Assembly (NCBI GenBank): GCA_016719645.1
Contig: JADJYS010000001.1
Location: 134,558 to 198,557 of the forward strand
Reading direction: 5' to 3'
Source: a bacterium
GTDB lineage: Bacteria; Krumholzibacteriota; Krumholzibacteriia; LZORAL124-64-63
Length of the DNA stretch: 64,000 nt
Part shown: positions 1 to 64,000 of the stretch, in pieces
Position numbering within the stretch: position 1 is the stretch's first letter
Layout of the letters: each line of letters starts with the position of its first letter
Translations under genes and position numbers: made by a program
The notes under the pieces: generated by a model
Databases searched by the model: none
Seen by the model: the letters and a program-made list of their open reading frames with translations, nothing else
Told to the model about the DNA's origin: nothing

Positions 1-1160
1 AGCCCGGCGTGCCGTTCGGCGCCAACTACCGCATCATCGACTTCACGCTCAGCAACATCTGGAACTCGGGCCTGCGCCGCATCTACGTGCTGACGCAGTA
101 CAAGTCCTACTCGCTGGACAAGCACCTGCTCAAGGGCTGGCAGATCTTCAACCACGAGGCGGGGGAGTTCCTCTACGGCATCCCGCCCCAGCACCGCGTC
201 GGCGAGATGTGGTACCGCGGCACCGCGGACGCCATCTACCAGAACATCTACCTCATCGACCGCGAGCAGCCCGACTACGTGCTGATCCTCTCGGGCGACC
301 ACATCTACCGCATGGACTACTCGACGCTGATGGTCCTGCACACCCGGCGCAAGGCGCGGCTGACCCTGGCCGCGGTCGTGGTGCCGCGCAGCGAGGCCCA
401 CGAGTTCGGCATCCTGGAGGTCGACGAGCAGGGCTGGGTGGTGGGGTTCCAGGAGAAGCCGTCGGACCCCAAGACGATCCCCGGCAAGCCCGACTGGTGC
501 CTGGTCAACATGGGGGTCTACGTCTTCAACCGCGAGAGCCTGGTCAGCGAGCTGCTCAAGGACGCCGGCGACCCGAGATCGGCCCACGACTTCGGCAAGA
601 ACGTCATCCCGGCCATGGTCCGCGAGGGCGGCGTGCTGGCCTACCCCTTCCTCGACCACGAGACCGAGCAGCCCCGCTACTGGCGCGACATCGGCACCCT
701 GGACACCTACTACGCCGCCTCGATGGACCTGATCCGTCCGGTGCCGCCCTTCAGCCTCTACGACCGCGAGTGGCCCATCCGCACCTGGATGGCGCCGGCG
801 CCGCCCGCCAAGACGGTCCACAACCACTTCGACGGCACCAGCCCGCTCGGCCAGCTCATCGGCTCGATCGTCGGCGGCGGCACCATCATCTCCGGCGGCA
901 CCGCCGAGCGCTCGATCCTGGGCCGCAACGTCTACCTCGACGCCGGCTGCCACGTGGTCGACTCGGTGATCATGGACAACGCGCGCATCGGCAAGCGCGC
1001 GGCGGTCCACCGCGCCATCGTCGACAAGGGCGCCGAGATCCCCGACGGCATGCACATCGGCTGGGACCGCGAGGCCGACCACCGCCTGTTCAAGGTGACC
1101 GAGGCCGGGGTCGTCGTGGTGCCGAAGGACTGGCGGGCCGGCGTCGCGGCCACGGCCTAG
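1..1160 (+). CDS. glgC: glucose-1-phosphate adenylyltransferase (5' end truncated by window edge)
   Basis: ORF 9..1160 translation matches the GlgC family throughout (NYRIIDF, GTADAIYQN, ADP-glucose pyrophosphorylase C-terminal beta-helix). The frame is open to position 1. Confidence 0.9.
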   Translation, partial: PGVPFGANYRIIDFTLSNIWNSGLRRIYVLTQYKSYSLDKHLLKGWQIFNHEAGEFLYGIPPQHRVGEMWYRGTADAIYQNIYLIDREQPDYVLILSGDHIYRMDYSTLMVLHTRRKARLTLAAVVVPRSEAHEFGILEVDEQGWVVGFQEKPSDPKTIPGKPDWCLVNMGVYVFNRESLVSELLKDAGDPRSAHDFGKNVIPAMVREGGVLAYPFLDHETEQPRYWRDIGTLDTYYAASMDLIRPVPPFSLYDREWPIRTWMAPAPPAKTVHNHFDGTSPLGQLIGSIVGGGTIISGGTAERSILGRNVYLDAGCHVVDSVIMDNARIGKRAAVHRAIVDKGAEIPDGMHIGWDREADHRLFKVTEAGVVVVPKDWRAGVAATA

Positions 1161-1951
1161 CCGTCCGCGTACTGGTCCGGCCGGCGGTCCTCCCACAGGT
1201 CGTTGCGCGGCGTCAGGCGCGGGTCGGCGTGCGCGAGGTCGATCGCGGCCGCGGCGGCGCCCGTCGCGGCGCCGTCCAGGCGCGCCAGCGGCGCCCCGCG
1301 CGGCCCGCAGACCTGGCTGCGGCCGATGAAGTCGAGACGCCGCCCGGCGATCCGCTCCTCCCGACCCACCCGGTTCGCCGTCACCGCGAAGCAGCGGTTC
1401 TCCAGGCAGCGCGTCACCATGGCGTCGGGGCAGTGGGGCAGCACCAGGTTGCTGGGGTGGGCGAGCAGCTTCGCGCCGCGCCGCGCCAGGCTGCGGGCCG
1501 CCTCCGGGAAGATCCAGTCGAAGCAGATCATCATGCCCACCGCCGTGCCGCAGGCCGCGAAGACCGGGAAGCCGAGGTCGCCCGGCTCGAAGACGAGCTT
1601 CTCGTCCCAGAACAGGTGGACTTTGCGGTAGAGCGCCGTCGTGCCGTCGGGCCGCACCAGCAGGCTGCTGTTGAAGAGCCGGTCGCCGTCCCGTTCGGCG
1701 AAGCCGGCCACCAGGGTGGTGCCGGTGGCCGCGGCGGCGGCGGCCAGGCGTTGCGAGGTCGGGCCGTCCGCCGGCTCGGCCAGCTCCCGCAGTTCCCCGC
1801 GGTCGCGGAACTGGTAGCCGGTCGTGCACAGCTCGGGCAGGACCGCCAGGTCGAGCCCGGGCGGCACCAGCGCCAGGGCGGCCTCGAGGTTGCGGACCGT
1901 CTCGCCGAACACCGGCGAGGTCTGGATCGCGGCCACGCGCAGTTCGCTCAC
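1157..1951 (-). CDS. carbon-nitrogen hydrolase (nitrilase superfamily)
   Basis: C-terminal 264 aa of ORF 1157..3205(-) is a CN-hydrolase (LRVAAIQ..., E-K-C triad context, MICFD). GTG start at 1951. The upstream part of that ORF is wrong-frame junk. Confidence 0.8.
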   Translation of the reverse strand: MSELRVAAIQTSPVFGETVRNLEAALALVPPGLDLAVLPELCTTGYQFRDRGELRELAEPADGPTSQRLAAAAAATGTTLVAGFAERDGDRLFNSSLLVRPDGTTALYRKVHLFWDEKLVFEPGDLGFPVFAACGTAVGMMICFDWIFPEAARSLARRGAKLLAHPSNLVLPHCPDAMVTRCLENRCFAVTANRVGREERIAGRRLDFIGRSQVCGPRGAPLARLDGAATGAAAAAIDLAHADPRLTPRNDLWEDRRPDQYADG

Positions 1952-3056
1952 GTCGCCTCCCTGAGCCGCGGCGCGGGCCGCAGCAGGTCCTCGAGCCGCG
2001 ACAGCATGGCGGCCCGGTCGAAGTCGGTCCGGATGTGGGCGGCGGCCGCCGCTCCCAGGCGGCGGCGCAGGCCGGGGTCGCCCAGCAGCCTCAGGATCGC
2101 GGCGGCCAGGGCCGCCGCGTCGTCCGGGGGCACCAGCAGGCCCGTCTGCCCGTCGAGCACCACCTCGGGCAGCGAACTGACGCGCGTCGCGACCACGGGC
2201 CGGCCGCACGCGCCCGCCTCGGCGGCGGCGAGCCCGAAGCCTTCGTACCGCGAGGGGGCCGCCAGCAGCGCCAGCGAACCGTGGAACGCCGGCATGTCCC
2301 GGACCCAACCCGCCAGTTCGACGCTGCCCGGGTCCCGCAGCCCGGCGCGCCAGGTCGCGAGCGCCGGCCGCAGGGGGCCCTCGCCGGCGAGGCGCAGCAG
2401 CGGCGGTTCGCCGGCCCAGGCCTCGAGCACCCGGGTCCAGGCCGCCATCAGCAGCGGCACGCCCTTGCGCTCGTCCAGGCTGCCCGCGAAGCCCACCACC
2501 GGACGCCCCGGCGGCTCCGGCCGCTCCGGAAGCGCCCGCCGTCGATGCCCTTGTAGAGCAGGTGGACCCGTTCCGGCAGCAGCCACGGCGCGCTGTCGAG
2601 CGTGGTGCGCAGCGTGGCGCGCGAATTGACCAGCACCCCGGAGGCCACCCGGCTGTAGTACCAGCGGTAATAAGGCCGCGGGCGCAGGGGGTGGTCGCTC
2701 TCGCGGCTCTTGAGCACGACCTCGATGCCGGCCAGGCGGGCCGCAACGCCCGCAGCCTTGAGGTCCTTGAGCCGGTTGCAGAGCACGGCGGTCGTGCCGT
2801 GGCGCCGCAGCAGGCGCAGCAGGCGCGCCTGGGTCCAGGGCGCCCCGTCGCAGCGGATCGGCACGCCGGCCGATTCGAGGCCGGCCTCCTCGGCCAGGCG
2901 CAGCAGTTCCGAGCCCGGCTGGCCGACCAGCAGGACCCGGTGGCCGCGTTCCTTGAGACCCTGGGCCACGTCCAGATGCCAGAGCTCGGCGCCGCCGAGG
3001 CTCCGCATGCCGTTGACCAGGGCCAGGTTGATCCGGGGGCTCGCCGTTGTCGACAT
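1948..3056 (-). CDS. glycosyltransferase family 4 (GT-B), interrupted by an apparent 1-nt frameshift near 2515-2535
   Basis: The N-terminal GT4 domain (MSTTASPRINLALVNG...LYKGIDGGRF) lies in the frame of ORF 2448..3215. The C-terminal GT4 domain (RPVVGFAGSLDERKG...EGFGLAAAEA) lies in the frame of ORF 1948..3063. The junction falls in the GC-rich run ggagcggccggagccgcc. Confidence 0.75.
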
Positions 3057-3174
3057 CCGACACGCTCCGATGGGGGGGGCCTCATTGTCGTGGAAAATCC
3101 AAGGATGACCAGCGGGAATCGCGACCCGAGAGCCCGAGGTCGAACCGGCACGCCGCCTAGATTTGATGTATTCG

Positions 3175-3250
3175 CATAAAAATTGTTGTAATGTTGTTTT
3201 TGCATGATGTATCATCTTGAGGTGGCGGAAGCGCCACGCACTAAATCAAC
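3175..3250 (+). promoter_or_regulatory. candidate sigma70-like promoter in the AT-rich gap upstream of the secreted-protein gene (TTGTAA-18nt-TATCAT)
   Basis: An unusually AT-rich roughly 120-bp stretch in a 70% GC genome. A -35/-10-like hexamer pair is present. Confidence 0.3.
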
Positions 3251-3283
3251 CAACAAGATGGTCTGTTCCCTGGAGGGAAGTCG

Positions 3284-4200
3284 ATGATGTCCAAGAAGAT
3301 GAGCTTGCTGCTGCTGTCGCTCCTGGTGGTGGGGCTGGCCGGTTCCGCCCAGGCCACCCGCTGGGACGCCTTCAGCGCCACGGCGGATTGCGAGGGCTGG
3401 TCGATGGAGGGCTTGGTCAAGATCGGTGCCAGCCACCCCTACGTCGACGTGGAATACGCGGTCGCGGCGACCCGCGACGGCGCCGTGCTCGAGGAGCACA
3501 CCGGCACGGTCCGGCTCGAGATGGACGCCGACGCCGTCCCGATGGAGGCTTCCGGGGAATGGTCGCAGGACCTCACCGGCGACGTCACGGTGATCGGGAC
3601 CTTCTTCCTGCCCTTCGTGACCAGCGGCGACACGATCAAGACCTTCGAGCAGGTGCTGGACTGCGGCGGCGACACCCCGGTCGTGTGCGCCCACCGCCCG
3701 GCCTGGTGGAAGCGCCACTGCCACGAGTGGCCCGTCAACCAGCTGCGGATCGCCAACCACCAGCGCAGCAAGCAGGAACTGCTGTGCGTGCTGCGGATGC
3801 CCGCCCTCACCCTGCAGGTGCGTCTGGCCCGCCAGCTGATCGCCGCGAAGCTGAACGTCGCCGCCGGCGTCGAGGACACCGCCGCGGCGTCGATCGCCGC
3901 CGCCGACACCTTCCTGGCTTCGCGTCCCTGGTACAGCTGCCTGTCGCACTCCGCCCGCGCCGAGGCGCGGCGCCTGATCCACGAGCTGCGCGAGTTCAAC
4001 CGCGGCAACTGCGGCTGCGGCAACAAGGCGCTGGCCGGGGCGCAGGATCCCGACGTGGACGAGGCCGACGACGCCGAGGACGCCGACGACCTGTACGGCT
4101 GGGGCGACGTGAAGTCGATGTACCGCTGGATGCTGACCCGTCCAGGGCCGCCTTCCCTGCAGGGGGGGGCGGCCGACGTTCTGCCGGTGCGCCGGCCGGG
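3284..4200 (+). CDS. secreted Cys-rich hypothetical protein (signal peptide); 3' end uncertain because the reading frame runs into dus
   Basis: ATG with signal peptide MMSKKMSLLLLSLLVVGLAGSAQA. Coding-like codon usage runs to about 4140. The same frame then stays open to 5356 across dus in a different frame, giving R/P-rich junk. A G8 homopolymer sits at 4162-4169. Confidence 0.5.
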
Positions 4201-4271
4201 CTTTCGGACCCGGCCGGCGCGCCTATATTGGAGGTTCGTCCGCGCCCGAGCCGCCAGCCGACCGGAGCCCC

Positions 4272-5288
4272 GTGTTCGACCGCAAGCCCGTCCGCATCGA
4301 CCCCCGCACGCCCTGGTTCGCCGGGGTGCGCACCGCCCTGTCGCCCATGGCCGGGGTGACCGACCGCGCGTTCCGGGACATCTGCCGCGAGCACGGCGCG
4401 GGGATCGCCTTCTGCGAGTTCACCGCCGCCAAGGGCCTGACCTACGACATCCCCCAGGCCTGGCGGCTCGTGGACACCGAGGGGGAGCAGGGGCTGGTCG
4501 GCGTGCAGATCTTCGGCAACGAGCCCGCCGCGATGGCCGGCGCCGCCCGCCTGATGGCGAGCCGCCGGCTCGACGTGCTGGACATCAACTTCGGCTGCCC
4601 CGCCAAGAAGGTCGTGGCCAAGTGCGGGGGCAGCGCGCTGCTGGCCGACGTGCCCCTGCTGACGGAGATCGCCGCCGCGGTCGTCGCGGCCAGCCCGGCG
4701 CCGGTCAGCGCCAAGATCCGCACCGGCTGGGACGAGGCCTCGGTCAACTACCGCGAGGTGGGCCTCGCGCTGCAGGAAGCCGGCTGCGTCTGGGTCACCC
4801 TGCACGGCCGCACCCGGGCCCAGAAGTTCACCGGCGAGGCCGACTGGGAGCGCATCGCCGACCTGGTCGACACCCTCGAGATCCCGGTGATCGGCAACGG
4901 CGACGTCGTGGACGGCGACGCGTACGCCCGCATGGTGCGGACGACCCGCTGCCACGCCGTCATGGTCGGCCGGGCCGCCACCGGCGACCCCTGGCTCTTC
5001 GAGGCGATGGACGCCGCCGAGGGGCTGCGCTCCTTCGAGCCGCCGACGCTCGAGGAGATCTTCGCGACCGTCGACCGCCACGTCGTCGAGGAATGCCGCC
5101 TGAAGGGGGAGCGCGTCGGCTCCCACGTGGTACGCAAGCACGTGGTGAGGTATTTCCGGGGCTTCCCGGGGGCCGCCGCCATCCGGCGCCGCCTGTTCGC
5201 CACCGAGACCGGGGAGCAGATGCTCGCCGTCCTGGCCGAGGTGAAGCGGGAAGCGGACCCGCTGCAGCGCGTGGAGCGCGGGGACTGA
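4272..5288 (+). CDS. dus: tRNA-dihydrouridine synthase
   Basis: LSPMAGVTD, FMN-binding TIM-barrel Dus family signature, catalytic Cys region. GTG start. Confidence 0.85.
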   Translation: MFDRKPVRIDPRTPWFAGVRTALSPMAGVTDRAFRDICREHGAGIAFCEFTAAKGLTYDIPQAWRLVDTEGEQGLVGVQIFGNEPAAMAGAARLMASRRLDVLDINFGCPAKKVVAKCGGSALLADVPLLTEIAAAVVAASPAPVSAKIRTGWDEASVNYREVGLALQEAGCVWVTLHGRTRAQKFTGEADWERIADLVDTLEIPVIGNGDVVDGDAYARMVRTTRCHAVMVGRAATGDPWLFEAMDAAEGLRSFEPPTLEEIFATVDRHVVEECRLKGERVGSHVVRKHVVRYFRGFPGAAAIRRRLFATETGEQMLAVLAEVKREADPLQRVERGD

Positions 5289-5365
5289 CGCCGGCCCGGC
5301 GGGGACCGGCCTTGCGCCGGCGCCGCCGTTCTGCTAGATTCGCCCCGAGACAGTGACGGCTGTCC

Positions 5366-5398
5366 TTTTAATGCGGCCCCGCGAGGCCCAAAAGGAGG
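5366..5398 (+). promoter_or_regulatory. candidate PyrR-binding loop (pyr attenuator RNA motif) in the pyrR leader
   Basis: UUUAAUGCGGCCCCGCGAGGCCCAAAAGGAGG resembles the PyrR binding-loop consensus (UUUAA...CC.G.GAGGC...AAGGA). It lies about 90 nt upstream of pyrR. Confidence 0.5.
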
Positions 5399-5410
5399 CG
5401 GAACCGGAAC

Positions 5411-5450
5411 CAGGCAGGCACGGGTGCGTTCAGGCCCCTTGCCTTTTTTT
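5411..5450 (+). terminator. attenuator-type intrinsic terminator (GC-rich hairpin plus T7 run) in the pyrR leader
   Basis: GC-rich imperfect stem (ggcagg.../ccttgcc) followed by ttttttt at 5444-5450, immediately upstream of the pyrR RBS. Confidence 0.45.
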
Positions 5451-5483
5451 GTGTCCGGCGCCGCCCCCGGGAGGGGTGAAGAG

Positions 5484-6035
5484 ATGTCCTTCGTCGAGAA
5501 GACCACCATCATGAACGGCAGCGAGGTCGCCCGCGCGCTGACCCGCATCGCCCACGAGATCATCGAGGCCAACAAGGGGACGGCGGACCTGGTGCTGCTG
5601 GGCGTGCAGCGCCGCGGGGTGCCGCTGGCGGCGCTGATCGGCGAGGCGATCCGCAAGGTGGAGGGGGTCGAGGTCCCCCTCGGCGCCATCGACATCACCT
5701 TCTACCGCGACGACCTCTCCACGATCGGGCCGGCGCCGCGGATCAACGAGACCACCGTCCCGATGGACGTCACCGACAAGAACGTCATCCTGGTCGACGA
5801 CGTGCTGTACACCGGCCGCACGGTGCGCGCCGCCCTCGACGTGATCATGGACTGGGGCCGCCCGCGCGCGATCCGCCTGGCGGTGCTCATCGACCGCGGG
5901 CACCGCGAGCTGCCCATCCGCCCGGACTTCGTCGGCAAGAACGTCCCCACCTCCCACAAGGAGATCATCAAGGTCAAGGTGAAGGAGTACGACGACCGCC
6001 AGGAAGTGGTCGTCGGGGAGGTGCAGGAGGGATGA
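5484..6035 (+). CDS. pyrR: bifunctional pyr operon attenuation regulator / uracil phosphoribosyltransferase PyrR
   Basis: [12 protein letters not shown]...[13 protein letters not shown]...[13 protein letters not shown] (PRTase fold, PyrR family). RBS gggagggg upstream. ATGA overlap with pyrB. Confidence 0.9.
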
Positions 6036-7000
6036 GCCTGCGCAGCAAGGACCTGATCGGGCTGGAGGAGCTGTCGCGCGAGGAGATCCTGACGATCCTC
6101 GAGGCCGCCGAAGCCTTCCGGACGATCTTCGACCGGCCGATCCGCAAGGTGCCCATCATGCGCGGCCGGACGGTCGTGAACTTCTTCGTCGAGCCCAGCA
6201 CGCGCACGCGGATCAGCTTCGAGCTGGCCGAGAAGCGGCTCTCCGCCGACATCGTCAACTTCGACGCCTCGACCTCCTCGCTCAAGAAGGGCGAGACCCT
6301 GCGCGACACCGCCGAGAACATCCAGGCGATGAAGATCGACATGATCGTCGTGCGCCACTCCTCGCCCGGCGCGGCGGCCTACCTGGGCCGCGTGCTGAAG
6401 GCCAGCGTGATCAACGCGGGCGACGGCGCGCACGAACACCCGACCCAGGGCCTGCTCGACATCATGACCATGCGGCAGCGCCTCGGCAACCTCGAGGGCC
6501 GCAAGGTCACCATCATCGGCGACATCGCGCAGTCGCGCGTCGCCCGCTCGAACATCTACGGGCTGACGAAGCTGGGGGCCGAGGTGACGGTCTGCGGGCC
6601 GCCGACCATGGTCCCGGCCGCCATCGCCCGCCTGGGCGTGAAGGTCGAGCACGACCTGCTGCGCGCGGTGGCCGACGCCGACGTGCTGAACGTGCTGCGC
6701 ATCCAGCTCGAGCGCCACAGCCAGATGGTGTTCCCGGGCAACCGGGAGTACCACCTGATGTTCGGCGTCACCGAAGAGGTGCTGCGCCACACCAAACCCG
6801 CCTGCTTCGTGATGCACCCCGGGCCGATGAACCGCGACGTGGAGATCAGCTCCGAGGTCGCCGACGGGCCGCGCCAGGTGATCCTCGAACAGGTGACCAA
6901 CGGCGTGGCCGTGCGCATGGCCGTGATCTACCTGCTGTCCGGGGGCGATCCCCGGCAGCTCGGCGGCGGCGTCCGCGCCGGCGGACGCGGGGAGGACTGA
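6032..7000 (+). CDS. pyrB: aspartate carbamoyltransferase catalytic subunit
   Basis: STRTR, HPTQ, HPGP motifs of the ATCase/OTCase family. Confidence 0.92.
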
Positions 7001-7002
7001 GC

Positions 7003-8313
7003 ATGGAGTGGAACTGGAAGCGGATCCCCGCGGAGTACCTGGTGGCGAACGTGCGCCTGTGCCGCGACGGCAGGCTGGGGGACCGGCCGGGGTTCCTGCA
7101 CGTCCAGAAGGGGCGCGTGGCCGCGCTCGGGATCGGCGCGCCGTCCCGCGAGGACCTGCCCGTCCTGGACGGCGGCGGCCTGGTCTGCGCGCCCGGGCTG
7201 GTGGACGTCCACGTGCACTTCCGCGAGCCCGGCCAGGAGGAGAAGGAGACCATCGCCACCGGCTCGCGCGCCGCGGCCGCCGGCGGCTTCACCTCCGTGG
7301 TCACCATGCCCAACACCCGCCCGCCGGTGGACGACGCGCCGATGGTGCGCTACATCCTGGACCGCGCCCAGGAGACCGGCCTCTGCCGCGTGTTCCCGAC
7401 CGCGGCGATCAGCAAGGGGCAGGAGGGCGAGACGCTGACGGAGTTCGGCGACCTGGTCAAGGCCGGCGCCGTCGGCTTCACGGACGACGGCCGGCCGGTC
7501 ATGCACGGCAAGCTCATGCAGTACGCCCTGCAGTACGCGCGGATGCTGGGCGTGCCCGTGACCTGCCACGCCGAGGACACGACCCTGGCCGGCAAGGGCG
7601 TGATGCACGCCGGCTACTGGTCCACGAAGCTGGGCCTGGCGGGCCTGCCGCGGCTGGCCGAGGACGCGATGGTGTTCCGCGACGTCGAGCTGGCCCGCGC
7701 CACCGGCGGCCACCTGCACGTCGCCCACGTCTCGACCCGGGGCACCGTCGAGATCATCCGCCGGGCGAGGGAGCAGGGGGTGAACGTCACGGCCGAGGTG
7801 ACGCCCCACCACCTGTCCCTGGACCACTCGTGCTGCCGCGACTTCTCGCCGCTGTTCAAGATGAGCCCGCCGCTGCGCGAGCAGGAGGACATCGAGGCGG
7901 TGACCCAGGGGCTCGTCGACGGCGTGCTGGACTGCATCGCCAGCGACCACGCCCCGCACACGGCGATGGAGAAGGAGCTGATGTTCGACCAGGCGCCCTT
8001 CGGCGTGGTCGGGCTGGAGACCGCGCTCGCGGTCTGCCATACTCACCTGGTCCGCACGGGCAAGCTGGACCTCGGCCAGCTCGTGGAACGGATGACCTCC
8101 CGCGCCGCGGCGACCTACGGGCTGCCCTGCGGGAAACTCGAGGAGGGCGGGGAAGCCGACTTCCTGCTCTTCGACCCGGAAGAGGAATGGACCGTGCAGC
8201 CCGAGCTGCTGAAGTCCAAGAGCAAGAACACTCCGTACGGCGGGCAGAAGCTGGCCGGGCGCGTGAAGGCGACCTTCCTGCGCGGCCGGCTGACCCACCG
8301 CGACGGGGAGTGA
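7003..8313 (+). CDS. pyrC: dihydroorotase (multifunctional-complex type)
   Basis: DVHVHFREPG, metal-binding His/Asp pattern, ASDHAPH motif. Confidence 0.9.
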   Translation: MEWNWKRIPAEYLVANVRLCRDGRLGDRPGFLHVQKGRVAALGIGAPSREDLPVLDGGGLVCAPGLVDVHVHFREPGQEEKETIATGSRAAAAGGFTSVVTMPNTRPPVDDAPMVRYILDRAQETGLCRVFPTAAISKGQEGETLTEFGDLVKAGAVGFTDDGRPVMHGKLMQYALQYARMLGVPVTCHAEDTTLAGKGVMHAGYWSTKLGLAGLPRLAEDAMVFRDVELARATGGHLHVAHVSTRGTVEIIRRAREQGVNVTAEVTPHHLSLDHSCCRDFSPLFKMSPPLREQEDIEAVTQGLVDGVLDCIASDHAPHTAMEKELMFDQAPFGVVGLETALAVCHTHLVRTGKLDLGQLVERMTSRAAATYGLPCGKLEEGGEADFLLFDPEEEWTVQPELLKSKSKNTPYGGQKLAGRVKATFLRGRLTHRDGE

Positions 8314-8362
8314 GGGACCGCGAAAGCGGGCCCGTGACGACCCCTGGGATAGGACGTCCGCG

Positions 8363-9922
8363 ATGAGGTACCGGAACCGCAACCTGGCCGCGCTCCTGCT
8401 CGCCCCGGCGCTGCTGGCCGCGGGCGCGGGCTGCGCCCGCTTCAACACCTTCTACAACGCGCGCAAGGCCTTCACGACCGCGGAGATCGTGCGCGAGGAC
8501 CGCCTCAAGCAGGGCCAGGACCCCGCCACGCCCACGCCGCAGCAGGCCCAGGAATACCAGCGGTGCGTCAAGAAGTGCCAGATCATCCTGGACGAGTACC
8601 CGGGCCACCCGCTCACCGACGACGCCCTGTTCCTGATGGCCAAGGCGTACCACCGGCTCGAGTCGCACCGCATGGCGATCACCCAGCTGAACCTGCTGAT
8701 CTCGAACTTCCCGGCCACGCCGCACCTGGAGGAAGCCCTGTACCTGCAGGCGGTGAGCCACCTGCTGGTGGGGGACGCCGCCGGCAGCGGCAGCTACCTC
8801 TCCCAGCTCGAGCAGGCCTTCCCCGAGTCCGAGTTCCAGGCCGAAGCGCTGCGCGTCGGCGGCGAGAACGCGCTGGCGCTGGAAGCCTGGGCCGACGCCC
8901 GCGACCGTTTCCGCGACTACCTCGACCTGCACGCCGGGAGGGAAGAGGCCGCGGCCGTCGGCAACAAGCTGGCCCGCTGCTTCTGGGAACTGGGCGAGTT
9001 CGAGGAGGCCCGCGCCCGGCTCGAGGCCGTCGTCGCCGTCGACGGGGACAAGGGCCAGCTGTTCGACGCGCGGCTGCTGCAGGCCCGGTGCCTGACGCGG
9101 CTGGGGCGCCACGACGAGGCCGACGGGCTGGTCTCCCAGCTGAAGGAGGAGGCCGAGCTCTACGGCAAGGACGGCGTGACGGCCCTGGCGCAGGCCGAGA
9201 TCCTGATCGCCCGGGACAAGCCCGAGGAGGCGGCCGCGCTGCTGGAGGCCCTGCCCGCGGAGTGGCGCGCCGGCGAGGTGCCGGCGCGGCTGGCCGAGAT
9301 GCTCGGGGGGATCTACCTGTCGCAGTGGAAGATCGAAGAGGCCCGCGGGCAGTACCGCGACGCCCTGCGCAACGCGAACGTGCTGCAGGACGAGGAGCGC
9401 TGCCGCCGTCTCGACGCCGAGCTCAACCGCTACCTGGCCGCCGACCAGCGGCTCGGCACCGCCGCCGAGGACCAGAAGCCCGCCCTGCGCCTGACCATGG
9501 CCAACGTCCTGCTGTTCGCGCTGGAGCGGCCGCGGCTCGCGCTGGACGCCTACCTCGAAGTGGCGGCGGCGCCGGACAGCGCCGCCGCCGTGCGCGGCCT
9601 CTACGGCGCCGCCCTGGTCTACCGCGACCACCTCGGCCTGCCGGATTCCGCGGCGGTGCACCTCGCGCGCCTGCAGGACGAGTACCCGGAGTCCCCCCAG
9701 GCCTTCGTCCTGCGCGAGGGCGAGCAGGGCGATCTCTACACCTACCTGACCGGGCTCGAGGCGCGGCGGCGCGAGATGGAACTGGCCGCCGGCACGACGC
9801 CGGATGCCGGTCCCGGCGCCGTGGAAGCGACAGGCCCGGGAGGCGAGCGGCCCGCGCCGCCGCCGGAAGCGGGAGGGCGCCGGTCGCACTGGCGCGACCG
9901 GAAACTGCAGGCGCGCGGCTGA
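8363..9922 (+). CDS. TPR-repeat lipoprotein (BamD/YbgF-like architecture, 519 aa)
   Basis: Signal peptide with lipobox LLAAGAGC, followed by multiple TPR-like helical repeats. It is embedded between pyrC and pyrK on the same strand. Confidence 0.7.
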   Translation: MRYRNRNLAALLLAPALLAAGAGCARFNTFYNARKAFTTAEIVREDRLKQGQDPATPTPQQAQEYQRCVKKCQIILDEYPGHPLTDDALFLMAKAYHRLESHRMAITQLNLLISNFPATPHLEEALYLQAVSHLLVGDAAGSGSYLSQLEQAFPESEFQAEALRVGGENALALEAWADARDRFRDYLDLHAGREEAAAVGNKLARCFWELGEFEEARARLEAVVAVDGDKGQLFDARLLQARCLTRLGRHDEADGLVSQLKEEAELYGKDGVTALAQAEILIARDKPEEAAALLEALPAEWRAGEVPARLAEMLGGIYLSQWKIEEARGQYRDALRNANVLQDEERCRRLDAELNRYLAADQRLGTAAEDQKPALRLTMANVLLFALERPRLALDAYLEVAAAPDSAAAVRGLYGAALVYRDHLGLPDSAAVHLARLQDEYPESPQAFVLREGEQGDLYTYLTGLEARRREMELAAGTTPDAGPGAVEATGPGGERPAPPPEAGGRRSHWRDRKLQARG

Positions 9923-9955
9923 GGGGAAGCCGGGCCCGGTCCAGGAGTACGCGAC

Positions 9956-10783
9956 GTGAACCCGAGCGCCGACGCGACCGCACCGCCCGCCCGCCGCCTG
10001 CGCGGGACGATCGCCGACGAGACCGCGGTCTCGTCGTCCATGCGCCGGCTCGACCTCGAACTGGAGGAACCCGTCGCCTTCCAGCCCGGCCAGTTCTGCA
10101 TGCTCAACCTCGCGGGCGAGCGGGCCCTGGTTTTCGGCCGCCCCTTCTCCCTGCTGGCGGCCTCGGGCCGGCGCCTCTCCCTGCTCTACAAGGTCGTCGG
10201 CCGCGGCACCGCCCGCCTGCGCGATGCCGGCGCCGGCGCACCGGTCACCTGCCTGACGCCCCTGGGCCGGCCGTTCCCCGCGCCGGACGAGCGGCCGCGC
10301 CTGCTGCTCGCGGGCGGGGTGGGCCTGCCGCCGCTGATCGCCTGGGCGGAGCGCTGGGGCCGCCCGCGGGACCTGCGCTGCGCCGGCGGCCGCGACGGCG
10401 ACGACCTGCCCCGCGGCCTGCTGGGGCCCGGCTGGCGCCTCAGCGCGGACCGGCCCGCCGGGGAGCCGGGGGGCCGGGCGGTCTTCGCCGGGAACGTGGT
10501 GGAACTGGCGCGCTCGCTGCTGCCCGCCGGGGCGCCGGCGCACGTGGTGCTGGCCTGCGGCCCGCTGCCCCTGCTGCGGGCGGCCGCGGGATTGGCCGAC
10601 GAGCGGGGCTGGGACTGCCTGGTCTCGGTGGAGGAGCGCATGGGCTGCGGCTACGGCGTGTGCCGGGGCTGCGTGGTCCCGCGCGCCGGCGACGACGGCT
10701 ACGCCACGGCCTGCAAGGACGGGCCGGTCTTCGACGCCCGCGCACTGGACTGGGCGAGGTTCGGCGGGGAGGGCGCGGCGTGA
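9956..10783 (+). CDS. pyrK: dihydroorotate dehydrogenase electron-transfer subunit
   Basis: FAD/NAD-binding ferredoxin-reductase fold with C-terminal 2Fe-2S Cys cluster (CGYGVCRGCVV). GTG start. GTGA overlap with pyrD. Confidence 0.85.
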   Translation: MNPSADATAPPARRLRGTIADETAVSSSMRRLDLELEEPVAFQPGQFCMLNLAGERALVFGRPFSLLAASGRRLSLLYKVVGRGTARLRDAGAGAPVTCLTPLGRPFPAPDERPRLLLAGGVGLPPLIAWAERWGRPRDLRCAGGRDGDDLPRGLLGPGWRLSADRPAGEPGGRAVFAGNVVELARSLLPAGAPAHVVLACGPLPLLRAAAGLADERGWDCLVSVEERMGCGYGVCRGCVVPRAGDDGYATACKDGPVFDARALDWARFGGEGAA

Positions 10784-11703
10784 CGAAGCTGCCGGACTGG
10801 CTCGCCTTCGATCCCCGCGGGCCGCTGCGGCTCGGCCCCCGCACCTTCCCCGGCCGGATCTGGACGGCGTCGGGCTGCTTCGGCTACGGCCTCGACGGCG
10901 CCGATCTCGGCACCGCCGGGGGCGGCTCGCCCTTCGACGGCCTCGGCGCCGTGGTCACCAAGACGGTCACGCCGCAGGCGCGCCGCGGCAACCCGCCGCC
11001 GCGGCTGTGGGAGACCGCGCACGGCGCGCTGAATTCCATCGGTCTGGAGAACGTCGGCCTCGCGAGGTTCGCGGACGAGATCGTGCCGGTCCTGGAGGCG
11101 CGCGGGGTGCCCTTCGTGGCCAGCCTCGCGGCCACCCGGCCCGAGGAGTTCGGGGACCTGGCCCGCCGCCTGGCCGCCGCGGCCGCCGGCGCGGCGCACT
11201 GGCACGGCGTCGAGCTGAACCTGAGCTGCCCGAACGTGGCCGAGGGCGGGGTCGACTTCGGCCGCGATCCCGAGACGGTGGAGCGCTGCGTCGCCGCGGC
11301 CCGCGAGCACCTGGCGGGGCGCGCCCTGCTGGCCAAGCTCACGCCCAACGTCGGCAGCATCGCCCGGCTCGCGGCGGCGGCGGCGCGCGGCGGCGCCGAC
11401 GGGGTGACCGCCATCAACACCCTGATCGGCATGGACGTGGACCTGCGCACGGGCGAGCCGGTCCTGCCGCGCCGCCGGGGCGGCTACAGCGGCCCCGCGC
11501 TGCTGCCGGTGGCGCTGGCGCGCGTCGACGAGATCGTGCAGGAGACGGGGCTGCCCGTGGTGGGCGTCGGCGGGGTCGCGACCCTCGAGGATGCGCTGAA
11601 GTTCTTCGCGGTGGGGGCGGTGGCCGTGCAGGTCGGCACGGCCCAGATGAGCGATCCCTTCGCCGCCGCGGCGGTGGCCGCGGCGCTGGCGGCGGCCGGC
11701 TAG
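10780..11703 (+). CDS. pyrD: dihydroorotate dehydrogenase catalytic subunit (class 1B)
   Basis: SGCFGYG, NSIGLEN, NLSCPN and NTL motifs of DHOD family 1. Confidence 0.9.
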   Translation: MTKLPDWLAFDPRGPLRLGPRTFPGRIWTASGCFGYGLDGADLGTAGGGSPFDGLGAVVTKTVTPQARRGNPPPRLWETAHGALNSIGLENVGLARFADEIVPVLEARGVPFVASLAATRPEEFGDLARRLAAAAAGAAHWHGVELNLSCPNVAEGGVDFGRDPETVERCVAAAREHLAGRALLAKLTPNVGSIARLAAAAARGGADGVTAINTLIGMDVDLRTGEPVLPRRRGGYSGPALLPVALARVDEIVQETGLPVVGVGGVATLEDALKFFAVGAVAVQVGTAQMSDPFAAAAVAAALAAAG

Positions 11704-12791
11704 TAGTCGTCCCTCGGCACGGCGTAGTCGTCGTCGTAGGGATCGTCCCCGCCATCCTTGAAGTCCTCGTCGAGGTCTTCCGGCAGGTTCTCCTCGCGGA
11801 TGCCGTCCGGGACGGGCGGCGTCTCCTTGCCCTCCTCGAGCTCCACCGGCAACCCGTCGGGGAAGTCGGCTTCCAGCAGGTCGATCAGCGAGGCCGTGTT
11901 GAGCAGGAGCTGCTCGGCCAGCCGCACGCCCAGCGCCGCCGCCTCGGCCGAGGGGCCGCGCAGCACCGACTGGTTCATCGAGCTGCCGCGCAGGGAGCCC
12001 ACGGCCCCGGTGACGATCAGGCTGTCCTCGCCCGCCTGGGCCAGCACGCCGAGGGGGCAGTCCTGGTCCGAGCAGATGCGCTCGCGGAAGGCGAGCTCGG
12101 CCGTCATCTCCGCGCGCGACTGGGGGGAGTCCACGGCCGCCGCCATGCCGAGCACCTCGCCGTCGCCGGCCCTGGCCACGATGGCGATGAGGCCCTGGCC
12201 GGCCCCGGGCAGGGTCATCTCCGGGAAGAAGATCTCCGTCACGATGTCCTGGACGCCCAGGCGTTCGGCGATGGCCGCGGGCAGGACCAGGCAGTCGACG
12301 GCCTCGTCCTGGAGGTACGCGTCCAGCGCCTCGACGGCGCCGCCGTAGAGGAGCTTCGGCTTCAGCTGCGGCCAGAGCTGGGTGATCTGGGCCATCGAGC
12401 GGCGGGACAGGACGCCGACGCGCGTGCCGTCCTCGAGGTCGTCCGCGATGCAGCCGCCCTTGTGCAGCAGGGCGTCGAAGGGCGTGTTGCGCTCGGGCAC
12501 CGCGGCGACCACCAGCCCCGCCGGCAGCGGCCGGACGATGTCCTCCGCGGCGATGTCCAGCAGCTGGAACTCCCCGGCCAGCAGGCGCGACAGCAGCATC
12601 TCGATCTCCGCCGCCGAGTGGGCGCAGTACAGCTCCGACGCGCTCTGCCGGTTGGTGCGGGGGTCCGAGACGGTGACCATGTCGAAGATGGCCTTGGGGT
12701 GCGCCGCGCGCAGCCTCTCGATGACCAGCAGGGTCTGGGCGCGGTTGAGGCGCCCGTCGAGGGTGCCCAGGGTGTAGGTGCCGCTGCTCAT
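11700..12791 (-). CDS. hemC: hydroxymethylbilane synthase (porphobilinogen deaminase) with acidic C-terminal tail
   Basis: LNRAQTLLVIERL, cofactor-Cys region ERICSDQDCPLG. About 45-aa D/E-rich C-terminal extension. Its stop shares the CTAG tetranucleotide with the pyrD stop. Confidence 0.85.
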   Translation of the reverse strand: MSSGTYTLGTLDGRLNRAQTLLVIERLRAAHPKAIFDMVTVSDPRTNRQSASELYCAHSAAEIEMLLSRLLAGEFQLLDIAAEDIVRPLPAGLVVAAVPERNTPFDALLHKGGCIADDLEDGTRVGVLSRRSMAQITQLWPQLKPKLLYGGAVEALDAYLQDEAVDCLVLPAAIAERLGVQDIVTEIFFPEMTLPGAGQGLIAIVARAGDGEVLGMAAAVDSPQSRAEMTAELAFRERICSDQDCPLGVLAQAGEDSLIVTGAVGSLRGSSMNQSVLRGPSAEAAALGVRLAEQLLLNTASLIDLLEADFPDGLPVELEEGKETPPVPDGIREENLPEDLDEDFKDGGDDPYDDDYAVPRDDY

Positions 12792-12828
12792 CGCTCGTAC
12801 GCTCCCGTGATCGCGGTCCGCGCCCCTG

Positions 12829-13956
12829 TCAGGCCGTCCCGGCGAGGTGTTCCCGCACCAGTTCCCCGATCCGCCGGGCGTCCCGCTCGGGCAGCGCCTG
12901 GTGGATCGGCAGCGCCAGCACTTCGCGCCCCGCCGCCTCGGCGTGCGCCAGGTCGCCGTGGACCCGGCAGTACTCGGCCAGCTCGTGGCGGTGCAGCGGC
13001 GGGTCGTAGTAGACGCCGAAGTCGACGCCCGCTTCCCGCAGCCGGGCTTCCAGTCTGGCACGTTCCGGGACACGGATCCAGTACTGATGATGGGTGACGC
13101 GCAGCCCGGAGCCCGGCCGGGGCGTGGCCAGCCGGTGGGCCTCCGGGACGAGCTCGTTGTAGACGGCGGCGGCCCGGTCGCGGTCGGCCTGCTCGTCGGC
13201 GAAGCGGGCCAGGCGGACGCGGATCGCCAGGGCCTGGATCTCGTCGAGGCGGCTGTTCCAGCCCGAGTGCAGGCGGCCGCCGACGCGGACCGTCTCGTGG
13301 CCGCGCAGGCGGCGCAGCAGGGCGGCGTCGGCGGCGTCGCGGCAGAGGATCATGCCGCCGTCGCCGATGCCGGGCAGGTTCTTGGTCGGGTAGAAGCTGA
13401 GGCAGGCCGTCCGGCCGAGGGAGCCGCACGGGCGGCCGCGGTAGAGGGAGCCGAAGGCCTGGCACATGTCTTCCACGATGTCCAGGCCGTGGCGGGCCGC
13501 CGTCCGCTCGAGGGGCTCCATCTCGCAGGGCATGCCGAAGATGTGCACCGGCAGCAGCACGCGGGTGCGCGCGGTGACGGCGTCGGCGGCGAGGTCGGGG
13601 TCCAGGTTGAGCGTGCGCGGGTCGATGTCGACGAAGACCGGCGTGCCGCCGAGGCGGATGATCGCCTCGATCGTGGCCACGAAGGTGTAGGGGGTGGTCA
13701 CGACCTCCACCCCGGGCCCGACCCCCGCGATCTGCAGCGCCATGTAGAGGGCGGCCGACCCGGAGGCGACGCCGACCGCGTCGGCGGCCCCGCAGGCCGT
13801 CGCCATCTCGGCTTCCAGGGCGTGCACCTCGCGGCCCAGGATGTACTGCCCGGTCGTCAGCAGGCGCTCGACCCCGTCCAGGATCTCCTGCTTGCAGGGC
13901 AGCATGGGCGTCACCAGGTCGTAGCGGTCGACGCGCCGACCTTCGTTCTCGTGCAT
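12829..13956 (-). CDS. DegT/DnrJ/EryC1/StrS family sugar aminotransferase (PLP-dependent)
   Basis: Family-typical motifs including the active-site Lys region (FYPTKNL) and GDGG. Confidence 0.85.
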   Translation of the reverse strand: MHENEGRRVDRYDLVTPMLPCKQEILDGVERLLTTGQYILGREVHALEAEMATACGAADAVGVASGSAALYMALQIAGVGPGVEVVTTPYTFVATIEAIIRLGGTPVFVDIDPRTLNLDPDLAADAVTARTRVLLPVHIFGMPCEMEPLERTAARHGLDIVEDMCQAFGSLYRGRPCGSLGRTACLSFYPTKNLPGIGDGGMILCRDAADAALLRRLRGHETVRVGGRLHSGWNSRLDEIQALAIRVRLARFADEQADRDRAAAVYNELVPEAHRLATPRPGSGLRVTHHQYWIRVPERARLEARLREAGVDFGVYYDPPLHRHELAEYCRVHGDLAHAEAAGREVLALPIHQALPERDARRIGELVREHLAGTA

Positions 13957-13998
13957 GGGGTCCTTCCCTTTCCGGTCTTGGCGGCTCCCGCGGCGCGG

Positions 13999-15309
13999 CT
14001 AGGCGCGGGGGCGCCCGAAGCAGCGGTAGGCGAAGCCGTGCTCGCCCAGCAGGGCGCTGTTGTAGACGTTGCGGCAATCGAGGAAGCGGCGCCCGCGCAC
14101 GGCTTCGCCGAGCCGCGCCAGGTCGAGCTGCCGGTACTCGTTCCACTCGGTGACCAGCAGGACGAGGTCGGCGCCGGTCGCGGCGTCGTACGGGCCTTCG
14201 CAGTAGCGCAGCGCGGGGTGGAGGACCCGGAAGTTGTCCATGGCCACCGGGTCGTGCACGCGCAGCGAGGCGCCCGCGTCCTGCAGGGCGGCGACCAGCG
14301 CCCGGCTCGGCGCGTCGCGGATGTCGTCGGTGTTCGGCTTGAAGCTCAGGCCCAGCAGGGCCACGACCGCGCCCTTCAGGTCGGGCAGCAGCTCGCGGGC
14401 CTTCGCCATGGCGATGCCGGGCAGGCGGTCGTTCACGCCGATGGCCGCGCGCACGATGCTCATGTCGGTGCCGGCCTGCTCGGCGATGTGGACGATCGCG
14501 TTGGTGTCCTTGGGCAGGCACGAGCCGCCGAAGCCCAGGCCGGCGTGCAGGAACTTCGGGCCGATGCGCTTGTCCAGGCCCATGGCCTTGGCCACCAGCG
14601 AGACGTCGGCGCCCACGCGGTCGGCCAGCGCGGAGATCTCGTTGATGTAGGAGATCTTCACCGCCAGGAAGGCGTTGCTGGCGTACTTGATCAGCTCCGC
14701 GGATTCGATGTCGCAGTTGAGGATCGGGGTCTCCAGCAGGTAGAGCGGGCGGTAGATCTCGCGCATGACCTTCTCGCCGTGGGCCGACTCGGTGCCGACC
14801 ACCACGCGGTCGGGGCGCATGAAGTCCTCGATGCTCGACCCCTCGCGCAGGAACTCGGGGTTGCTGGCCAGCTCGAAGTCCACCGGCCGCGGCTGGGACT
14901 CCAGGATGGCCGCCTTGACCTTGCGGGAGGTGCCCACCGGCACGGTGCTCTTGGTGACGATGACGCACGGGCGCGTCATGAGCTGCCCGATCTCGCGCGC
15001 GACGTTCAGCACGTAGGTCAGGTCGGCCTCGCCGCCGTCGGACATGGGCGTCTGCACGGCGATGAAGATGACGTCCGTCTTGCCCATCGCCTCGGCCAGC
15101 GAGGTGGTGAAGAAGAGGCGGTTCCCGGCGACGTTCTTGGCGACCAGGCGGTCGAGGCCCGGTTCGTAGATCGGCATGACCCCGCGGTGGAGGTCGGCGA
15201 TGCGCTCGGCGTTGATGTCGACGCACCAGACCTCGTGCCCGAAGTCGGCCAGGCAGGCCCCCGAGACGAGGCCCACGTATCCGGTCCCGATCATGCAGAT
15301 GCGGCTCAT
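13999..15309 (-). CDS. ugd: UDP-glucose 6-dehydrogenase / nucleotide-sugar dehydrogenase
   Basis: N-terminal GxGxVG Rossmann motif, catalytic Cys (GGSCLPKD), UDPG_MGDP_dh C-terminal domain. Confidence 0.88.
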   Translation of the reverse strand: MSRICMIGTGYVGLVSGACLADFGHEVWCVDINAERIADLHRGVMPIYEPGLDRLVAKNVAGNRLFFTTSLAEAMGKTDVIFIAVQTPMSDGGEADLTYVLNVAREIGQLMTRPCVIVTKSTVPVGTSRKVKAAILESQPRPVDFELASNPEFLREGSSIEDFMRPDRVVVGTESAHGEKVMREIYRPLYLLETPILNCDIESAELIKYASNAFLAVKISYINEISALADRVGADVSLVAKAMGLDKRIGPKFLHAGLGFGGSCLPKDTNAIVHIAEQAGTDMSIVRAAIGVNDRLPGIAMAKARELLPDLKGAVVALLGLSFKPNTDDIRDAPSRALVAALQDAGASLRVHDPVAMDNFRVLHPALRYCEGPYDAATGADLVLLVTEWNEYRQLDLARLGEAVRGRRFLDCRNVYNSALLGEHGFAYRCFGRPRA

Positions 15310-15523
15310 CGCTGCTCCCTCGTCCCCTGCCGCAGGTCGCGCAGGGCGGTTTCCAGGTCCCTTATCGACGCCCTTCCCGCGGCGGCGCGCTCTGCGGCGG
15401 CGTCGGCTCCGGGACGGGCAGGTTCGGCGGATCGCGGGTGGTCCGGTCCGGACACGGTCGTCAAGTTCCGATGCCCGGCTGGAGATGTCCAGCGCGTTTT
15501 CGGGGCGCGGCCGCCGTTCGGGC

Positions 15524-15964
15524 TCAGCCGTTGGCCAGGCGCAGCCATTCCTTGTAGAGGCAGCGGTCCGCGACGACGACCAGCCCCGCGGCGACCGCCT
15601 TGCGGGACGCCTCGGCGTGCGCCACGCCCTCCTGCAGCCAGACCGCGCGCGCGCCGGCGGCGATGGCCGCGTCCACGATGGCGGGGACGGCCTCGCTGCG
15701 GCGGAACACGTCGACCACGTCGATCGGGCCCGGCACGTCGGACAGCGCCGGGTAGACCGGGACGCCGAGCACTTCCCGCAGCTGGGGGTTGACGCCGGCG
15801 ACCTCGATGCCCTGGCCGATCAGGAAGCGGGCGATGCCGTGGCTGGCCCGCTCCGGGTTCTCGGAGATGCCCACCACGGCCACCCGGCGCATCCCGAGCA
15901 GGAGCGCGCGGACCGACGCGTCGTCGGGCGTGGGATCGAAATCGTCGCTGCGGTTGGCGTCCAT
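15524..15964 (-). CDS. CoA-binding domain protein (YccU-like)
   Basis: [24 protein letters not shown]...GVNPQ typical of CoA_binding_2. True ATG lies internal to ORF 15524..16156. Confidence 0.75.
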
Positions 15965-16137
15965 CGCCGCTCCTTCGCGTCTGCAGGGGATCCGTGGGGG
16001 AGGCCCGGGCCCCGCAAAGTGTACGGGTGGCCGTCCCCGGTGTCCACTCCGGGCCGGCGGCGGATTTCGATTTCCCGTCCGCACCGCGGTTGCTATCTTC
16101 GCGGCGGCGTCACGAATCCCGACCCGCGAGGACAGCC

Positions 16138-18165
16138 ATGAACCCCGTGCTGACATCCGTGCTGCTGCTGGCGGCCCTGGCCATGTTCGCGAACACCATC
16201 GCGGACCGCTACTGGCTGCTGAGGGCCGCCGAGGCCGACGACCGCCGGGACCGCCTCGGCGAACGCCTGCGGCGCCTGTTCGCCATCGGCTTCGGCCAGC
16301 GCCGCCTGCTCTACGAGCGGGGGGCCGGCTGGATGCACGTGGGGATCTTCGCGGGCTTCCTGGTGGTCTCCCTGCGCACGGTCGCGCTGTGCGGCCGCGG
16401 CTTCGACCCGGACTTCCACCTGCCGGGCTTCGGCGGCCTGCTCGGCCAGGCCTACGCGGCGCTGAAGGACGTGTTCGAGGTGATCGTGCTGGCGGCGGTC
16501 GGGTTCGCGGCCTGGCGCCGGCTGGTGCTGCGGCCCGGGCGCCTGCACCTCAGCGCCGAGGGCGTGCTGATCCTCGCCTGGATCGCCGCCTTGATGGCCA
16601 CCGACCTGCTCGGCGACGGGGCCCTGTTCGCCCTGCGGCCCGACCACCCGGAGGCCGGCTGGTCCTTCGTCGGCACCGCGCTGTCGGGGCTGTTCGCGGG
16701 CCTCCCGGCGCCGGAGGTCCGGGCCTGGCTGGCCGTGATGTACTGGTCGCACCTGGTGCTGGTGCTGGCGTTCCTGAACTTCCTGCCCTACGGCAAGCAC
16801 TTCCACGTGCTGACCGCCCTGCCCAACGTGTTCACGATGAAGCTGGGCCCGCCGGCCGCGCCCGCCCGCCTGGATTTCGAGGGGCGCGAGGTCTTCGGCG
16901 TCGGCAAGCTGGAGGACTACTCCTGGCGGCGGCTGCTGGACATGTACACCTGCACCGAGTGCGGCCGCTGCACGGTGCACTGCCCGACGGCCACCACCGG
17001 CAAGCCGCTGCGCCCGCGGGAGCTGATCACCGACCAGCGCGACCACCTGCTGGCCGTCGCCGACGGCCTGCGCCGGGTGGGCAAGCTGAAGCACCAGGGG
17101 CGCGCCGAGGAGGCCGCCGCCGCGTCGGCCGCGCTCGCGCGGCCCGCGCTCGCCGGCGTCGTGATCTCCGACGACGTGCTCTGGGGCTGCACCACCTGCG
17201 GCTACTGCCAGACGGTCTGCCCGGTCGCCATCGAGCACGTCGACCACGTCGTGGACCTGCGCCGCCACCGCATGATGATGGAGTCGGCGATGCCGCCGGA
17301 GTTCCAGGCGGCGCTGCGCGGCCTGGAGAACAACTCGAACCCCTGGAACGTCGGGGCCGCCGCCCGCGAGGACTGGATCGGCGACCTGCCGGTGCCGCGC
17401 CTGCGCGACAAGGGCCGCGCCGAGTACCTGCTCTTCGTGGGCTGCGCCGGCGCCTACGACGAACGCAACAAGGACGTCCTGCGCGCCGTGTGCCGCCTGC
17501 TGAACCACGCCGGCGTGGACTACGCCGTGCTGGGGACCGAGGAGGGCTGCTGCGGCGACCCGGCCCGCCGCGCCGGCCACGAGTACCTCTTCCAGGCGCA
17601 GGCGCAGCGCAACATCGAGACCTTCACCCGCTACGAGGTCGGCGCCGTGGTGACGGCCTGCCCGCACTGCTTCAACATGATCCGCAACGAGTACCCGCAG
17701 TTCGACTGGTCCGCCTCGCGGGTGCTGCACCATTCCGAGCTGCTGCAGGATCTCGTGGCGCAGGGGCGGCTGCGGCTGCGGGCGGGGAGCGGCGCGCGGG
17801 TGACCTACCACGATTCCTGCTACCTCGGCCGGCACAACGGCGTCTACGACGCGCCCCGCGACCTCGTCGACGCCCTCGGCCTCGAGCGCGTGGAGATGGC
17901 CCGCAGCCGCCGCGACGGGTTCTGCTGCGGCGCCGGCGGGGCCCGGATGTTCATGGAGGAGTCCCTGGGCACGCGCATCAACCAGAACCGGGTCGACGAG
18001 GCGGCCGGCACCGGGGCCGCGGAGGTCTGCACCGCCTGCCCGTTCTGCCTGACCATGATCGGCGACGGCATCAAGGAGACCGGGCGCGAGGAGACCCTGC
18101 GCGCCCTGGACCTGGCCGAATTGATCGAGCGCCAGCTCGACGAAGGGGCGCCGCCGCCGCGGTGA
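16138..18165 (+). CDS. membrane-anchored (Fe-S)-binding oxidoreductase with two 4Fe-4S ferredoxin motifs and two CCG domains (HdrD/GlpC-like)
   Basis: N-terminal polytopic membrane domain. [12 protein letters not shown] and [12 protein letters not shown] clusters. C-terminal Cys-rich CCG repeats (CCGDP, CCGAGG). Confidence 0.8.
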
Positions 18166-18271
18166 CCGTGTCGGCGCTTGCCAAACAGGAGTCGTGAGGT
18201 AAGATATCGGCGCCGCCGCCGGCTCCGGCCGGCCGCGCGGCGCCGGCCGTTCCCGAGCGATGGAGGCGACG

Positions 18272-19318
18272 ATGTCCGTCTACGAGCCCGTGCGCACCAC
18301 CCCCGAGCTGGACCGCCTCTGGCGGCGCGGCGCCGAGTTCTTCGGTTCGCGCGTGCCCATCATGTGCGGCGCCATGACCTGGATCTCCGACCCGCACCTC
18401 GTCGCGACGTTCAGCAACCTGGGCGGCTTCGCCTCGCTGGCCGGCGGCAACATGCCCCCGGAGCTCTTCGCGGCCTCGATCGACGCCACCCGCGCCCTGA
18501 CCGACCGGCCGTTCGGCGCCAACATCATCGTCATCGCGCCCAACTACCGCGCCCACCTGGACATCTGCTGCGAGAAGCGGCTCAGCCACATCTTCTTCGC
18601 CGGCTCGATCCCGCGCCAGAGCGAGGTCGAGCAGGCCCGCGCGAGCGGCGCGAAGGTGATCTGCTTCGCCTCGGCGGGCTCCATCGCCGAGCGCATGATC
18701 GGCTACGGGGCCGACGCCCTCATCCTGGAGGGCAGCGAGGCGGGCGGGCACATCGGCCACGTCTCGACCACGGTGCTGCTGCAGGAGGTCCTGTTCCCGT
18801 ACGCGGAGCGGCTGCCGATCTTCGTCGCCGGCGGCATCGCGGACGGCCGCATGGTCGGGCACCTCTGCCTCATGGGCGCCGCCGGCGCCCAGCTCGGCAC
18901 GCGCTTCGTCGTCGCCGACGAGTGCCTCGCGCACCCGGCGTTCAAGCAGGCCTTCATCAAGGCCCGCTCCCGCGAGGCGATCGCCACGCCCCAGTACTCG
19001 TCGAAGCTGCCGGTGGTCGCCGTGCGCGCCCTGAACAACGGGGCGATGCAGCGTTTCGGCGAGCTGCAGCTCGACCTGCTGCGCAAGGTGGAGGCGGGGG
19101 AGATCAACCGCCAGGACGCCCAGTTCGAGGTCGAGAAGTACTGGGTCGGCTCGCTGCGGGAGGGGGCGGTGGCCGGCGACGTCGACCGGGGCTCGCTCAT
19201 GGCCGGGCAGTCGGTCGGCCTGGTGACCCGCACCCAGCCCCTGCGCGAGATCCTCCAGCAGCTGGTGGACGAGGCCCATGCGGCCGTCGCGGGCGCCCGC
19301 GGCCGCCTGGAGGCCTGA
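18272..19318 (+). CDS. nitronate monooxygenase (NMO)/FabK-like FMN oxidoreductase
   Basis: NMO/2-nitropropane dioxygenase TIM-barrel motifs (MCGAMTWIS, GSEAGGHIG). GGAGG RBS 5 nt before ATG 18272. ORF track start 18260 is an alternative start. Confidence 0.8.
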   Translation: MSVYEPVRTTPELDRLWRRGAEFFGSRVPIMCGAMTWISDPHLVATFSNLGGFASLAGGNMPPELFAASIDATRALTDRPFGANIIVIAPNYRAHLDICCEKRLSHIFFAGSIPRQSEVEQARASGAKVICFASAGSIAERMIGYGADALILEGSEAGGHIGHVSTTVLLQEVLFPYAERLPIFVAGGIADGRMVGHLCLMGAAGAQLGTRFVVADECLAHPAFKQAFIKARSREAIATPQYSSKLPVVAVRALNNGAMQRFGELQLDLLRKVEAGEINRQDAQFEVEKYWVGSLREGAVAGDVDRGSLMAGQSVGLVTRTQPLREILQQLVDEAHAAVAGARGRLEA

Positions 19319-19448
19319 AGGGGCCCTGCGGGAGGCGCTTCCCCGCTTGACGCTGGCGTCGGCCGGACCCTACATTAGACGGGGCGCGCGACGTCCATCC
19401 GTCGCGTTCGGCCCCGCTTCCGCTCACTCCACCCCTCCGAGGTCGACG

Positions 19449-20942
19449 ATGTTCCAGCAGCGACACCTGTTCCTCGCCTGCGCCGCCCTCGCCGCCGCCG
19501 TGGCCTTCGGCAGCGGTTGCGGCGAGGACGACGGCGGCTCGACCGCCGCGCCCCCGACCTCCGGCACCGTGGTCGTCACGCCCGGGCCGGCGACCCTGGA
19601 CATCTCCTGGACCCTGCGCGGCCCCGGCGGCTTCAACGAAAGCGGTTCGGGCGCCCGCACGTTCGCCTCGCAGTCGCTGGGCAACTACACGCTGACCTGG
19701 ACGCCGGTCGCCGGCTGGGTCCGCCCGTCGCCGTCGACGGTCACCCAGAAGCTCGAGGCCGGCGGCCGCGTGGAGTTCACCGGCCAGTACCGCGAGAACC
19801 TGCCGAGCACGGTCGCCATCGACGTCGAGCCCGACGACGCCGGCACGACCTGGGTCCTGAACGGACCCGACGGCTTCCGGCACCCCGGCTCCGGCGACCA
19901 GACGCTGGACGGGCTCGATTCGGGCGTCTACACGCTGACCTGGGGCGATCGCAGCGGCTACTGGCTGCCCGTCGCCAACCCCCAGACCAGCGAGGTCTTC
20001 GGCGGCACCACGACCTTCACGGGCGCCTACCGGCAGGACCTGCCGGCGCCCGCGGGTTTCCGCTTCGTCCCCGACGGGGTGTTCACCATGGGCAGCCCCG
20101 AGGACGAATGGGGCCGCCGGGACGACGAGACCGAGCACCAGGTGCTGCTGACCGGGGGCATCTTCGTCGCCAGGAGCGAAGTGACGCGCTCGGCGTACCT
20201 GACGCAGCTGAACTGGGCCTACCACCAAGGCCACTGCGGGATCGAGGCCGTGGTCGATGACGACGTCGTGGTCTACCTCGTCCGCGACAACCTCGACGGT
20301 TCCTCGACCGAGCTGCTCACCCTCAGCGCCACCTCGCTGGTCTTCGCCGCCGACGCCGACTCCTTCCAGCTCCCGCCCGGGGACGTCGCGAACTACCCCA
20401 TCGGCGGCGTGAACTGGTACGGCGCGGCCGCCTACTGCGACTGGCGCAACCTGCGCCAGGGGCTGCCCCGCGCCTACGACCACGCCACCTGGACGCTCGC
20501 CGCCGGCAGCCATCTCGCCACCGCGGGCTACCGCCTGCCCACCGAGGCCGAGTGGGAGTACCTCTGCCGCGCGGGCTCGACCACGGCCTTCACCAACGGG
20601 CCGCTGCTGAACCCGGAATGCGTCGACCCGAACCTCGACCTGGTCGGCTGGAACTGCATGCCGGTGGTCATGCGCGTGGAGCAGAAGCTGCCCAGCGCCT
20701 GGGGCCTCTACGACATGCACGGCAACCTGGCCGAATGGTGCCAGGACGTGTCGGCGCCCTACGCCGACGGGGACGCGATCGACCCCCTGTTCGTGGGCGC
20801 CGGGACGCAGCGGGTCGTCCGCGGCGGCGGCTACGCGAGCTCGGTCCACGAGTGCCGCAGCGCCCGCCGCAGCGCCCTGGTCCCCGCCGCGGGGGTCGTC
20901 GGCGTCGGCCTGCGGCCGGTGCGCAACGCGACCGCCGGCTGA
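19449..20942 (+). CDS. lipoprotein with tandem N-terminal repeat domains and C-terminal formylglycine-generating-enzyme (FGE/SUMF1) family domain
   Basis: Lipobox AFGSGC. Two about 90-aa repeats (TLTWTPVAGW... / TLTWGDRSGYW...). FGE-sulfatase signatures (FRFVPDGVFTMGSP, NWYGAAAYC, RVVRGGGYAS). Confidence 0.8.
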   Translation: MFQQRHLFLACAALAAAVAFGSGCGEDDGGSTAAPPTSGTVVVTPGPATLDISWTLRGPGGFNESGSGARTFASQSLGNYTLTWTPVAGWVRPSPSTVTQKLEAGGRVEFTGQYRENLPSTVAIDVEPDDAGTTWVLNGPDGFRHPGSGDQTLDGLDSGVYTLTWGDRSGYWLPVANPQTSEVFGGTTTFTGAYRQDLPAPAGFRFVPDGVFTMGSPEDEWGRRDDETEHQVLLTGGIFVARSEVTRSAYLTQLNWAYHQGHCGIEAVVDDDVVVYLVRDNLDGSSTELLTLSATSLVFAADADSFQLPPGDVANYPIGGVNWYGAAAYCDWRNLRQGLPRAYDHATWTLAAGSHLATAGYRLPTEAEWEYLCRAGSTTAFTNGPLLNPECVDPNLDLVGWNCMPVVMRVEQKLPSAWGLYDMHGNLAEWCQDVSAPYADGDAIDPLFVGAGTQRVVRGGGYASSVHECRSARRSALVPAAGVVGVGLRPVRNATAG

Positions 20943-20968
20943 CCCGACGTCGATCTGACGAACGACGA

Positions 20969-20992
20969 GGGGCTCCGCCCGTGCGGAGCCCC
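20969..20992. terminator. bidirectional intrinsic terminator hairpin between convergent FGE-family gene and etfA
   Basis: Perfect 10-bp stem ggggctccgc/gcggagcccc with 4-nt loop, followed by ttcccgtt. Confidence 0.5.
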
Positions 20993-21033
20993 TTCCCGTT
21001 GCGGCCTGCGGCCGCGCCGTCGGCGGCCCGGGA

Positions 21034-21999
21034 TCAGTCGAGGGCCGCGATCGCGTCGCGCAGCGCGGGCACGACCTCGAAGAGGTCGGCCGCGATGCCG
21101 TAGTCGGCGGCCTTGAAGATCGGGGCGTTGGGATCCTTGTTGATCGCCACGATGCACTTCGACGAGCTCATGCCCGCGAGGTGCTGGATCGCGCCGCTGA
21201 TGCCCACCGCCACGTAGAGCTTCGGGCTGACCGTCTTGCCGGTCTGCCCGACCTGGTGGGAGTGGGGCACCCAGCCGGCGTCGACGATGGCGCGGCTGGC
21301 GCCCGCCGCGGCGCCCATGGCCGCCGCCAGCGTCTCGATCAGCTGGTAGTTGGCGGCTTCCTTGAGGCCGCGGCCGCCGGAGACGATGACCTCGGCCTCG
21401 GTCAGCTCGATCTTCTTCTCCGCCGACGTGAGCGTCTCGACGACCGCGGCGTGGGGCGCGAAGCCGCCCAGGCCGGGGTCGAAGCTCTCGGCCGGCGCGT
21501 CCGCGCCGCCGCCCGCGAAGAGGGGGAAGGCGTTCGGCCGCACGCCGGCCACCGCGACCGGGGCCTCGACCGCCACCTCGGCGTAGCACTTGCCGGCGAA
21601 GATCGGGCGGCGCAGCCGGAACCCGCCGTCGAAGTCCAGGCCCACGCAGTCGCTCACGCAGGCCGCGTCCAGCCGCGCCGCCAGGCGGGGCGCGAAATCC
21701 TTGCCCGTCGCCGTCGCGCCCACCAGGAGCAGGTCGGGGCGGCGGGCCGCGACGAAGGCGGCCAGGGCGCGGGTCCAGGTCTCGGCGTCGTAGCGGGCGA
21801 AGGCGTCGCCGGAGGCGGTGAAGACGCGGTGGGCGCCGTGGCGGCCGGCCTCGGCGGCGCCAGCGGCGTCCCCCAGCACGACGGCCCAGACCTCGCCGCC
21901 CGTCCGGTCGACGAGGCGGCGCGCCTCGGCCGTCATCTGCCAGGCGACCTTCTTGGCGGTTCCCCCGCTCTGCTCGATGTACACGGCGATGTTCGGCAT
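21034..21999 (-). CDS. etfA: electron transfer flavoprotein alpha subunit
   Basis: ETF alpha FAD-binding C-terminal domain motifs ([12 protein letters not shown]). Confidence 0.9.
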
Positions 22000-22012
22000 G
22001 TCGGGTCTCCCG

Positions 22013-22795
22013 TCAGATGACCTTGGCTTCGTCGCGCAGCAGGCGCGCCAGTTCCCGGGCGGCGGCGGCGGGATCGTCGGCGGCGACCATCCGGCACGCG
22101 GCGCGCGGCGGGGGCGGGGAGTACGTCGTGACCCGGGTGCGGGCCGCGGGGATCTCGAGGCCCAGGTCGGCGCAGGTCAGGGTCTCCTGCGGCTTCATCC
22201 CGGCCTTCATGATGTTCGGCAGGCTCGGCAGGCGCGGCTCGTTCAGGCCCTTCTGGCAGGTGACCACCGCGGGCAGCGAGCCCCGCACGACCGCGGCGCC
22301 GCCCTCGATCTCGCAGGTGGCGGTGAAGACGCCCTCGCCCAGCTCCAGCTTCGTCACCACGGTCGCCTGCGAGCAGTCGAGCAGCTCGGCGAGCATCGGC
22401 CCCACCTGGGCGCTGTCGTCGTCGATGGCCTGCTTGCCGGTCAGGATCAGGTCGTAGGCGCCGCGCCGCAGCACCGCGGCGAGCACCTTCGCCGTCTGCA
22501 GCGGCTCGGCGTTCTCCAGCGCGGGCTCGTTGACCCGGATCGCGCGGTCGCAGCCCACCGCGAGGCAGTCCTTCTTCAGCGTCTCCACGGCGCGATCAGA
22601 GCCGATCGTCACGGCGGTGATCTCGCAATCGGCGCCCAGGCGCTCCTTGATGCGCACCGCTTCCTCGACCGCGAAGGCGTCGTAGGGGTTCAGCACGCGG
22701 GTGAAGCCGGAGCGGTCGAGCTCCGGGCCCGGCGCGGCCAGGGTGATCCTGGTTTCGGAGTCGGGGACCTGCTTCACGCAGACGGCGATCTTCAT
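22013..22795 (-). CDS. etfB: electron transfer flavoprotein beta subunit
   Basis: MKIAVCVKQVPD... ETF beta family. Confidence 0.9.
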   Translation of the reverse strand: MKIAVCVKQVPDSETRITLAAPGPELDRSGFTRVLNPYDAFAVEEAVRIKERLGADCEITAVTIGSDRAVETLKKDCLAVGCDRAIRVNEPALENAEPLQTAKVLAAVLRRGAYDLILTGKQAIDDDSAQVGPMLAELLDCSQATVVTKLELGEGVFTATCEIEGGAAVVRGSLPAVVTCQKGLNEPRLPSLPNIMKAGMKPQETLTCADLGLEIPAARTRVTTYSPPPPRAACRMVAADDPAAAARELARLLRDEAKVI

Positions 22796-22889
22796 GGGGC
22801 CTCCAGGCTCTCGTGCATCGTCGGCCGCCGTTCGCGGCGACGGGCCCGCAGGGCGGGCCCGGGAATGATAGGCAGCGGTCGCGGAGGCG

Positions 22890-24232
22890 TCAAACCCCCG
22901 GTGCCCGGGGCGGCCGGCCCTCCAGGACGCGGCCGCCGGCCTGGTCGGCCCGCTTCAGCAGCAGCGCGAAGACGAACCCCACGACGCCCAGGCCCGCGAA
23001 CATCAGCATGCTGGCGCTGTAGCCGTGCGTGGCGTCGCGCAGCCTCCCGTTCAGGAAGGGGAAGAGCGCCAGGCCGATGTTCTGGATCGCGGTGCAGAGC
23101 CCGAAGGCGGTGCCCGTGTGCTCGGCCTTGACCACCAGCGGGATCGCCGGCCACATGGCCGCCGGCACCAGCACGAAGGCGGCGCCCAGCACCATCATCG
23201 GCAGCACCGGGTAGATGTCGGTCAGCCCGAGCAGCAGGTAGGCCGGGATCATCAGGATCGAGCCCACCAGCATCATCGTGGCCCGCGCCCCACGCGGTCG
23301 ACCAGCAGGCCGGCGAAGGGCGCGCAGATCATCGAGGCGAAGATGATGATCGAGGACAGCCCGCCCGCGGTCTGGAACATGTGCAGGAAGCTGCCGAAGA
23401 CGTTGGCCAGGAACCCCCCGGTCGACTCGGCCACCCGCTGCACGCCCCACTTGTCGACGAAGAAGTCGGTGCTCAGGGCGGTGAAGGGGAACACCGCGGA
23501 GTAGAAGGTCAGGCAGAGCAGCGTCACGTACCAGAAGCTGGGGCTGAGCTTCAGGATGTCCGCGAGCCTGATCTTGTCCTCGGCGCCGGTCTCCTGGAGG
23601 TCGGGCAGGTAGCGCTCGCCGCGGCGGTCCAGGATCACGTACACGATGTTGCCCAGCAGCGAGACGCAGCAGAAGATCGCCGCCGCGACCAGGCCGGCCC
23701 GGTAGCCGCCGAAGGTCTGGGCGATCAGCTCGCCGGTGTTGAAGGCGAAGAGCGTGCCCAGGCGCGAGACCGTCAGCGAGATGCCGAAGGCCAGGGCGAT
23801 CTCCTTGTTGCGGAACCAGCGGGCGAGGATGGCGCTCTGCGCCACGACCAGCGGCTCGGCGCCGGCCCCGAAGATGAAGCGGCCGACGAAGACCATCGGG
23901 ATCGACTTGGCCGAGGCCACCACCAGCGCGCCGCACAGCACCAGGACCGAGAAGATCATGCTCGAGCGGCGCGTGCCCAGCCGGTCGATCAGGAAGCCGC
24001 TGCCGAACACCGCCAGGATCGCCGCCACGCTGTAGGCGGTGTAGAAGCCGCCGATGGTGCTGCGCGAGGCGCCCAGGTCCTGCACCAGCGAAGGCGCCAG
24101 GGCGCCGATGATGTCGTAGGCGAAGTAGCTGCCGAAGGTCAGCAGGCTGGCGAAGGCCAGCACGAGCAGGCGGTACGGCCGACCGGCGGGATGGAAGCGT
24201 CCTGGACCCTCCGCGGGCCTGAAGTCGAGCAT
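22890..24232 (-). CDS. MFS transporter, interrupted by an apparent 1-nt frameshift near 23275-23300
   Basis: N-terminal 6-TM half lies in ORF 23273..24232 and C-terminal half in ORF 22890..23936. Shifting frame in gggcgcgggcc restores FAGLLVDRVGRR-ATMMLVGS, a typical MFS loop. Confidence 0.75.
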
Positions 24233-24249
24233 GGCGTCTCTCCTGACGT

Positions 24250-24278
24250 GAGCGGTCCGCCGCCGTGGCGGACCGCTC
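24250..24278. repeat. perfect 12-bp inverted repeat (gagcggtccgcc N5 ggcggaccgctc) in the MFS/lpdA divergent intergenic region
   Basis: Read directly from sequence. Sits about 18 nt upstream of the MFS start codon on the minus strand. Confidence 0.4.
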
Positions 24279-24428
24279 CCATCAGAACCCGCGCGGGCGG
24301 ATCCGTCAACGACGGAGAGCGCCCGGCGCCCTCCCGGGTCGCGGCTGGCATTCCCGCCGGCCGGCTCCTATGATGGTCGCGGCGCGGCCCGCGGGCCCCG
24401 CCGCGGACGACCTTCCCGGGAGAGGACC

Positions 24429-25841
24429 ATGAACGAACGAACCTGCGACCTCGTCGTGATCGGCGCCGGGCCGGGCGGCTACGTGGCCGCCGCGCGCGGC
24501 GCCCGGCTCGGGCTGCGCACCGTCCTGGTGGAGAAGGACGAGCGCCTCGGCGGCACCTGCCTGCTGCGCGGCTGCATCCCCACCAAGGCCCTGCTGCAGT
24601 CGGCGCGCACCTGGGAGCTGTGCCGCAAGGGAGCCAAGACCTTCGGCGTGGACGTGCCCGCCGCCGCCTTCGACTGGGGCCGGATCCAGAAGCGCAAGGA
24701 GGCGGTCGTGCGCAAGGGCGCGCTCGGCGTCGCCGCGCTGCTGGACGGGGCCGGGGTCGAGGTCGTGCGCGGCCGCGGGCGCCTCGACGGACCCGGACGC
24801 GTCATCGTGGAGCGGCCCGGCGAACCCGCGTCCTGCCTGCTGGCGCCGAAGATCATCGTCGCCACCGGCTCGGCGGCGAGCGCCGTGCCCGGCGTGCAGC
24901 CCGACGGCGAGCGGATCCTGACCAGCGACCACCTGCTCGAGATCCCGGCCGTGCCGCCGTCGCTGATCGTGCTGGGCGCCGGCGCGGTCGGCGTCGAGTT
25001 CGCCGACGTCGCGGCCGCCTTCGGCGCCGAGGTGACGCTGGTGGAGATGCTGCCCCGGGTCCTGCCCCTGGAGGACGCGGACTGCTCCCGCGAGATCGAG
25101 CAGGCGCTGGCCCGCCGCAAGATCGGCGTGTTCTGCGGCCACCGCGCGGTGCGGGTCGCGCGCGCGGGGGACCTGGTGGAGGTCGAACTGAAGGACCTCG
25201 CGACCGGCGCCGCGGTGACGCGCTCGGCGACGCACCTGCTGCTGGCGGTGGGCCGCCGCCCGGTCACCGAGGGCCTCGGCCTGGCCGAGGCCGGCGCCGT
25301 CGTCGACCGGCGCGGCTTCGTGCAGACCGACGCCTTCCAGCAGACCGCGGCCCCCGGCGTCTACGCCATCGGCGACATCACCTTGGCGCCCCAGCTGGCC
25401 CACACCGCCAGCGCCCAGGCCCTGGTCGCCGCCGGCCACGCCGCCGGCCGCGCGGTGACGCCCGTCGATCTCGACCTGATCCCCTCCTGCACCTACTGCT
25501 CGCCCGAGGTCGCCTCCGTCGGCCTGACGGAGGAGGAGGCGCGGGCCCGGGGACACGAGGTCCGCGTGGGGCGCTTCCCGATGGCCGCCCTCGGCAAAGC
25601 CTCGATCCTCAACGAGCTGCACGGTTTCGTGAAGGTGGTGGCCGAGGAGGCCGGCGACCGGGTCCTCGGCGTGCACATGGTCGGCCCCCATGCCACGGAC
25701 CTGATCGCCGCCGCCGTCACCGCCCTGAGCTTCGGCGGCGGGCTGGCGACCTGGAGCCGGGTCGTGCACCCGCATCCCACCCTCAGCGAAGGCCTCCAGG
25801 AGGCGCTGCTGGACGTGCAGGGGATGTCGGCCCACGGTTGA
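24429..25841 (+). CDS. lpdA: dihydrolipoyl dehydrogenase
   Basis: GAGPGGY FAD motif, redox-active CLLRGCIPTK disulfide, C-terminal HPHPTLSE dimerisation motif. Confidence 0.9.
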   Translation: MNERTCDLVVIGAGPGGYVAAARGARLGLRTVLVEKDERLGGTCLLRGCIPTKALLQSARTWELCRKGAKTFGVDVPAAAFDWGRIQKRKEAVVRKGALGVAALLDGAGVEVVRGRGRLDGPGRVIVERPGEPASCLLAPKIIVATGSAASAVPGVQPDGERILTSDHLLEIPAVPPSLIVLGAGAVGVEFADVAAAFGAEVTLVEMLPRVLPLEDADCSREIEQALARRKIGVFCGHRAVRVARAGDLVEVELKDLATGAAVTRSATHLLLAVGRRPVTEGLGLAEAGAVVDRRGFVQTDAFQQTAAPGVYAIGDITLAPQLAHTASAQALVAAGHAAGRAVTPVDLDLIPSCTYCSPEVASVGLTEEEARARGHEVRVGRFPMAALGKASILNELHGFVKVVAEEAGDRVLGVHMVGPHATDLIAAAVTALSFGGGLATWSRVVHPHPTLSEGLQEALLDVQGMSAHG

Positions 25842-25988
25842 GGGCGAACGGTCTGGCGGCTCCAGCGGAACCGGCTGGGGTCGCAGAACGGTGCGGACAC
25901 CTCGGCGTTTTCTCGTTGCGGATCGCTGGATCCTCTTATATATTCCTGTATCGTTATTTAGCGATTCTATCCCGGGCAAGGGGAAGCG

Positions 25989-27035
25989 GTGGCGACCCAG
26001 TTCCAGCATCCGGCCGCCTTCTATCAGGCCGTCGGCGATCCGACGCGGCTGCGGCTGCTGCGGCTGCTCGGGCGGGGCGAACTGACGGTCCAGGACATGG
26101 TGCAGATCCTGGGCTTGAGCCAGCCCGGCGTGTCGAAGCACCTGGCCGTCCTGCGCGAAGCCGGCTGGTTGAGCCACCGCAAGGACGGCACCTGGGGCTG
26201 GTACGGTCTGGCCGACCGCTCCGCCCTGGGCGACGACGAGGGGCTGCGGGACGCCGTGCTCGCCTCGGCGGCGCGCGTGCCCGAGGCCGCCGGCGACGAC
26301 GAGGCGCTGCGGCGGGTGCTGGCCGACCGCGACCGCCGCACCGGGGAGTTCTTCGCGGGGATCGCCGGCGCCTGGGACCAGATCCGCCCCGCCTTCGAGG
26401 CGCCCGACATCCAGGCCGGCGCCGTGGCGGCGCTGGTGCCGCCCGGGTTGGCGGTCCTGGACATCGGCACCGGCACCGGCGCGATGCTGCCGCTGCTCGC
26501 GGGCGCGGGCGCGACGGTCACCGCCGTGGACACCAGCGAGGCGATGCTCGAGCGGGCCCGCCTGCTCTGCGGCCGCGAGGGGATCGCCGGCGTCGAGTTC
26601 CGCCGCGCCGACATCCAGGACCTGCCCTTCGCCGACGGATCGTTCGACGCCGCGTACTGCTCGATGGTGCTGCACCACGTCGCGCGCCCCGAGCGGGCCG
26701 TGAGCGAGATGGCCCGCGTCGTGCGCGGCGGCGGCAAGGTCGTGATCGCGGCCTTCACGCGCCACAACCTGCAGTGGATGCGCGAGGAACTGGCCCACCA
26801 GTGGCTCGGCTTCTCCCGCGAAGAGGTGCAGTCCCTCTTCGCGCGCCACGGCCTGGTCCCGCGCCGCTACCTCGTGCGCCGGCCGGCGCAGATCGACCTG
26901 GCGCGGGTCTCCCTGCCGCCCGGCCTGCAGGACCGCGGCGCGGTCTGGCCCGACGTGTTCCTGGCCGTGGGGGAGAAGCCCCCCGCCGCGGCCGCCCCAT
27001 CCGTGACCGACGACGCGGGCTCCGACCCGCGCTGA
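25989..27035 (+). CDS. sahR: ArsR-family HTH regulator fused to SAM-dependent methyltransferase-like domain (SahR-like)
   Basis: N-terminal ArsR wHTH (DPTRLRLLRLL...VQDM...GLSQPGVSKHL). C-terminal class I MTase fold (LDIGTGTG, methyltransf_11). Located immediately upstream of ahcY. GTG start. Confidence 0.75.
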   Translation: MATQFQHPAAFYQAVGDPTRLRLLRLLGRGELTVQDMVQILGLSQPGVSKHLAVLREAGWLSHRKDGTWGWYGLADRSALGDDEGLRDAVLASAARVPEAAGDDEALRRVLADRDRRTGEFFAGIAGAWDQIRPAFEAPDIQAGAVAALVPPGLAVLDIGTGTGAMLPLLAGAGATVTAVDTSEAMLERARLLCGREGIAGVEFRRADIQDLPFADGSFDAAYCSMVLHHVARPERAVSEMARVVRGGGKVVIAAFTRHNLQWMREELAHQWLGFSREEVQSLFARHGLVPRRYLVRRPAQIDLARVSLPPGLQDRGAVWPDVFLAVGEKPPAAAAPSVTDDAGSDPR

Positions 27036-27055
27036 CCCGCAAGAGGAGGACGAAG

Positions 27056-28333
27056 ATGACGAGCAAGCACGCAGACGCGGCCCGCAGCAAGGTGGCCGAC
27101 CCCGGCCTGGCCGAGCGCGGGCGCAGCAAGATCGACTGGGCCGAGAGCCGGATGCCGGTGCTGATGGCCCTGCGCGAAGAGCACTCCCGGCTGCAGTCCC
27201 TCAAGGGCATGCGCATCGCCGGCTGCCTGCACGTGACCAAGGAGACGGCCGTCCTGATCGAGACGCTGAGCGCCGCCGGCGCCGAGATCTCGTGGAGCGG
27301 CTGCAACCCCCTGTCCACGCAGGACGACGTGGCCGCCGCGCTGGCCGCCGCCGGCGTCTCGATCTACGCCTGGCACGGGATGAACGTCGAGGAGTTCTAC
27401 TGGTGCATCGACCGCACCCTCGACTTCAAGCCCACCCTCACGCTCGACGACGGCGCCGACCTCATCTTCTCGGTCCACAACCGCCACCCGAACCTGATCG
27501 CGGGCATCGTCGGCGGCACCGAGGAGACCACCACCGGCATCCACCGCCTGCGCGCGATGGCCGCCGACGGCGCGCTGAAGTACCCGGTCGTGGCGGTCAA
27601 CGACGCCGAGACCAAGTGGGACTTCGACAACGTCTACGGCACCGGCCAGTCCAGCCTCGACGGCATCATCCGCGCGACCAGCGTGCTGCTGGCCGGCAAG
27701 AACTTCGTGGTCGCCGGCTACGGCCACTGCGGCAAGGGCTGCGCGATGCGCGCGGCCGGCTTCGGCGCCAGCGTGATCGCCACGGAGATCAAGGCCACCG
27801 CCGCCCTGAAGGCGACCCTCGACGGCCACCGGGTCATGACCATGGACGAGGCGGCCGCCGTCGGCGACATCTTCATCACCGCGACCGGCATGAAGGACGT
27901 CATCGTCAAGCGGCACTTCGAGGTCATGCGCGACGGCGCCATCGTCTGCAACACCGGCCACTACGACTGCGAGATCAACATCGACGACCTCGCCGCGCTG
28001 TCGACCGGCAAGCGCGAGATCCGCGCCAACTGCGAGGAGTACACCCTGCGCGACGGCCGCCGCATCTACCTGCTGGCCCAGGGCCGCCTGGTCAACCTGG
28101 CCGCCGCCGAGGGCCACCCCAGCGAGGTCATGGACATGTCGTTCGCCAACCAGTTCCTGAGCATGGTCCGGCTGGCGCGCGAGGGCCGCGACCTCGCCGC
28201 CGACGTCCACGACATCCCCGAGACGCAGGACCAGTACATCGCCGGCATCAAGCTGCGCACCATGGGCATGTCTCTGGACAAGCTCACCGAGGAGCAGATC
28301 CGCTACGCCGACGACTACTCTGCGGGCACCTGA
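27056..28333 (+). CDS. ahcY: adenosylhomocysteinase
   Basis: Complete SAHH family match (HMTKETAVLIETL, NAD-binding GYGHCGKG, C-terminal YADDYS-like tail). Confidence 0.92.
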   Translation: MTSKHADAARSKVADPGLAERGRSKIDWAESRMPVLMALREEHSRLQSLKGMRIAGCLHVTKETAVLIETLSAAGAEISWSGCNPLSTQDDVAAALAAAGVSIYAWHGMNVEEFYWCIDRTLDFKPTLTLDDGADLIFSVHNRHPNLIAGIVGGTEETTTGIHRLRAMAADGALKYPVVAVNDAETKWDFDNVYGTGQSSLDGIIRATSVLLAGKNFVVAGYGHCGKGCAMRAAGFGASVIATEIKATAALKATLDGHRVMTMDEAAAVGDIFITATGMKDVIVKRHFEVMRDGAIVCNTGHYDCEINIDDLAALSTGKREIRANCEEYTLRDGRRIYLLAQGRLVNLAAAEGHPSEVMDMSFANQFLSMVRLAREGRDLAADVHDIPETQDQYIAGIKLRTMGMSLDKLTEEQIRYADDYSAGT

Positions 28334-28360
28334 GCCCGGGCCGCGGCGACCGTGCAAAAA

Positions 28361-28384
28361 GGCCGGCCCCCCGAGGGGCCGGCC
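28361..28384. terminator. bidirectional intrinsic terminator between convergent ahcY and OMP gene
   Basis: aaaaa-ggccggcccc-ccga-ggggccggcc-ttcg, a perfect 10-bp GC stem flanked by an A-run and a T-containing tract. Confidence 0.55.
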
Positions 28385-28410
28385 TTCGCGTTGCGGGAGC
28401 GGGGCGCGGG

Positions 28411-29208
28411 TCAGATCCCGATCACCAGCCCCAGCGAGAGGTTCCAGAAGTGGGTGTTCGTCCAGTAGTAGCTGTCGTTGAAGGGCGACTGCAGGCCCTC
28501 CCACTTGATCTCGTCGCCGGTCAGCACGTAGCCCCAGAGCAGCTGCAGGTCGAGGTTCGCCCGCGAGTTCAACCGGTACTCGGTGCCGAGGCCGGCGCCG
28601 AAGCCGAAATCCTGCCCCTCGATGGCCTGGTCCTGGTAGGTCACGACGTCGCTGCCGCGCCCGTCCTCGTGCAGGGCCCAGTCGAAGTAGAGGAAGCTGG
28701 TCCGCATGTACGGGTTGAAGCGCGACCCGGGCGTCAGCTTGTTGCCCAGGTAGGCGGTGATGTTCAGGAAGCCGCCGTCGAGCCGCAGGTAGTTGTCCGG
28801 CGAGATGGGGTCGCCGTCGACGAACCGGTCGTTGATCGCGTCCATCTCGCCCGGCTTGCTGTCGCTCAACCCGAACCCTCCGCGCATGCCGCCGACCGAG
28901 ACGGCCAGCCCGTCCAGGACGTACACCCGCAGGTCGCCCATGACGCCCGTCCCCGCCGTCGTCAGGTCGTTGATGTCGGCGACCTTCTCCTTGAGGATGT
29001 GCAGGGGGAGCAGGTGGACGAAGGACGCCGAGGCGGCCAGCAACGAGGGATGCCGCAGCCTGGCGGCGGCCGGGACCTGCACGCTGTCGGCTCCGGCCGC
29101 GGCGGCGGCCTGGTCCTGGGCGAAACAGGCGAGGGGCGCCAAGCCCAGGAGCAACACCGACAGGGCCACGCCGACCAGGGGCCGGGACGGGCTCGGGAGC
29201 GAACGCAT
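28411..29208 (-). CDS. outer-membrane beta-barrel protein (porin/OmpA-like barrel, hypothetical)
   Basis: Signal peptide MRSLPSPSRPLVGVALSVLLLGLAPLACFAQ. Alternating hydrophobic beta-strand pattern with Y/F/W-rich C-terminal strand. Confidence 0.6.
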   Translation of the reverse strand: MRSLPSPSRPLVGVALSVLLLGLAPLACFAQDQAAAAAGADSVQVPAAARLRHPSLLAASASFVHLLPLHILKEKVADINDLTTAGTGVMGDLRVYVLDGLAVSVGGMRGGFGLSDSKPGEMDAINDRFVDGDPISPDNYLRLDGGFLNITAYLGNKLTPGSRFNPYMRTSFLYFDWALHEDGRGSDVVTYQDQAIEGQDFGFGAGLGTEYRLNSRANLDLQLLWGYVLTGDEIKWEGLQSPFNDSYYWTNTHFWNLSLGLVIGI

Positions 29209-29339
29209 GCTTGCGCTCCTTTCGGGGCGGTGGGGGCTGTCGCTGCGCATGGAAGATACTGCTTCCCCCGTGATGTCCAGGTTGTGCCAGCGAGATTGTG
29301 TCCCGGTCCGAAAGAAGCCGGTTTCGTCGCGTGCACTTG

Positions 29340-30545
29340 CTGGTCAGCGTGCCCGCTTGAGTTCGTGGCGGCGGTTGACCCGGAATTCCCTGGTCACGAC
29401 CGTCCGTTCGTAGTCTCCCCCACTGGGGCACCTGAGCGGAATAGCCTCTCCGCCAGCACGTCCTTCGCCGAGAGCGGCCCGGCGTCCGGCATCGCGGGTG
29501 GGGGCCCTTTCCCGCCGGCGCTTGATGTAGTTGCGCCAGACGACCAGGATGGCCAGCCGCTCGGCCGAGCCTTGCCTCCGCTTCGGCCAGCTGATCGTCT
29601 CACGTCGATGACCGGCCTGGCTGTGACGCACGAGCAGATCCAGGAGGTTCGCTTCAAACAGGGGATTCCGCGCCGTCCGCCTTCTCTTCGCGGATGTGAT
29701 CACGTGGTCGATGCGGCACGGGACCTCCCGCATGGCATACGGGTAAGTTCGATGATCGTCGCTGCGGACGGTCGCCACGGTGCTGTCCCGCAGCGCGATC
29801 TCCAGCAGTTCCTGCACGTCTTTGAGAACGTTGCCGGGTTCAGGCGTACCGAGCCGCGACTCGAGCGTCGGCGGGATTTCTGGTACTCGGTCATCCTGCC
29901 TTTGCGACGCAATTCGCTATCGGTGAAATACCGGACGAACGAGGTGCCCGCTTCGATGGCCAGATGGTGGTGGAACGGATGGTACTGGCTGAATTCGAAA
30001 CTCTCGAACCCATCGATGACGAGATCGCCCGCCAGAGGTGCTGCGGCGAGCCTCTGCGCATGAAACAGCAGGCAATGGCGGCCCAGGCGAGCTAGTTGGC
30101 TGTCGACGGTCGCCGGGGCGGCCTGGAGATCGCGGGCGATCTGACGGTTGGCCATGGCGCCGACGGTCTTCATGAATAGGCTTGGGAGGATCTCGGGTCG
30201 TTTCAGCCAATAGGTGGTATCGAACGTCTGTCGACTGAAGGAGACGCGGCAAGCCAGGCACAGGTACCGTTGGATACGGTGGGGTGCACATCGCCGGGTG
30301 TAGAAACCCAGGCGCTTGAAACGCCACTGACGTTGCAAGGTATTATGATATTTGCAGTTGGGGTTCGGGCAGTAAGGGGGCGCCCAATCCGGGTGATGCG
30401 GACTCATGCCGCGGACCGGCACATCCCGGGCCGGACACATTATTCCGGGCACAACCTACGGGTTGCCTTCGGGTTGGTTACGGGGTATCATCATTCGCTG
30501 AAGGCCTAGCCTGTCAGCACAGGGTCGGTGCGGTCCCACGCAGCT
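29340..30545. mobile_element. IS1595-family insertion sequence remnant (boundaries approximate)
   Basis: Single transposase gene with N-terminal Zn-ribbon and ISXO2-like DDE region. Flanked by a similar 19-bp sequence in direct orientation (gcttgaGTtcgtggcGgcgg at 29355 and gcttgaCtcgtggcTgcgg at 30544). Confidence 0.5.
29344..30452 (-). pseudogene. IS1595-family transposase, split across two overlapping frames (frameshift about 29700-29817)
   Basis: ORF 29700..30452 carries CPNPNCKYHN...CLAC Zn-ribbon plus FKRLGFYTRR. ORF 29344..29817 carries the C-terminal DDE region. The two overlap in different frames. Confidence 0.65.
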
Positions 30546-30709
30546 TGACTCGTGGCTGCGGAGCGGCCGGCATCAGTGCCTGGGGAAATGAGTCGCCCTT
30601 CAGGCCTGGAGACCATCGCCCGCATCGGCGCTTTCTATCCTGGGCCGGGTCCCAAAGGGGTCCCCGGCCCAGGGTGCTATTACCCCCGGGGGCGGACGGG
30701 AGCAGCGAG

Positions 30710-31804
30710 ATGAACACGGAAGTGACCGACCGGACGACCCGACAGCTCCTGCACGCCCTGCCCAAGACCGACCTCCACGTCCACCTCGACGGTTCCCTGC
30801 GGCCGGCCACGGTCCGCGAGCTGGCGGCCCGCTACGGGCTGCCCTTCGCCTTCCGCGACGACGACGACGTGCGCGCGGTCTGCGAGGTGGGCGAGCAGTG
30901 CGAGAGCCTCGAGGACTATCTCAAGGTCTTCGACATCACGCTCCAGATGATGCAGCAGCCCGGCGACATCGAGCGGATCGCCTTCGAGCTGGCCGAGGAC
31001 GCGCACCGCGAGAACATCCGCTACATGGAAGTGCGCTACTCGCCGATGCTGCACACGGTGCGGGGGCTCACCCTGGACGAGATCGTCGCCGCGGTGCAGC
31101 GCGGGCTGGACCGGGCGCACCGGCGCTACGGCATCGTCACCGGGCAGATCATCTGCGGGATCCGGCACATCTCGCCGGCGTCGTCGGTGGAGCTGGCGGA
31201 GCTGGCGGTGCGCTGGAAGGGGCGGGGCGTGGTGGCCTTCGACCTGGCGGGCGCCGAGAAGGACTTCCCGGCCAAGGACCACCTGCAGGCCTTCTACGTG
31301 GTGCTCAACCGCAACCTGCCGGTCACCGTGCACGCGGGCGAGGCGTTCGGGCCCGCGAGCATCCACCAGGCCATCCACTACTGCGGCGCCAACCGGATCG
31401 GGCACGGCACCAACCTGGCCGCCGACCCCGACCTGATGCAGTGGGTCAACGACCGGCGCATCGCGGTCGAGGTGTGCCTGGCGAGCAACATGCAGACCCG
31501 GGCGATCGCCCGCTGGTCGGACCACCCCATCAAGCGCTTCCTGGACGAGGGGCTGCGGGTCACGCTCAACACGGACAACCGGCTGGTGTCGGGCACCACG
31601 ATGACCCACGAGCTGGAGCTGGCCGTGGCCCACTACGCCCTGAGCGTGGAGCAGGTCACCAAGATCCTGCTCGACGGCTTCAAGAGCGCGTTCCTGCCCC
31701 TGGCCGACAAGGCCCGCCTGATCAACCGCGTGCTCGGGGAGTTCGAGGCCCTGGGCGTGCAGCCGGGCGGCGTGCTCGACCGCCGCTGGCGCGCCCAGTT
31801 CTGA
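30710..31804 (+). CDS. add: adenosine deaminase
   Basis: LPKTDLHVHLDGS, metal-binding His/Asp pattern (SLNTDN-like VTLNTDN, HAGE). Confidence 0.88.
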   Translation: MNTEVTDRTTRQLLHALPKTDLHVHLDGSLRPATVRELAARYGLPFAFRDDDDVRAVCEVGEQCESLEDYLKVFDITLQMMQQPGDIERIAFELAEDAHRENIRYMEVRYSPMLHTVRGLTLDEIVAAVQRGLDRAHRRYGIVTGQIICGIRHISPASSVELAELAVRWKGRGVVAFDLAGAEKDFPAKDHLQAFYVVLNRNLPVTVHAGEAFGPASIHQAIHYCGANRIGHGTNLAADPDLMQWVNDRRIAVEVCLASNMQTRAIARWSDHPIKRFLDEGLRVTLNTDNRLVSGTTMTHELELAVAHYALSVEQVTKILLDGFKSAFLPLADKARLINRVLGEFEALGVQPGGVLDRRWRAQF

Positions 31805-31817
31805 GGGGCGGGCGCGG

Positions 31818-32771
31818 CTACCGGCCGGCGTAGAGACCGAGCAGCACCGCCGCATCGACCAGGGCCCACAGCACCAGCGCCGTGTACATGCGGGCCTCGT
31901 GCTGGCGGGCCGTCAGCTGCCGCGCCCGCCGCCGCCACGCCGCCGCCGCCAGGAACCACGCCGCCAGCGCCAGGCCCAGGACCAGCTGCGGGACCGCCCG
32001 GGGAACGGGATGGGCGAGCAGCAGCGCGGCGGCGCCGACGGCCAGCAGCAGGGCCAGGTCCAGCGACCGCGTCGCGCCCAGGGCGGTGGCCAGGGTGCGG
32101 TCGCCGCGGGCGCGGTCGGGCGCGATCTGGTAGAGCTGGGTCATCGGGTAGAACGAGCCGAACAGCAGGGCGAACCCGCCCGCCAGCAGCCAGCCCGCGC
32201 CGTCGGGCCAGGCGTCCGGCCGCCCGGCCGCGGCCTGGCCGGCCAGCAGCCCCGCCAGCGTGGTCCCCCCTCCGTACCCCACCGCGTTCACCGCGAGATC
32301 CAGGCCCGGCACGCCCTTCCAGCGCGTCGCCGGGTGCGAGTAGGCCACCGACAGCAGCGTGCAGGCGGCGGTCACCGCCGCGAAGCGCGGCGACACCAGC
32401 AGCGCGGGGAGCAGGCCCGCGGCCATCAGCAGCAGGGCGAACGCCGCCAGCCGGGGCGGCGGCGGCGGCGGGGCGCGCAGGTAGGCGATGTCGTCCACGT
32501 CGCGGTCGTGGGCGCTGTTGTAGGCCAGCGTCCCGCCGTTGAGGCAGAGGACCCAGGCCAGCCACGCCCAGGGCAGGACGTCGGGTCGCGCCAGCGCCGC
32601 CGTCCCCGGCAGCGCCCCCCGCGCGGCGAGCGCACCGCCGAGCGTCGGGTCGGCGAGCAGGCCGACCGCGAGCTGCGCGGTCAGGATGGGCCACTGGCGG
32701 GGACGCAGGAACAGCAGGTAGTCGAAGGGGGGGCCCAGCAGCCTACGCCCGATCCGCCGCGCGCGCGTCAT
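31818..32771 (-). CDS. UbiA-family prenyltransferase (polytopic membrane protein)
   Basis: Multi-TM protein with Asp-rich motifs (NSAHDRDVDD) characteristic of UbiA prenyltransferases. Confidence 0.75.
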   Translation of the reverse strand: MTRARRIGRRLLGPPFDYLLFLRPRQWPILTAQLAVGLLADPTLGGALAARGALPGTAALARPDVLPWAWLAWVLCLNGGTLAYNSAHDRDVDDIAYLRAPPPPPPRLAAFALLLMAAGLLPALLVSPRFAAVTAACTLLSVAYSHPATRWKGVPGLDLAVNAVGYGGGTTLAGLLAGQAAAGRPDAWPDGAGWLLAGGFALLFGSFYPMTQLYQIAPDRARGDRTLATALGATRSLDLALLLAVGAAALLLAHPVPRAVPQLVLGLALAAWFLAAAAWRRRARQLTARQHEARMYTALVLWALVDAAVLLGLYAGR

Positions 32772-33330
32772 GCTCCGCCTCCCTCGGCGCCGTCGCCAGG
32801 CGCAGCTGCGCCGCGAACCAGGCGGGATCGAAGGTGGCGTTGACGCACATGCGCTCCATGCCGGTCAGGGGCGCCAGCAGGGCGGGGATTTCCGGGACGC
32901 TGCGCAGGGCCTTGACCAGGCGGTCGTCGCAGGCGGTGGCGATGATCAGGTCGGGGCGGCGTTCGCGGGCCAGGGCGAAGGCGACGTGGCTGCGGAAGGC
33001 GACCAGCGCCTCGACTTGGAACCGGTCGGCGACCCGCGCCAGTTCGCCCAGGTCGCAGCGGTCGCAGCCGAGGCAGGTCGCCAGCGAGCCGCCGTCGTCG
33101 ATCTTGCAGCAGCCCCGCCGGACGCACCGCGGCAGGATCAGCAGCACCGTCGCGGCGCCGTGGGCCGCGAGGCGGCGCTCCACGCGGCGGTTGTTGGCGG
33201 CCACGAGCCGGCGGATCAGGGGCTCGTCCGAGCGGCCGGCCCTGGCCAGCAGGGCGCGGGCCGCCGCCACGGCCAGCACGTAGGCGCGGTGCCGCCAGGG
33301 CGAGCGGTAGGGGGGGCGGCGGGGGCTCAA
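32743..33330 (-). CDS. DUF116-like Cys-rich protein
   Basis: C-terminal part of ORF 32743..33702 carries a conserved Cys pattern (PRCVRRGCCKIDDGGSLATCLGCDRCDLGE). Putative TTG start 33330 overlaps the TrmH-family stop. Upstream part of the ORF is G/R-rich junk. Confidence 0.5.
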   Translation of the reverse strand: MSPRRPPYRSPWRHRAYVLAVAAARALLARAGRSDEPLIRRLVAANNRRVERRLAAHGAATVLLILPRCVRRGCCKIDDGGSLATCLGCDRCDLGELARVADRFQVEALVAFRSHVAFALARERRPDLIIATACDDRLVKALRSVPEIPALLAPLTGMERMCVNATFDPAWFAAQLRLATAPREAEHDARAADRA

Positions 33331-33875
33331 CGCGGGCTCCCGGCGGCCAGCCAGGCCCGGCGCAGGTGGAAGGCCAGGACGCCGAAGCTCACGGCGACGT
33401 TCAGCGACTTCTTGGCGCCCGCCATCGGGATCTCCACGCAGGCGTCGACGGCCGCCAGGGTCGCGGGGCCGACGCCCTGGACCTCGTGGCCGACGACGAA
33501 GCAGACGGGGAAGCGGTAGGGGAACTCCTCGAAGGGCGCCGCCCCCGGCGCCTGCTCCAGGGCCACGACCTGGACGCCGCGCGCCCGCAGGTCGGCGACG
33601 GCGGCGGCCGGGTCCTGGCGGTAGTCCCAGGGGACGGTCTCGGTGGCGCCGAGCGCCGTCTTCTCGATGTCGGCGCGGGGCGGGGTGGCGGTCATCCCGC
33701 ACAGGAACAGGCCGCCGAGGTTGGCGGCGTCGGCGGTGCGGAACATCGAACCGACGTTGCCGGCGCTGCGGATGCCGTCGAGCAGGGCCGTGACCGGCAT
33801 CCGGTCCCGGCCGGCCAGGGCGGCGCGGTCGAGCCGGTCGGCGGGGCGGGCGAAGGGGTCGTCGCGCTGGCTCAT
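33327..33875 (-). CDS. TrmH/SpoU-family RNA 2'-O-methyltransferase
   Basis: SPOUT motifs (GNVGSMFRTADA, VVGHEVQGV, SLNVAVSFGVLAF). ATG at 33875 chosen within ORF 33327..33959. Confidence 0.75.
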   Translation of the reverse strand: MSQRDDPFARPADRLDRAALAGRDRMPVTALLDGIRSAGNVGSMFRTADAANLGGLFLCGMTATPPRADIEKTALGATETVPWDYRQDPAAAVADLRARGVQVVALEQAPGAAPFEEFPYRFPVCFVVGHEVQGVGPATLAAVDACVEIPMAGAKKSLNVAVSFGVLAFHLRRAWLAAGSPR

Positions 33876-34064
33876 GGGGTCCCCGGGGGCCGTGGGTGCT
33901 TCCGGGCCGCCCGGCGGCCCGCTGCCGGGCATGATGCGGAAGAAACGCCTTTCTGGCAACAGCGGGTTAAACCGCGGCCGCCGCCGGCCGATAGCACCGT
34001 CGAGGGAGCGCCGGAAGCGAAGGCACGACCGGAACCATCATCAGGACCAGGTGCGGCCCATCCC

Positions 34065-35468
34065 ATGAAGCGCAAAACCGTCACGCTGTGCATGATCGCC
34101 AAGGACGAGGAAGCGACGATCGGCCAGACCATCAAGTCGGCCCTGGCCGTCGTCGACGAGATCGTCGTCGGCGACACGGGCTCGTCCGACAACACGCGCC
34201 TGATCGCCGAGGGCTACGGGGCCCGCGTGGTCGACGTGCCGTGGGACGACGACTTCGCCGCCGCGCGCAACGCCGTGCTGGCCGAGGCGCGCTGCGACTG
34301 GATCCTGGTGCTGGACGCCGACGAGCGCCTGCAGCCGGTGCGCCCGGTCGAGCTGCAGCGCCTGCTGGCGGAGCCGGACGCCGCCGGCTACCGCGTGGCG
34401 ATCCTCGCCGGCGGCCAGGAGCGCGGCGACGATGCGGCGACGCAGGTGCGGCTGTTCCGCAACCACCCCTACGTCCGCTACTGCTACCCGGTCCACGAGA
34501 CGATCGAGATCGCCCTGGAGAACTGGGCGACCGCCCGCGGGTTCGGCATCAGGAGCTCGCAGCTGGCGCTGATCCACGACGGCGGGGCCGAGCGGGCCGC
34601 GAACCGCGGCGAGCGCAACCGCCGCCTGCTGCGCGAGGCCTCCCGGGAGTACCCCTACGAGCCCTACTTCGCCTACTGCCTGGCGACCGAGACGCTCACG
34701 CGCCTCGAGGACGAGGTGCTGCCGGTGGCGGGGCTGGGCAAGACGGTGCGCCAGCTGCAGCGGGCGTGGGAGACGGTGCGCGGGATGCCGCCGGCCGCCG
34801 CCGCCGCGCTCGCCTACGGGCCGGACCTCGCGGGCCTGCTCGGCGCGGCGCTGATCGCGCGCCTGGAGACGGCCGCCGCGCTGGACGTCGTGCGCGACGC
34901 GCTGGAGATGTACCCCGACCGCCCCGAGCTGCGGTTCCGCCGCGCCGTGGCCGCCGTCCGCCACCTCGCGCGGGGCGACGACGCGGGCCTCACCCTGGTC
35001 GCGGCCTCCAGCCTGCGCAAGCTCGCCACGCGCGATCTCGAGGCCTGCCTGGCCTCGGCCGGTTCCGCGCCGGACGCGGATGAGCGCTGGCGCGACCTGT
35101 ACCCGTGGCGTTACCTTGGCCTGCTGGACCTGCTCGACGGGAACCCCGACGCGGCGGAGCGCCGCTTCGACCGGGCCCTGGACCTGGCCCCGCTCTACTC
35201 CCACGCCTGGCTCGGCAAGGCCGAGTGCGACCGGCTGCGGGGGGAGGGCCGGCGCGCCCTGGGCTACTACCTGCGGGCGGTCACCACCGACGAGCGGAAC
35301 CTGTCGGCCTGGCTCAGGGGCGGGCAGGTGCTGGAGGAGCTGGGTTTCCGCGACAACGCCAAGAGCTGGCGCGCGAAGATCGAGACCCTCTTCCCCGAGT
35401 TCGTCGGCCTGCGCGACGCGAGCGACTGGCTGGACGAGATGCTCCCGCGCCGCCTGCAGACCACCTAG
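34065..35468 (+). CDS. family-2 glycosyltransferase with C-terminal TPR-like helical domain
   Basis: CMIAKDEEATIGQTIKS...VGDTGSSDNT...DADE (GT2 DxD motifs). C-terminal half is TPR-like. Confidence 0.75.
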   Translation: MKRKTVTLCMIAKDEEATIGQTIKSALAVVDEIVVGDTGSSDNTRLIAEGYGARVVDVPWDDDFAAARNAVLAEARCDWILVLDADERLQPVRPVELQRLLAEPDAAGYRVAILAGGQERGDDAATQVRLFRNHPYVRYCYPVHETIEIALENWATARGFGIRSSQLALIHDGGAERAANRGERNRRLLREASREYPYEPYFAYCLATETLTRLEDEVLPVAGLGKTVRQLQRAWETVRGMPPAAAAALAYGPDLAGLLGAALIARLETAAALDVVRDALEMYPDRPELRFRRAVAAVRHLARGDDAGLTLVAASSLRKLATRDLEACLASAGSAPDADERWRDLYPWRYLGLLDLLDGNPDAAERRFDRALDLAPLYSHAWLGKAECDRLRGEGRRALGYYLRAVTTDERNLSAWLRGGQVLEELGFRDNAKSWRAKIETLFPEFVGLRDASDWLDEMLPRRLQTT

Positions 35469-35484
35469 GCGCCCCGGAGAAGCG

Positions 35485-36885
35485 ATGACCCACCACCACG
35501 ACCCGGCCAGTCCGCCTGCCGACGGCCTGCGCGGCGACCCGCCGCCGCGGCACCTGCGCGTCCACACGCACCGCAACCTGCGCCTGGCCTCGATCGCGGC
35601 CATCGGCTTCGACATGGACCACACGCTGGCCCTCTACGACCCCCACGTCTTCGAGCAGCTCTGCTTCGAGATGGCCGTCGCGCTGCTCGTCGAGGCCAAG
35701 GGCTACCCCGAGAACCTGCGCGAGGTGGCCTACGACCGCACCGCCGTCACCCGCGGCCTGATCGTCGACCGCCGCCTGGGCAACCTGGTGAAGGTGGACG
35801 CCTACGGCTACGTGGCGCGCGTCCGCCACGGCGGGCGGCTGCTGACGAAGCTCGAGCGGCGGGAGGCCTACAAGCGGGGCCGCATCCGGCTGAGCCCGAA
35901 CCGCTACCGGGTCGTCGACACGCTCTTCGACCTGCCGGAGGGCTCGCTCTACTCGGCGCTGGTGGCCCTGAAGGACGGGCAGCCCGGGCTGCTGCGCCCG
36001 AGCTACAAGACGCTGTTCGACGACATCCGCGACGCCATCGACACCATCCACCGCGACGGCTCGCTGAAGCGCCGCATCATGGCCGACCTGCCCCGCTACT
36101 TCGTGCGCGACCCCCTGCTGGCGCCGACGCTGCGCCGCTTCCGCGAGGCGGGCAAGAAGCTGTTCCTGCTCACGAACTCCGAGCCCGACTACACCGGCGC
36201 CGTCATGGACTACATCCTCGGCGGCGAGGACGGCCCCTGGGACGACCTCTTCGACCTGGTCATCTGCACCGCGCGCAAGCCGGGGTTCTTCCTGCCCAAG
36301 GGCAAGGGGGAGCGCGTCCCGGCCGACACGGTGCCGCACCTGCCGAACCGCCGCGGGCATTGCTTCACCGGGGGCGACGCGTTCTACCTGGAGTCCAAGC
36401 TCGGCGCGATCGGCGACGCGATCCTCTACTTCGGCGACCACACCTACGGCGACATCCTGCGCAGCAAGAAGTCGGTCGGCTGGCGCACCGCCATGATCGT
36501 GCCGGAGGTGGAGGAGGAGATCCTCGCCGCGGAGCCGCTGCGCGGGGCGATGGACGGCCTCGAGGAGGTCGAGGACTCGCTGGAGGACCTGGGCCTGGAG
36601 CGCGACCACCTGCTGTCGCTGCCCGACCACGACCCCCTGGTCGTGCAGGAGCTGCAGGACCGCATCCAGGCCAGCCTGGGGCGGCGGGCCCAGCTGCAGA
36701 AGCGGATCGCCGCGGTCTACAATCCCTGGTGGGGCTCGATCTTCCGCGAGGGGCGGGCGGTCAGCCGCTTCGGCGCCCAGATCCGCGACGTCGCCTGCAT
36801 CTACACCAGCCGCGTCAGCAACCTGTCGCGCTACCCGGTGCAGAAGTTCTTCTCGAGCACGGGCGAGCGGATGCCGCACGAGTGA
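35485..36885 (+). CDS. HAD-superfamily 5'-nucleotidase (cN-II/PF05761-like)
   Basis: N-terminal DMDHTL HAD motif I. Long family-typical body (YFGDHTYGDI motif IV region). Confidence 0.75.
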   Translation: MTHHHDPASPPADGLRGDPPPRHLRVHTHRNLRLASIAAIGFDMDHTLALYDPHVFEQLCFEMAVALLVEAKGYPENLREVAYDRTAVTRGLIVDRRLGNLVKVDAYGYVARVRHGGRLLTKLERREAYKRGRIRLSPNRYRVVDTLFDLPEGSLYSALVALKDGQPGLLRPSYKTLFDDIRDAIDTIHRDGSLKRRIMADLPRYFVRDPLLAPTLRRFREAGKKLFLLTNSEPDYTGAVMDYILGGEDGPWDDLFDLVICTARKPGFFLPKGKGERVPADTVPHLPNRRGHCFTGGDAFYLESKLGAIGDAILYFGDHTYGDILRSKKSVGWRTAMIVPEVEEEILAAEPLRGAMDGLEEVEDSLEDLGLERDHLLSLPDHDPLVVQELQDRIQASLGRRAQLQKRIAAVYNPWWGSIFREGRAVSRFGAQIRDVACIYTSRVSNLSRYPVQKFFSSTGERMPHE

Positions 36886-36897
36886 CGCGGGCCGCCG

Positions 36898-38292
36898 CTA
36901 CTTCCAGTGCTCGCTCAGGAACTGGTCGACCTCGGGGATGCCGCCCTGGTACACGAGGTACCCGTTGTAGGGCTCCCGCTCGGTGATGTCGCGCGCGATC
37001 GGCGTCAGCATGATGCGGGCGACCTCGGCGGGGTCCTGCGTCTGGCCCAGCGCCCAGCCCAGCTTCATGTAGGCCACCTCGGGCAGCATGTTGGCCGCGG
37101 GCACGACGCCCAGCTCCATGATCTCGCGCCCGGTCTCGTACACGTACATCTGCACGAAGCCCCAGAGCGTCTGCACGGTCATGAACATCGAGACGCCCGC
37201 CTTGTGCGCCCGCTCCAGCGCGGGGTACAGGGGGCGGTTGACGTGGCCCAGGCCCGTGCCCGCGATGATGATCCCCTTGTAGCCGTGGTCGACCAGGCTG
37301 TCGATGACGTCCGGCTTCATGCCCGGGTAGTAGTAGACCAGCGAGACCCGGTCGTCGAAGACGGCCTTGACCGTGACGTCGCGGTCGGCGCGGCGGCGGC
37401 TGTAGTCGTTGCGGAACGGCGTGACGCCGTCCTGGTCGACCTTGCCCAGGGGGACGTCGCTCAGGGTGCGGAAGGTCGAGCGGTACGAGGAGTGCATCTT
37501 GCGCACGCGGGTGCCCTGGTGCAGCAGGCCGTACTGGTCGCTGGTGGGGCCGAACATGCAGACCATCACCTCGGCGAGGTCGCTGGTCGCGGCCGTGCGC
37601 GCGGCGTTCATGAGGTTGATGGCGGCGTCGGAGCTGGGCCGGTCGCTCGAGCGCTGGCTGCCGACCATGACGATCGGCACCGGCGAGCCCTGGACCATGA
37701 AGGAGAGGATGGCCGCGGTGTGGTGCATGGTGTCGGTGCCGTGCCCCACCACGATGCCGTCGACGCCGGCGGCGATCTCGCGCCCGATGGCCTCGGCCAG
37801 GCCGATCCACTGCTCGGGCCCCATGTTCTCGCTGAACACGCCGTAGAGCTTCTCGGTCTCCAGGTTGCAGACGTCCGCCAGCTCGGGCACCGAGCCGTAC
37901 AGCTCGCCGGGCGAGAAGGCGGGGATCACGGCGCCGGTGCGGTAGTCCAGGCGCGAGGCGATCGTGCCGCCGGTGCCCAGCAGCTTCACGCGGGGCTTGC
38001 CCTCGGAGTAGGGGAAGGCCTTCTCCGGGATCTTGTAGTTGGCGACCTTGCGCCCGTGGACCGTGATCTCCTGCATGCCCCCGACGTGCAGGCCGATGTT
38101 GTAGCCGGTCGACATCTTCAGCACGACGTGCTCGGGGTCGGCCATCTCGTTGCGCGGCAGGATCAGGCCGCGGAACTCGCCCCGGTCGGTGCGGATCGTG
38201 ACGTCGCTCCACACCAGCGCGTCGTGCTTCTTCAGCACGGCCAGCGCCGGGTCGCGGTAGCCCTTGTAGTCCTCGTTGCCGTTCCCGCTCAC
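36898..38292 (-). CDS. gatD: archaeal-type Glu-tRNA(Gln) amidotransferase subunit D (asparaginase-like)
   Basis: N-terminal GatD-specific domain (EHVVLKMSTGYNIGLHVGG) plus L-asparaginase fold (LGTGGTIAS, GIVVGHGTDTM). GTG start with GTGA overlap to gatE stop. Confidence 0.85.
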   Translation of the reverse strand: MSGNGNEDYKGYRDPALAVLKKHDALVWSDVTIRTDRGEFRGLILPRNEMADPEHVVLKMSTGYNIGLHVGGMQEITVHGRKVANYKIPEKAFPYSEGKPRVKLLGTGGTIASRLDYRTGAVIPAFSPGELYGSVPELADVCNLETEKLYGVFSENMGPEQWIGLAEAIGREIAAGVDGIVVGHGTDTMHHTAAILSFMVQGSPVPIVMVGSQRSSDRPSSDAAINLMNAARTAATSDLAEVMVCMFGPTSDQYGLLHQGTRVRKMHSSYRSTFRTLSDVPLGKVDQDGVTPFRNDYSRRRADRDVTVKAVFDDRVSLVYYYPGMKPDVIDSLVDHGYKGIIIAGTGLGHVNRPLYPALERAHKAGVSMFMTVQTLWGFVQMYVYETGREIMELGVVPAANMLPEVAYMKLGWALGQTQDPAEVARIMLTPIARDITEREPYNGYLVYQGGIPEVDQFLSEHWK

Positions 38293-40205
38293 GACGTCGC
38301 CTCCTCGAGCCAGGCGGCCGCCTGGCGTCCCGACACCCGGCCGCGCAGGGCGGGCATCACCCGGCCCATGATCGCGCGCCGCCGCGGCCCGTCCGCCTCC
38401 GGCAGGCCGGACGGCGGCGCGGCGGCCGCCTCGGCCCAGGCCGCGTCGAAGGCCGCGCGGGCCTCGCGCGGCGGCAGCGCGGCGGCGGGATCGCCGTCCG
38501 ACCACCAGATCGCTTCGGGCAGGACGCGGCCCGCGCGCAGCTCGTCCAGGGCGCGCTCCCACCAGGCGCCCGCCGCGGGCACGCTCGACGGCCGCGGCAG
38601 GTCGCGGTCCAGCAGCAGCGAGGCGAGCCCGGTCGCGGACAGGGGGCCGTCGCCGAGGCGGGGGTGCAGGTGGGCGTAGAGGTCGTAGGCCGGGTGCCGG
38701 GCCAGCCGGTCGGCCAGGTCCTCGCCCACGCCGTCGCGGCGCAGCCGCTCGCGGCGCTCCCAGGGCGGCGGCGGCAGGTCGGCGGCGAGGCGCGCGAGGC
38801 GGTCCGCGGCCAGCACGACCGGGGGCAGGTCGGTGTCCGGGTACATGCGGCTGGGGCCGGGCAGCACGCGCTCGAAGCCCGTGGTGTCGTCGGGCAGGGC
38901 CTGGCGGGTCTCCTCGGGCACGCCCTCGCAGGCCTCGCGCGCGCGCAGCAGGATCTCGCCCGCCGCGGTGCGGGCGTCGCGCTCGTCGCCCCAGACCACC
39001 ATGATGGGCGTGTCGCGCCCGACGCCGCAGGCGCGCTCGATGCGGCCCCACTCCGCCGACGAGAGCGTGGAGATCTCGCTCGTCGAGCAGATGACGTTCG
39101 GCAGCGTGTCGATGCAGGCGACCACGCGCACGCGGTCCGAGAATTCCTTCAGGAAGCGGGTGTGGGGCTGGGTCGGGGTGGAGACGAGCCCCTCGAAGCC
39201 GGGCAGGGGCACGGCCATGACGCGCGCGCCGCCCGCGACGGCCTCGCGCAGGTAGCTCCCCTCGGCGCCCTGGACGATCGAGGTCACGTCGCGCGAGGCG
39301 TCCGGCAGGGATTCCGCGGTCACGCCGCGCTCGCGCAGGACGTCGCGGATGGCCAGCAGGCTGCGCTGGCGCAGGGCCTCGTTGTGCACCAGCCGCGGGA
39401 TGCGCTTGATGCTCGGGACGCCCTTGATCTCGACGCGGGAGCCGCCGCGGATGCTGACGTTCACGTCCTGCCGCGCCGCGCCGACGCCCGTGCGCACCAG
39501 GCCGCTGGCGCGCGCCAGGCGGCGCAGCTCGTCGCAGACGGCGGCGACGTCCCAGGGGGTGTGCATGTCCGGATCGGTGACGGTCTCGATCAGGGGCATG
39601 CCGAGCCGGTCGGTGCGGTAGACGCGGGAGTGGCCGCGGTCGCTGACCTCGCGGCAGGAATCCTCCTCGATGGACAGCTGGCGGATCCCGATGCGCCGCC
39701 CGCGGTAGGGGACCGCGCCCTGGACGCCGATGATCGCCGTGCGCTGGAAGCCCGTCGGGATGCTGCCGTCGAGGTACTGCTTGCGGGCGATGTGGATCTC
39801 GTCGACCACCTGCAGGCCGAGCATCAGCGAGACCCGCACCGCGTGGTCGAGCGCCTCGGGGTTCATCTCGAAGGGCGGGGCGTCGTCCATCTCGTAGGTG
39901 CAGACCGTCTCGTCGTTCAGCAGGTAGGTGATGTTCTTGCGGGTCTTGAACTCCATCAGCGCGGTGCCGTCGTAGTCCCCCATCTCGCTGAGGGTCGGGC
40001 GCATGTGGCGCAGGATCTCCGCGTGGTGCTCGCCGGTGTAGCGGCCGGCGGGGCAGCGGCAGAAGAGCTTCTTCGAGGTCTGCAGCTGCTGGTGCACCTC
40101 GAGTCCGGACATCAGCCCGAGCGACTGGTATTCGTCCTCGCCCCAGGCTCCCAGGACGGGCAGCGGGGCGCCCTGCAGGGGATCGTAGCGGGAGACGTCG
40201 TTCAT
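38289..40205 (-). CDS. gatE: archaeal-type Glu-tRNA(Gln) amidotransferase subunit E
   Basis: GLEVHQQLQTSKKLFCRCP N-terminus, GatB/GatE catalytic core, C-terminal GatB/YqeY-like tail. About 638 aa as in archaeal GatE. Confidence 0.85.
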   Translation of the reverse strand: MNDVSRYDPLQGAPLPVLGAWGEDEYQSLGLMSGLEVHQQLQTSKKLFCRCPAGRYTGEHHAEILRHMRPTLSEMGDYDGTALMEFKTRKNITYLLNDETVCTYEMDDAPPFEMNPEALDHAVRVSLMLGLQVVDEIHIARKQYLDGSIPTGFQRTAIIGVQGAVPYRGRRIGIRQLSIEEDSCREVSDRGHSRVYRTDRLGMPLIETVTDPDMHTPWDVAAVCDELRRLARASGLVRTGVGAARQDVNVSIRGGSRVEIKGVPSIKRIPRLVHNEALRQRSLLAIRDVLRERGVTAESLPDASRDVTSIVQGAEGSYLREAVAGGARVMAVPLPGFEGLVSTPTQPHTRFLKEFSDRVRVVACIDTLPNVICSTSEISTLSSAEWGRIERACGVGRDTPIMVVWGDERDARTAAGEILLRAREACEGVPEETRQALPDDTTGFERVLPGPSRMYPDTDLPPVVLAADRLARLAADLPPPPWERRERLRRDGVGEDLADRLARHPAYDLYAHLHPRLGDGPLSATGLASLLLDRDLPRPSSVPAAGAWWERALDELRAGRVLPEAIWWSDGDPAAALPPREARAAFDAAWAEAAAAPPSGLPEADGPRRRAIMGRVMPALRGRVSGRQAAAWLEEATS

Positions 40206-40304
40206 GGGCGTCCTGTGCGGCTGGAGTGGAGGGAACGTGCGGCGCGGGACCAATATAGGGGGCGCGCTACGGGGGGCCAACGTTGTTTTCCCGTCGGCAG
40301 GAGG

Positions 40305-40335
40305 TTGTGAAATCTCGTCAACCAGCATCTTGACG
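40305..40335. promoter_or_regulatory. candidate Rex operator/inverted repeat in the gatE-rex divergent region
   Basis: TTGTGAAatctCGTCAAC matches half of the TTGTGAA-N4-TTCACAA Rex box. It overlaps a perfect IR cgtcaa-N8-ttgacg. Confidence 0.3.
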
Positions 40336-40434
40336 GGCATCCGGCGGCGGGAGTAGATTGGTCCTGTCAAAGACCTAACAAGAACGCTCGTGATCCGATC
40401 GGCGCCGCGCCGCGGCCGGCGAAGGGAGATCCCG

Positions 40435-41109
40435 GTGAGGGTCGTCAACACCAAGGGCAAGAAGTTCCGCGTTCCCGACGCCACCATCCTGCGTCTGCCG
40501 CTGTACCTGGACAAGCTCATCCTGCTGCAGCAGGCGGGCGTCAAGGAAGTCTCGTCGCGGCAACTCGCGACCTCCCTGGACATCAAGGCCAGCCAGCTGC
40601 GGCACGATTTCCACTACTTCGGGGGCTTCAGCAAGCCGGGCCGTCCCTACCAGGTCGACAAGCTGGTGCCGGCCCTCGAGGAGATCATCGGGGTCGACGT
40701 GCCGGTGCCCATGATCATCGTGGGAGCCGGCCACCTCGGCCAGGGCCTGGCCAACTACCGCAACTTCGAGCGCCTGGGCTTCCCGCTGCGCGGGATCTTC
40801 GACGTGGACCCGAAGCTCGTCGGCCTGGAGATCCGCGGCGTGCCGATCCGGCCGCTGTCCGAGATGCCCGCCTACGTGCAGGAGAACGGCATCCGGGTCG
40901 GCGTGCTGACCGTGCCGGTGGGGGTGGCCCAGGACGTCGCCAACCAGATGGTCGCCGCCGGCGTGGTCGGCATCTGGAACTTCACGCCGACCGACATCCG
41001 CACCCCGCCGCAGGTCATCGTGCGCAACGAGCGGCTGGCGGTGGGCCTGATGTGCCTGAGCTTCAAGGCCAAGCGGGTCGGCCAGGCCGAAGAGCTGAAG
41101 CAGGACTGA
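40435..41109 (+). CDS. rex: redox-sensing transcriptional repressor Rex
   Basis: RLPLYL...wHTH N-terminus and Rossmann NADH-sensing domain (IVGAGHLG). GTG start after GAAGGGAG RBS. Confidence 0.85.
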   Translation: MRVVNTKGKKFRVPDATILRLPLYLDKLILLQQAGVKEVSSRQLATSLDIKASQLRHDFHYFGGFSKPGRPYQVDKLVPALEEIIGVDVPVPMIIVGAGHLGQGLANYRNFERLGFPLRGIFDVDPKLVGLEIRGVPIRPLSEMPAYVQENGIRVGVLTVPVGVAQDVANQMVAAGVVGIWNFTPTDIRTPPQVIVRNERLAVGLMCLSFKAKRVGQAEELKQD

Positions 41110-41117
41110 CCCGCAGG

Positions 41118-42110
41118 TCACCAGCGGATCAGGTTGGCGCCCCAGGTGAAGCCCGAGCCGAACGCCACCAGCACCAGCAGGTCGCCGCGTTCGAGCCGGC
41201 CCTCCCGCGTCGCCTCGCTCAGCGCGATGGGGATCGACGCCGCCGTCGTGTTGCCGTAGCGGTGGATGTTGCTGAAGACCTGCTCCGCGGACAGGTCGAA
41301 GCGCTTGGTCACCGCCTCGGTGATGCGCAGGTTGGCCTGGTGGGGGATGACCAGCTTGACGTCCTGCTTCGCGACCCCGCCCGCCTCGAGCACCTCCTGG
41401 ATCGCCTCGCAGAAGCGCCGCACCGCGTGCGTGTAGACGGCCCGGCCGTTCATGTGCGGGAAGTGGCGGCCCTCGGCGATCTGCGCGGCCGTGATGCGGC
41501 CCGGCTGGCTGCCCGACGGCAGCTCGCACCACAGCTCGCGGGCGAACTCGCCCTGGCTGTGCAGGACGCTGGCCAGCACGTCGCCCGGCCCCTCGCCCGC
41601 CTGCAGCACGACGGCGCCGGCCCCGTCGCCGAACAGCACGGCGATGTCGCGGCCGCGGTCGGAGATGTCCAGCGAGGTGGAGTGGATCTCCGTGCCGACG
41701 ACCAGCACGGTGCGCGCGAGCCCGGCCTTGATGTGGGCCGCGGCCGTGGCCAGGCCGTAGACGAAGCCGGTGCACTGGTTGCGGATGTCCAGGGCGCCGA
41801 CCGTCCGTGCGCCCAGCGCGTGCTGCAGCAGGACGCCGTTGCCCGGGAAGAAGCAGTCGGGGTTGAGGGTCGCGCAGATGATCAGGTCGAGATCCCCGGC
41901 CGCGAGGCCCGCGTCCTGCAGCGCCATGCGCGCGGCGCCGGCGGCGAGGTCGTCGAGCGTCGTGCCGGGGGTGATCCAGCGGCGCTCGCGGATCCCGGTG
42001 CGCTCGACGATCCACTCGTCGCTGGTGTCCATCCACTGCGCCAGGTCGTGGTTGGTCACGACGCGCTCGGGCACGCAGTGCCCCGTCCCGATCACCTTCG
42101 CACAGGTCAC
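41118..42110 (-). CDS. fabH: 3-oxoacyl-ACP synthase III
   Basis: Cys-His-Asn triad context (NQCTGFVYGL, HQAN, GNTTAASIP). GTG start. Confidence 0.9.
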   Translation of the reverse strand: MTCAKVIGTGHCVPERVVTNHDLAQWMDTSDEWIVERTGIRERRWITPGTTLDDLAAGAARMALQDAGLAAGDLDLIICATLNPDCFFPGNGVLLQHALGARTVGALDIRNQCTGFVYGLATAAAHIKAGLARTVLVVGTEIHSTSLDISDRGRDIAVLFGDGAGAVVLQAGEGPGDVLASVLHSQGEFARELWCELPSGSQPGRITAAQIAEGRHFPHMNGRAVYTHAVRRFCEAIQEVLEAGGVAKQDVKLVIPHQANLRITEAVTKRFDLSAEQVFSNIHRYGNTTAASIPIALSEATREGRLERGDLLVLVAFGSGFTWGANLIRW

Positions 42111-42125
42111 GTCCTGCCTCCCGGT

Positions 42126-42940
42126 TCAGCGGCTCGTGATCTTGAGGTCGCGGCCCAGGGCCGCCGCGTGCGCGGCGGCCCAGGCCCCGGCTTCGGCCTC
42201 GGAACGGAACCAGGCCACGCGGACCCGCGTCAGCGAAGCGCCGCCGGCCGTCCTGACGGTTTCGGTCTCGATGCGGTGGCCGGCCTTGCGCAGCCGGGTC
42301 ACCAGCTCTTCGGCGTTGGCCGGCTGGCCGAAGGCGCCCAGCTGGATCGCCCACGCGCCCGAGGCGCCCGGGGGCACGATCGCCGTGCCGGCCGGCGTCG
42401 GCGCGGTCTCGACCGCGGCCGCCCCGTCCGGTCGCCGACGGGCTCGTCGCCGCCCGCCAGGCCGTCGGCACCGGCCGCCGCGCCGCGAACGGCCGCCGCC
42501 CGGCCGCCGGGGCTCTCGGGCACCACCTCGGGGGCTTCCTGCGCCAGGTCCACGTCACCGCTGACGGGCCGCTGGGGGTCGTAGGGGAGCCCGGGGGAGT
42601 CGGAGGTCACGACCGACGTCTGCTCGCCCACCGGCGGCGGCAGTTCGAAGCCGCCGCGCGGCCAGAAGATGAACACCAGGATCGCCACCAGGGCGACCCC
42701 CACGGCGGCCAGGATCCCGCGGCCGCTGCGGCCGCCGCGCCTGCGCACGCCGACCACCGTCGCCGGCGCGCGCCAGGCGTCGTCGCCGTCCGGCTCGTCT
42801 CCGGCCGGGGCGTTCCCGGGCGGTGCGTCGGGTGCGGGCGCCCAGGCGCTGCGCGGGTCATCGTCCCGATCCTCGGCCCGGTTGAGGAACTCCAGGTCGC
42901 CGTCGTCCTCGTCGTCGTCGCGGCGCCGGTCGTCGAACAT
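42126..42940 (-). CDS. SPOR-domain (septal peptidoglycan-binding) membrane protein; N-terminal and SPOR parts lie in different frames
   Basis: N-terminal acidic cytoplasmic tail plus TM helix (ILAAVGVALVAILVFIFW) in frame of ORF 42299..42940. C-terminal SPOR domain (AWAIQLGAFGQPANAEELVTRL...RVRVAWF) in frame of ORF 42126..42377. The P/A/G-rich linker hides the frameshift position. Confidence 0.6.
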
Positions 42941-43090
42941 CGCGCGTCCTCCGGTCTAGTGGGATGCAGCCCGGGCGCGAGTATAGGCGGGCCCGGGCCG
43001 GTCGCACAAGCGCGGAACCGCCGCCCACCCCGGCCGACGCGCGCTTGCGCCGCCGCCGCGTGCCGCCTATGATCGCCAAGGGAGGACCGC

Positions 43091-43804
43091 ATGAGCCGTC
43101 AGCAGAGCCGACGTCGCCGGGCCGAGGCCTTCATCTTCGACCTCGACGGCACGCTCGTCGACTCGGGACGCGATCTCGCCGTCTCGGCCAACTTCGTGCG
43201 CGCCCGCTTCGGGCTGCCGGAACTCCCGGAACCGGTCGTCGTCTCCTTCGTGGGCGACGGCGTGGGCAAGCTCGTCGAGCGCGCGCTGGCCGACCTGGGG
43301 GGACCGTCGGCCGCCGAGCGCGTCGCCGAGGGCCTGGGCGTCTTCATGGACCACCACGACCGCCACTGCCTCGACCACAGCCGCCTGTACCCGGGCGTGC
43401 TGGAGACGCTGCGCAGGTTCGCCGACTTCCCGCTGATGGTGGCCACGAACAAGTCCCGCCGCTTCGCCGTGAAGGTGCTGGCGGGACTGCACGTCGACGG
43501 GGCCTTCCGCCGGGTGGTGTGCGGCGACGACGTCGCACGCCGCAAGCCCGACCCCGAGCCGCTGGCGCTCTGCCTGCAGGGGCTGGGCGTCGACCCCCGC
43601 GACGTGGCCATGGTCGGGGACGGGACCAACGACGTCCTGGCGGCCCGCGCCCTGGGCTGCACCGCCGTCGGCTGCGCCTTCGGCCTCACCGCGCGCGACC
43701 GCCTGCTCGCCGCCGGCCCCGACCTCGTGCTGGAGTCCTTCGCCGAGCTCGCCGACCACTTCGTCTCCCGTCCCGCCCCCGCGCCCCGGAAGGCCGGCCC
43801 ATGA
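43091..43804 (+). CDS. HAD-family hydrolase (phosphoglycolate-phosphatase-like)
   Basis: FIFDLDGTLVDS motif I, VATNKS motif II, K...GDGTNDV motifs III/IV. Confidence 0.75.
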   Translation: MSRQQSRRRRAEAFIFDLDGTLVDSGRDLAVSANFVRARFGLPELPEPVVVSFVGDGVGKLVERALADLGGPSAAERVAEGLGVFMDHHDRHCLDHSRLYPGVLETLRRFADFPLMVATNKSRRFAVKVLAGLHVDGAFRRVVCGDDVARRKPDPEPLALCLQGLGVDPRDVAMVGDGTNDVLAARALGCTAVGCAFGLTARDRLLAAGPDLVLESFAELADHFVSRPAPAPRKAGP

Positions 43805-45577
43805 ACCGTCCGCCCGCGCTCTCGCCCTGGCCGCTCCACGACCTGCTCGCGCGCGCCGTCGCCGAGCTGGACGCCCGCGGCGCGATCTTCGACCTCCCGG
43901 CCGGCAAGTGGCACCGGCCCGTCGACGGCGTCGACCTCGCCGACACGGTCGGCGGCCACGCCGTCGGCACGCCGCTGGGCCCGGCCGCCGGTCCGCACAC
44001 GCAGCTGGCGCAGAACCTGGCCCTGAGCTGGCTGGCCGGGGCGCGCACCCTCGAACTCAAGACCGTCCAGGTCCTCGACGAGCTGGAGATCCCGCGCCCC
44101 TGCATCGACATGGCCGCCGAGGGCTACAACGTCGAATGGAGCCAGGAGCTGCGCCTGGAGGAGTTCCCTGCGCGAGTACGCCAAGGCCGCGCTGCTGATC
44201 GCGGTCCTGCGCGCCTGGGAGCCGGTGCGCGCGGTGGTCGGGGAGCCCGGCGGCCACGTCTTCGAGCTGTCGTGCGGCTACGACCTGGCCGGCGTGCGCA
44301 GCGCGACGATGGCCGCGTTCCTGGACCGCCTCGGCGACGCGGGCGCGGAGGTGGACGCGCAGCGCCGCGGGGTGCCGCGCGCGCTGGCCGCCCTGCGCGA
44401 CGTCGAGGTGCCGGCGCGCCTCTGCACCGGCGCCACCCTGAGCACCTTCCACGGCTGCCCGCCGGGGGAGATCGAGGCCATCGTCCGCCACCTGATGACC
44501 CGCCACGGCCTGGACGTCACGGTGAAGCTGAACCCCACGCTGCTGGGCGCCGACGCGGTGGCGGCGATCCTGCACGACCGGCTCGGCTACCGCGACGCGG
44601 CCCTGGTGCCGCAGGCCTTCGCCGAGGACCTGGTCATGGACCGCGCCCTGGAACTCGTCGGCGGCCTGGCGGATTTCGCGCGCGCGCAGGGCCGCCGCTT
44701 CGGCATCAAGCTCACCAACACCCTGGTGGTCGCCAACGCGCGCGGCCGCCTGCCGGGCGAGCGCGCCTACCTCTCGGGGGCGCCGCTGCACGTGCTGGCC
44801 GCCACCCTGCTGGCCGAACTCGACGCCCGCCTGCCCGGCCGCCTGGCGCTGGCCGGCCGGCCCGGGGGCGAGGTGCCGGTCTCGTTCTCGGCGGGGATCG
44901 AGCGCGGCAACGCGGCCGAGGCCGTGGCGCTCGGGCTGGCGCCGGTGACCGTCTGCAGCGACCTGCTGAAGCCCGGCGGCTACGGCCGCCTGTCCGGGAT
45001 GCTGCGCCGGCTGGCCGACGAGATGCGCGCCGCCGGCTGCGCCGACCTGGCGTCCTGGCGGGCGCGGGCCGCCGCCGCGGCCCGCGACGGCGGCTTCCCC
45101 TCGGCCGCGGCCGCCTACGCCGCGCGCCTGGCCGCCCCCGACGGCGCGGCGCCCTACGCCGCGGTCGCGGTGCGCGCGCCGCTGAAGAGCACCGGCCGCA
45201 AGCTGGACCTGTTCGACTGCACGAGCTGCCACCTCTGCGTGACGGTCTGCCCGAACGACGCGATGATCCGCCTGGCCCGTCCCGACGGGTGCGAGGACCG
45301 CCTGGCCAAGCGCTGGCAGTACCTGTGCCTGGCCGACCTGTGCAACGACTGCGGCAACTGCGCGACCTTCTGCCCCGACGACGGGGCGCCCCACCGGGCG
45401 AAGCCCCGCCTGCACCTGGCGGGCGGGGGGGCCGCGCCGGCCGAATCCGATTATCGTGTCGCGCGCGCCGGCGGGGCCTGGACCGCGGCCGGCGCGCGCG
45501 AACCCGCGCTGGTCGCCGCCCTGCTGCGCGACCTGCCGCTGCCGGCCGAGGACCCGGAACCCGAGGATGCGTCATGA
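43801..45577 (+). CDS. DHOD/DPD-family TIM-barrel flavoprotein with C-terminal 2x[4Fe-4S] ferredoxin domain (PreA-like), apparent 1-nt frameshift near 44175-44190
   Basis: N-terminal 120 aa (GTPLGPAAG...LELKTVQ...IPRP) in frame of 43801. Remainder (FELSCGY, VKLNPT, IKLTNT, CTSCHLCVTVCP, CNDCGNCATFCP) in ORF 44225..45577. Removing one base in gaggagttccctgcg gives continuous EESLREYAKAALL. ATGA overlaps with both neighbours. Confidence 0.7.
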
Positions 45578-47547
45578 CCGCACGTCCGCCCCTGTTCACG
45601 CCGTTCGCCCGCGACGAGGAGACCATCCGGATCGCGCCTGCGCTCGCCCGCGACGGCGGCCTGCTCGCCTGGGCCCGCGACTTCCAGCTGGGCACGGCCG
45701 GCTACCGCGACCTGCTCGACCCCGCCGACCTGCACAGCACCGAGGTCCCGTTCAACAGCCTGAACGTGTCGGTGATGCTGGCCGCCCGCGCCCAGCTGGC
45801 GCTCGAGGAGGGGCTGGCCCACCTCCACGTGGGCGGCGAGGTGCGGCCGCACACCCAGGAGTTCATCGACCTGGCGGCCCGCCTCTACGCCGCCTGCGGG
45901 ATCTGCGTCCACCTGCGTCCCGAGGGGGTGCGCACCACGCCGATCTGGCTGTCGTCCTTCGGGGTGAACTACGAGGAGCTGGACGGGGGCGAGAACTTCA
46001 CCGCCTCGCACAGCCAGAGCTACAAGGGCGGCTGGAAGCCGATGGACGAATCGGGCATGCAGCTGCTGGAGATGGCGGGCCGCATCGCCGACCGCGTGCG
46101 CCTGCTGGCCGAGCGGGCGGCCGAGGAGGGGCTCGAGATCCCGCTCGCGGCCGCGGACGACCCCCTGATCGTGCGCGACTTCGATCCCGTCGCCGCGTAC
46201 GCGGACGCGCTGCGGGCCATCGTGCCCGCGGACATGCTGGACGGGATCGCCGCGGCCGCGGCCCGGGGCTTCCGCACCGCGATCTGCACCGAGGGCGGCA
46301 GCATGGGCGCCGCCGCGCGCCGCGTCTTCGCCGAGCTGGGCGTGGGCGTCGACGGGGACGGGCCCGTCTTCTTCACCCACGAGGCGGAGGCCAGCGACTA
46401 CCACGGCATCGGGATCCTGGACGGCGTGAACCACGGCGTCGACCCCGGCAAGTGGCAGGTCTACAAGCACGTCGGCGCGCAGGCGCTGCTGCGGGAACGG
46501 CGCGCCGACCTGGTGTTCATCTGGGACCCCGACGGCGACCGCTTCAACATGGTGACCGCGGCGCCCGCCGCCCTGGCCGACCGCGCCCGCGCGGCCGGGC
46601 TCGAGGTCGACCCGCTCGACGACGCGCGCGTGCTGGTCTTCTTCAAGCCGAACCAGATCTACTTCATGCTCGCCGCGGCGCGCCTCGAGGCGCTGCACGC
46701 CGCCGGGACCCTCGGCGACGACGACTGGATCGTGGCCACGAGCTGGCCGACCAGCCGCAGCATCGGCGAGCTGGCCGAGGCCTTCAACCGGCGCCACGGC
46801 ACGCGGCTGAGCACCTTCCGCGTGCCGGTCGGCTTCAAGCACTTCGGGAGCCTGGTCGCCGACCTGGAGGACCAGGTGCTCGAGTCCGACCCCGACGATC
46901 CCGGCCTGACCACCCGCGCCGTGGACGCGACCGGGACCGAGACGGTGTTCGGCCCCCGCCCCCGGCTGCTGATCATGGCCGAGGAGAGCGGCGGCGCCGC
47001 GCTGGGCCCCGGCGACTGGATGCTGTCGCGCGACGAGGAGCGCGCGACCCTGGCGATCAAGGAGAAGGACGCCATGCAGGTCGGGCTGGTCGCCCTGGGC
47101 CTCGGGGCGCGCCTGTTCGCCGCGGGGGGCAGCTTCGCCGCCTTCTACCTGGACCGCCTCGACGCCTACGGCATCGTGCACCGGTTCTACGAGCGGCGCG
47201 ACGTGACCCTGTTCGACGAGTCGCTGCGCGGCGCGGCCCGCGAGGAGGCCCGCGCCGCGGGCAACCGGCGCAAGGCGGCCGCGGTGGCCTGCTTCGCGGC
47301 GCTGGAGGGGCTGCCGCCGGCCGAGGTGGCCGCCGCCCTGCGCCGGCGCCTGCCGGCGGGCTGCGAGCTGCCGCCGGTCGTGCGCTGCTTCCGGGCCGGC
47401 GACGGCACGCTGATCGAGTTCGAGGGCTGCTGGTTCGAACTGCGGGCCAGCGGCACCGACGCCGTGCTGCGCTACTACTGCGAGGGCGGCGACGCGGCGC
47501 GCGTCGGCGAGCTGAACTCGGCCCTGATCGGCCTGGACCTGGACTGA
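45574..47547 (+). CDS. alpha-D-phosphohexomutase-superfamily protein (PGM/PMM-like)
   Basis: Active-site Ser loop TASHSQSYKGGWK, metal loop DPDGDR, sugar-binding EESGG. 657 aa. Confidence 0.75.
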   Translation: MTARPPLFTPFARDEETIRIAPALARDGGLLAWARDFQLGTAGYRDLLDPADLHSTEVPFNSLNVSVMLAARAQLALEEGLAHLHVGGEVRPHTQEFIDLAARLYAACGICVHLRPEGVRTTPIWLSSFGVNYEELDGGENFTASHSQSYKGGWKPMDESGMQLLEMAGRIADRVRLLAERAAEEGLEIPLAAADDPLIVRDFDPVAAYADALRAIVPADMLDGIAAAAARGFRTAICTEGGSMGAAARRVFAELGVGVDGDGPVFFTHEAEASDYHGIGILDGVNHGVDPGKWQVYKHVGAQALLRERRADLVFIWDPDGDRFNMVTAAPAALADRARAAGLEVDPLDDARVLVFFKPNQIYFMLAAARLEALHAAGTLGDDDWIVATSWPTSRSIGELAEAFNRRHGTRLSTFRVPVGFKHFGSLVADLEDQVLESDPDDPGLTTRAVDATGTETVFGPRPRLLIMAEESGGAALGPGDWMLSRDEERATLAIKEKDAMQVGLVALGLGARLFAAGGSFAAFYLDRLDAYGIVHRFYERRDVTLFDESLRGAAREEARAAGNRRKAAAVACFAALEGLPPAEVAAALRRRLPAGCELPPVVRCFRAGDGTLIEFEGCWFELRASGTDAVLRYYCEGGDAARVGELNSALIGLDLD

Positions 47548-47558
47548 GGGAGGTACCC

Positions 47559-47828
47559 GTGGGAGGCAAGGGCTACGTCACGCTGACGGTCTACAGCGCC
47601 ACCTGGTGCCCGGACTGCCGCGTCGCCAAGCGCTTCCTGGACGAGCACGGCGTGGTGTACGACACGGTGGAGATCGACCGCGACGAGGACGCCGCCCGGC
47701 TGCTGGAGGAGCGGACCGGCAAGCGCGGGATCCCGTACTTCGTGCTGGACGGGGAGCGCTGGGTGCGCGCCTACGTCCCGCGCCAGGGCTTCGACCGCGA
47801 GGGCATGGCCGAGCTGCTCGGGCTCTGA
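47559..47828 (+). CDS. glutaredoxin-like protein (CPDC active site)
   Basis: 89 aa, TVYSATWCPDCRVAKRFL...GIPYFVL thioredoxin-fold motif. GTG start 8 nt after GAGGGAGG. Confidence 0.7.
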   Translation: MGGKGYVTLTVYSATWCPDCRVAKRFLDEHGVVYDTVEIDRDEDAARLLEERTGKRGIPYFVLDGERWVRAYVPRQGFDREGMAELLGL

Positions 47829-47851
47829 GCGCCGCGGCGCCGGACGCGGCC

Positions 47852-47968
47852 TCAGGCGCGCTTGCTGTGGTCGACCGCCTTGAGGATCTTCAGGTTCAGC
47901 ACGACGAACCGCAGCAGCTGGAACAGCTTGTTGTTCATCCAGTACTTGTCGCGCGGCGTGATCTCCAC
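47852..47968 (-). CDS. small ORF (38 aa) co-oriented downstream of SQR gene
   Basis: GTG start 8 nt after GGAGG that overlaps the SQR stop. VEITPRDKYWMNNKLFQLLRFVVLNLKILKAVDHSKRA, an amphipathic K/L-rich peptide. Confidence 0.35.
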   Translation of the reverse strand: MEITPRDKYWMNNKLFQLLRFVVLNLKILKAVDHSKRA

Positions 47969-47979
47969 GGGGCCGCCTC

Positions 47980-49416
47980 CTACTCGGGTATGATCTTCCA
48001 GCCGATGCGTCCCTGCAGCTTGTGCATGAACGTGGTATGGATCATGCGCTTCATCCAGGCGCCGGCCAGCCCCATCTCCATGTGCGTGACGAACTGGTCG
48101 CGCCCCGACTCGTTGGGGAAGCGCCGGTGGTCGGGGACCACCGGGTAGACCATGATCACCGCCGCCGACCCGTCCCGCAGCGAGTCCCCCATCGAGGCGA
48201 TGCAGGCCGCCGACATCTCGGTCATGCGTTCGCTGTGCGTCATGCGCCCGCGCGTCACCAGATCGACCACGTTCAGGGCCACGACGCGGCCGATGATGCC
48301 CGACACCATGCCGGTGCGGGGAGGCGCGGGACTCACCGGGCGTCCCGACGGCGTCTGGCGCGGGCGCGAGATCGGCCCGGGCGGCGCGAACGCGATGCCC
48401 GCGGCGAAGATCGAGGGGTAGTGCGGGTTCTGGTAGACGGCGGGCCAGGCGTCCGGGTCCCGCCGCAGCTCCTCGTAGGAGAGCCCGTAGCGGCCGTCCA
48501 CCGCCACCAGCCGCGCCGGCGTGACGACGCGGTCGGAGACGTCGCCGCCGTCGCGGCCGAGGTACTTCATGTCGACCCCGGTGAAGCGGGGGATGAGCAT
48601 GGCGAAATCGAACGGGGTCTCGCCCTCGCGGCCGGCGAGATCCTCCCAGAAGATGCGGCCGCCGTCGACCGCGTGGACCGACCGGGCCGTCTCGGGCGCG
48701 ATGCCGTAGTCGCGGAACGCCGCATCGATGAACTCGGCGCTGGTGGTGCGCACGCCGCGGTGCCTGGCCACCAGGCCGTCGATGCCGAAATCGCCCAGCT
48801 CGGGCTCGTTGGTGAGGTAGACCAGGTCGGCGCGGTCGCGCACCCCCTGCCGGACGAGGTCCTTGTGGACGTTGGTGATGTACTCGAGCGCCGCGCCCTG
48901 GCAGGTGGCGCCGCCGTGGCCGGTGCCGATCACCAGCCGCTGGCGTTCGCCGCGCCGCATGCGCCCGATCGACTCCAGGTAGCGGTCGCGAGCCTGCACG
49001 GCGTGCGGCGGCGTGCAGATCGACCAGGTCGCCCCCGCCGCGGGCCCCAGACCGGGGGTCGCGGCGAAGTCGAGCTTGGGCCCCGTCGCCAGGATCAGGT
49101 GGTCGTAGTCCAGGCGGAAGGGCTCGTCGCGGCCGTCTTCGGTCCGGCCGCAGACGAACCGCTCGTCGGGGTGCACCTCGTCCACGCGCCCCTGGACGAA
49201 GCCCACGCCGAAGCGGCGGTAGACCGGCGCCAGCGGGAACTGGGTCCGCTCCGGCGCCATGTGCCCGATGCCGACCCAAACCAGCGATGGGATGTAGACG
49301 AAGTTGGCGGAGCGGTTGACGACCGTGACCTCGTGGTCGCGGCCGAGCCGGTCCCCCAGGTAGAGCGCGGCGGTATGACCCGCGAAACCCGCGCCGACGA
49401 CGACGATCCTGGCCAT
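47980..49416 (-). CDS. sqr: sulfide:quinone oxidoreductase-like FAD-dependent pyridine-nucleotide-disulfide oxidoreductase
   Basis: MARIVVVGAGFAGHTAA FAD motif, second Rossmann (LVIGTGHGGATC), conserved Cys residues, C-terminal amphipathic membrane-anchoring helices. Confidence 0.8.
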   Translation of the reverse strand: MARIVVVGAGFAGHTAALYLGDRLGRDHEVTVVNRSANFVYIPSLVWVGIGHMAPERTQFPLAPVYRRFGVGFVQGRVDEVHPDERFVCGRTEDGRDEPFRLDYDHLILATGPKLDFAATPGLGPAAGATWSICTPPHAVQARDRYLESIGRMRRGERQRLVIGTGHGGATCQGAALEYITNVHKDLVRQGVRDRADLVYLTNEPELGDFGIDGLVARHRGVRTTSAEFIDAAFRDYGIAPETARSVHAVDGGRIFWEDLAGREGETPFDFAMLIPRFTGVDMKYLGRDGGDVSDRVVTPARLVAVDGRYGLSYEELRRDPDAWPAVYQNPHYPSIFAAGIAFAPPGPISRPRQTPSGRPVSPAPPRTGMVSGIIGRVVALNVVDLVTRGRMTHSERMTEMSAACIASMGDSLRDGSAAVIMVYPVVPDHRRFPNESGRDQFVTHMEMGLAGAWMKRMIHTTFMHKLQGRIGWKIIPE

Positions 49417-49591
49417 GGTCCCCCCCCGGAGTCGGACGCCCGGGCGGAGCCTAGCACGTCGCGCAGGCACCGGCTGCCGCTATTCCGCGGCGCTCCGGGC
49501 TTGGCAGCCCCGCGGGCCCCGTGGTAGCATGCCGGGGCCGGGCTTCCGCCCGCCCGGCCGAGCGATGTCACCGCCGGCAAGAGGAGGATCC

Positions 49592-50662
49592 ATGCGCGGC
49601 ACGAAGAACGTCCTGGTGGTGGGGACCGGGACCATCGGCGAGCCCCTGATCGGGCTGCTGAGCCATTTCAAGGACCAGTTGGGCGTCGACGAGGTGCTCT
49701 TCCACAAGAACACGCCGCTGGTCACCGACCGCAGCAAGGTCAAGGACCTCATCCGGCGCGGCGCGCGCATCGTCTCGGACAAGGATCACGTCGCGGGTTT
49801 CAAGGACATCGGCATCCAGGTCGACACCACGACCGAGGACGCGCTGCAGGCCGCGCGGGTCGTCATCGACTGCACGCCCCTGGGCAACGACATGAAGGAG
49901 AAGTGGTACCGGTCCTACGAGGGTTCGACCGACCTCTTCATCGCCCAGGGCAGCGAGTTCGGCTTCGGCAAGCAGTACGCGCGCGGGATCAACGACGAGG
50001 TGCTCGACCACGCGACCGACAAGTACCTGCAGGTGGTCAGCTGCAACACCCACAACCTGTCGCTGATCATCAAGATGCTCGGGCTCGGCGACGAGGGCCC
50101 CGACAACCTGGTGCAGGGGCGCTTCGTGTGCATCCGCCGCGCCAACGACATCAGCCAGGACGGCAAGTTCGTGCCGAGTCCCGAGGTCGGCTCGCACGGC
50201 GACGCCGTCTTCGGCACCCACCACGCCCGCGACGCCTGGCACCTGTTCAACACCCTGGGCTACGACCTGAAGCTGTTCTCCTCGGCCCTGAAGCTCAACA
50301 CCAACCTGATGCACACCCTGCAGTTCCACCTGACGGTGCGCAAGCCGGTGACCCACGCCGAGCTGATGCAGCGCTGCGAGGCCAACGACCGCGTGGCGAT
50401 GACCCACAAGAAGACGGCCAACTCGATCTTCTCGTTCGGGCGCGACCACGGCTTCTACGGCCGCATCCTCAACCAGACCGTGATCCCCTACAACGGGATC
50501 CACGTCTCGCAGGACGGCCGCGAGATCACCGGCTTCTGCTTCACCCCCCAGGACGGCAACAGCCTGCTGAGCTCGGTCGCCGCCACCGTCTGGGCGCTCT
50601 ACCCGGACACCTACGACAAGATCATCCAGTGCCTGCGGCCCTACTTCTTCGACGAGGTGTAG
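49592..50662 (+). CDS. type II (archaeal-type) glyceraldehyde-3-phosphate dehydrogenase homologue
   Basis: VLVVGTGTIGEPL N-terminal Rossmann. VVIDCTPLG and YLQVVSCNTHNL align with the archaeal GAPDH IDCTPEG / VVSCNTTGL catalytic-Cys motif. 356 aa. GAGGAGG RBS. Confidence 0.65.
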   Translation: MRGTKNVLVVGTGTIGEPLIGLLSHFKDQLGVDEVLFHKNTPLVTDRSKVKDLIRRGARIVSDKDHVAGFKDIGIQVDTTTEDALQAARVVIDCTPLGNDMKEKWYRSYEGSTDLFIAQGSEFGFGKQYARGINDEVLDHATDKYLQVVSCNTHNLSLIIKMLGLGDEGPDNLVQGRFVCIRRANDISQDGKFVPSPEVGSHGDAVFGTHHARDAWHLFNTLGYDLKLFSSALKLNTNLMHTLQFHLTVRKPVTHAELMQRCEANDRVAMTHKKTANSIFSFGRDHGFYGRILNQTVIPYNGIHVSQDGREITGFCFTPQDGNSLLSSVAATVWALYPDTYDKIIQCLRPYFFDEV

Positions 50663-50684
50663 CCGGCCGCCCGGCCCGCAGCCA

Positions 50685-50710
50685 CGACGCGCGGAGGCGC
50701 CCGGTCGCGA
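50685..50710. terminator. bidirectional intrinsic terminator between convergent type II GAPDH gene and TPR gene
   Basis: ggcgcccggtc-gcga-gaccgggcgcc, a perfect 11-bp stem, followed by ccgtttcc. Confidence 0.5.
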
Positions 50711-50743
50711 GACCGGGCGCCCCGTTTCCGGGCCGCGGACCCG

Positions 50744-52219
50744 CTAGTCGGCGGGGGTCGGCGCGAGCTGCGCGATCAGGTCGCGGTAGGTCTGCTGCGC
50801 CGGCAGCTTGGCGTCGGCGCGGGCCAGCAGCGGCTGCACCTTCGCCAGGGCCTGGCCGGCGAGTTCGGCCTGGCCGAGTTCGAGGGCCGACCGCGCCAGC
50901 AGCAGCAGGGGGCGGATGCGCGCGGGGTTGGTCTCGAGGATCCGCTTCGCGTTCTCGAGCGCCGGGCCGGGCCGGCCGGCGGCGAGGTAGCTCTCGCCCT
51001 GGCGCCAGAGGAACCACCAGCGCTCGTGCGCGGGTCGCGACAGGCTGGAGTCGAGCATCAGCTGCCACTCGTCGATCGCCTTCTCGTGGTCGCCGTCGCG
51101 GGTCGCCAGCATGGCCCGGAACTGGTGCTCGAGGTTGTCGAGCTGATCGCGGTAGTTCTTGAAGGCGAAGGCGTCGCTGCGGCGCGCCTCGGCCAGGAAG
51201 CCGGCGATCGCGGCGTTCGCCTCTTCGCGGCGGTCCTGCATCGCCAGCTGGATCGCCCGGTAGAAGTCGCACAGGAAGGCGTCCGGGTACTTCCGCTGGT
51301 AGGACTCCATGGCGCGCAGGGCCTCGTCGTAGAGCTCGTGGGTGTAGTACATGCGGATGAGCGTCTCGTCGAGCTCGCGCTCCTGCGGCAGGCCCGCCAG
51401 CGCGGCGCGGATGCTCTCGAGGATCTTCTCGCCCTTGGCGATCATGCCCTGCTCGAGGTACAGCTCGCCCAGGTTGATCTGCGAGTAGTGGAAGTCGGGC
51501 TGGGCGTCCAGGGCGGCCGCGAACTCGCGCTCGGCGTCCGCGTAGTCGCCCTTCCAGCTCAGCACCTCGCCCAGCGAGTCGTGGGGGTTGGCCAGCCCGG
51601 GCGCCAGGAAGGCGTACTTGCGCAGGTGGGTGACGGCCTGCTCGTAGTCGCCGCGTCCCGCGGCGAGGTAGCCGAGCATGTTGTAGGCGGGAGCGTGGTT
51701 GGGCTCGATGGCCAGGATCTGCTCGTAGATGCGCTGGCAGTCGTCCCACTTGCCGGTCTGATAGAGGACGCTGGCCTTGGCCGACAGGGCCATCAGGTCC
51801 GTCGGCTGCTCGGCGAGCACGTAGTCCAGCAGCGAGTCGCGGACCTGGTCGCCCGGCTTGCGGTAGGCGAGCAGCAGCAGCTGCAGCTTCGCGCGCTCGA
51901 GCGCGTTGGGCAGGCGGGCGGCGAGGCTGTCGGCGAGGGCGGCCTCCCGGTCGCTGTCGGCCTGGTCGCCGAAGCGCAGCGAGAGCTGCGAGAGCAGGGC
52001 GTGGGCCGCCGCGAACTCGCCGTCCAGGGCCACCGCGCGCCGCAGCGAGGAGTCGGCCTGGGAGAACTGGAACGCGTTCAACTGGGAGTAGCCGCGCTCG
52101 AACAGCTTGTAGGCCTCCCCCGAGCGCGTGGTGAACTCGCGCTTCGGCCCCCCCAGGAACAGCAGGGCCAGGGCGACCAGCGCCAGGGCGGCCAATCCCA
52201 TCAGGACGGATCTCTTCAT
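50744..52219 (-). CDS. TPR-repeat protein with N-terminal signal/anchor
   Basis: MKRSVLMGLAALALVALALLFLGG hydrophobic N-terminus, then more than 8 TPR-like repeats. ATGA overlap with the upstream PP2C-protein stop. Confidence 0.7.
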   Translation of the reverse strand: MKRSVLMGLAALALVALALLFLGGPKREFTTRSGEAYKLFERGYSQLNAFQFSQADSSLRRAVALDGEFAAAHALLSQLSLRFGDQADSDREAALADSLAARLPNALERAKLQLLLLAYRKPGDQVRDSLLDYVLAEQPTDLMALSAKASVLYQTGKWDDCQRIYEQILAIEPNHAPAYNMLGYLAAGRGDYEQAVTHLRKYAFLAPGLANPHDSLGEVLSWKGDYADAEREFAAALDAQPDFHYSQINLGELYLEQGMIAKGEKILESIRAALAGLPQERELDETLIRMYYTHELYDEALRAMESYQRKYPDAFLCDFYRAIQLAMQDRREEANAAIAGFLAEARRSDAFAFKNYRDQLDNLEHQFRAMLATRDGDHEKAIDEWQLMLDSSLSRPAHERWWFLWRQGESYLAAGRPGPALENAKRILETNPARIRPLLLLARSALELGQAELAGQALAKVQPLLARADAKLPAQQTYRDLIAQLAPTPAD

Positions 52220-54864
52220 GACTCGTTCTCCGCTCGGGTGAGGGGGGGCAGGCCCCGCTGTGCGTACGCAACGGCGTCCGTCGGGTTGCCGGCGGCGGTG
52301 TGGAGGGCCTTCAGGACCAGCAGGGTCACGTCGTCGTCCGCCTGCTCGCGCCCGCTGAAGGCGCGCAGCTCGGCGTTCATGATGTCGAGCAGGTCGCCCG
52401 CCCCGATCCCGTGGTGTTCGGACAGCAGGCGCTCCACGCGCGCGGTGCCGAACTCCTCGTCGGCGTGGTCGACGGTCTCGGTCAGCCCGTCGGTGTAGAG
52501 GAAGAGCATGTCGCCGGGGCCGAAGTCGATCGTCTCCTCCTCGTAGCTCCCGAAATCGAAGGCGCCCAGGGGCAGGCCGCCCTTGTCCAGCTGGAGCAGG
52601 GTCCCGTCGGCCCGGCGCAGGATCGGGGCGTTGTGGCCGCCCGAGCTGTAGCGCAGCCGCCGGCGCACGGGGTCCACGAAGGCCAGGAACAGGGTGGCGA
52701 AGTGGGTCGGGTCGGTGCTCGCGTACAGGTAGAGGTTGACCCGGTCGAGGATCTCGCCCGGGGAGTCGCTGATGGCGCAGTGGGCGCGCAGCGAGGCCTG
52801 GAGGCTCGAGGCCAGCAGGCTGGCGGGGATGCCCTTGCCGCTGACGTCGCTGATGATGACCACGAGCTGCCCGTCGTCCCGCACGATCAGGTCGTAGTAG
52901 TCGCCGCTGACCTCGGCGCTGTTGAGGTTGCAGGCGGCCAGCTCCAGGCCGCGCACCTCGGGCAGGCGTTCGGGCAGCAGCCGGCTCTGGATCGAGCGCG
53001 CCAGGGCGAGCTGCTCCTCCAGCTTCTGCTTCTTCAGCTCCTCCTCGTAGAGGCGGCTGTTCTCGATCTGCAGGGCCATCTGCCCGGCCACCAGGGTGAG
53101 CAGCTCGAGGTCCTGCAGCTGGTAGTCGTCGCCGCCGTGCTTGGGCGGCAGGGCGAAGAGCCCGACCAGGCGGCCGCGCACCAGCATCGGCACCAGCAGC
53201 GCGATCCCCAGGCCGGCCAGGGCGTCCCGCTCCTGCAGCCGCTGCAGCAGCTCGGCCTGCTCGCGGGTCGCGGCCGCGCGGACGTCCAGGCGGACCTGGC
53301 TGCGCTCGACCCAGTAGGGCTCGTTGAACTGCGCGAGGCGCAGGGCCGTGGCCGCGAGCCTCAGCGTCGCGGGGCACTCGTCGCAGCCGTCCGGGCCGGC
53401 GCGGGGCCCGTCGGCGGCGGGGTGGGCGACGACCCCGGCCAGCAGCCACTCCTCGCCGGCGGGGCCCGGCCGGTAGACCGCGAGGCGCGGCAGGTCGACC
53501 AGCTGGCAGAGCCGCCCGCCGATGCGCCCGATCAGCGCGTCCTGCTGGATGATCTGGGGGATCTCCAGCCCGAACTCCTGCAGGGCGCCGGCCAGGTTGC
53601 CGCGGCTGCGGAAGAAGCGGCGGTCCAGCTGCCCCTGCAGGTGGACGCGGGCCGGCCACAGCGAGGCGGCCGCGGCCAGCGTCGCGGCGACCGTGGCGAC
53701 CTGGCTGGTCTGCGAGCTGAGGCGCAGCAGCAGCGCGCCCAGGCCCAGCACGAACCCCAGGTAGAGCAGGAACAGGCCGCCGGTCAGCAGGGAGTAGACG
53801 AGGCTGCGCTTGAGCAGCACCTCGATCTGCATCACGCGGTAGCGGGCGATGCAGTAGCTGAACGACAGCGGCACGGCGATCATCGGCACCGTGCCGATGA
53901 AGGCGAGCGTGTCGCCCACGCGGTCGCCCGGCAGCACGGTGAAGATCAGGAAGGGCAGGATGCCCGCCAGCGTGCCGACGGTCAGGATGCGGATGCGGCG
54001 GCGCTGCAGCGGGTCGCGGAACTGGTAGTAGCTGTGCAGCAGGGCGACGGCGCCGGCCGAGAAGAACGTGCCCAGGACCAGCCAGCGCGTGTTGTAGATC
54101 CGCGGGGCGTGGGAGCCGAAGAACTGGTCCATGGTGAACTGCAGGTAGAAGACCAGCGGCAGCACGTAGAGCAGGGGCTCGAGCCAGGGCCGCCGCGTGA
54201 CGATGATCTTCTTGTCCGGGAACACCAGGAAGAAGTGCAGGAACAGCGCCGGCAGCAGGAAGCGCGCGAGCGCGCCGGCGTTGCGGGTGATGATGTCGCC
54301 CCAGAAGTAGCTCGACCGGTTCAGGTCGGTCATGAAGAACACGGCGAACAGCAGGCACATCCTGAAGAACAGCCGCGCGGCCTGCGACTCCCGCCCGCGC
54401 AGGTAGATCATCAGGCCGATCAGCCAGTAGGCCAGGGAGAGGAACCCGTAGTACGGGTAGAAGCGGTCGGCGGTGCGGAACGCGCTCAGCCGCACCGGCA
54501 CGCGCAGGACCTTGCCGTCGCGCATGATCAGGTAGGGCACCAGCGAGCCGACCTGCTGCCGGCCGAGCAGCTGGGCGGCCTCCTGGGGCGAGGCGACCAG
54601 GGTGGTGCCGATGCCGATGATCTCGTCGCCCGGCTGCAGCAGGTTGATCCCGCCGTCGGCCCGCGGCGGCACCTCCAGCACGGTGACCGTCGAGCGGCCC
54701 AGCAGCCAGACCGTGCCGTCGTTGGGGCGGATCTTGCCGGCGTCCATGGCGGAGAACAGGCAGAGCCCGAACGTGGCGAGCGCCCCGAGCAGGTGGGCCC
54801 AATGGCCGACGGCGCCGCCGCGGGGCGCTGCGGAAAACTGGAAGTTGGACTCTTCCGTCGCCAT
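52216..54864 (-). CDS. multidomain signalling protein: PDZ - polytopic membrane domain - GAF - PP2C/SpoIIE Ser/Thr phosphatase
   Basis: N-terminal TM plus PDZ-like (GDEIIGIG). About 8 hydrophobic helices. GAF (LVGLFALPPKHGGDDY). C-terminal PP2C (SGDYYD, DVSGKG, LYTDGL). 882 aa. Confidence 0.8.
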   Translation of the reverse strand: MATEESNFQFSAAPRGGAVGHWAHLLGALATFGLCLFSAMDAGKIRPNDGTVWLLGRSTVTVLEVPPRADGGINLLQPGDEIIGIGTTLVASPQEAAQLLGRQQVGSLVPYLIMRDGKVLRVPVRLSAFRTADRFYPYYGFLSLAYWLIGLMIYLRGRESQAARLFFRMCLLFAVFFMTDLNRSSYFWGDIITRNAGALARFLLPALFLHFFLVFPDKKIIVTRRPWLEPLLYVLPLVFYLQFTMDQFFGSHAPRIYNTRWLVLGTFFSAGAVALLHSYYQFRDPLQRRRIRILTVGTLAGILPFLIFTVLPGDRVGDTLAFIGTVPMIAVPLSFSYCIARYRVMQIEVLLKRSLVYSLLTGGLFLLYLGFVLGLGALLLRLSSQTSQVATVAATLAAAASLWPARVHLQGQLDRRFFRSRGNLAGALQEFGLEIPQIIQQDALIGRIGGRLCQLVDLPRLAVYRPGPAGEEWLLAGVVAHPAADGPRAGPDGCDECPATLRLAATALRLAQFNEPYWVERSQVRLDVRAAATREQAELLQRLQERDALAGLGIALLVPMLVRGRLVGLFALPPKHGGDDYQLQDLELLTLVAGQMALQIENSRLYEEELKKQKLEEQLALARSIQSRLLPERLPEVRGLELAACNLNSAEVSGDYYDLIVRDDGQLVVIISDVSGKGIPASLLASSLQASLRAHCAISDSPGEILDRVNLYLYASTDPTHFATLFLAFVDPVRRRLRYSSGGHNAPILRRADGTLLQLDKGGLPLGAFDFGSYEEETIDFGPGDMLFLYTDGLTETVDHADEEFGTARVERLLSEHHGIGAGDLLDIMNAELRAFSGREQADDDVTLLVLKALHTAAGNPTDAVAYAQRGLPPLTRAENES

Positions 54865-54955
54865 CGTTATCCTGGTCCTTCGGCGGGGTGACGCCTCGTC
54901 GTCGGGCACAATATCATAGAGAACGGGGCGTGGCTGCAATTGTTGCGGGGAGGGC

Positions 54956-55367
54956 CGTGGACGGCGACCGGTTGACGGGGCCCCTGCCCTGGACCTGCGA
55001 GCGGGGGGAGGGGCGCCTGGCCGTCCGGCTGGAACTCCGCCCCCAGGGGCGCGACCTGCTGCTGCTGATCGGCGGCGGCGCGGTCCACGCCGGCGCCGTG
55101 GCCGTCGCCTCGCCCGCCGGGGGCACCGCCGGGGAGCCCTGCGACGAGCTGGCGGTCGTGCCCGGCCACAAGGAAGGCCCGCTCGCCCGCGAAGGCGCGC
55201 GGCGGCTGGCCGCCGCCTCGGGCCGCACCTGCGTCGCGGTCGCCGGCATCCACCAGGACCGCGCGACGCCGGACGAGATCGCCGCGATCGTGGCGCACGC
55301 CCGCGACGCCCTGCACGACCTGGCCGACGCCCTGACGCGCCGGCGCCGAGAGGAAGGAACGGCATGA
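54956..55367 (+). CDS. hypothetical protein (co-oriented with, and ATGA-overlapping, suhB)
   Basis: Strong third-position GC bias in this frame. No recognisable family. Start uncertain between 54888 ORF start and GTG 54956. Confidence 0.4.
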
Positions 55368-56182
55368 ACCGCGAACTGGCCGCCATCGAGACCACGCTGC
55401 TGAGCTGGACGGACGAGATCGGCGCCATCGCCACCGGCCTGTTCCGCCGCACGGGGGAGCTGCGGTTCAAGCACGGGCAGGAGGCGATCACCGAGGCCGA
55501 CCACCGCATCGAACGGCTGCTGGTCGAACGGATCCGCGCGGCCTTCCCCGGCGACGCCGTCCACGGCGAGGAATTCGGCGATTCGGGCGGCGGCGTCGCC
55601 GCCGCCGGCGGGCGCACCTGGTACCTCGATCCCGTCGACGGGACGCTGAACTTCTCCCTCGGCCTGCCGGACTTCTGCACGTCGGTGGCCCTGATGGAGG
55701 GCGACGAGATCCTGGCCGCGCTGGTCTACCAGCCGCTGCACGGCGAGCGCTTCACCGCGGTGCGCGGCGGCGGCGCCCGGCTCAACGGCGCGCCCATCCG
55801 GGTGAGCGGCCGCGCCCCGCTGAGCGCCGCGATCCTCAGCCTGCAGCTGCAGAAGCGCGGCCGCTTCGTGCAGAGCGCGCCGCTGCTGCAGAAGGTCCTG
55901 CTCGATTCGATGAAGGTCCGCCGGCTGGGGACCATCGCCCTGGAGATGGCCTACCTGGCGGACGGCCGCTACGACGGGCTGCTGGCGGGGCGCGGCCAGC
56001 CGCAGGAGCTGTACGACGTGGCGGCGGGGATGCTGCTGGTGCAGGAGGCGGGGGGCGTCGTGACCGATCACCGCGGCCTGCCCTACGTCCCGGGCTCGAC
56101 CGACCTGATCGGCAGCAACGGCGCGATCCACGACGAGCTGATCGCGCTGATCCGGGAGCACCACGACACGACGCGCGACTGA
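55364..56182 (+). CDS. suhB: inositol monophosphatase family protein
   Basis: DPVDGT and WYLDP-type metal-binding motifs of the IMPase family. Confidence 0.85.
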   Translation: MNRELAAIETTLLSWTDEIGAIATGLFRRTGELRFKHGQEAITEADHRIERLLVERIRAAFPGDAVHGEEFGDSGGGVAAAGGRTWYLDPVDGTLNFSLGLPDFCTSVALMEGDEILAALVYQPLHGERFTAVRGGGARLNGAPIRVSGRAPLSAAILSLQLQKRGRFVQSAPLLQKVLLDSMKVRRLGTIALEMAYLADGRYDGLLAGRGQPQELYDVAAGMLLVQEAGGVVTDHRGLPYVPGSTDLIGSNGAIHDELIALIREHHDTTRD

Positions 56183-56184
56183 GC

Positions 56185-57468
56185 CTAGAGGTACTGCAGG
56201 GCCAGCGCGCCGCTGCCGAGCAGGCCGTAGCTGAGCCAGGCCGGGTCCTCGGCGCCGCTGCGGTCGCGGCAGGCGAGGGCCGCGGCGCGCAGCGAGCTCG
56301 CGACGGTCGCGCCGGCGGCCAGGGCCCGGTAGAAGTCGCCCGCGAAGGCGCGGGCCCGCGGCTGCGACACCGCCAGGTGCGGACCCACCACGGCCGAAGC
56401 TCCCGACATCAGGAACCGCGGGCCGAAGGACGTCAGCCCCAGGTAGCTGTTGGAGAAGACCAGCGGCGGCGTGGCGGCGTGACGCGCCAGATCCTCGGGC
56501 GACACCGGCCCGTCCTCCAGCAGCCAGTGCGCCTGCGCTCCCGACGCCGCATGAGCGTCGCCGCCCCCGGACCACGGGTGCAGGCGGCCCTGTTCGGCCC
56601 GCTCGGAGATGCGGTCCAGCAGGGCGGTGACCGGATCCACGCCGACGGGTTCCAGCTCCAGCTCCTCCTGCGCCGACATCATGAGGTCGCGGGCCAGGGA
56701 CTCCCAGCCCGAGAGCTGCGTCGTGGCCGACGCCAGCTGGGGCGCGGCCGTGGCGCCGCTGAAGTGGAAGCCCTGGTAGCGGCGGCCGGTGCGGGCCAGG
56801 CGGCCCGGGGTCATCGCGCCCGCCGGCGACTCGAGCCAGGCCAGCCTCTGACCGTCGCCCAGCCGGGCCAGGGCCTCGTCCAGCATGGCGCGCTCGAGGC
56901 GCGCCTGCACCGTGCCGTCGCCGCGCCCGTGCCCGTCGAGGAACAGGACGCCGGGGTCGGCGCAATCCTCGGGGCGGAAACGCCGCACGACCTCGCCCAG
57001 CCGCGACGGGCCCTGCGTCTGCTCCGTCTGGATCTGGTCCTCCCAGCGCCGGGACCAGGCGCCGCGCCGGGCGGACTTGAGCGAGCTGCGCCGGTCGGCG
57101 CAGATCGGGGCCATCTCCAGCACGAAGCGGATGCCGTTGTGCAGGCAGGACCAGGGCAGGACCAGGTCGTCGGTCGCCACCACCAGGTGGTAGCCGATCG
57201 GGGTCTCGGCGGCGGCGCCGGCCAGGCTGGGGGAGGCGGCGCCCACGTCCGGACGCTCGGGGGCGAAGGCCGCGGGGTTGCCGGTCTGGGCGGCCCGGAA
57301 CAGCAACTGCCCGAGCTCGGTCATCGCCGCGTGGACCGCCGGGCTGTCGAGCCCCTCGGTCTGCTGCAGGCGCACCAGCCGCTCGCGCTGGGCGTGCGCG
57401 CGGTCGAGCAGACCGCGCCGGGTGGTCGCGTCCTGGCCGCGAGTCAGATCGATATCCAGCCACTGCAC
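56185..57468 (-). CDS. CHAT-like (caspase-fold) domain protein with catalytic Cys apparently replaced (pseudo-protease?)
   Basis: His-Gly motif VLFLDGHG. The position of the usual CHAT Cys reads LVFSNSYLG. C-terminal ...AWLSYGLLGSGALAL resembles the CHAT C-terminal strand. GTG start. Confidence 0.5.
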   Translation of the reverse strand: MQWLDIDLTRGQDATTRRGLLDRAHAQRERLVRLQQTEGLDSPAVHAAMTELGQLLFRAAQTGNPAAFAPERPDVGAASPSLAGAAAETPIGYHLVVATDDLVLPWSCLHNGIRFVLEMAPICADRRSSLKSARRGAWSRRWEDQIQTEQTQGPSRLGEVVRRFRPEDCADPGVLFLDGHGRGDGTVQARLERAMLDEALARLGDGQRLAWLESPAGAMTPGRLARTGRRYQGFHFSGATAAPQLASATTQLSGWESLARDLMMSAQEELELEPVGVDPVTALLDRISERAEQGRLHPWSGGGDAHAASGAQAHWLLEDGPVSPEDLARHAATPPLVFSNSYLGLTSFGPRFLMSGASAVVGPHLAVSQPRARAFAGDFYRALAAGATVASSLRAAALACRDRSGAEDPAWLSYGLLGSGALALQYL

Positions 57469-57635
57469 GGCGGACTCCTCCCGAAAGCGCTAGAAAACGG
57501 GCACCGTCCCCCATTCCAGCAAGGTCCGGACCGGGGTCGGCGGCTGATTGCACCCAACTTCATTATCGGCAGCGTCATGCCTCAACTGTAGGTCCCAGCC
57601 CCGAATTCGTCCCCGCCCATACCCATGCTGCTGTT

Positions 57636-57784
57636 CGACTTGGGTCCGCACATCCTGCCGGGACCGGGGTGTCCTGCAGGCCCTGGAGCCAGGATGGCGG
57701 AAGGGCCGGAAGGCCAAGCGCTCCGGGCGCAGGAGGCGCCCGGAGCGCGCCCCCGGTCCCGGCAGGATGTGCGGACCCAAGTCG
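57636..57784. repeat. 149-bp nested perfect palindrome: 34-bp inverted repeat arms (57636-57669 / 57751-57784) enclosing an inner 13-bp IR hairpin (57718-57748)
   Basis: Outer arm cgacttgggtccgcacatcctgccgggaccgggg is exactly reverse-complemented 81 nt downstream. Inner arms are gcgctccgggcgc-aggag-gcgcccggagcgc. Mirror-image ORFs appear on both strands of the track. Confidence 0.8.
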
Positions 57785-57890
57785 CATCGAGGATGGAACC
57801 AAAAGAAAAAGGCGCCTCGCGGCGCCTCATCCCGGATCCGGACGGTCTGGCGACCGTTCGGGTTCCTCAGCTGTCGATACCGGCGGTGCG

Positions 57891-57977
57891 TGGTGCCCGA
57901 GGGGAGACTCGAACTCCCACGAGGAATCCCTCACTACGACCTGAACGTAGCGCGTCTACCAATTCCGCCACCCGGGC
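57891..57977 (-). tRNA. tRNA-Leu (anticodon CAG) with encoded CCA
   Basis: Manual fold: 7-bp acceptor (one G-U), D-arm, anticodon stem ctacg/cgtag with loop uuCAGgu, long variable-arm hairpin, T-arm gggag-ttcgagt-ctccc, then CCA. Confidence 0.85.
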
Positions 57978-58166
57978 TCCACCGTCGGCTGCAGGAGCGG
58001 TGGGCTGACGCCCGGTGCTCCGCGAGGGGCAAATCTAGAGGACGCCTCCGGACCTGTCAACCCCCCGAGGCCAAAAAGCGGCGGGAAAAAGCGGATTGTG
58101 CCGATCGGGCGCAGATGTTAGCTTCTCACCCCCGGCGCCCGCGATCCCATCCGGTCAGGAGTGACG

Positions 58167-58637
58167 ATGCCCGCGAACCGCGCCGAAAGCGGCGTGAAGA
58201 TCATCGCCAAGAACCGCAAGGCCTTCCACGAGTACGAGATCCTCGATAAGTGGGAAGCCGGGATCGTGCTGCAAGGCACCGAGGTCAAGTCCCTGCGCGC
58301 CGGCAAGTGCAACCTCGGCGACGCCTACGCCGAGATCCGCGACGGCGAAGCCTGGCTGGTGAAGGTCCACATCGGCCCCTACGACCAGGGCAACCGCGCG
58401 AACCACGACCCCTTCCGCCGCCGCAAGCTGCTGCTGACGCGGCGCGAGATCCGCAAGCTGCGGCCGCGGCTCGAGGAGAAGGGCCTGACGCTGGTGCCCC
58501 TGAGCATGTACTTCAAGCACGGGCTGGTGAAGGTCGAGTTCGGGATCGGCCGGGGCAAGAAGCTCCACGACAAGCGCCACGCCACGGCGAAACGGGATTC
58601 CGACCTGCGCATCCGGCGCGAGATGGGACGGCACTGA
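58167..58637 (+). CDS. smpB: SsrA-binding protein
   Basis: IAKNRKAFHEYEI...GTEVKSLR SmpB signature. AGGAG 6 nt upstream of ATG 58167. ORF track GTG 58161 is an alternative start. Confidence 0.92.
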   Translation: MPANRAESGVKIIAKNRKAFHEYEILDKWEAGIVLQGTEVKSLRAGKCNLGDAYAEIRDGEAWLVKVHIGPYDQGNRANHDPFRRRKLLLTRREIRKLRPRLEEKGLTLVPLSMYFKHGLVKVEFGIGRGKKLHDKRHATAKRDSDLRIRREMGRH

Positions 58638-58640
58638 GCC

Positions 58641-60182
58641 GTGGACGCCTCCCGCACATCCCCTCTGGTCTCGAAGGCGCTGCTGCTGGCCGCGGTCGCT
58701 CTGGCGACGACGGTCGTGACGTTTTCCTCCGCGCACGCGGGTCCCTTCCCGGCGGCCGACCCCGACGGCCCGGTCCTGCGCGTCCAGGTCGTCTACCCCG
58801 GCGACCGCGCGCCGGGGTCGATCGAGGCGCGCCGCCTCGCGGCGGGCATGGCCGAGCCCTTCGTCAGCTCGGCCGACGCGGCCCTGATCTTCCGCGCCGC
58901 ACGCTACTGGGATCCCGACCGCCTGCAGCTGACCATGCGCGCCGGCGGCCGCAGCGCCGTGGCCACGGTGAACAGCCGCCACGTCCAGCGCGCCGGCGGC
59001 AGCCTCCTGCTCGCGCTGGCGCCCGTCCACGTCGACGGCGACGTGTGGCTCCCGCTGGAATTCCTGACCGCCGTGCTCGCGCCGGCCGCCGGCGACGACG
59101 TGGACTGGGACCCCGGCATGCAGGTGCTGACCGTGGGCGGCCGGCGCGCCGACCTGCTCACGCTGACGCTCGACGAGACGTCCGACGCCACGACCCTCGT
59201 GCTGGGCTGCGCCAAGGCCCTCGCCTGGCGGCTGGAACGCAGCGCGCCGGACACGCTGGCGCTCACGCTGGACGAGGCGAACGCGGCGCCGGCGCTGCTG
59301 GGGGCGGTGCCCGCCGAGGGCCTGGTCGCCGGCGGCGTGCTCGCGCAGTTGCCCGGTGGCGTGCGCGTCGCGGTGGCGCTCGGACCGCGGGCCGGCGGCT
59401 GGAACGTCGAGACCGCCGAGGATGGGCGCGAGATCCGCCTCGCCCTGCAGGCGCGCGAGGGTGGCGTCCCGGAGGAGCCCGCGCCGGCCGCCGCGCCGGA
59501 CGGCCCCGCGGCGGTCCCGGCGGGGCGCGACGTGCGCGTCGTGGTGATCGACCCGGGCCACGGCGGGTCGGATCGCGGCGCGGTCGGGGACGGCGGGACG
59601 CCCGAGAAGGACCTCATGCTGGACCTGGCCGAAGAGCTCCGCCAGCAGCTGCGGCGCCTGGATTTCCAGGTCGTGCTGACCCGCGACGACGACCGCGATC
59701 TCGAACCCGAGCAGCGCGCCGAGGCCGCGAACCGCGCCGGCGGCGACGTCTTCGTCTCCCTGCACGCCGACGGCTGGTTCGGCGCCGGGGCGTCGGGCGT
59801 CACGACCTTCGCCGCGCCGCAGGACGACGAGCCGCTGCCGGATCTCGCGGACGGTTTCACGCCCTGGCACCTCGCGCAGCGGCGGCACGCCATCGCGAGC
59901 GGCGAGCTGGCGGCGCTGGTCCAGCCGCGGCTGGTCGCCGTGTCCGGCTCGCCCGACCGCGGGATCGTGCGCCTCGACGCGCGCGTCCTGCAGGGCGTCG
60001 ACATGCCCGCGGTGATGGTCGAAGTCGGCTTCCTGACCGATCCGGGCCAGGAGCGCAGCCTGCTCGACGGCGGCCGGCGGCGCGAGCTGGCCGCGGCGAT
60101 CGCCGAGGCCGTGGCCGCCTTCCGCGGCGGCGGGCGGGACGGCAAACCCCGCGCGTCGTCGTCGCAGGAGGAACCCTGGTGA
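58641..60182 (+). CDS. amiC: N-acetylmuramoyl-L-alanine amidase (Amidase_3) with N-terminal AMIN domain
   Basis: Signal peptide. AMIN-like N-terminal domain. Catalytic VVIDPGHGG...E...H Zn-amidase motifs. GTG start. Confidence 0.85.
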   Translation: MDASRTSPLVSKALLLAAVALATTVVTFSSAHAGPFPAADPDGPVLRVQVVYPGDRAPGSIEARRLAAGMAEPFVSSADAALIFRAARYWDPDRLQLTMRAGGRSAVATVNSRHVQRAGGSLLLALAPVHVDGDVWLPLEFLTAVLAPAAGDDVDWDPGMQVLTVGGRRADLLTLTLDETSDATTLVLGCAKALAWRLERSAPDTLALTLDEANAAPALLGAVPAEGLVAGGVLAQLPGGVRVAVALGPRAGGWNVETAEDGREIRLALQAREGGVPEEPAPAAAPDGPAAVPAGRDVRVVVIDPGHGGSDRGAVGDGGTPEKDLMLDLAEELRQQLRRLDFQVVLTRDDDRDLEPEQRAEAANRAGGDVFVSLHADGWFGAGASGVTTFAAPQDDEPLPDLADGFTPWHLAQRRHAIASGELAALVQPRLVAVSGSPDRGIVRLDARVLQGVDMPAVMVEVGFLTDPGQERSLLDGGRRRELAAAIAEAVAAFRGGGRDGKPRASSSQEEPW

Positions 60183-60784
60183 GCCCGCGCACGCATCGCC
60201 GACTGCCGCTTGAGGGCGGCCGCCGCCTGTGGGGGGGGCTGGCCCTGCTCGTCTTCGTCGCGGCGGTGACGGGCGGCGTCTCGGCCCTCTGGCTGAGCCG
60301 AGGCCCCGGGCACGAACCGGTGGCCGCGCCGCCGGAGTCGGCGCCCGAACGGGTCATCGCCGGCTCACGCGGCGTGGTGCTCTACTTCCCGGACGACGAC
60401 GGGATCGGCATGGTCACCGAGGAGATGCTGCTGCCCAGCCGCGACCAGCTCGACGAGGACGTGCTGTCGGTGATGACCGCCCTGCAGCGCGGCCCCCGCG
60501 CCGCGCGCAACGCCGCGTCCCTGCCCGCGGGCGCCCGCCCGCTGGGCGTGTTCCTGGACCGCGACGCCGGCCACGCGGTCGTGGACTGGAGCCGCGAGCT
60601 CATCACCGGCCAGCCGGGCGGCAGCGCCGCCGAACTGGCGACCCTGACCTCGATCCTGCGGACGCTGTCCTGGAACTTCCCCGAACTCGCCACCTGCACG
60701 CTGCTGGTCGAGGGGGCCCCGGTCTCGACCCTGGCCGGCCACCTCGACGCCGACCGGCCCTTCGTCCTGAAGCGCTGGCGCTGA
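60179..60784 (+). CDS. GerMN-domain protein (predicted periplasmic, membrane-anchored)
   Basis: N-terminal TM helix, then GerMN/Gmad2-like region ([16 protein letters not shown]...LTSILRTL...VEGAPV). GTGA overlap with amidase stop. Confidence 0.6.
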
Positions 60785-60798
60785 CCCGAAAGGACCAC

Positions 60799-61644
60799 GT
60801 GGGACCCATCGGCGTCTTCGATTCGGGCATGGGCGGCCTGACCGTCCTGCGGGAGCTGCGCCGGCGCCTGCCGGCCGAGGACCTGCTGTACTTCGGCGAC
60901 ACCGCGCGGGTGCCCTACGGCACCAAGGGCGAGCGCACGGTGCGCGCCTTCGCGCGCCAGGACGCCTCGTTCCTGGTCAGCCGCGGGGCCAAGCTCGTGG
61001 TCGTGGCCTGCAACACCGCCTCGGCGTTCGCCATCGACGACCTGCAGCGCGAGCTGCCGGTGCCCGTGCTCGGGGTCATCGACCCCGGCGTGCAGACCGC
61101 CCTGCAGCGCACGCGCGGCGGCCGCATCGGCGTGATCGCCACGCGCGGCACCGTGGAGAGCGGGCGCTACCAGCAGCAGCTGTCGGCGGCCGTCGGGCCG
61201 GAGCGGGTGCTGGCCCGCGCCTGCCCGCTGTTCGTGCCCCTGGCCGAGGAGGGGATGGTCGACCATCCGATCACGCGCCTGGTGGCGTGGGAGTACCTGG
61301 CCCCGCTGCGCGACGCCGGCGTCGACACGCTGATCCTCGGCTGCACGCACTACCCGCTGCTGAAGCGGATCATCGGCGAGTTCATGGGCCCCGAGACCGT
61401 GCTGGTCGACTCGGCCGAGGCGCTGGCCGACGCGGCGACGCTGACGCTGGCCGGGGCCGGCCTGCAGCGGGACCCCGGCGGCCGGCCCGGCGGGATGGAA
61501 TTCTACCTCAGCGACATCCCCTGGATGTTCCAGGAAGCGGGGGCCCGCTTCCTCGGGCACCCCATCGACTCGGTCCAGACGGTGAACGTGAACGAAGCCG
61601 ACTGGGACGGGCACCTCGATCTCCCCGGAAAGGAAGCCCCGTGA
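60799..61644 (+). CDS. murI: glutamate racemase
   Basis: [13 protein letters not shown] and ACNTAS / GCTHYP catalytic Cys motifs. GTG start. Confidence 0.88.
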
Positions 61645-62354
61645 CCGCACGCGCCAACGACCGCAAGCCGATCCAGCTGCGCCCCGTCCAGATGACCCGC
61701 GACTACCTGCCGCACGCGGAGGGGTCGGTGCTGATCGAGATGGGCAACACGCGCGTGATCTGCACCGCGTCGCTCAGCCACGGCGTGCCGGGCTGGCTGC
61801 GGGGATCGGGCCAGGGCTGGGTCACCGCCGAGTACGGCATGCTGCCGCGCGCCACCTCGGAGCGCACCCGCCGCGAGGCCACCAACGCCGCGGGCCAGGG
61901 CGGCCGCACCATGGAGATCCAGCGGCTGATCGGCCGCAGCCTGCGCTCGGTCACCGACCTGAAGGCCATGGGCGAGATCACCGTCACGATCGACTGCGAC
62001 GTCATCCAGGCCGACGGCGGCACGCGCTGCGCGTCGGTCAACGGCGCCTCGGTGGCCCTCCACGACGCGCTGAAGCGCCTGAACCTGCGCCGCCACCCGA
62101 TGAGCGGCCTGGTCGGCGCCGTCAGCCTGGGCCTGCTCGACGGCGAGGTCCTGGTCGACCTGGACTACGCGGAGGATTCCCGCGCCTCGACCGACATGAA
62201 CATCATCATGGCCGAGGGCGGCGGGCTCATCGAGGTGCAGGGCACGGCCGAGGGGCGCCCCTTCGCCCGCGCGGACCTCGACCGCATGCTGGACCTGGCC
62301 GCCGGCGGCATCGCGCGGCTGATCGAGCTGCAGCGCAAGGTCCTGGAGGCCTGA
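61641..62354 (+). CDS. rph: ribonuclease PH
   Basis: Full-length RNase PH match ([28 protein letters not shown]). GTGA overlap with murI. Confidence 0.92.
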
Positions 62355-62358
62355 GCCG

Positions 62359-63360
62359 ATGAGCGACGCACGGCGCATCCTGGTGCTCGCGAGCCGCAAC
62401 CCCGACAAGGTGCGCGAGATGCGCGAGCTGTGCGGGGACGGCCCCTGGGACGTCCGCTCGGCGGCCGACTACCCGGGCCTGCCGGAGGTCGTCGAGGACG
62501 GCACGACGATCCTCGGCAACGCCACGCGCAAGGCCGTCGTCGCCGCCGCCTTCACCGGCGAGATCGCCGTGGCCGACGACACGAGCCTCTGCGTGCGCGC
62601 GCTGAACGACCTGCCCGACGTCTTCGCCGCGCGCTTCGCCGGGCCCGGCGCGACCTACGCCGACAACTGCCGGCTGCTGTCCGAACTGATGCGCGCGGTG
62701 CCCGACGGGTTCCGGCACGCCGTGTTCCAGACGGCGGCCGTGTGGGTGGATCCCCGGCCGGGCGCCGCGGACCCCGCGGGCGCGCAGACCGCCGCGGACG
62801 TGCGCTGGATGCACGACCCGTTCCGCCGGGCCGTCCACCTGCGGGACCCCCGCGACGCCGACGCCTACTGGAACGGCCTGTCCGACCGCGGCGCGGTGTG
62901 GGCGGCCTACCGCGCCGTGATGGGCGCCCCGGGCGTGATCCCCGGCGCGGACCAGGAGCGGCTGGCCGCCAAGCTCGAGGAGCTCTGCGCCGGCGCCGGC
63001 GACGTCCCCGCCGGCGCGATGCGCCTGCCCGACCTGCGCATCTGGACGGCGACCGGTCCCGACGACCCGGCCGCGCCGACCCGGGTCAGTCCCGACGGCC
63101 TGCCGGCGGACGCCCCCGGCCGCGCCGCGTGCGCGCCGGTCTGGCTGGAACTGTCGTCGCACGGCCGCCTGCACGGTGCGATCGCGACCTCGCCGTCGGG
63201 CCGGGCCGGTTTCGGCTACGACCCGGTGTTCCGCCCCGACGGGCTGGACCGCTCCCTCGCCGAGATGGAGCCGCGGGAGAAGAACGCGATCAGCCACCGC
63301 GGCCGCGCGCTGCGCAAGCTGCTCGACGCCGCGCGGAGGGTCTACGGGCCGCCGGCGTGA
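62359..63360 (+). CDS. rdgB: non-canonical purine NTP pyrophosphatase (RdgB/Ham1) with about 130-aa internal insertion
   Basis: Ham1 N-terminal motifs (ILVLASRNPDKVREM, ADDTSLCVRALN) and C-terminal motifs (GFGYDPVF, EKNAISHRGRAL) separated by an in-frame insert. Conserved rph-rdgB order. Confidence 0.8.
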   Translation: MSDARRILVLASRNPDKVREMRELCGDGPWDVRSAADYPGLPEVVEDGTTILGNATRKAVVAAAFTGEIAVADDTSLCVRALNDLPDVFAARFAGPGATYADNCRLLSELMRAVPDGFRHAVFQTAAVWVDPRPGAADPAGAQTAADVRWMHDPFRRAVHLRDPRDADAYWNGLSDRGAVWAAYRAVMGAPGVIPGADQERLAAKLEELCAGAGDVPAGAMRLPDLRIWTATGPDDPAAPTRVSPDGLPADAPGRAACAPVWLELSSHGRLHGAIATSPSGRAGFGYDPVFRPDGLDRSLAEMEPREKNAISHRGRALRKLLDAARRVYGPPA

Positions 63361-63538
63361 ACGCGGATTGACGGCCCCGCGAGGCGCCGGGCCGCCGGTT
63401 CGCGGCGCAAGCCCCTGCCGGGGGGGCGGTTGGGATCGGGAGCGTCCCGCGGGGGACGGGGAGCGAGGCTTGCTGAGCGTCCGGTCGGAAGCGCCGGCCG
63501 GGAAGGCGGATCCGGACGCGATCGCGGGGTGGGAAGGT

Positions 63539-63615
63539 CGGGGCGTGGCGCAGCCCGGTAGCGCATCTGCTTTGGGAGCAGAGGGTCGCCGGTTCGAATC
63601 CGGCCGCCCCGACCA
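63539..63615 (+). tRNA. tRNA-Pro (anticodon TGG) with CCA
   Basis: Manual cloverleaf: cggggcg acceptor, gcgc/gcgc D-stem, tctgc-uuUGGga-gcaga anticodon arm, gccgg-ttcgaat-ccggc T-arm, discriminator A, CCA. Confidence 0.85.
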
Positions 63616-63704
63616 CCAACTCCGGTGCCGAGTCTTGACACTCCAGGACGCTTGGACCATTATGTCCGTCCGTGCCTCGACGAGAGCGCGGGCGCACGAT
63701 ACTG

Positions 63705-63781
63705 GCGCCTGTAGCTCAGTTGGATAGAGCACCGGACTTCTAATCCGGCGGTCGCAGGTTCGAATCCTGCCAGGCGCGCCA
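63705..63781 (+). tRNA. tRNA-Arg (anticodon TCT) with CCA
   Basis: Manual cloverleaf: gcgcctg/caggcgc acceptor, agttggatag D-loop, ccgga-cuUCUaa-tccgg anticodon arm, gcagg-ttcgaat-cctgc T-arm. Confidence 0.88.
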
Positions 63782-63799
63782 GCTCTGCGGATCTCGGGT

Positions 63800-63876
63800 G
63801 GTGGATGTAGCTCAATTGGCGGAGCCCCTGGTTGTGGTCCAGGTGGTCGTGGGTTCGAATCCCATCATCCACCCCA
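63800..63876 (+). tRNA. tRNA-His (anticodon GTG) with encoded G-1 and CCA
   Basis: Manual cloverleaf: extra 5' G pairs with discriminator C. cctgg-uuGUGgu-ccagg anticodon arm. gtggg-ttcgaat-cccat T-arm. Confidence 0.88.
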
Positions 63877-64000
63877 CCCCCTTTCCCCAGCGCGACGCGC
63901 GGTCCGCAGACCCGCAGCAGGCGGCCCCGGACGGGGCCGTTCGCGTTGGCGGGGGAGGGTCCGCCCCCGGACCGGGATCGGGTTGAAGACTGCGGCCAAG

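Follow-up and report, generated by a model that had tools for sequence, protein, structure and literature searches.

The long perfect palindrome next to tRNA-Leu is probably one slightly truncated copy of a new family of dispersed, non-coding, nested-palindrome repeats of a MITE/REP-like kind, and by its sequence features the family resembles selfish repeats. The family is previously undescribed and belongs to the broad, known kind of small dispersed palindromic repeats. Ten units in total were recovered from related uncultured bacteria, in six independent assemblies and at four or more sites, namely between tRNA-Leu and the CHAT gene, at the 3' end of gdh, at the 3' end of a variable gene next to ssrA, and on the short contig L029. 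The carriers are a lineage of uncultured high-GC bacteria. A location directly after 3' ends, long hairpins and truncated or short derivatives are hallmarks of MITE/REP-type repeats.

The palindrome in the window

The inverted-repeat search was run on the window, the whole stretch of 64 kb that was analysed. The two main arms are 34 nt long, 100% complementary and separated by 81 nt, and the spacer holds a second inverted repeat of 13 nt (57718-57730 / 57736-57748), also 100% complementary, around a 5-nt AGGAG loop. Both observations had been made in the initial annotation, which had placed the element between a CHAT-like gene and tRNA-Leu, a position that the tRNA and domain calls bear out. 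In dinucleotide-preserving shuffles of the window (n = 30, spacers of up to 300 nt) the longest perfect inverted repeat measured 13-18 nt, compared with the 34 nt observed, and the chance expectation for the arm pattern was 0.00 occurrences. Folded as RNA, the palindrome reached -138 kcal/mol (z = -12.5), the two strands giving -138 and -135 kcal/mol (z about -12); folded as DNA it reached -87.5 kcal/mol (z = -11.8). The 149 bp originally assigned to the palindrome are thus perfect and non-random, but the real unit is larger. The covariance-model match extends from 57624 to 57797, homologous flanking sequence starts near 57603, and the unit is truncated on the tRNA side. Elsewhere in the window the arm was absent at up to three mismatches, a second unit was not detected by sensitive BLAST, and a whole-window covariance-model scan with filters off returned neither a second unit nor a short remnant.

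The unit is non-coding. All six frames are open only because the GC content is high, no ORF carries a Pfam domain, and the substitutions are changes of paired stem positions rather than codon-like ones, in line with the initial annotation, which had found the element unexplained by coding features. On the minus strand the order is promoter, tRNA-Leu(CAG), terminator, palindrome, a 155-nt spacer and the GTG start codon of the CHAT gene. The unit begins about 10 nt past the T-run of the tRNA-Leu terminator. The window has a GC content of 72.6%. The 34 ORFs scanned in it either are housekeeping genes (pyrimidine synthesis, ETF, FabH, GatB and others) or lack a Pfam match, and no transposase, integrase, recombinase, RAYT or reverse transcriptase was found among them. 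The 3'-terminal 28-mer of tRNA-Leu occurs a single time in the window at up to three mismatches, i.e. the tRNA 3' end is not duplicated. Exact-protein look-ups with SmpB, the CHAT protein and an inositol monophosphatase of the window returned short contigs only or nothing.

Anatomy, further copies and orthologous sites

Further copies were found by several routes. The concatenated six-frame translation of the element was searched against a protein database in order to catch spurious ORFs lying over GC-rich intergenic DNA. This search returned the proteins P0069 and P0070, encoded on contigs L018 and L019, which carry the element between gdh (glutamate dehydrogenase) and fba (fructose-bisphosphate aldolase). 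R1, a covariance model that combined four units, and a subsequent model (R2) revealed divergent units about 0.8 kb away on the same two contigs in inverted orientation; these are referred to as B-type, the others as A-type. A full HMMER search with one frame returned P0071, and the corresponding contig L029 (664 nt) holds two tandem units inside one pair of outer flanks. Both an A and a B unit were again present on contigs L030 and L031, located through the gdh cluster, so that L018, L019, L030 and L031 each hold two units. In a protein search none of the six frames of the B-type unit had a match, and neither the core pattern in viral contigs nor the unit in plasmids and phages yielded a match. 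The exact 20-mer of the arm retrieved no family member and only chance single-arm matches in GTDB genomes (4), JGI metagenomes (6) and IMG/VR (0). These negatives carry little weight, because the metagenome scan missed contig L015 (see below), which holds the 20-mer. The source genome was not among the scanned collections. An arm match of 26/28 positions in the soil contigs L008-L010 was rejected. It lies in a coding gene ('LFGPHILPG') with an in-frame 6-nt gap upstream, is accompanied by neither a second arm nor a tRNA, and is probably the chance extension of a match that had been forced over 20 nt.

A full unit comprises about 237 nt, of which the recognisable core-plus-stem module makes up about 175 bp, with a GC content of about 70%. 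Homology between the tRNA-Leu site (locus 1) and the gdh-ssrA site (locus 2) covers 209 nt, from TGCGA(A/G)AT(T/C)GTCCCC to GGGAC(A/G)AT (BLAST and alignment), and the palindrome of L018 reaches from ACCGGTTC to GAACCGGT, which gives the figure of about 237 nt. From the outside to the inside, a unit is composed of an outer stem (ATYGTCCC/GGGACRAT), a CATGCTG/CAGCATG stem, a 5x5 bubble, the 34-bp stem and a three-way junction with two hairpins. The core is asymmetric and GC-rich, and the asymmetry of the junction with hairpin 1 gives the unit its orientation. The loops of both core hairpins read AGGAG, AGGAU, ACGAG or AGGAA. In full units CATGCTG pairs with CAGCATG beyond the right arm. In the window the right-hand partner of the outer-stem remnant is deleted; compared with L015, 22-23 nt are missing between 57795 and 57796, and this deletion removes the right CAGCATG and GGGACAAT outer stems. 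Hairpin 1 is formed by GGCCCT (57679-57684) and AGGGCC (57702-57707), with an inner GCCA/TGGC stem around a GGA loop (57692-57694). The junction pair T57677/A57713 is replaced by C/G in L015, and the junction and hairpin 1 of other A-type units differ from the window at 0-5 positions (0 in the A unit of L019). In hairpin 2 one G-C pair is changed to A-T in the units of L018, L019 and L030, with the loop variants ACGAG, AGGAT and AGGAA. An origin of the core from a tRNA was considered and rejected. Positions 57684-57702 are identical to the 5' end of tRNA-Leu at 17 of 19 sites (local E about 0.02), but this stretch is absent from the B-type cores, and ARAGORN and Rfam recognised no tRNA there.

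Table 1 Features of the palindromic unit and its surroundings (positions refer to the window)
Feature	Position	Strand	Basis or remark
CHAT gene: 427-aa protein with weak CHAT domain, GTG start at 57468	56185-57468	-	domain search
Left outer-stem remnant, GAATTCGTCCCC GCCCATACC	57603-57623	.	homologous to GAAATTGTCCCC in L015 and GAGATCGTCCCC in L018
CATGCTG extension stem and 5-nt bubble CTGTT	57624-57635	.	covariance-model match begins at 57624
Left 34-nt arm of main stem	57636-57669	.	inverted-repeat search; 34/34 Watson-Crick
Junction helix and core hairpin 1	57670-57717	+	folding, comparison
Core hairpin 2, 13-bp perfect stem, loop AGGAG at 57731-57735	57718-57748	+	inverted-repeat search
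Right 34-nt arm of main stem	57751-57784	.	inverted-repeat search
Truncated right flank, CATCG AGGATG / GAACC	57785-57800	.	pairwise alignment with L015
tRNA-Leu intrinsic terminator, 8-bp GC stem followed by TTTTCTTTT (T-run)	57828-57809	-	terminator scan; outside the element
tRNA-Leu(CAG)	57891-57977	-	tRNA calls, Rfam
Promoter-like TTGACA-17-TAGATT of tRNA-Leu (sigma-70-like)	58060-58032	-	sequence scan
smpB	58167-58637	+	protein search

For a comparison of the same site in relatives, syntenic loci were located in metagenome bins through homologues of the CHAT protein, and the spacer between smpB and the CHAT gene was aligned. The depositors had labelled these bins Latescibacteria, 'Gemmatimonas sp.' and, further out, Krumholzibacteriia. 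Contig L015, an independent JGI assembly with a 93% identical CHAT protein, carries the unit at the orthologous site. The two copies differ at none of 68 arm positions and at 5 of 81 spacer positions, two of the five differences being the two sides of one predicted pair. In L014 (CHAT 98% identical) and in L016 and L017 (88%) the interior is missing, and only a short hairpin ATTGTCCC-N12-18-GGGACAAT is present, which retains the outer stem and holds CATGC in its loop. Presence of the full module is thus polymorphic at the orthologous site, with the complete module in the window and L015 and the outer hairpin alone in the other three. Every close relative carries the outer stem at this locus, and a virgin empty site was not seen among them. 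The inner module is flanked on both sides by CATG/GCATG in L015, and the short hairpins of L014 and L016 contain this motif once; it is palindromic and lies inside the larger unit. The short hairpin may be the product of an internal deletion between CATG repeats, or it may be an older state that was entered by the inner module. Relatives with 51% identity have kept the neighbourhood from smpB to CHAT, with a gene of the phosphodiesterase family (PF01663) in between, a CHAT upstream spacer of 191 nt and no unit.

Because the CHAT neighbourhood is conserved while the element varies among relatives, the CHAT gene is, on these alignments, a conserved syntenic chromosomal gene and not the cargo of an island. 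The element itself is, by the same comparison, a lineage-restricted and dispensable feature, since its interior is absent from L014, where the flanking DNA is about 97-99% identical, and since the copy in the window is partly deleted. The initial annotation had named a MITE among several candidates and had proposed to look for other copies as a sign of MITE/REP behaviour. This option gained from the comparison, as units also occur elsewhere than at the tRNA-Leu site, and close relatives are not alike in what they carry at the orthologous position.

Covariation of the paired positions

Seven units were aligned to the covariance model for an analysis of their pairing. Standard pairs made up 95.9% of cells, compared with about 38% in slid controls, and 29 of 71 pairs had changed on both sides; none of 500 shuffles reached the observed values. 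Covariation was strong in all five helices. The main stem holds 34, 34, 33, 34, 32, 34 and 31 Watson-Crick pairs out of 34 in the seven units, and it is complete in the window, in L015, in the A unit of L018 and in the B unit of L019. The arms of A- and B-type units, both 34 bp long, have little sequence in common (56-63% identity in a structure-forced alignment), while the cores keep about 70% identity together with the AGGAG loops. Individual arm pairs have been replaced as a whole. Position 26 of the arm is G/C in the window, T/A in the A unit of L018 and A/T in the A unit of L030, and an arm pair is A/T in the B unit of L019 and C/G in that of L030. Such paired changes are already present between orthologous units of genomes in which gdh is 96-99% identical, and it is very unlikely that independent double changes were fixed by selection over so little divergence. 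Faster evolution of the arms than of the core was rejected as a general rule; it applies to A- versus B-type units and to the window versus the A unit of L019, but the opposite is seen between the window and L015 (0/68 in the arms, 5/81 in the spacer).

The strong covariation would at first sight favour a functional structured RNA, either an RNA gene or a cis-acting element, in which the 34-bp stem is the scaffold and the two-hairpin AGGAG/AGGAU core the active part. The core could, for example, act as a sponge for a GGA-loop binder of the CsrA/RsmA type, or its opposite strand could pair with Shine-Dalgarno sequences through CUCCU loops. A GGA in a hairpin loop is a CsrA-type binding site, and GCCAGGAUGGC places a GGA in such a loop. 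The very stable fold and the pattern A(G/C)GA(G/U/A) kept in both core loops agree with this explanation. The conservation of the core from A- to B-type units while the arm sequence was replaced would be compatible as well with a protein-binding core or with a structured molecule that has a function. Nevertheless, we consider a functional RNA, including the proposed sponge or pairing roles, unlikely. The stem is nearly all Watson-Crick, which is unusual under selection at the RNA level. The non-Watson-Crick cells comprise 11 G.T (four of them from one conserved outer pair), 5 A.C and 15 others, and show no consistent preference for one strand over the other. The element has neither a promoter nor a terminator of its own, its context and its orientation relative to neighbouring genes vary, and relatives dispense with its interior. 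A perfect RNA duplex of 34 bp would moreover be a substrate for RNase III. Rfam provided no match either. A cmscan of positions 56500-59000 at E ≤ 1 returned the tRNA and a chance miRNA match only, and at locus 2 only the tmRNA reached its gathering score. A sub-threshold nrdJ match over the B unit (20.5 bits versus 40.3, E = 0.72) looks like chance. Retrons, attC sites, ribozymes, 6S, SRP and Y-RNA were also considered and rejected, as neither an Rfam match nor a nearby reverse transcriptase or integrase was found.

Taken together, the Watson-Crick purity of the arms without strand bias, the paired changes at low divergence, and the dispensability and variable orientation of the units favour a palindrome maintained at the DNA level over a strand-specific RNA; this is what the pairing pattern of the aligned units points to. 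Two processes could then keep the arms complementary, namely template-switching correction from one arm to the other, or gene conversion of whole units among copies; that the perfect arms are due to selection on one RNA strand is less likely. Template switching is known to correct imperfect inverted repeats to perfect ones and thereby to homogenise their arms (PMC5941160, PMC7202029, PMC8604942). Such quasipalindrome correction, a mutational process and not an element family, would explain both the perfect but drifting arms and the paired changes in close relatives; from the pattern, it may well operate here. The earlier argument that perfect long palindromes are unstable unless selected for therefore tells half the story, since templated correction keeps arms perfect without selection (PMC5941160, PMC7202029).

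Relation to known repeats and to neighbouring genes

Several traits of the family recall MITEs, the definition and 3'-UTR bias of which have been reviewed (PMC10969869). The units are non-coding and 175-237 nt long, the perfect 34-bp inverted repeat together with the outer paired segments takes the place of terminal inverted repeats, albeit with an arm sequence that differs between A and B types, several sites are occupied (tRNA-Leu/CHAT, gdh, variable gene/ssrA and L029), and occupancy is polymorphic at locus 1. The combination of a conserved core with arms whose sequence is not conserved between subfamilies is, in the units compared here, atypical and the reverse of a classical MITE.

Correia elements (CREE/NEMIS) of Neisseria are likewise non-coding, intergenic and about 100-160 bp long, with inverted repeats around a conserved core; they form a long hairpin when transcribed and differ in presence between strains (PMC2649163, PMC2229807). 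They bind IHF and RNase III (PMC2649163). CREE number in the hundreds, duplicate a TA target and end in 26-bp terminal inverted repeats that are conserved, whereas here the arms are not conserved between subfamilies, the GC content is about 70% and extra nested outer stems are present. The imperfect or nested palindromes YPAL/RU-2 of Yersinia and ERIC/IRU of enterobacteria (127-168 bp) are similar in that they are not AT-rich, carry internal inverted repeats, and occur at or beside dyad symmetry and often in 3' untranslated regions; YPAL, with 168 bp, targets dyad symmetry (PMC2229807). They share no sequence similarity with our units, belong to another host lineage and lack the perfect 34-bp stem and the two AGGAG-loop hairpins. 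REP/BIME elements and REP-like truncated MITEs such as QMITE2 of Coxiella are extragenic palindromes after stop codons, with truncated or short-hairpin derivatives alongside full units and a plausible role as 3'-end hairpins (PMC10969869). However, REPs are 20-40 nt long and associated with RAYT transposases, while the nested unit described here is five to ten times larger and no RAYT was seen in the window. Cassettes flanked by integron attC sites or by MITEs offer a further parallel, as pairing is conserved over sequence and exchangeable genes lie alongside (PMC10969869). In contrast to the present family, attC sites keep the outer R/L boxes and vary the centre; moreover, locus 2 has its units in inverted rather than direct orientation, and an integrase was not found nearby.

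In its probable mode of action the family would be intergenic DNA of the MITE/REP/Correia/YPAL kind, either selfish or neutral. Its units appear to settle directly after the 3' ends of transcription units, to be gained or to lose their interior between close relatives, to duplicate in tandem (L029) and to bracket a variable gene (locus 2). At locus 2, unit B overlaps the stop codon of gdh, and unit A starts 0-30 nt past the stop codon of the variable gene, its end lying immediately ahead of the TTGACA in the promoter of the tmRNA. Neither gdh nor the variable gene was found to be followed by a canonical terminator at this locus; the tmRNA has one. Units directly after a stop codon that is not followed by a terminator would be transcribed as a 3' tail, which would fold into a very stable hairpin that could stop read-through, hold back exonucleases or become a target of RNase III. 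Both units at locus 2 may thus be the effective 3' hairpins of the upstream messages. The unit in the window, lying beyond the tRNA-Leu terminator, is probably close to neutral. Such repeats are documented to undergo RNase III processing and to alter the expression or stability of the genes next to them (PMC2229807, PMC2649163, PMC10969869).

The inverted B/A pair at locus 2 precisely encloses a gene, which encodes a secreted-looking protein of 210 or 226 aa and lies beside the tmRNA gene ssrA. This gene is hypervariable, with 46% protein identity between L019 and L030, while the DNA is 98-99% identical in gdh and 99-100% in the tmRNA gene; the drop of identity starts and ends inside the units. 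As a side observation, the unit upstream of smpB in the window and the one upstream of ssrA have the same orientation, SmpB and tmRNA being partners in trans-translation. The adjacency to trans-translation genes and the bracketed variable gene could both be coincidence, given the size and tolerance of the intergenic regions and the chance that diversifying selection acts on the gene. A bolder interpretation would make the unit a functional module, in which a protein, ribosomal RNA or messenger RNA binds to the two-hairpin AGGAG-loop core, the drifting 34-bp stem presents this core next to trans-translation genes, and the inverted pair delimits an exchangeable surface-protein gene. We regard this interpretation as improbable; if true, an uncultured phylum would possess a regulatory or recombination device of a new type.

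Units could also be boundaries or hot spots of recombination for the exchange of gene cassettes, comparable to MITE-flanked integrons or minimal mobile elements, with the copy in the window as a solitary site adjoining tRNA-Leu. Pairs of MITEs are known to bracket integrons (PMC10969869), and the bracketed gene of locus 2 with its boundaries inside the units would suit such exchange. The units also adjoin tRNA-Leu/smpB and ssrA, which are classical island-associated loci, and a diverged patch (57540-57620; 81% identity to L014 versus a background of 97-99%) abuts the unit in the window. Still, neither the scanned ORFs of the window nor the genes called on the fetched loci include an integrase or recombinase, the unduplicated tRNA 3' end does not resemble an att site, and the CHAT neighbour is not variable (97-99% to L014). 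With a single bracketed gene known, and diversifying selection as a possible cause of its variability, recombination boundaries are a poor prospect, for the window copy as well.

A dedicated terminator or insulator of tRNA-Leu, or a regulatory structure in the 5' region of the CHAT gene, is very unlikely. The location between the tRNA-Leu terminator and the CHAT start would suit such a role, and at locus 2 the units stand where terminators would be expected. However, tRNA-Leu has its own canonical terminator, which is kept in L014-L017 with or without the element, and the element has no T-run on either strand; a terminator scan found that of tRNA-Leu only. The 98% and 88% relatives lack the interior and yet keep the CHAT upstream region, and the 51% relatives manage with their unit-free spacer. 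The bidirectional super-terminator downstream of tRNA-Leu that had been proposed initially is hence not supported. An assembly or amplification artefact in the form of a fold-back chimera, also raised at the outset, is refuted for practical purposes: MDA and assemblers can create perfect long palindromes, and exact-match smpB contigs from other samples end near the palindrome region, but this palindrome is internal to its contig with an asymmetric 81-nt core, the independent L015 has the same unit at the same site with five substitutions, and nine further units with coherent covariation occur in five other assemblies, one of them apparently made from long reads.

If the MITE/REP-like reading is correct, the catalogue of small dispersed palindromes gains one more repeat family, this one from an uncultured lineage that has hardly been studied. 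Its arms, which remain Watson-Crick although their sequence changes, would be a clean natural example of the pattern predicted for template-switch correction, and they are a warning for covariation-based RNA discovery, since 29 'compensatory' pairs alone do not prove an RNA. The covariance model could be used to flag units in metagenome bins, where they interrupt assemblies and give rise to spurious ORFs (P0069-P0071). The two units that enclose the hypervariable gene next to ssrA offer a small lead on cassette exchange in these genomes.

Sequence variation at and around the units

At the second locus, the interval from gdh to the tmRNA gene (ssrA), an inverted pair of B-type and A-type units brackets a gene of 210/226 aa on contigs L030 and L019. 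Its product carries a signal-like N-terminal segment and a faint similarity to DUF3108. Between the two contigs this gene is hypervariable, sharing 46% identity at the protein level and 52-75% at the DNA level; the flanking gdh and tmRNA genes are 98-99% and 99-100% identical, respectively.

A diverged patch adjoins the element in the window (57540-57620). Here the window shares 81% identity with L014, a related contig bearing only a short outer hairpin, versus 97-99% elsewhere, and over the same patch L014 and the unit-bearing relative L015 are 96% identical. At some positions the window agrees with the locus-2 unit (TCGTCCCCGCC) and not with its own orthologue, a sequence pattern that hints at ectopic conversion between units.

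Contig L029 (664 nt, low coverage) contains two tandem units within a single pair of outer flanks. In the second, unrelated sequence takes the place of the left arm, and an AGGAG loop caps hairpin 1, whose 13-bp stem is perfect.

In the window, the element's conserved core (57684-57702) and the 5' end of the neighbouring tRNA-Leu gene (57963-57981) are identical in 17 of 19 positions in inverse orientation, including 4 nt of the tRNA leader (TGGAGCCAGGATGGCGGAA versus TGGAGCCCGGGTGGCGGAA; local E-value ~0.02). Every A-type unit has this tRNA-Leu-like stretch, even where tRNA-Leu is not the neighbour; in B-type units it is weaker. Three further tRNA genes (Pro-TGG, Arg-TCT and His-GTG) cluster on the forward strand near the window end (63539-63876).

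The convergent inositol-monophosphatase and CHAT genes are separated by 2 nt. Around their junction (56084-56220) identity to all relatives drops locally to 0.85-0.88, and a weak, non-significant match to a hairpin-like model was obtained (16.7 bits, E = 0.058).

Coordinates of features in the window and on related contigs
Feature	Sequence	Position	Strand
Inositol-monophosphatase gene	window	55364-56182	+
CHAT gene	window	56185-57468	-
Element	L015	3685-3833	
Variable gene	L030	11618-12298	+
Variable gene	L019	5794-6426	-
tmRNA gene	L030	12585-12942	+
tmRNA gene	L018	5691-6048	+
tmRNA gene	L019	5122-5480	-
Gene call P0069 through unit	L018	5001-5759	
Gene call P0070 through unit	L019	5001-5780	
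Gene call P0071 through unit	L029	145-660	
Tandem unit 1	L029	181-355	
Tandem unit 2	L029	389-556	
Arm match in coding gene	L008	12909-12936	
Arm match in coding gene	L009	7619-7646	
Arm match in coding gene	L010	7280-7307	

Gene calls and search coverage

Three public gene calls (P0069, P0070 and P0071) overrun units and yield spurious or chimeric 'proteins'; P0070 also crosses the tmRNA gene in antisense. Owing to such calls, a six-frame protein search is workable for finding non-coding repeats. The 20-mer pattern scan of metagenome contigs did not return JGI contig Ga0071116_1000369 (L015), though two exact copies of the 20-mer are present on that contig. The metagenome collection covered by the scan is thus less complete than the protein-linked contig store, and caution is due with negative scans.

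In unrelated soil-metagenome contigs (L008-L010), 26 of 28 nt of the arm were matched within a protein-coding gene (...ALFGPHILPGR...), followed by an in-frame 6-nt gap and a further match, GCTGTTCG. This was probably a chance extension of the forced 20-mer hit.

Units beside trans-translation genes

The tmRNA genes of locus 2 on L030, L018 and L019 scored 174-179 bits against Rfam RF00023. On each contig the A-type unit precedes the tmRNA gene by 83-84 nt, and the TTGACA box of the tmRNA promoter directly follows the unit's outer boundary. Upstream of smpB, the window unit has the same orientation as the A-type unit upstream of the tmRNA gene. Thus, both partners of trans-translation have an upstream unit.
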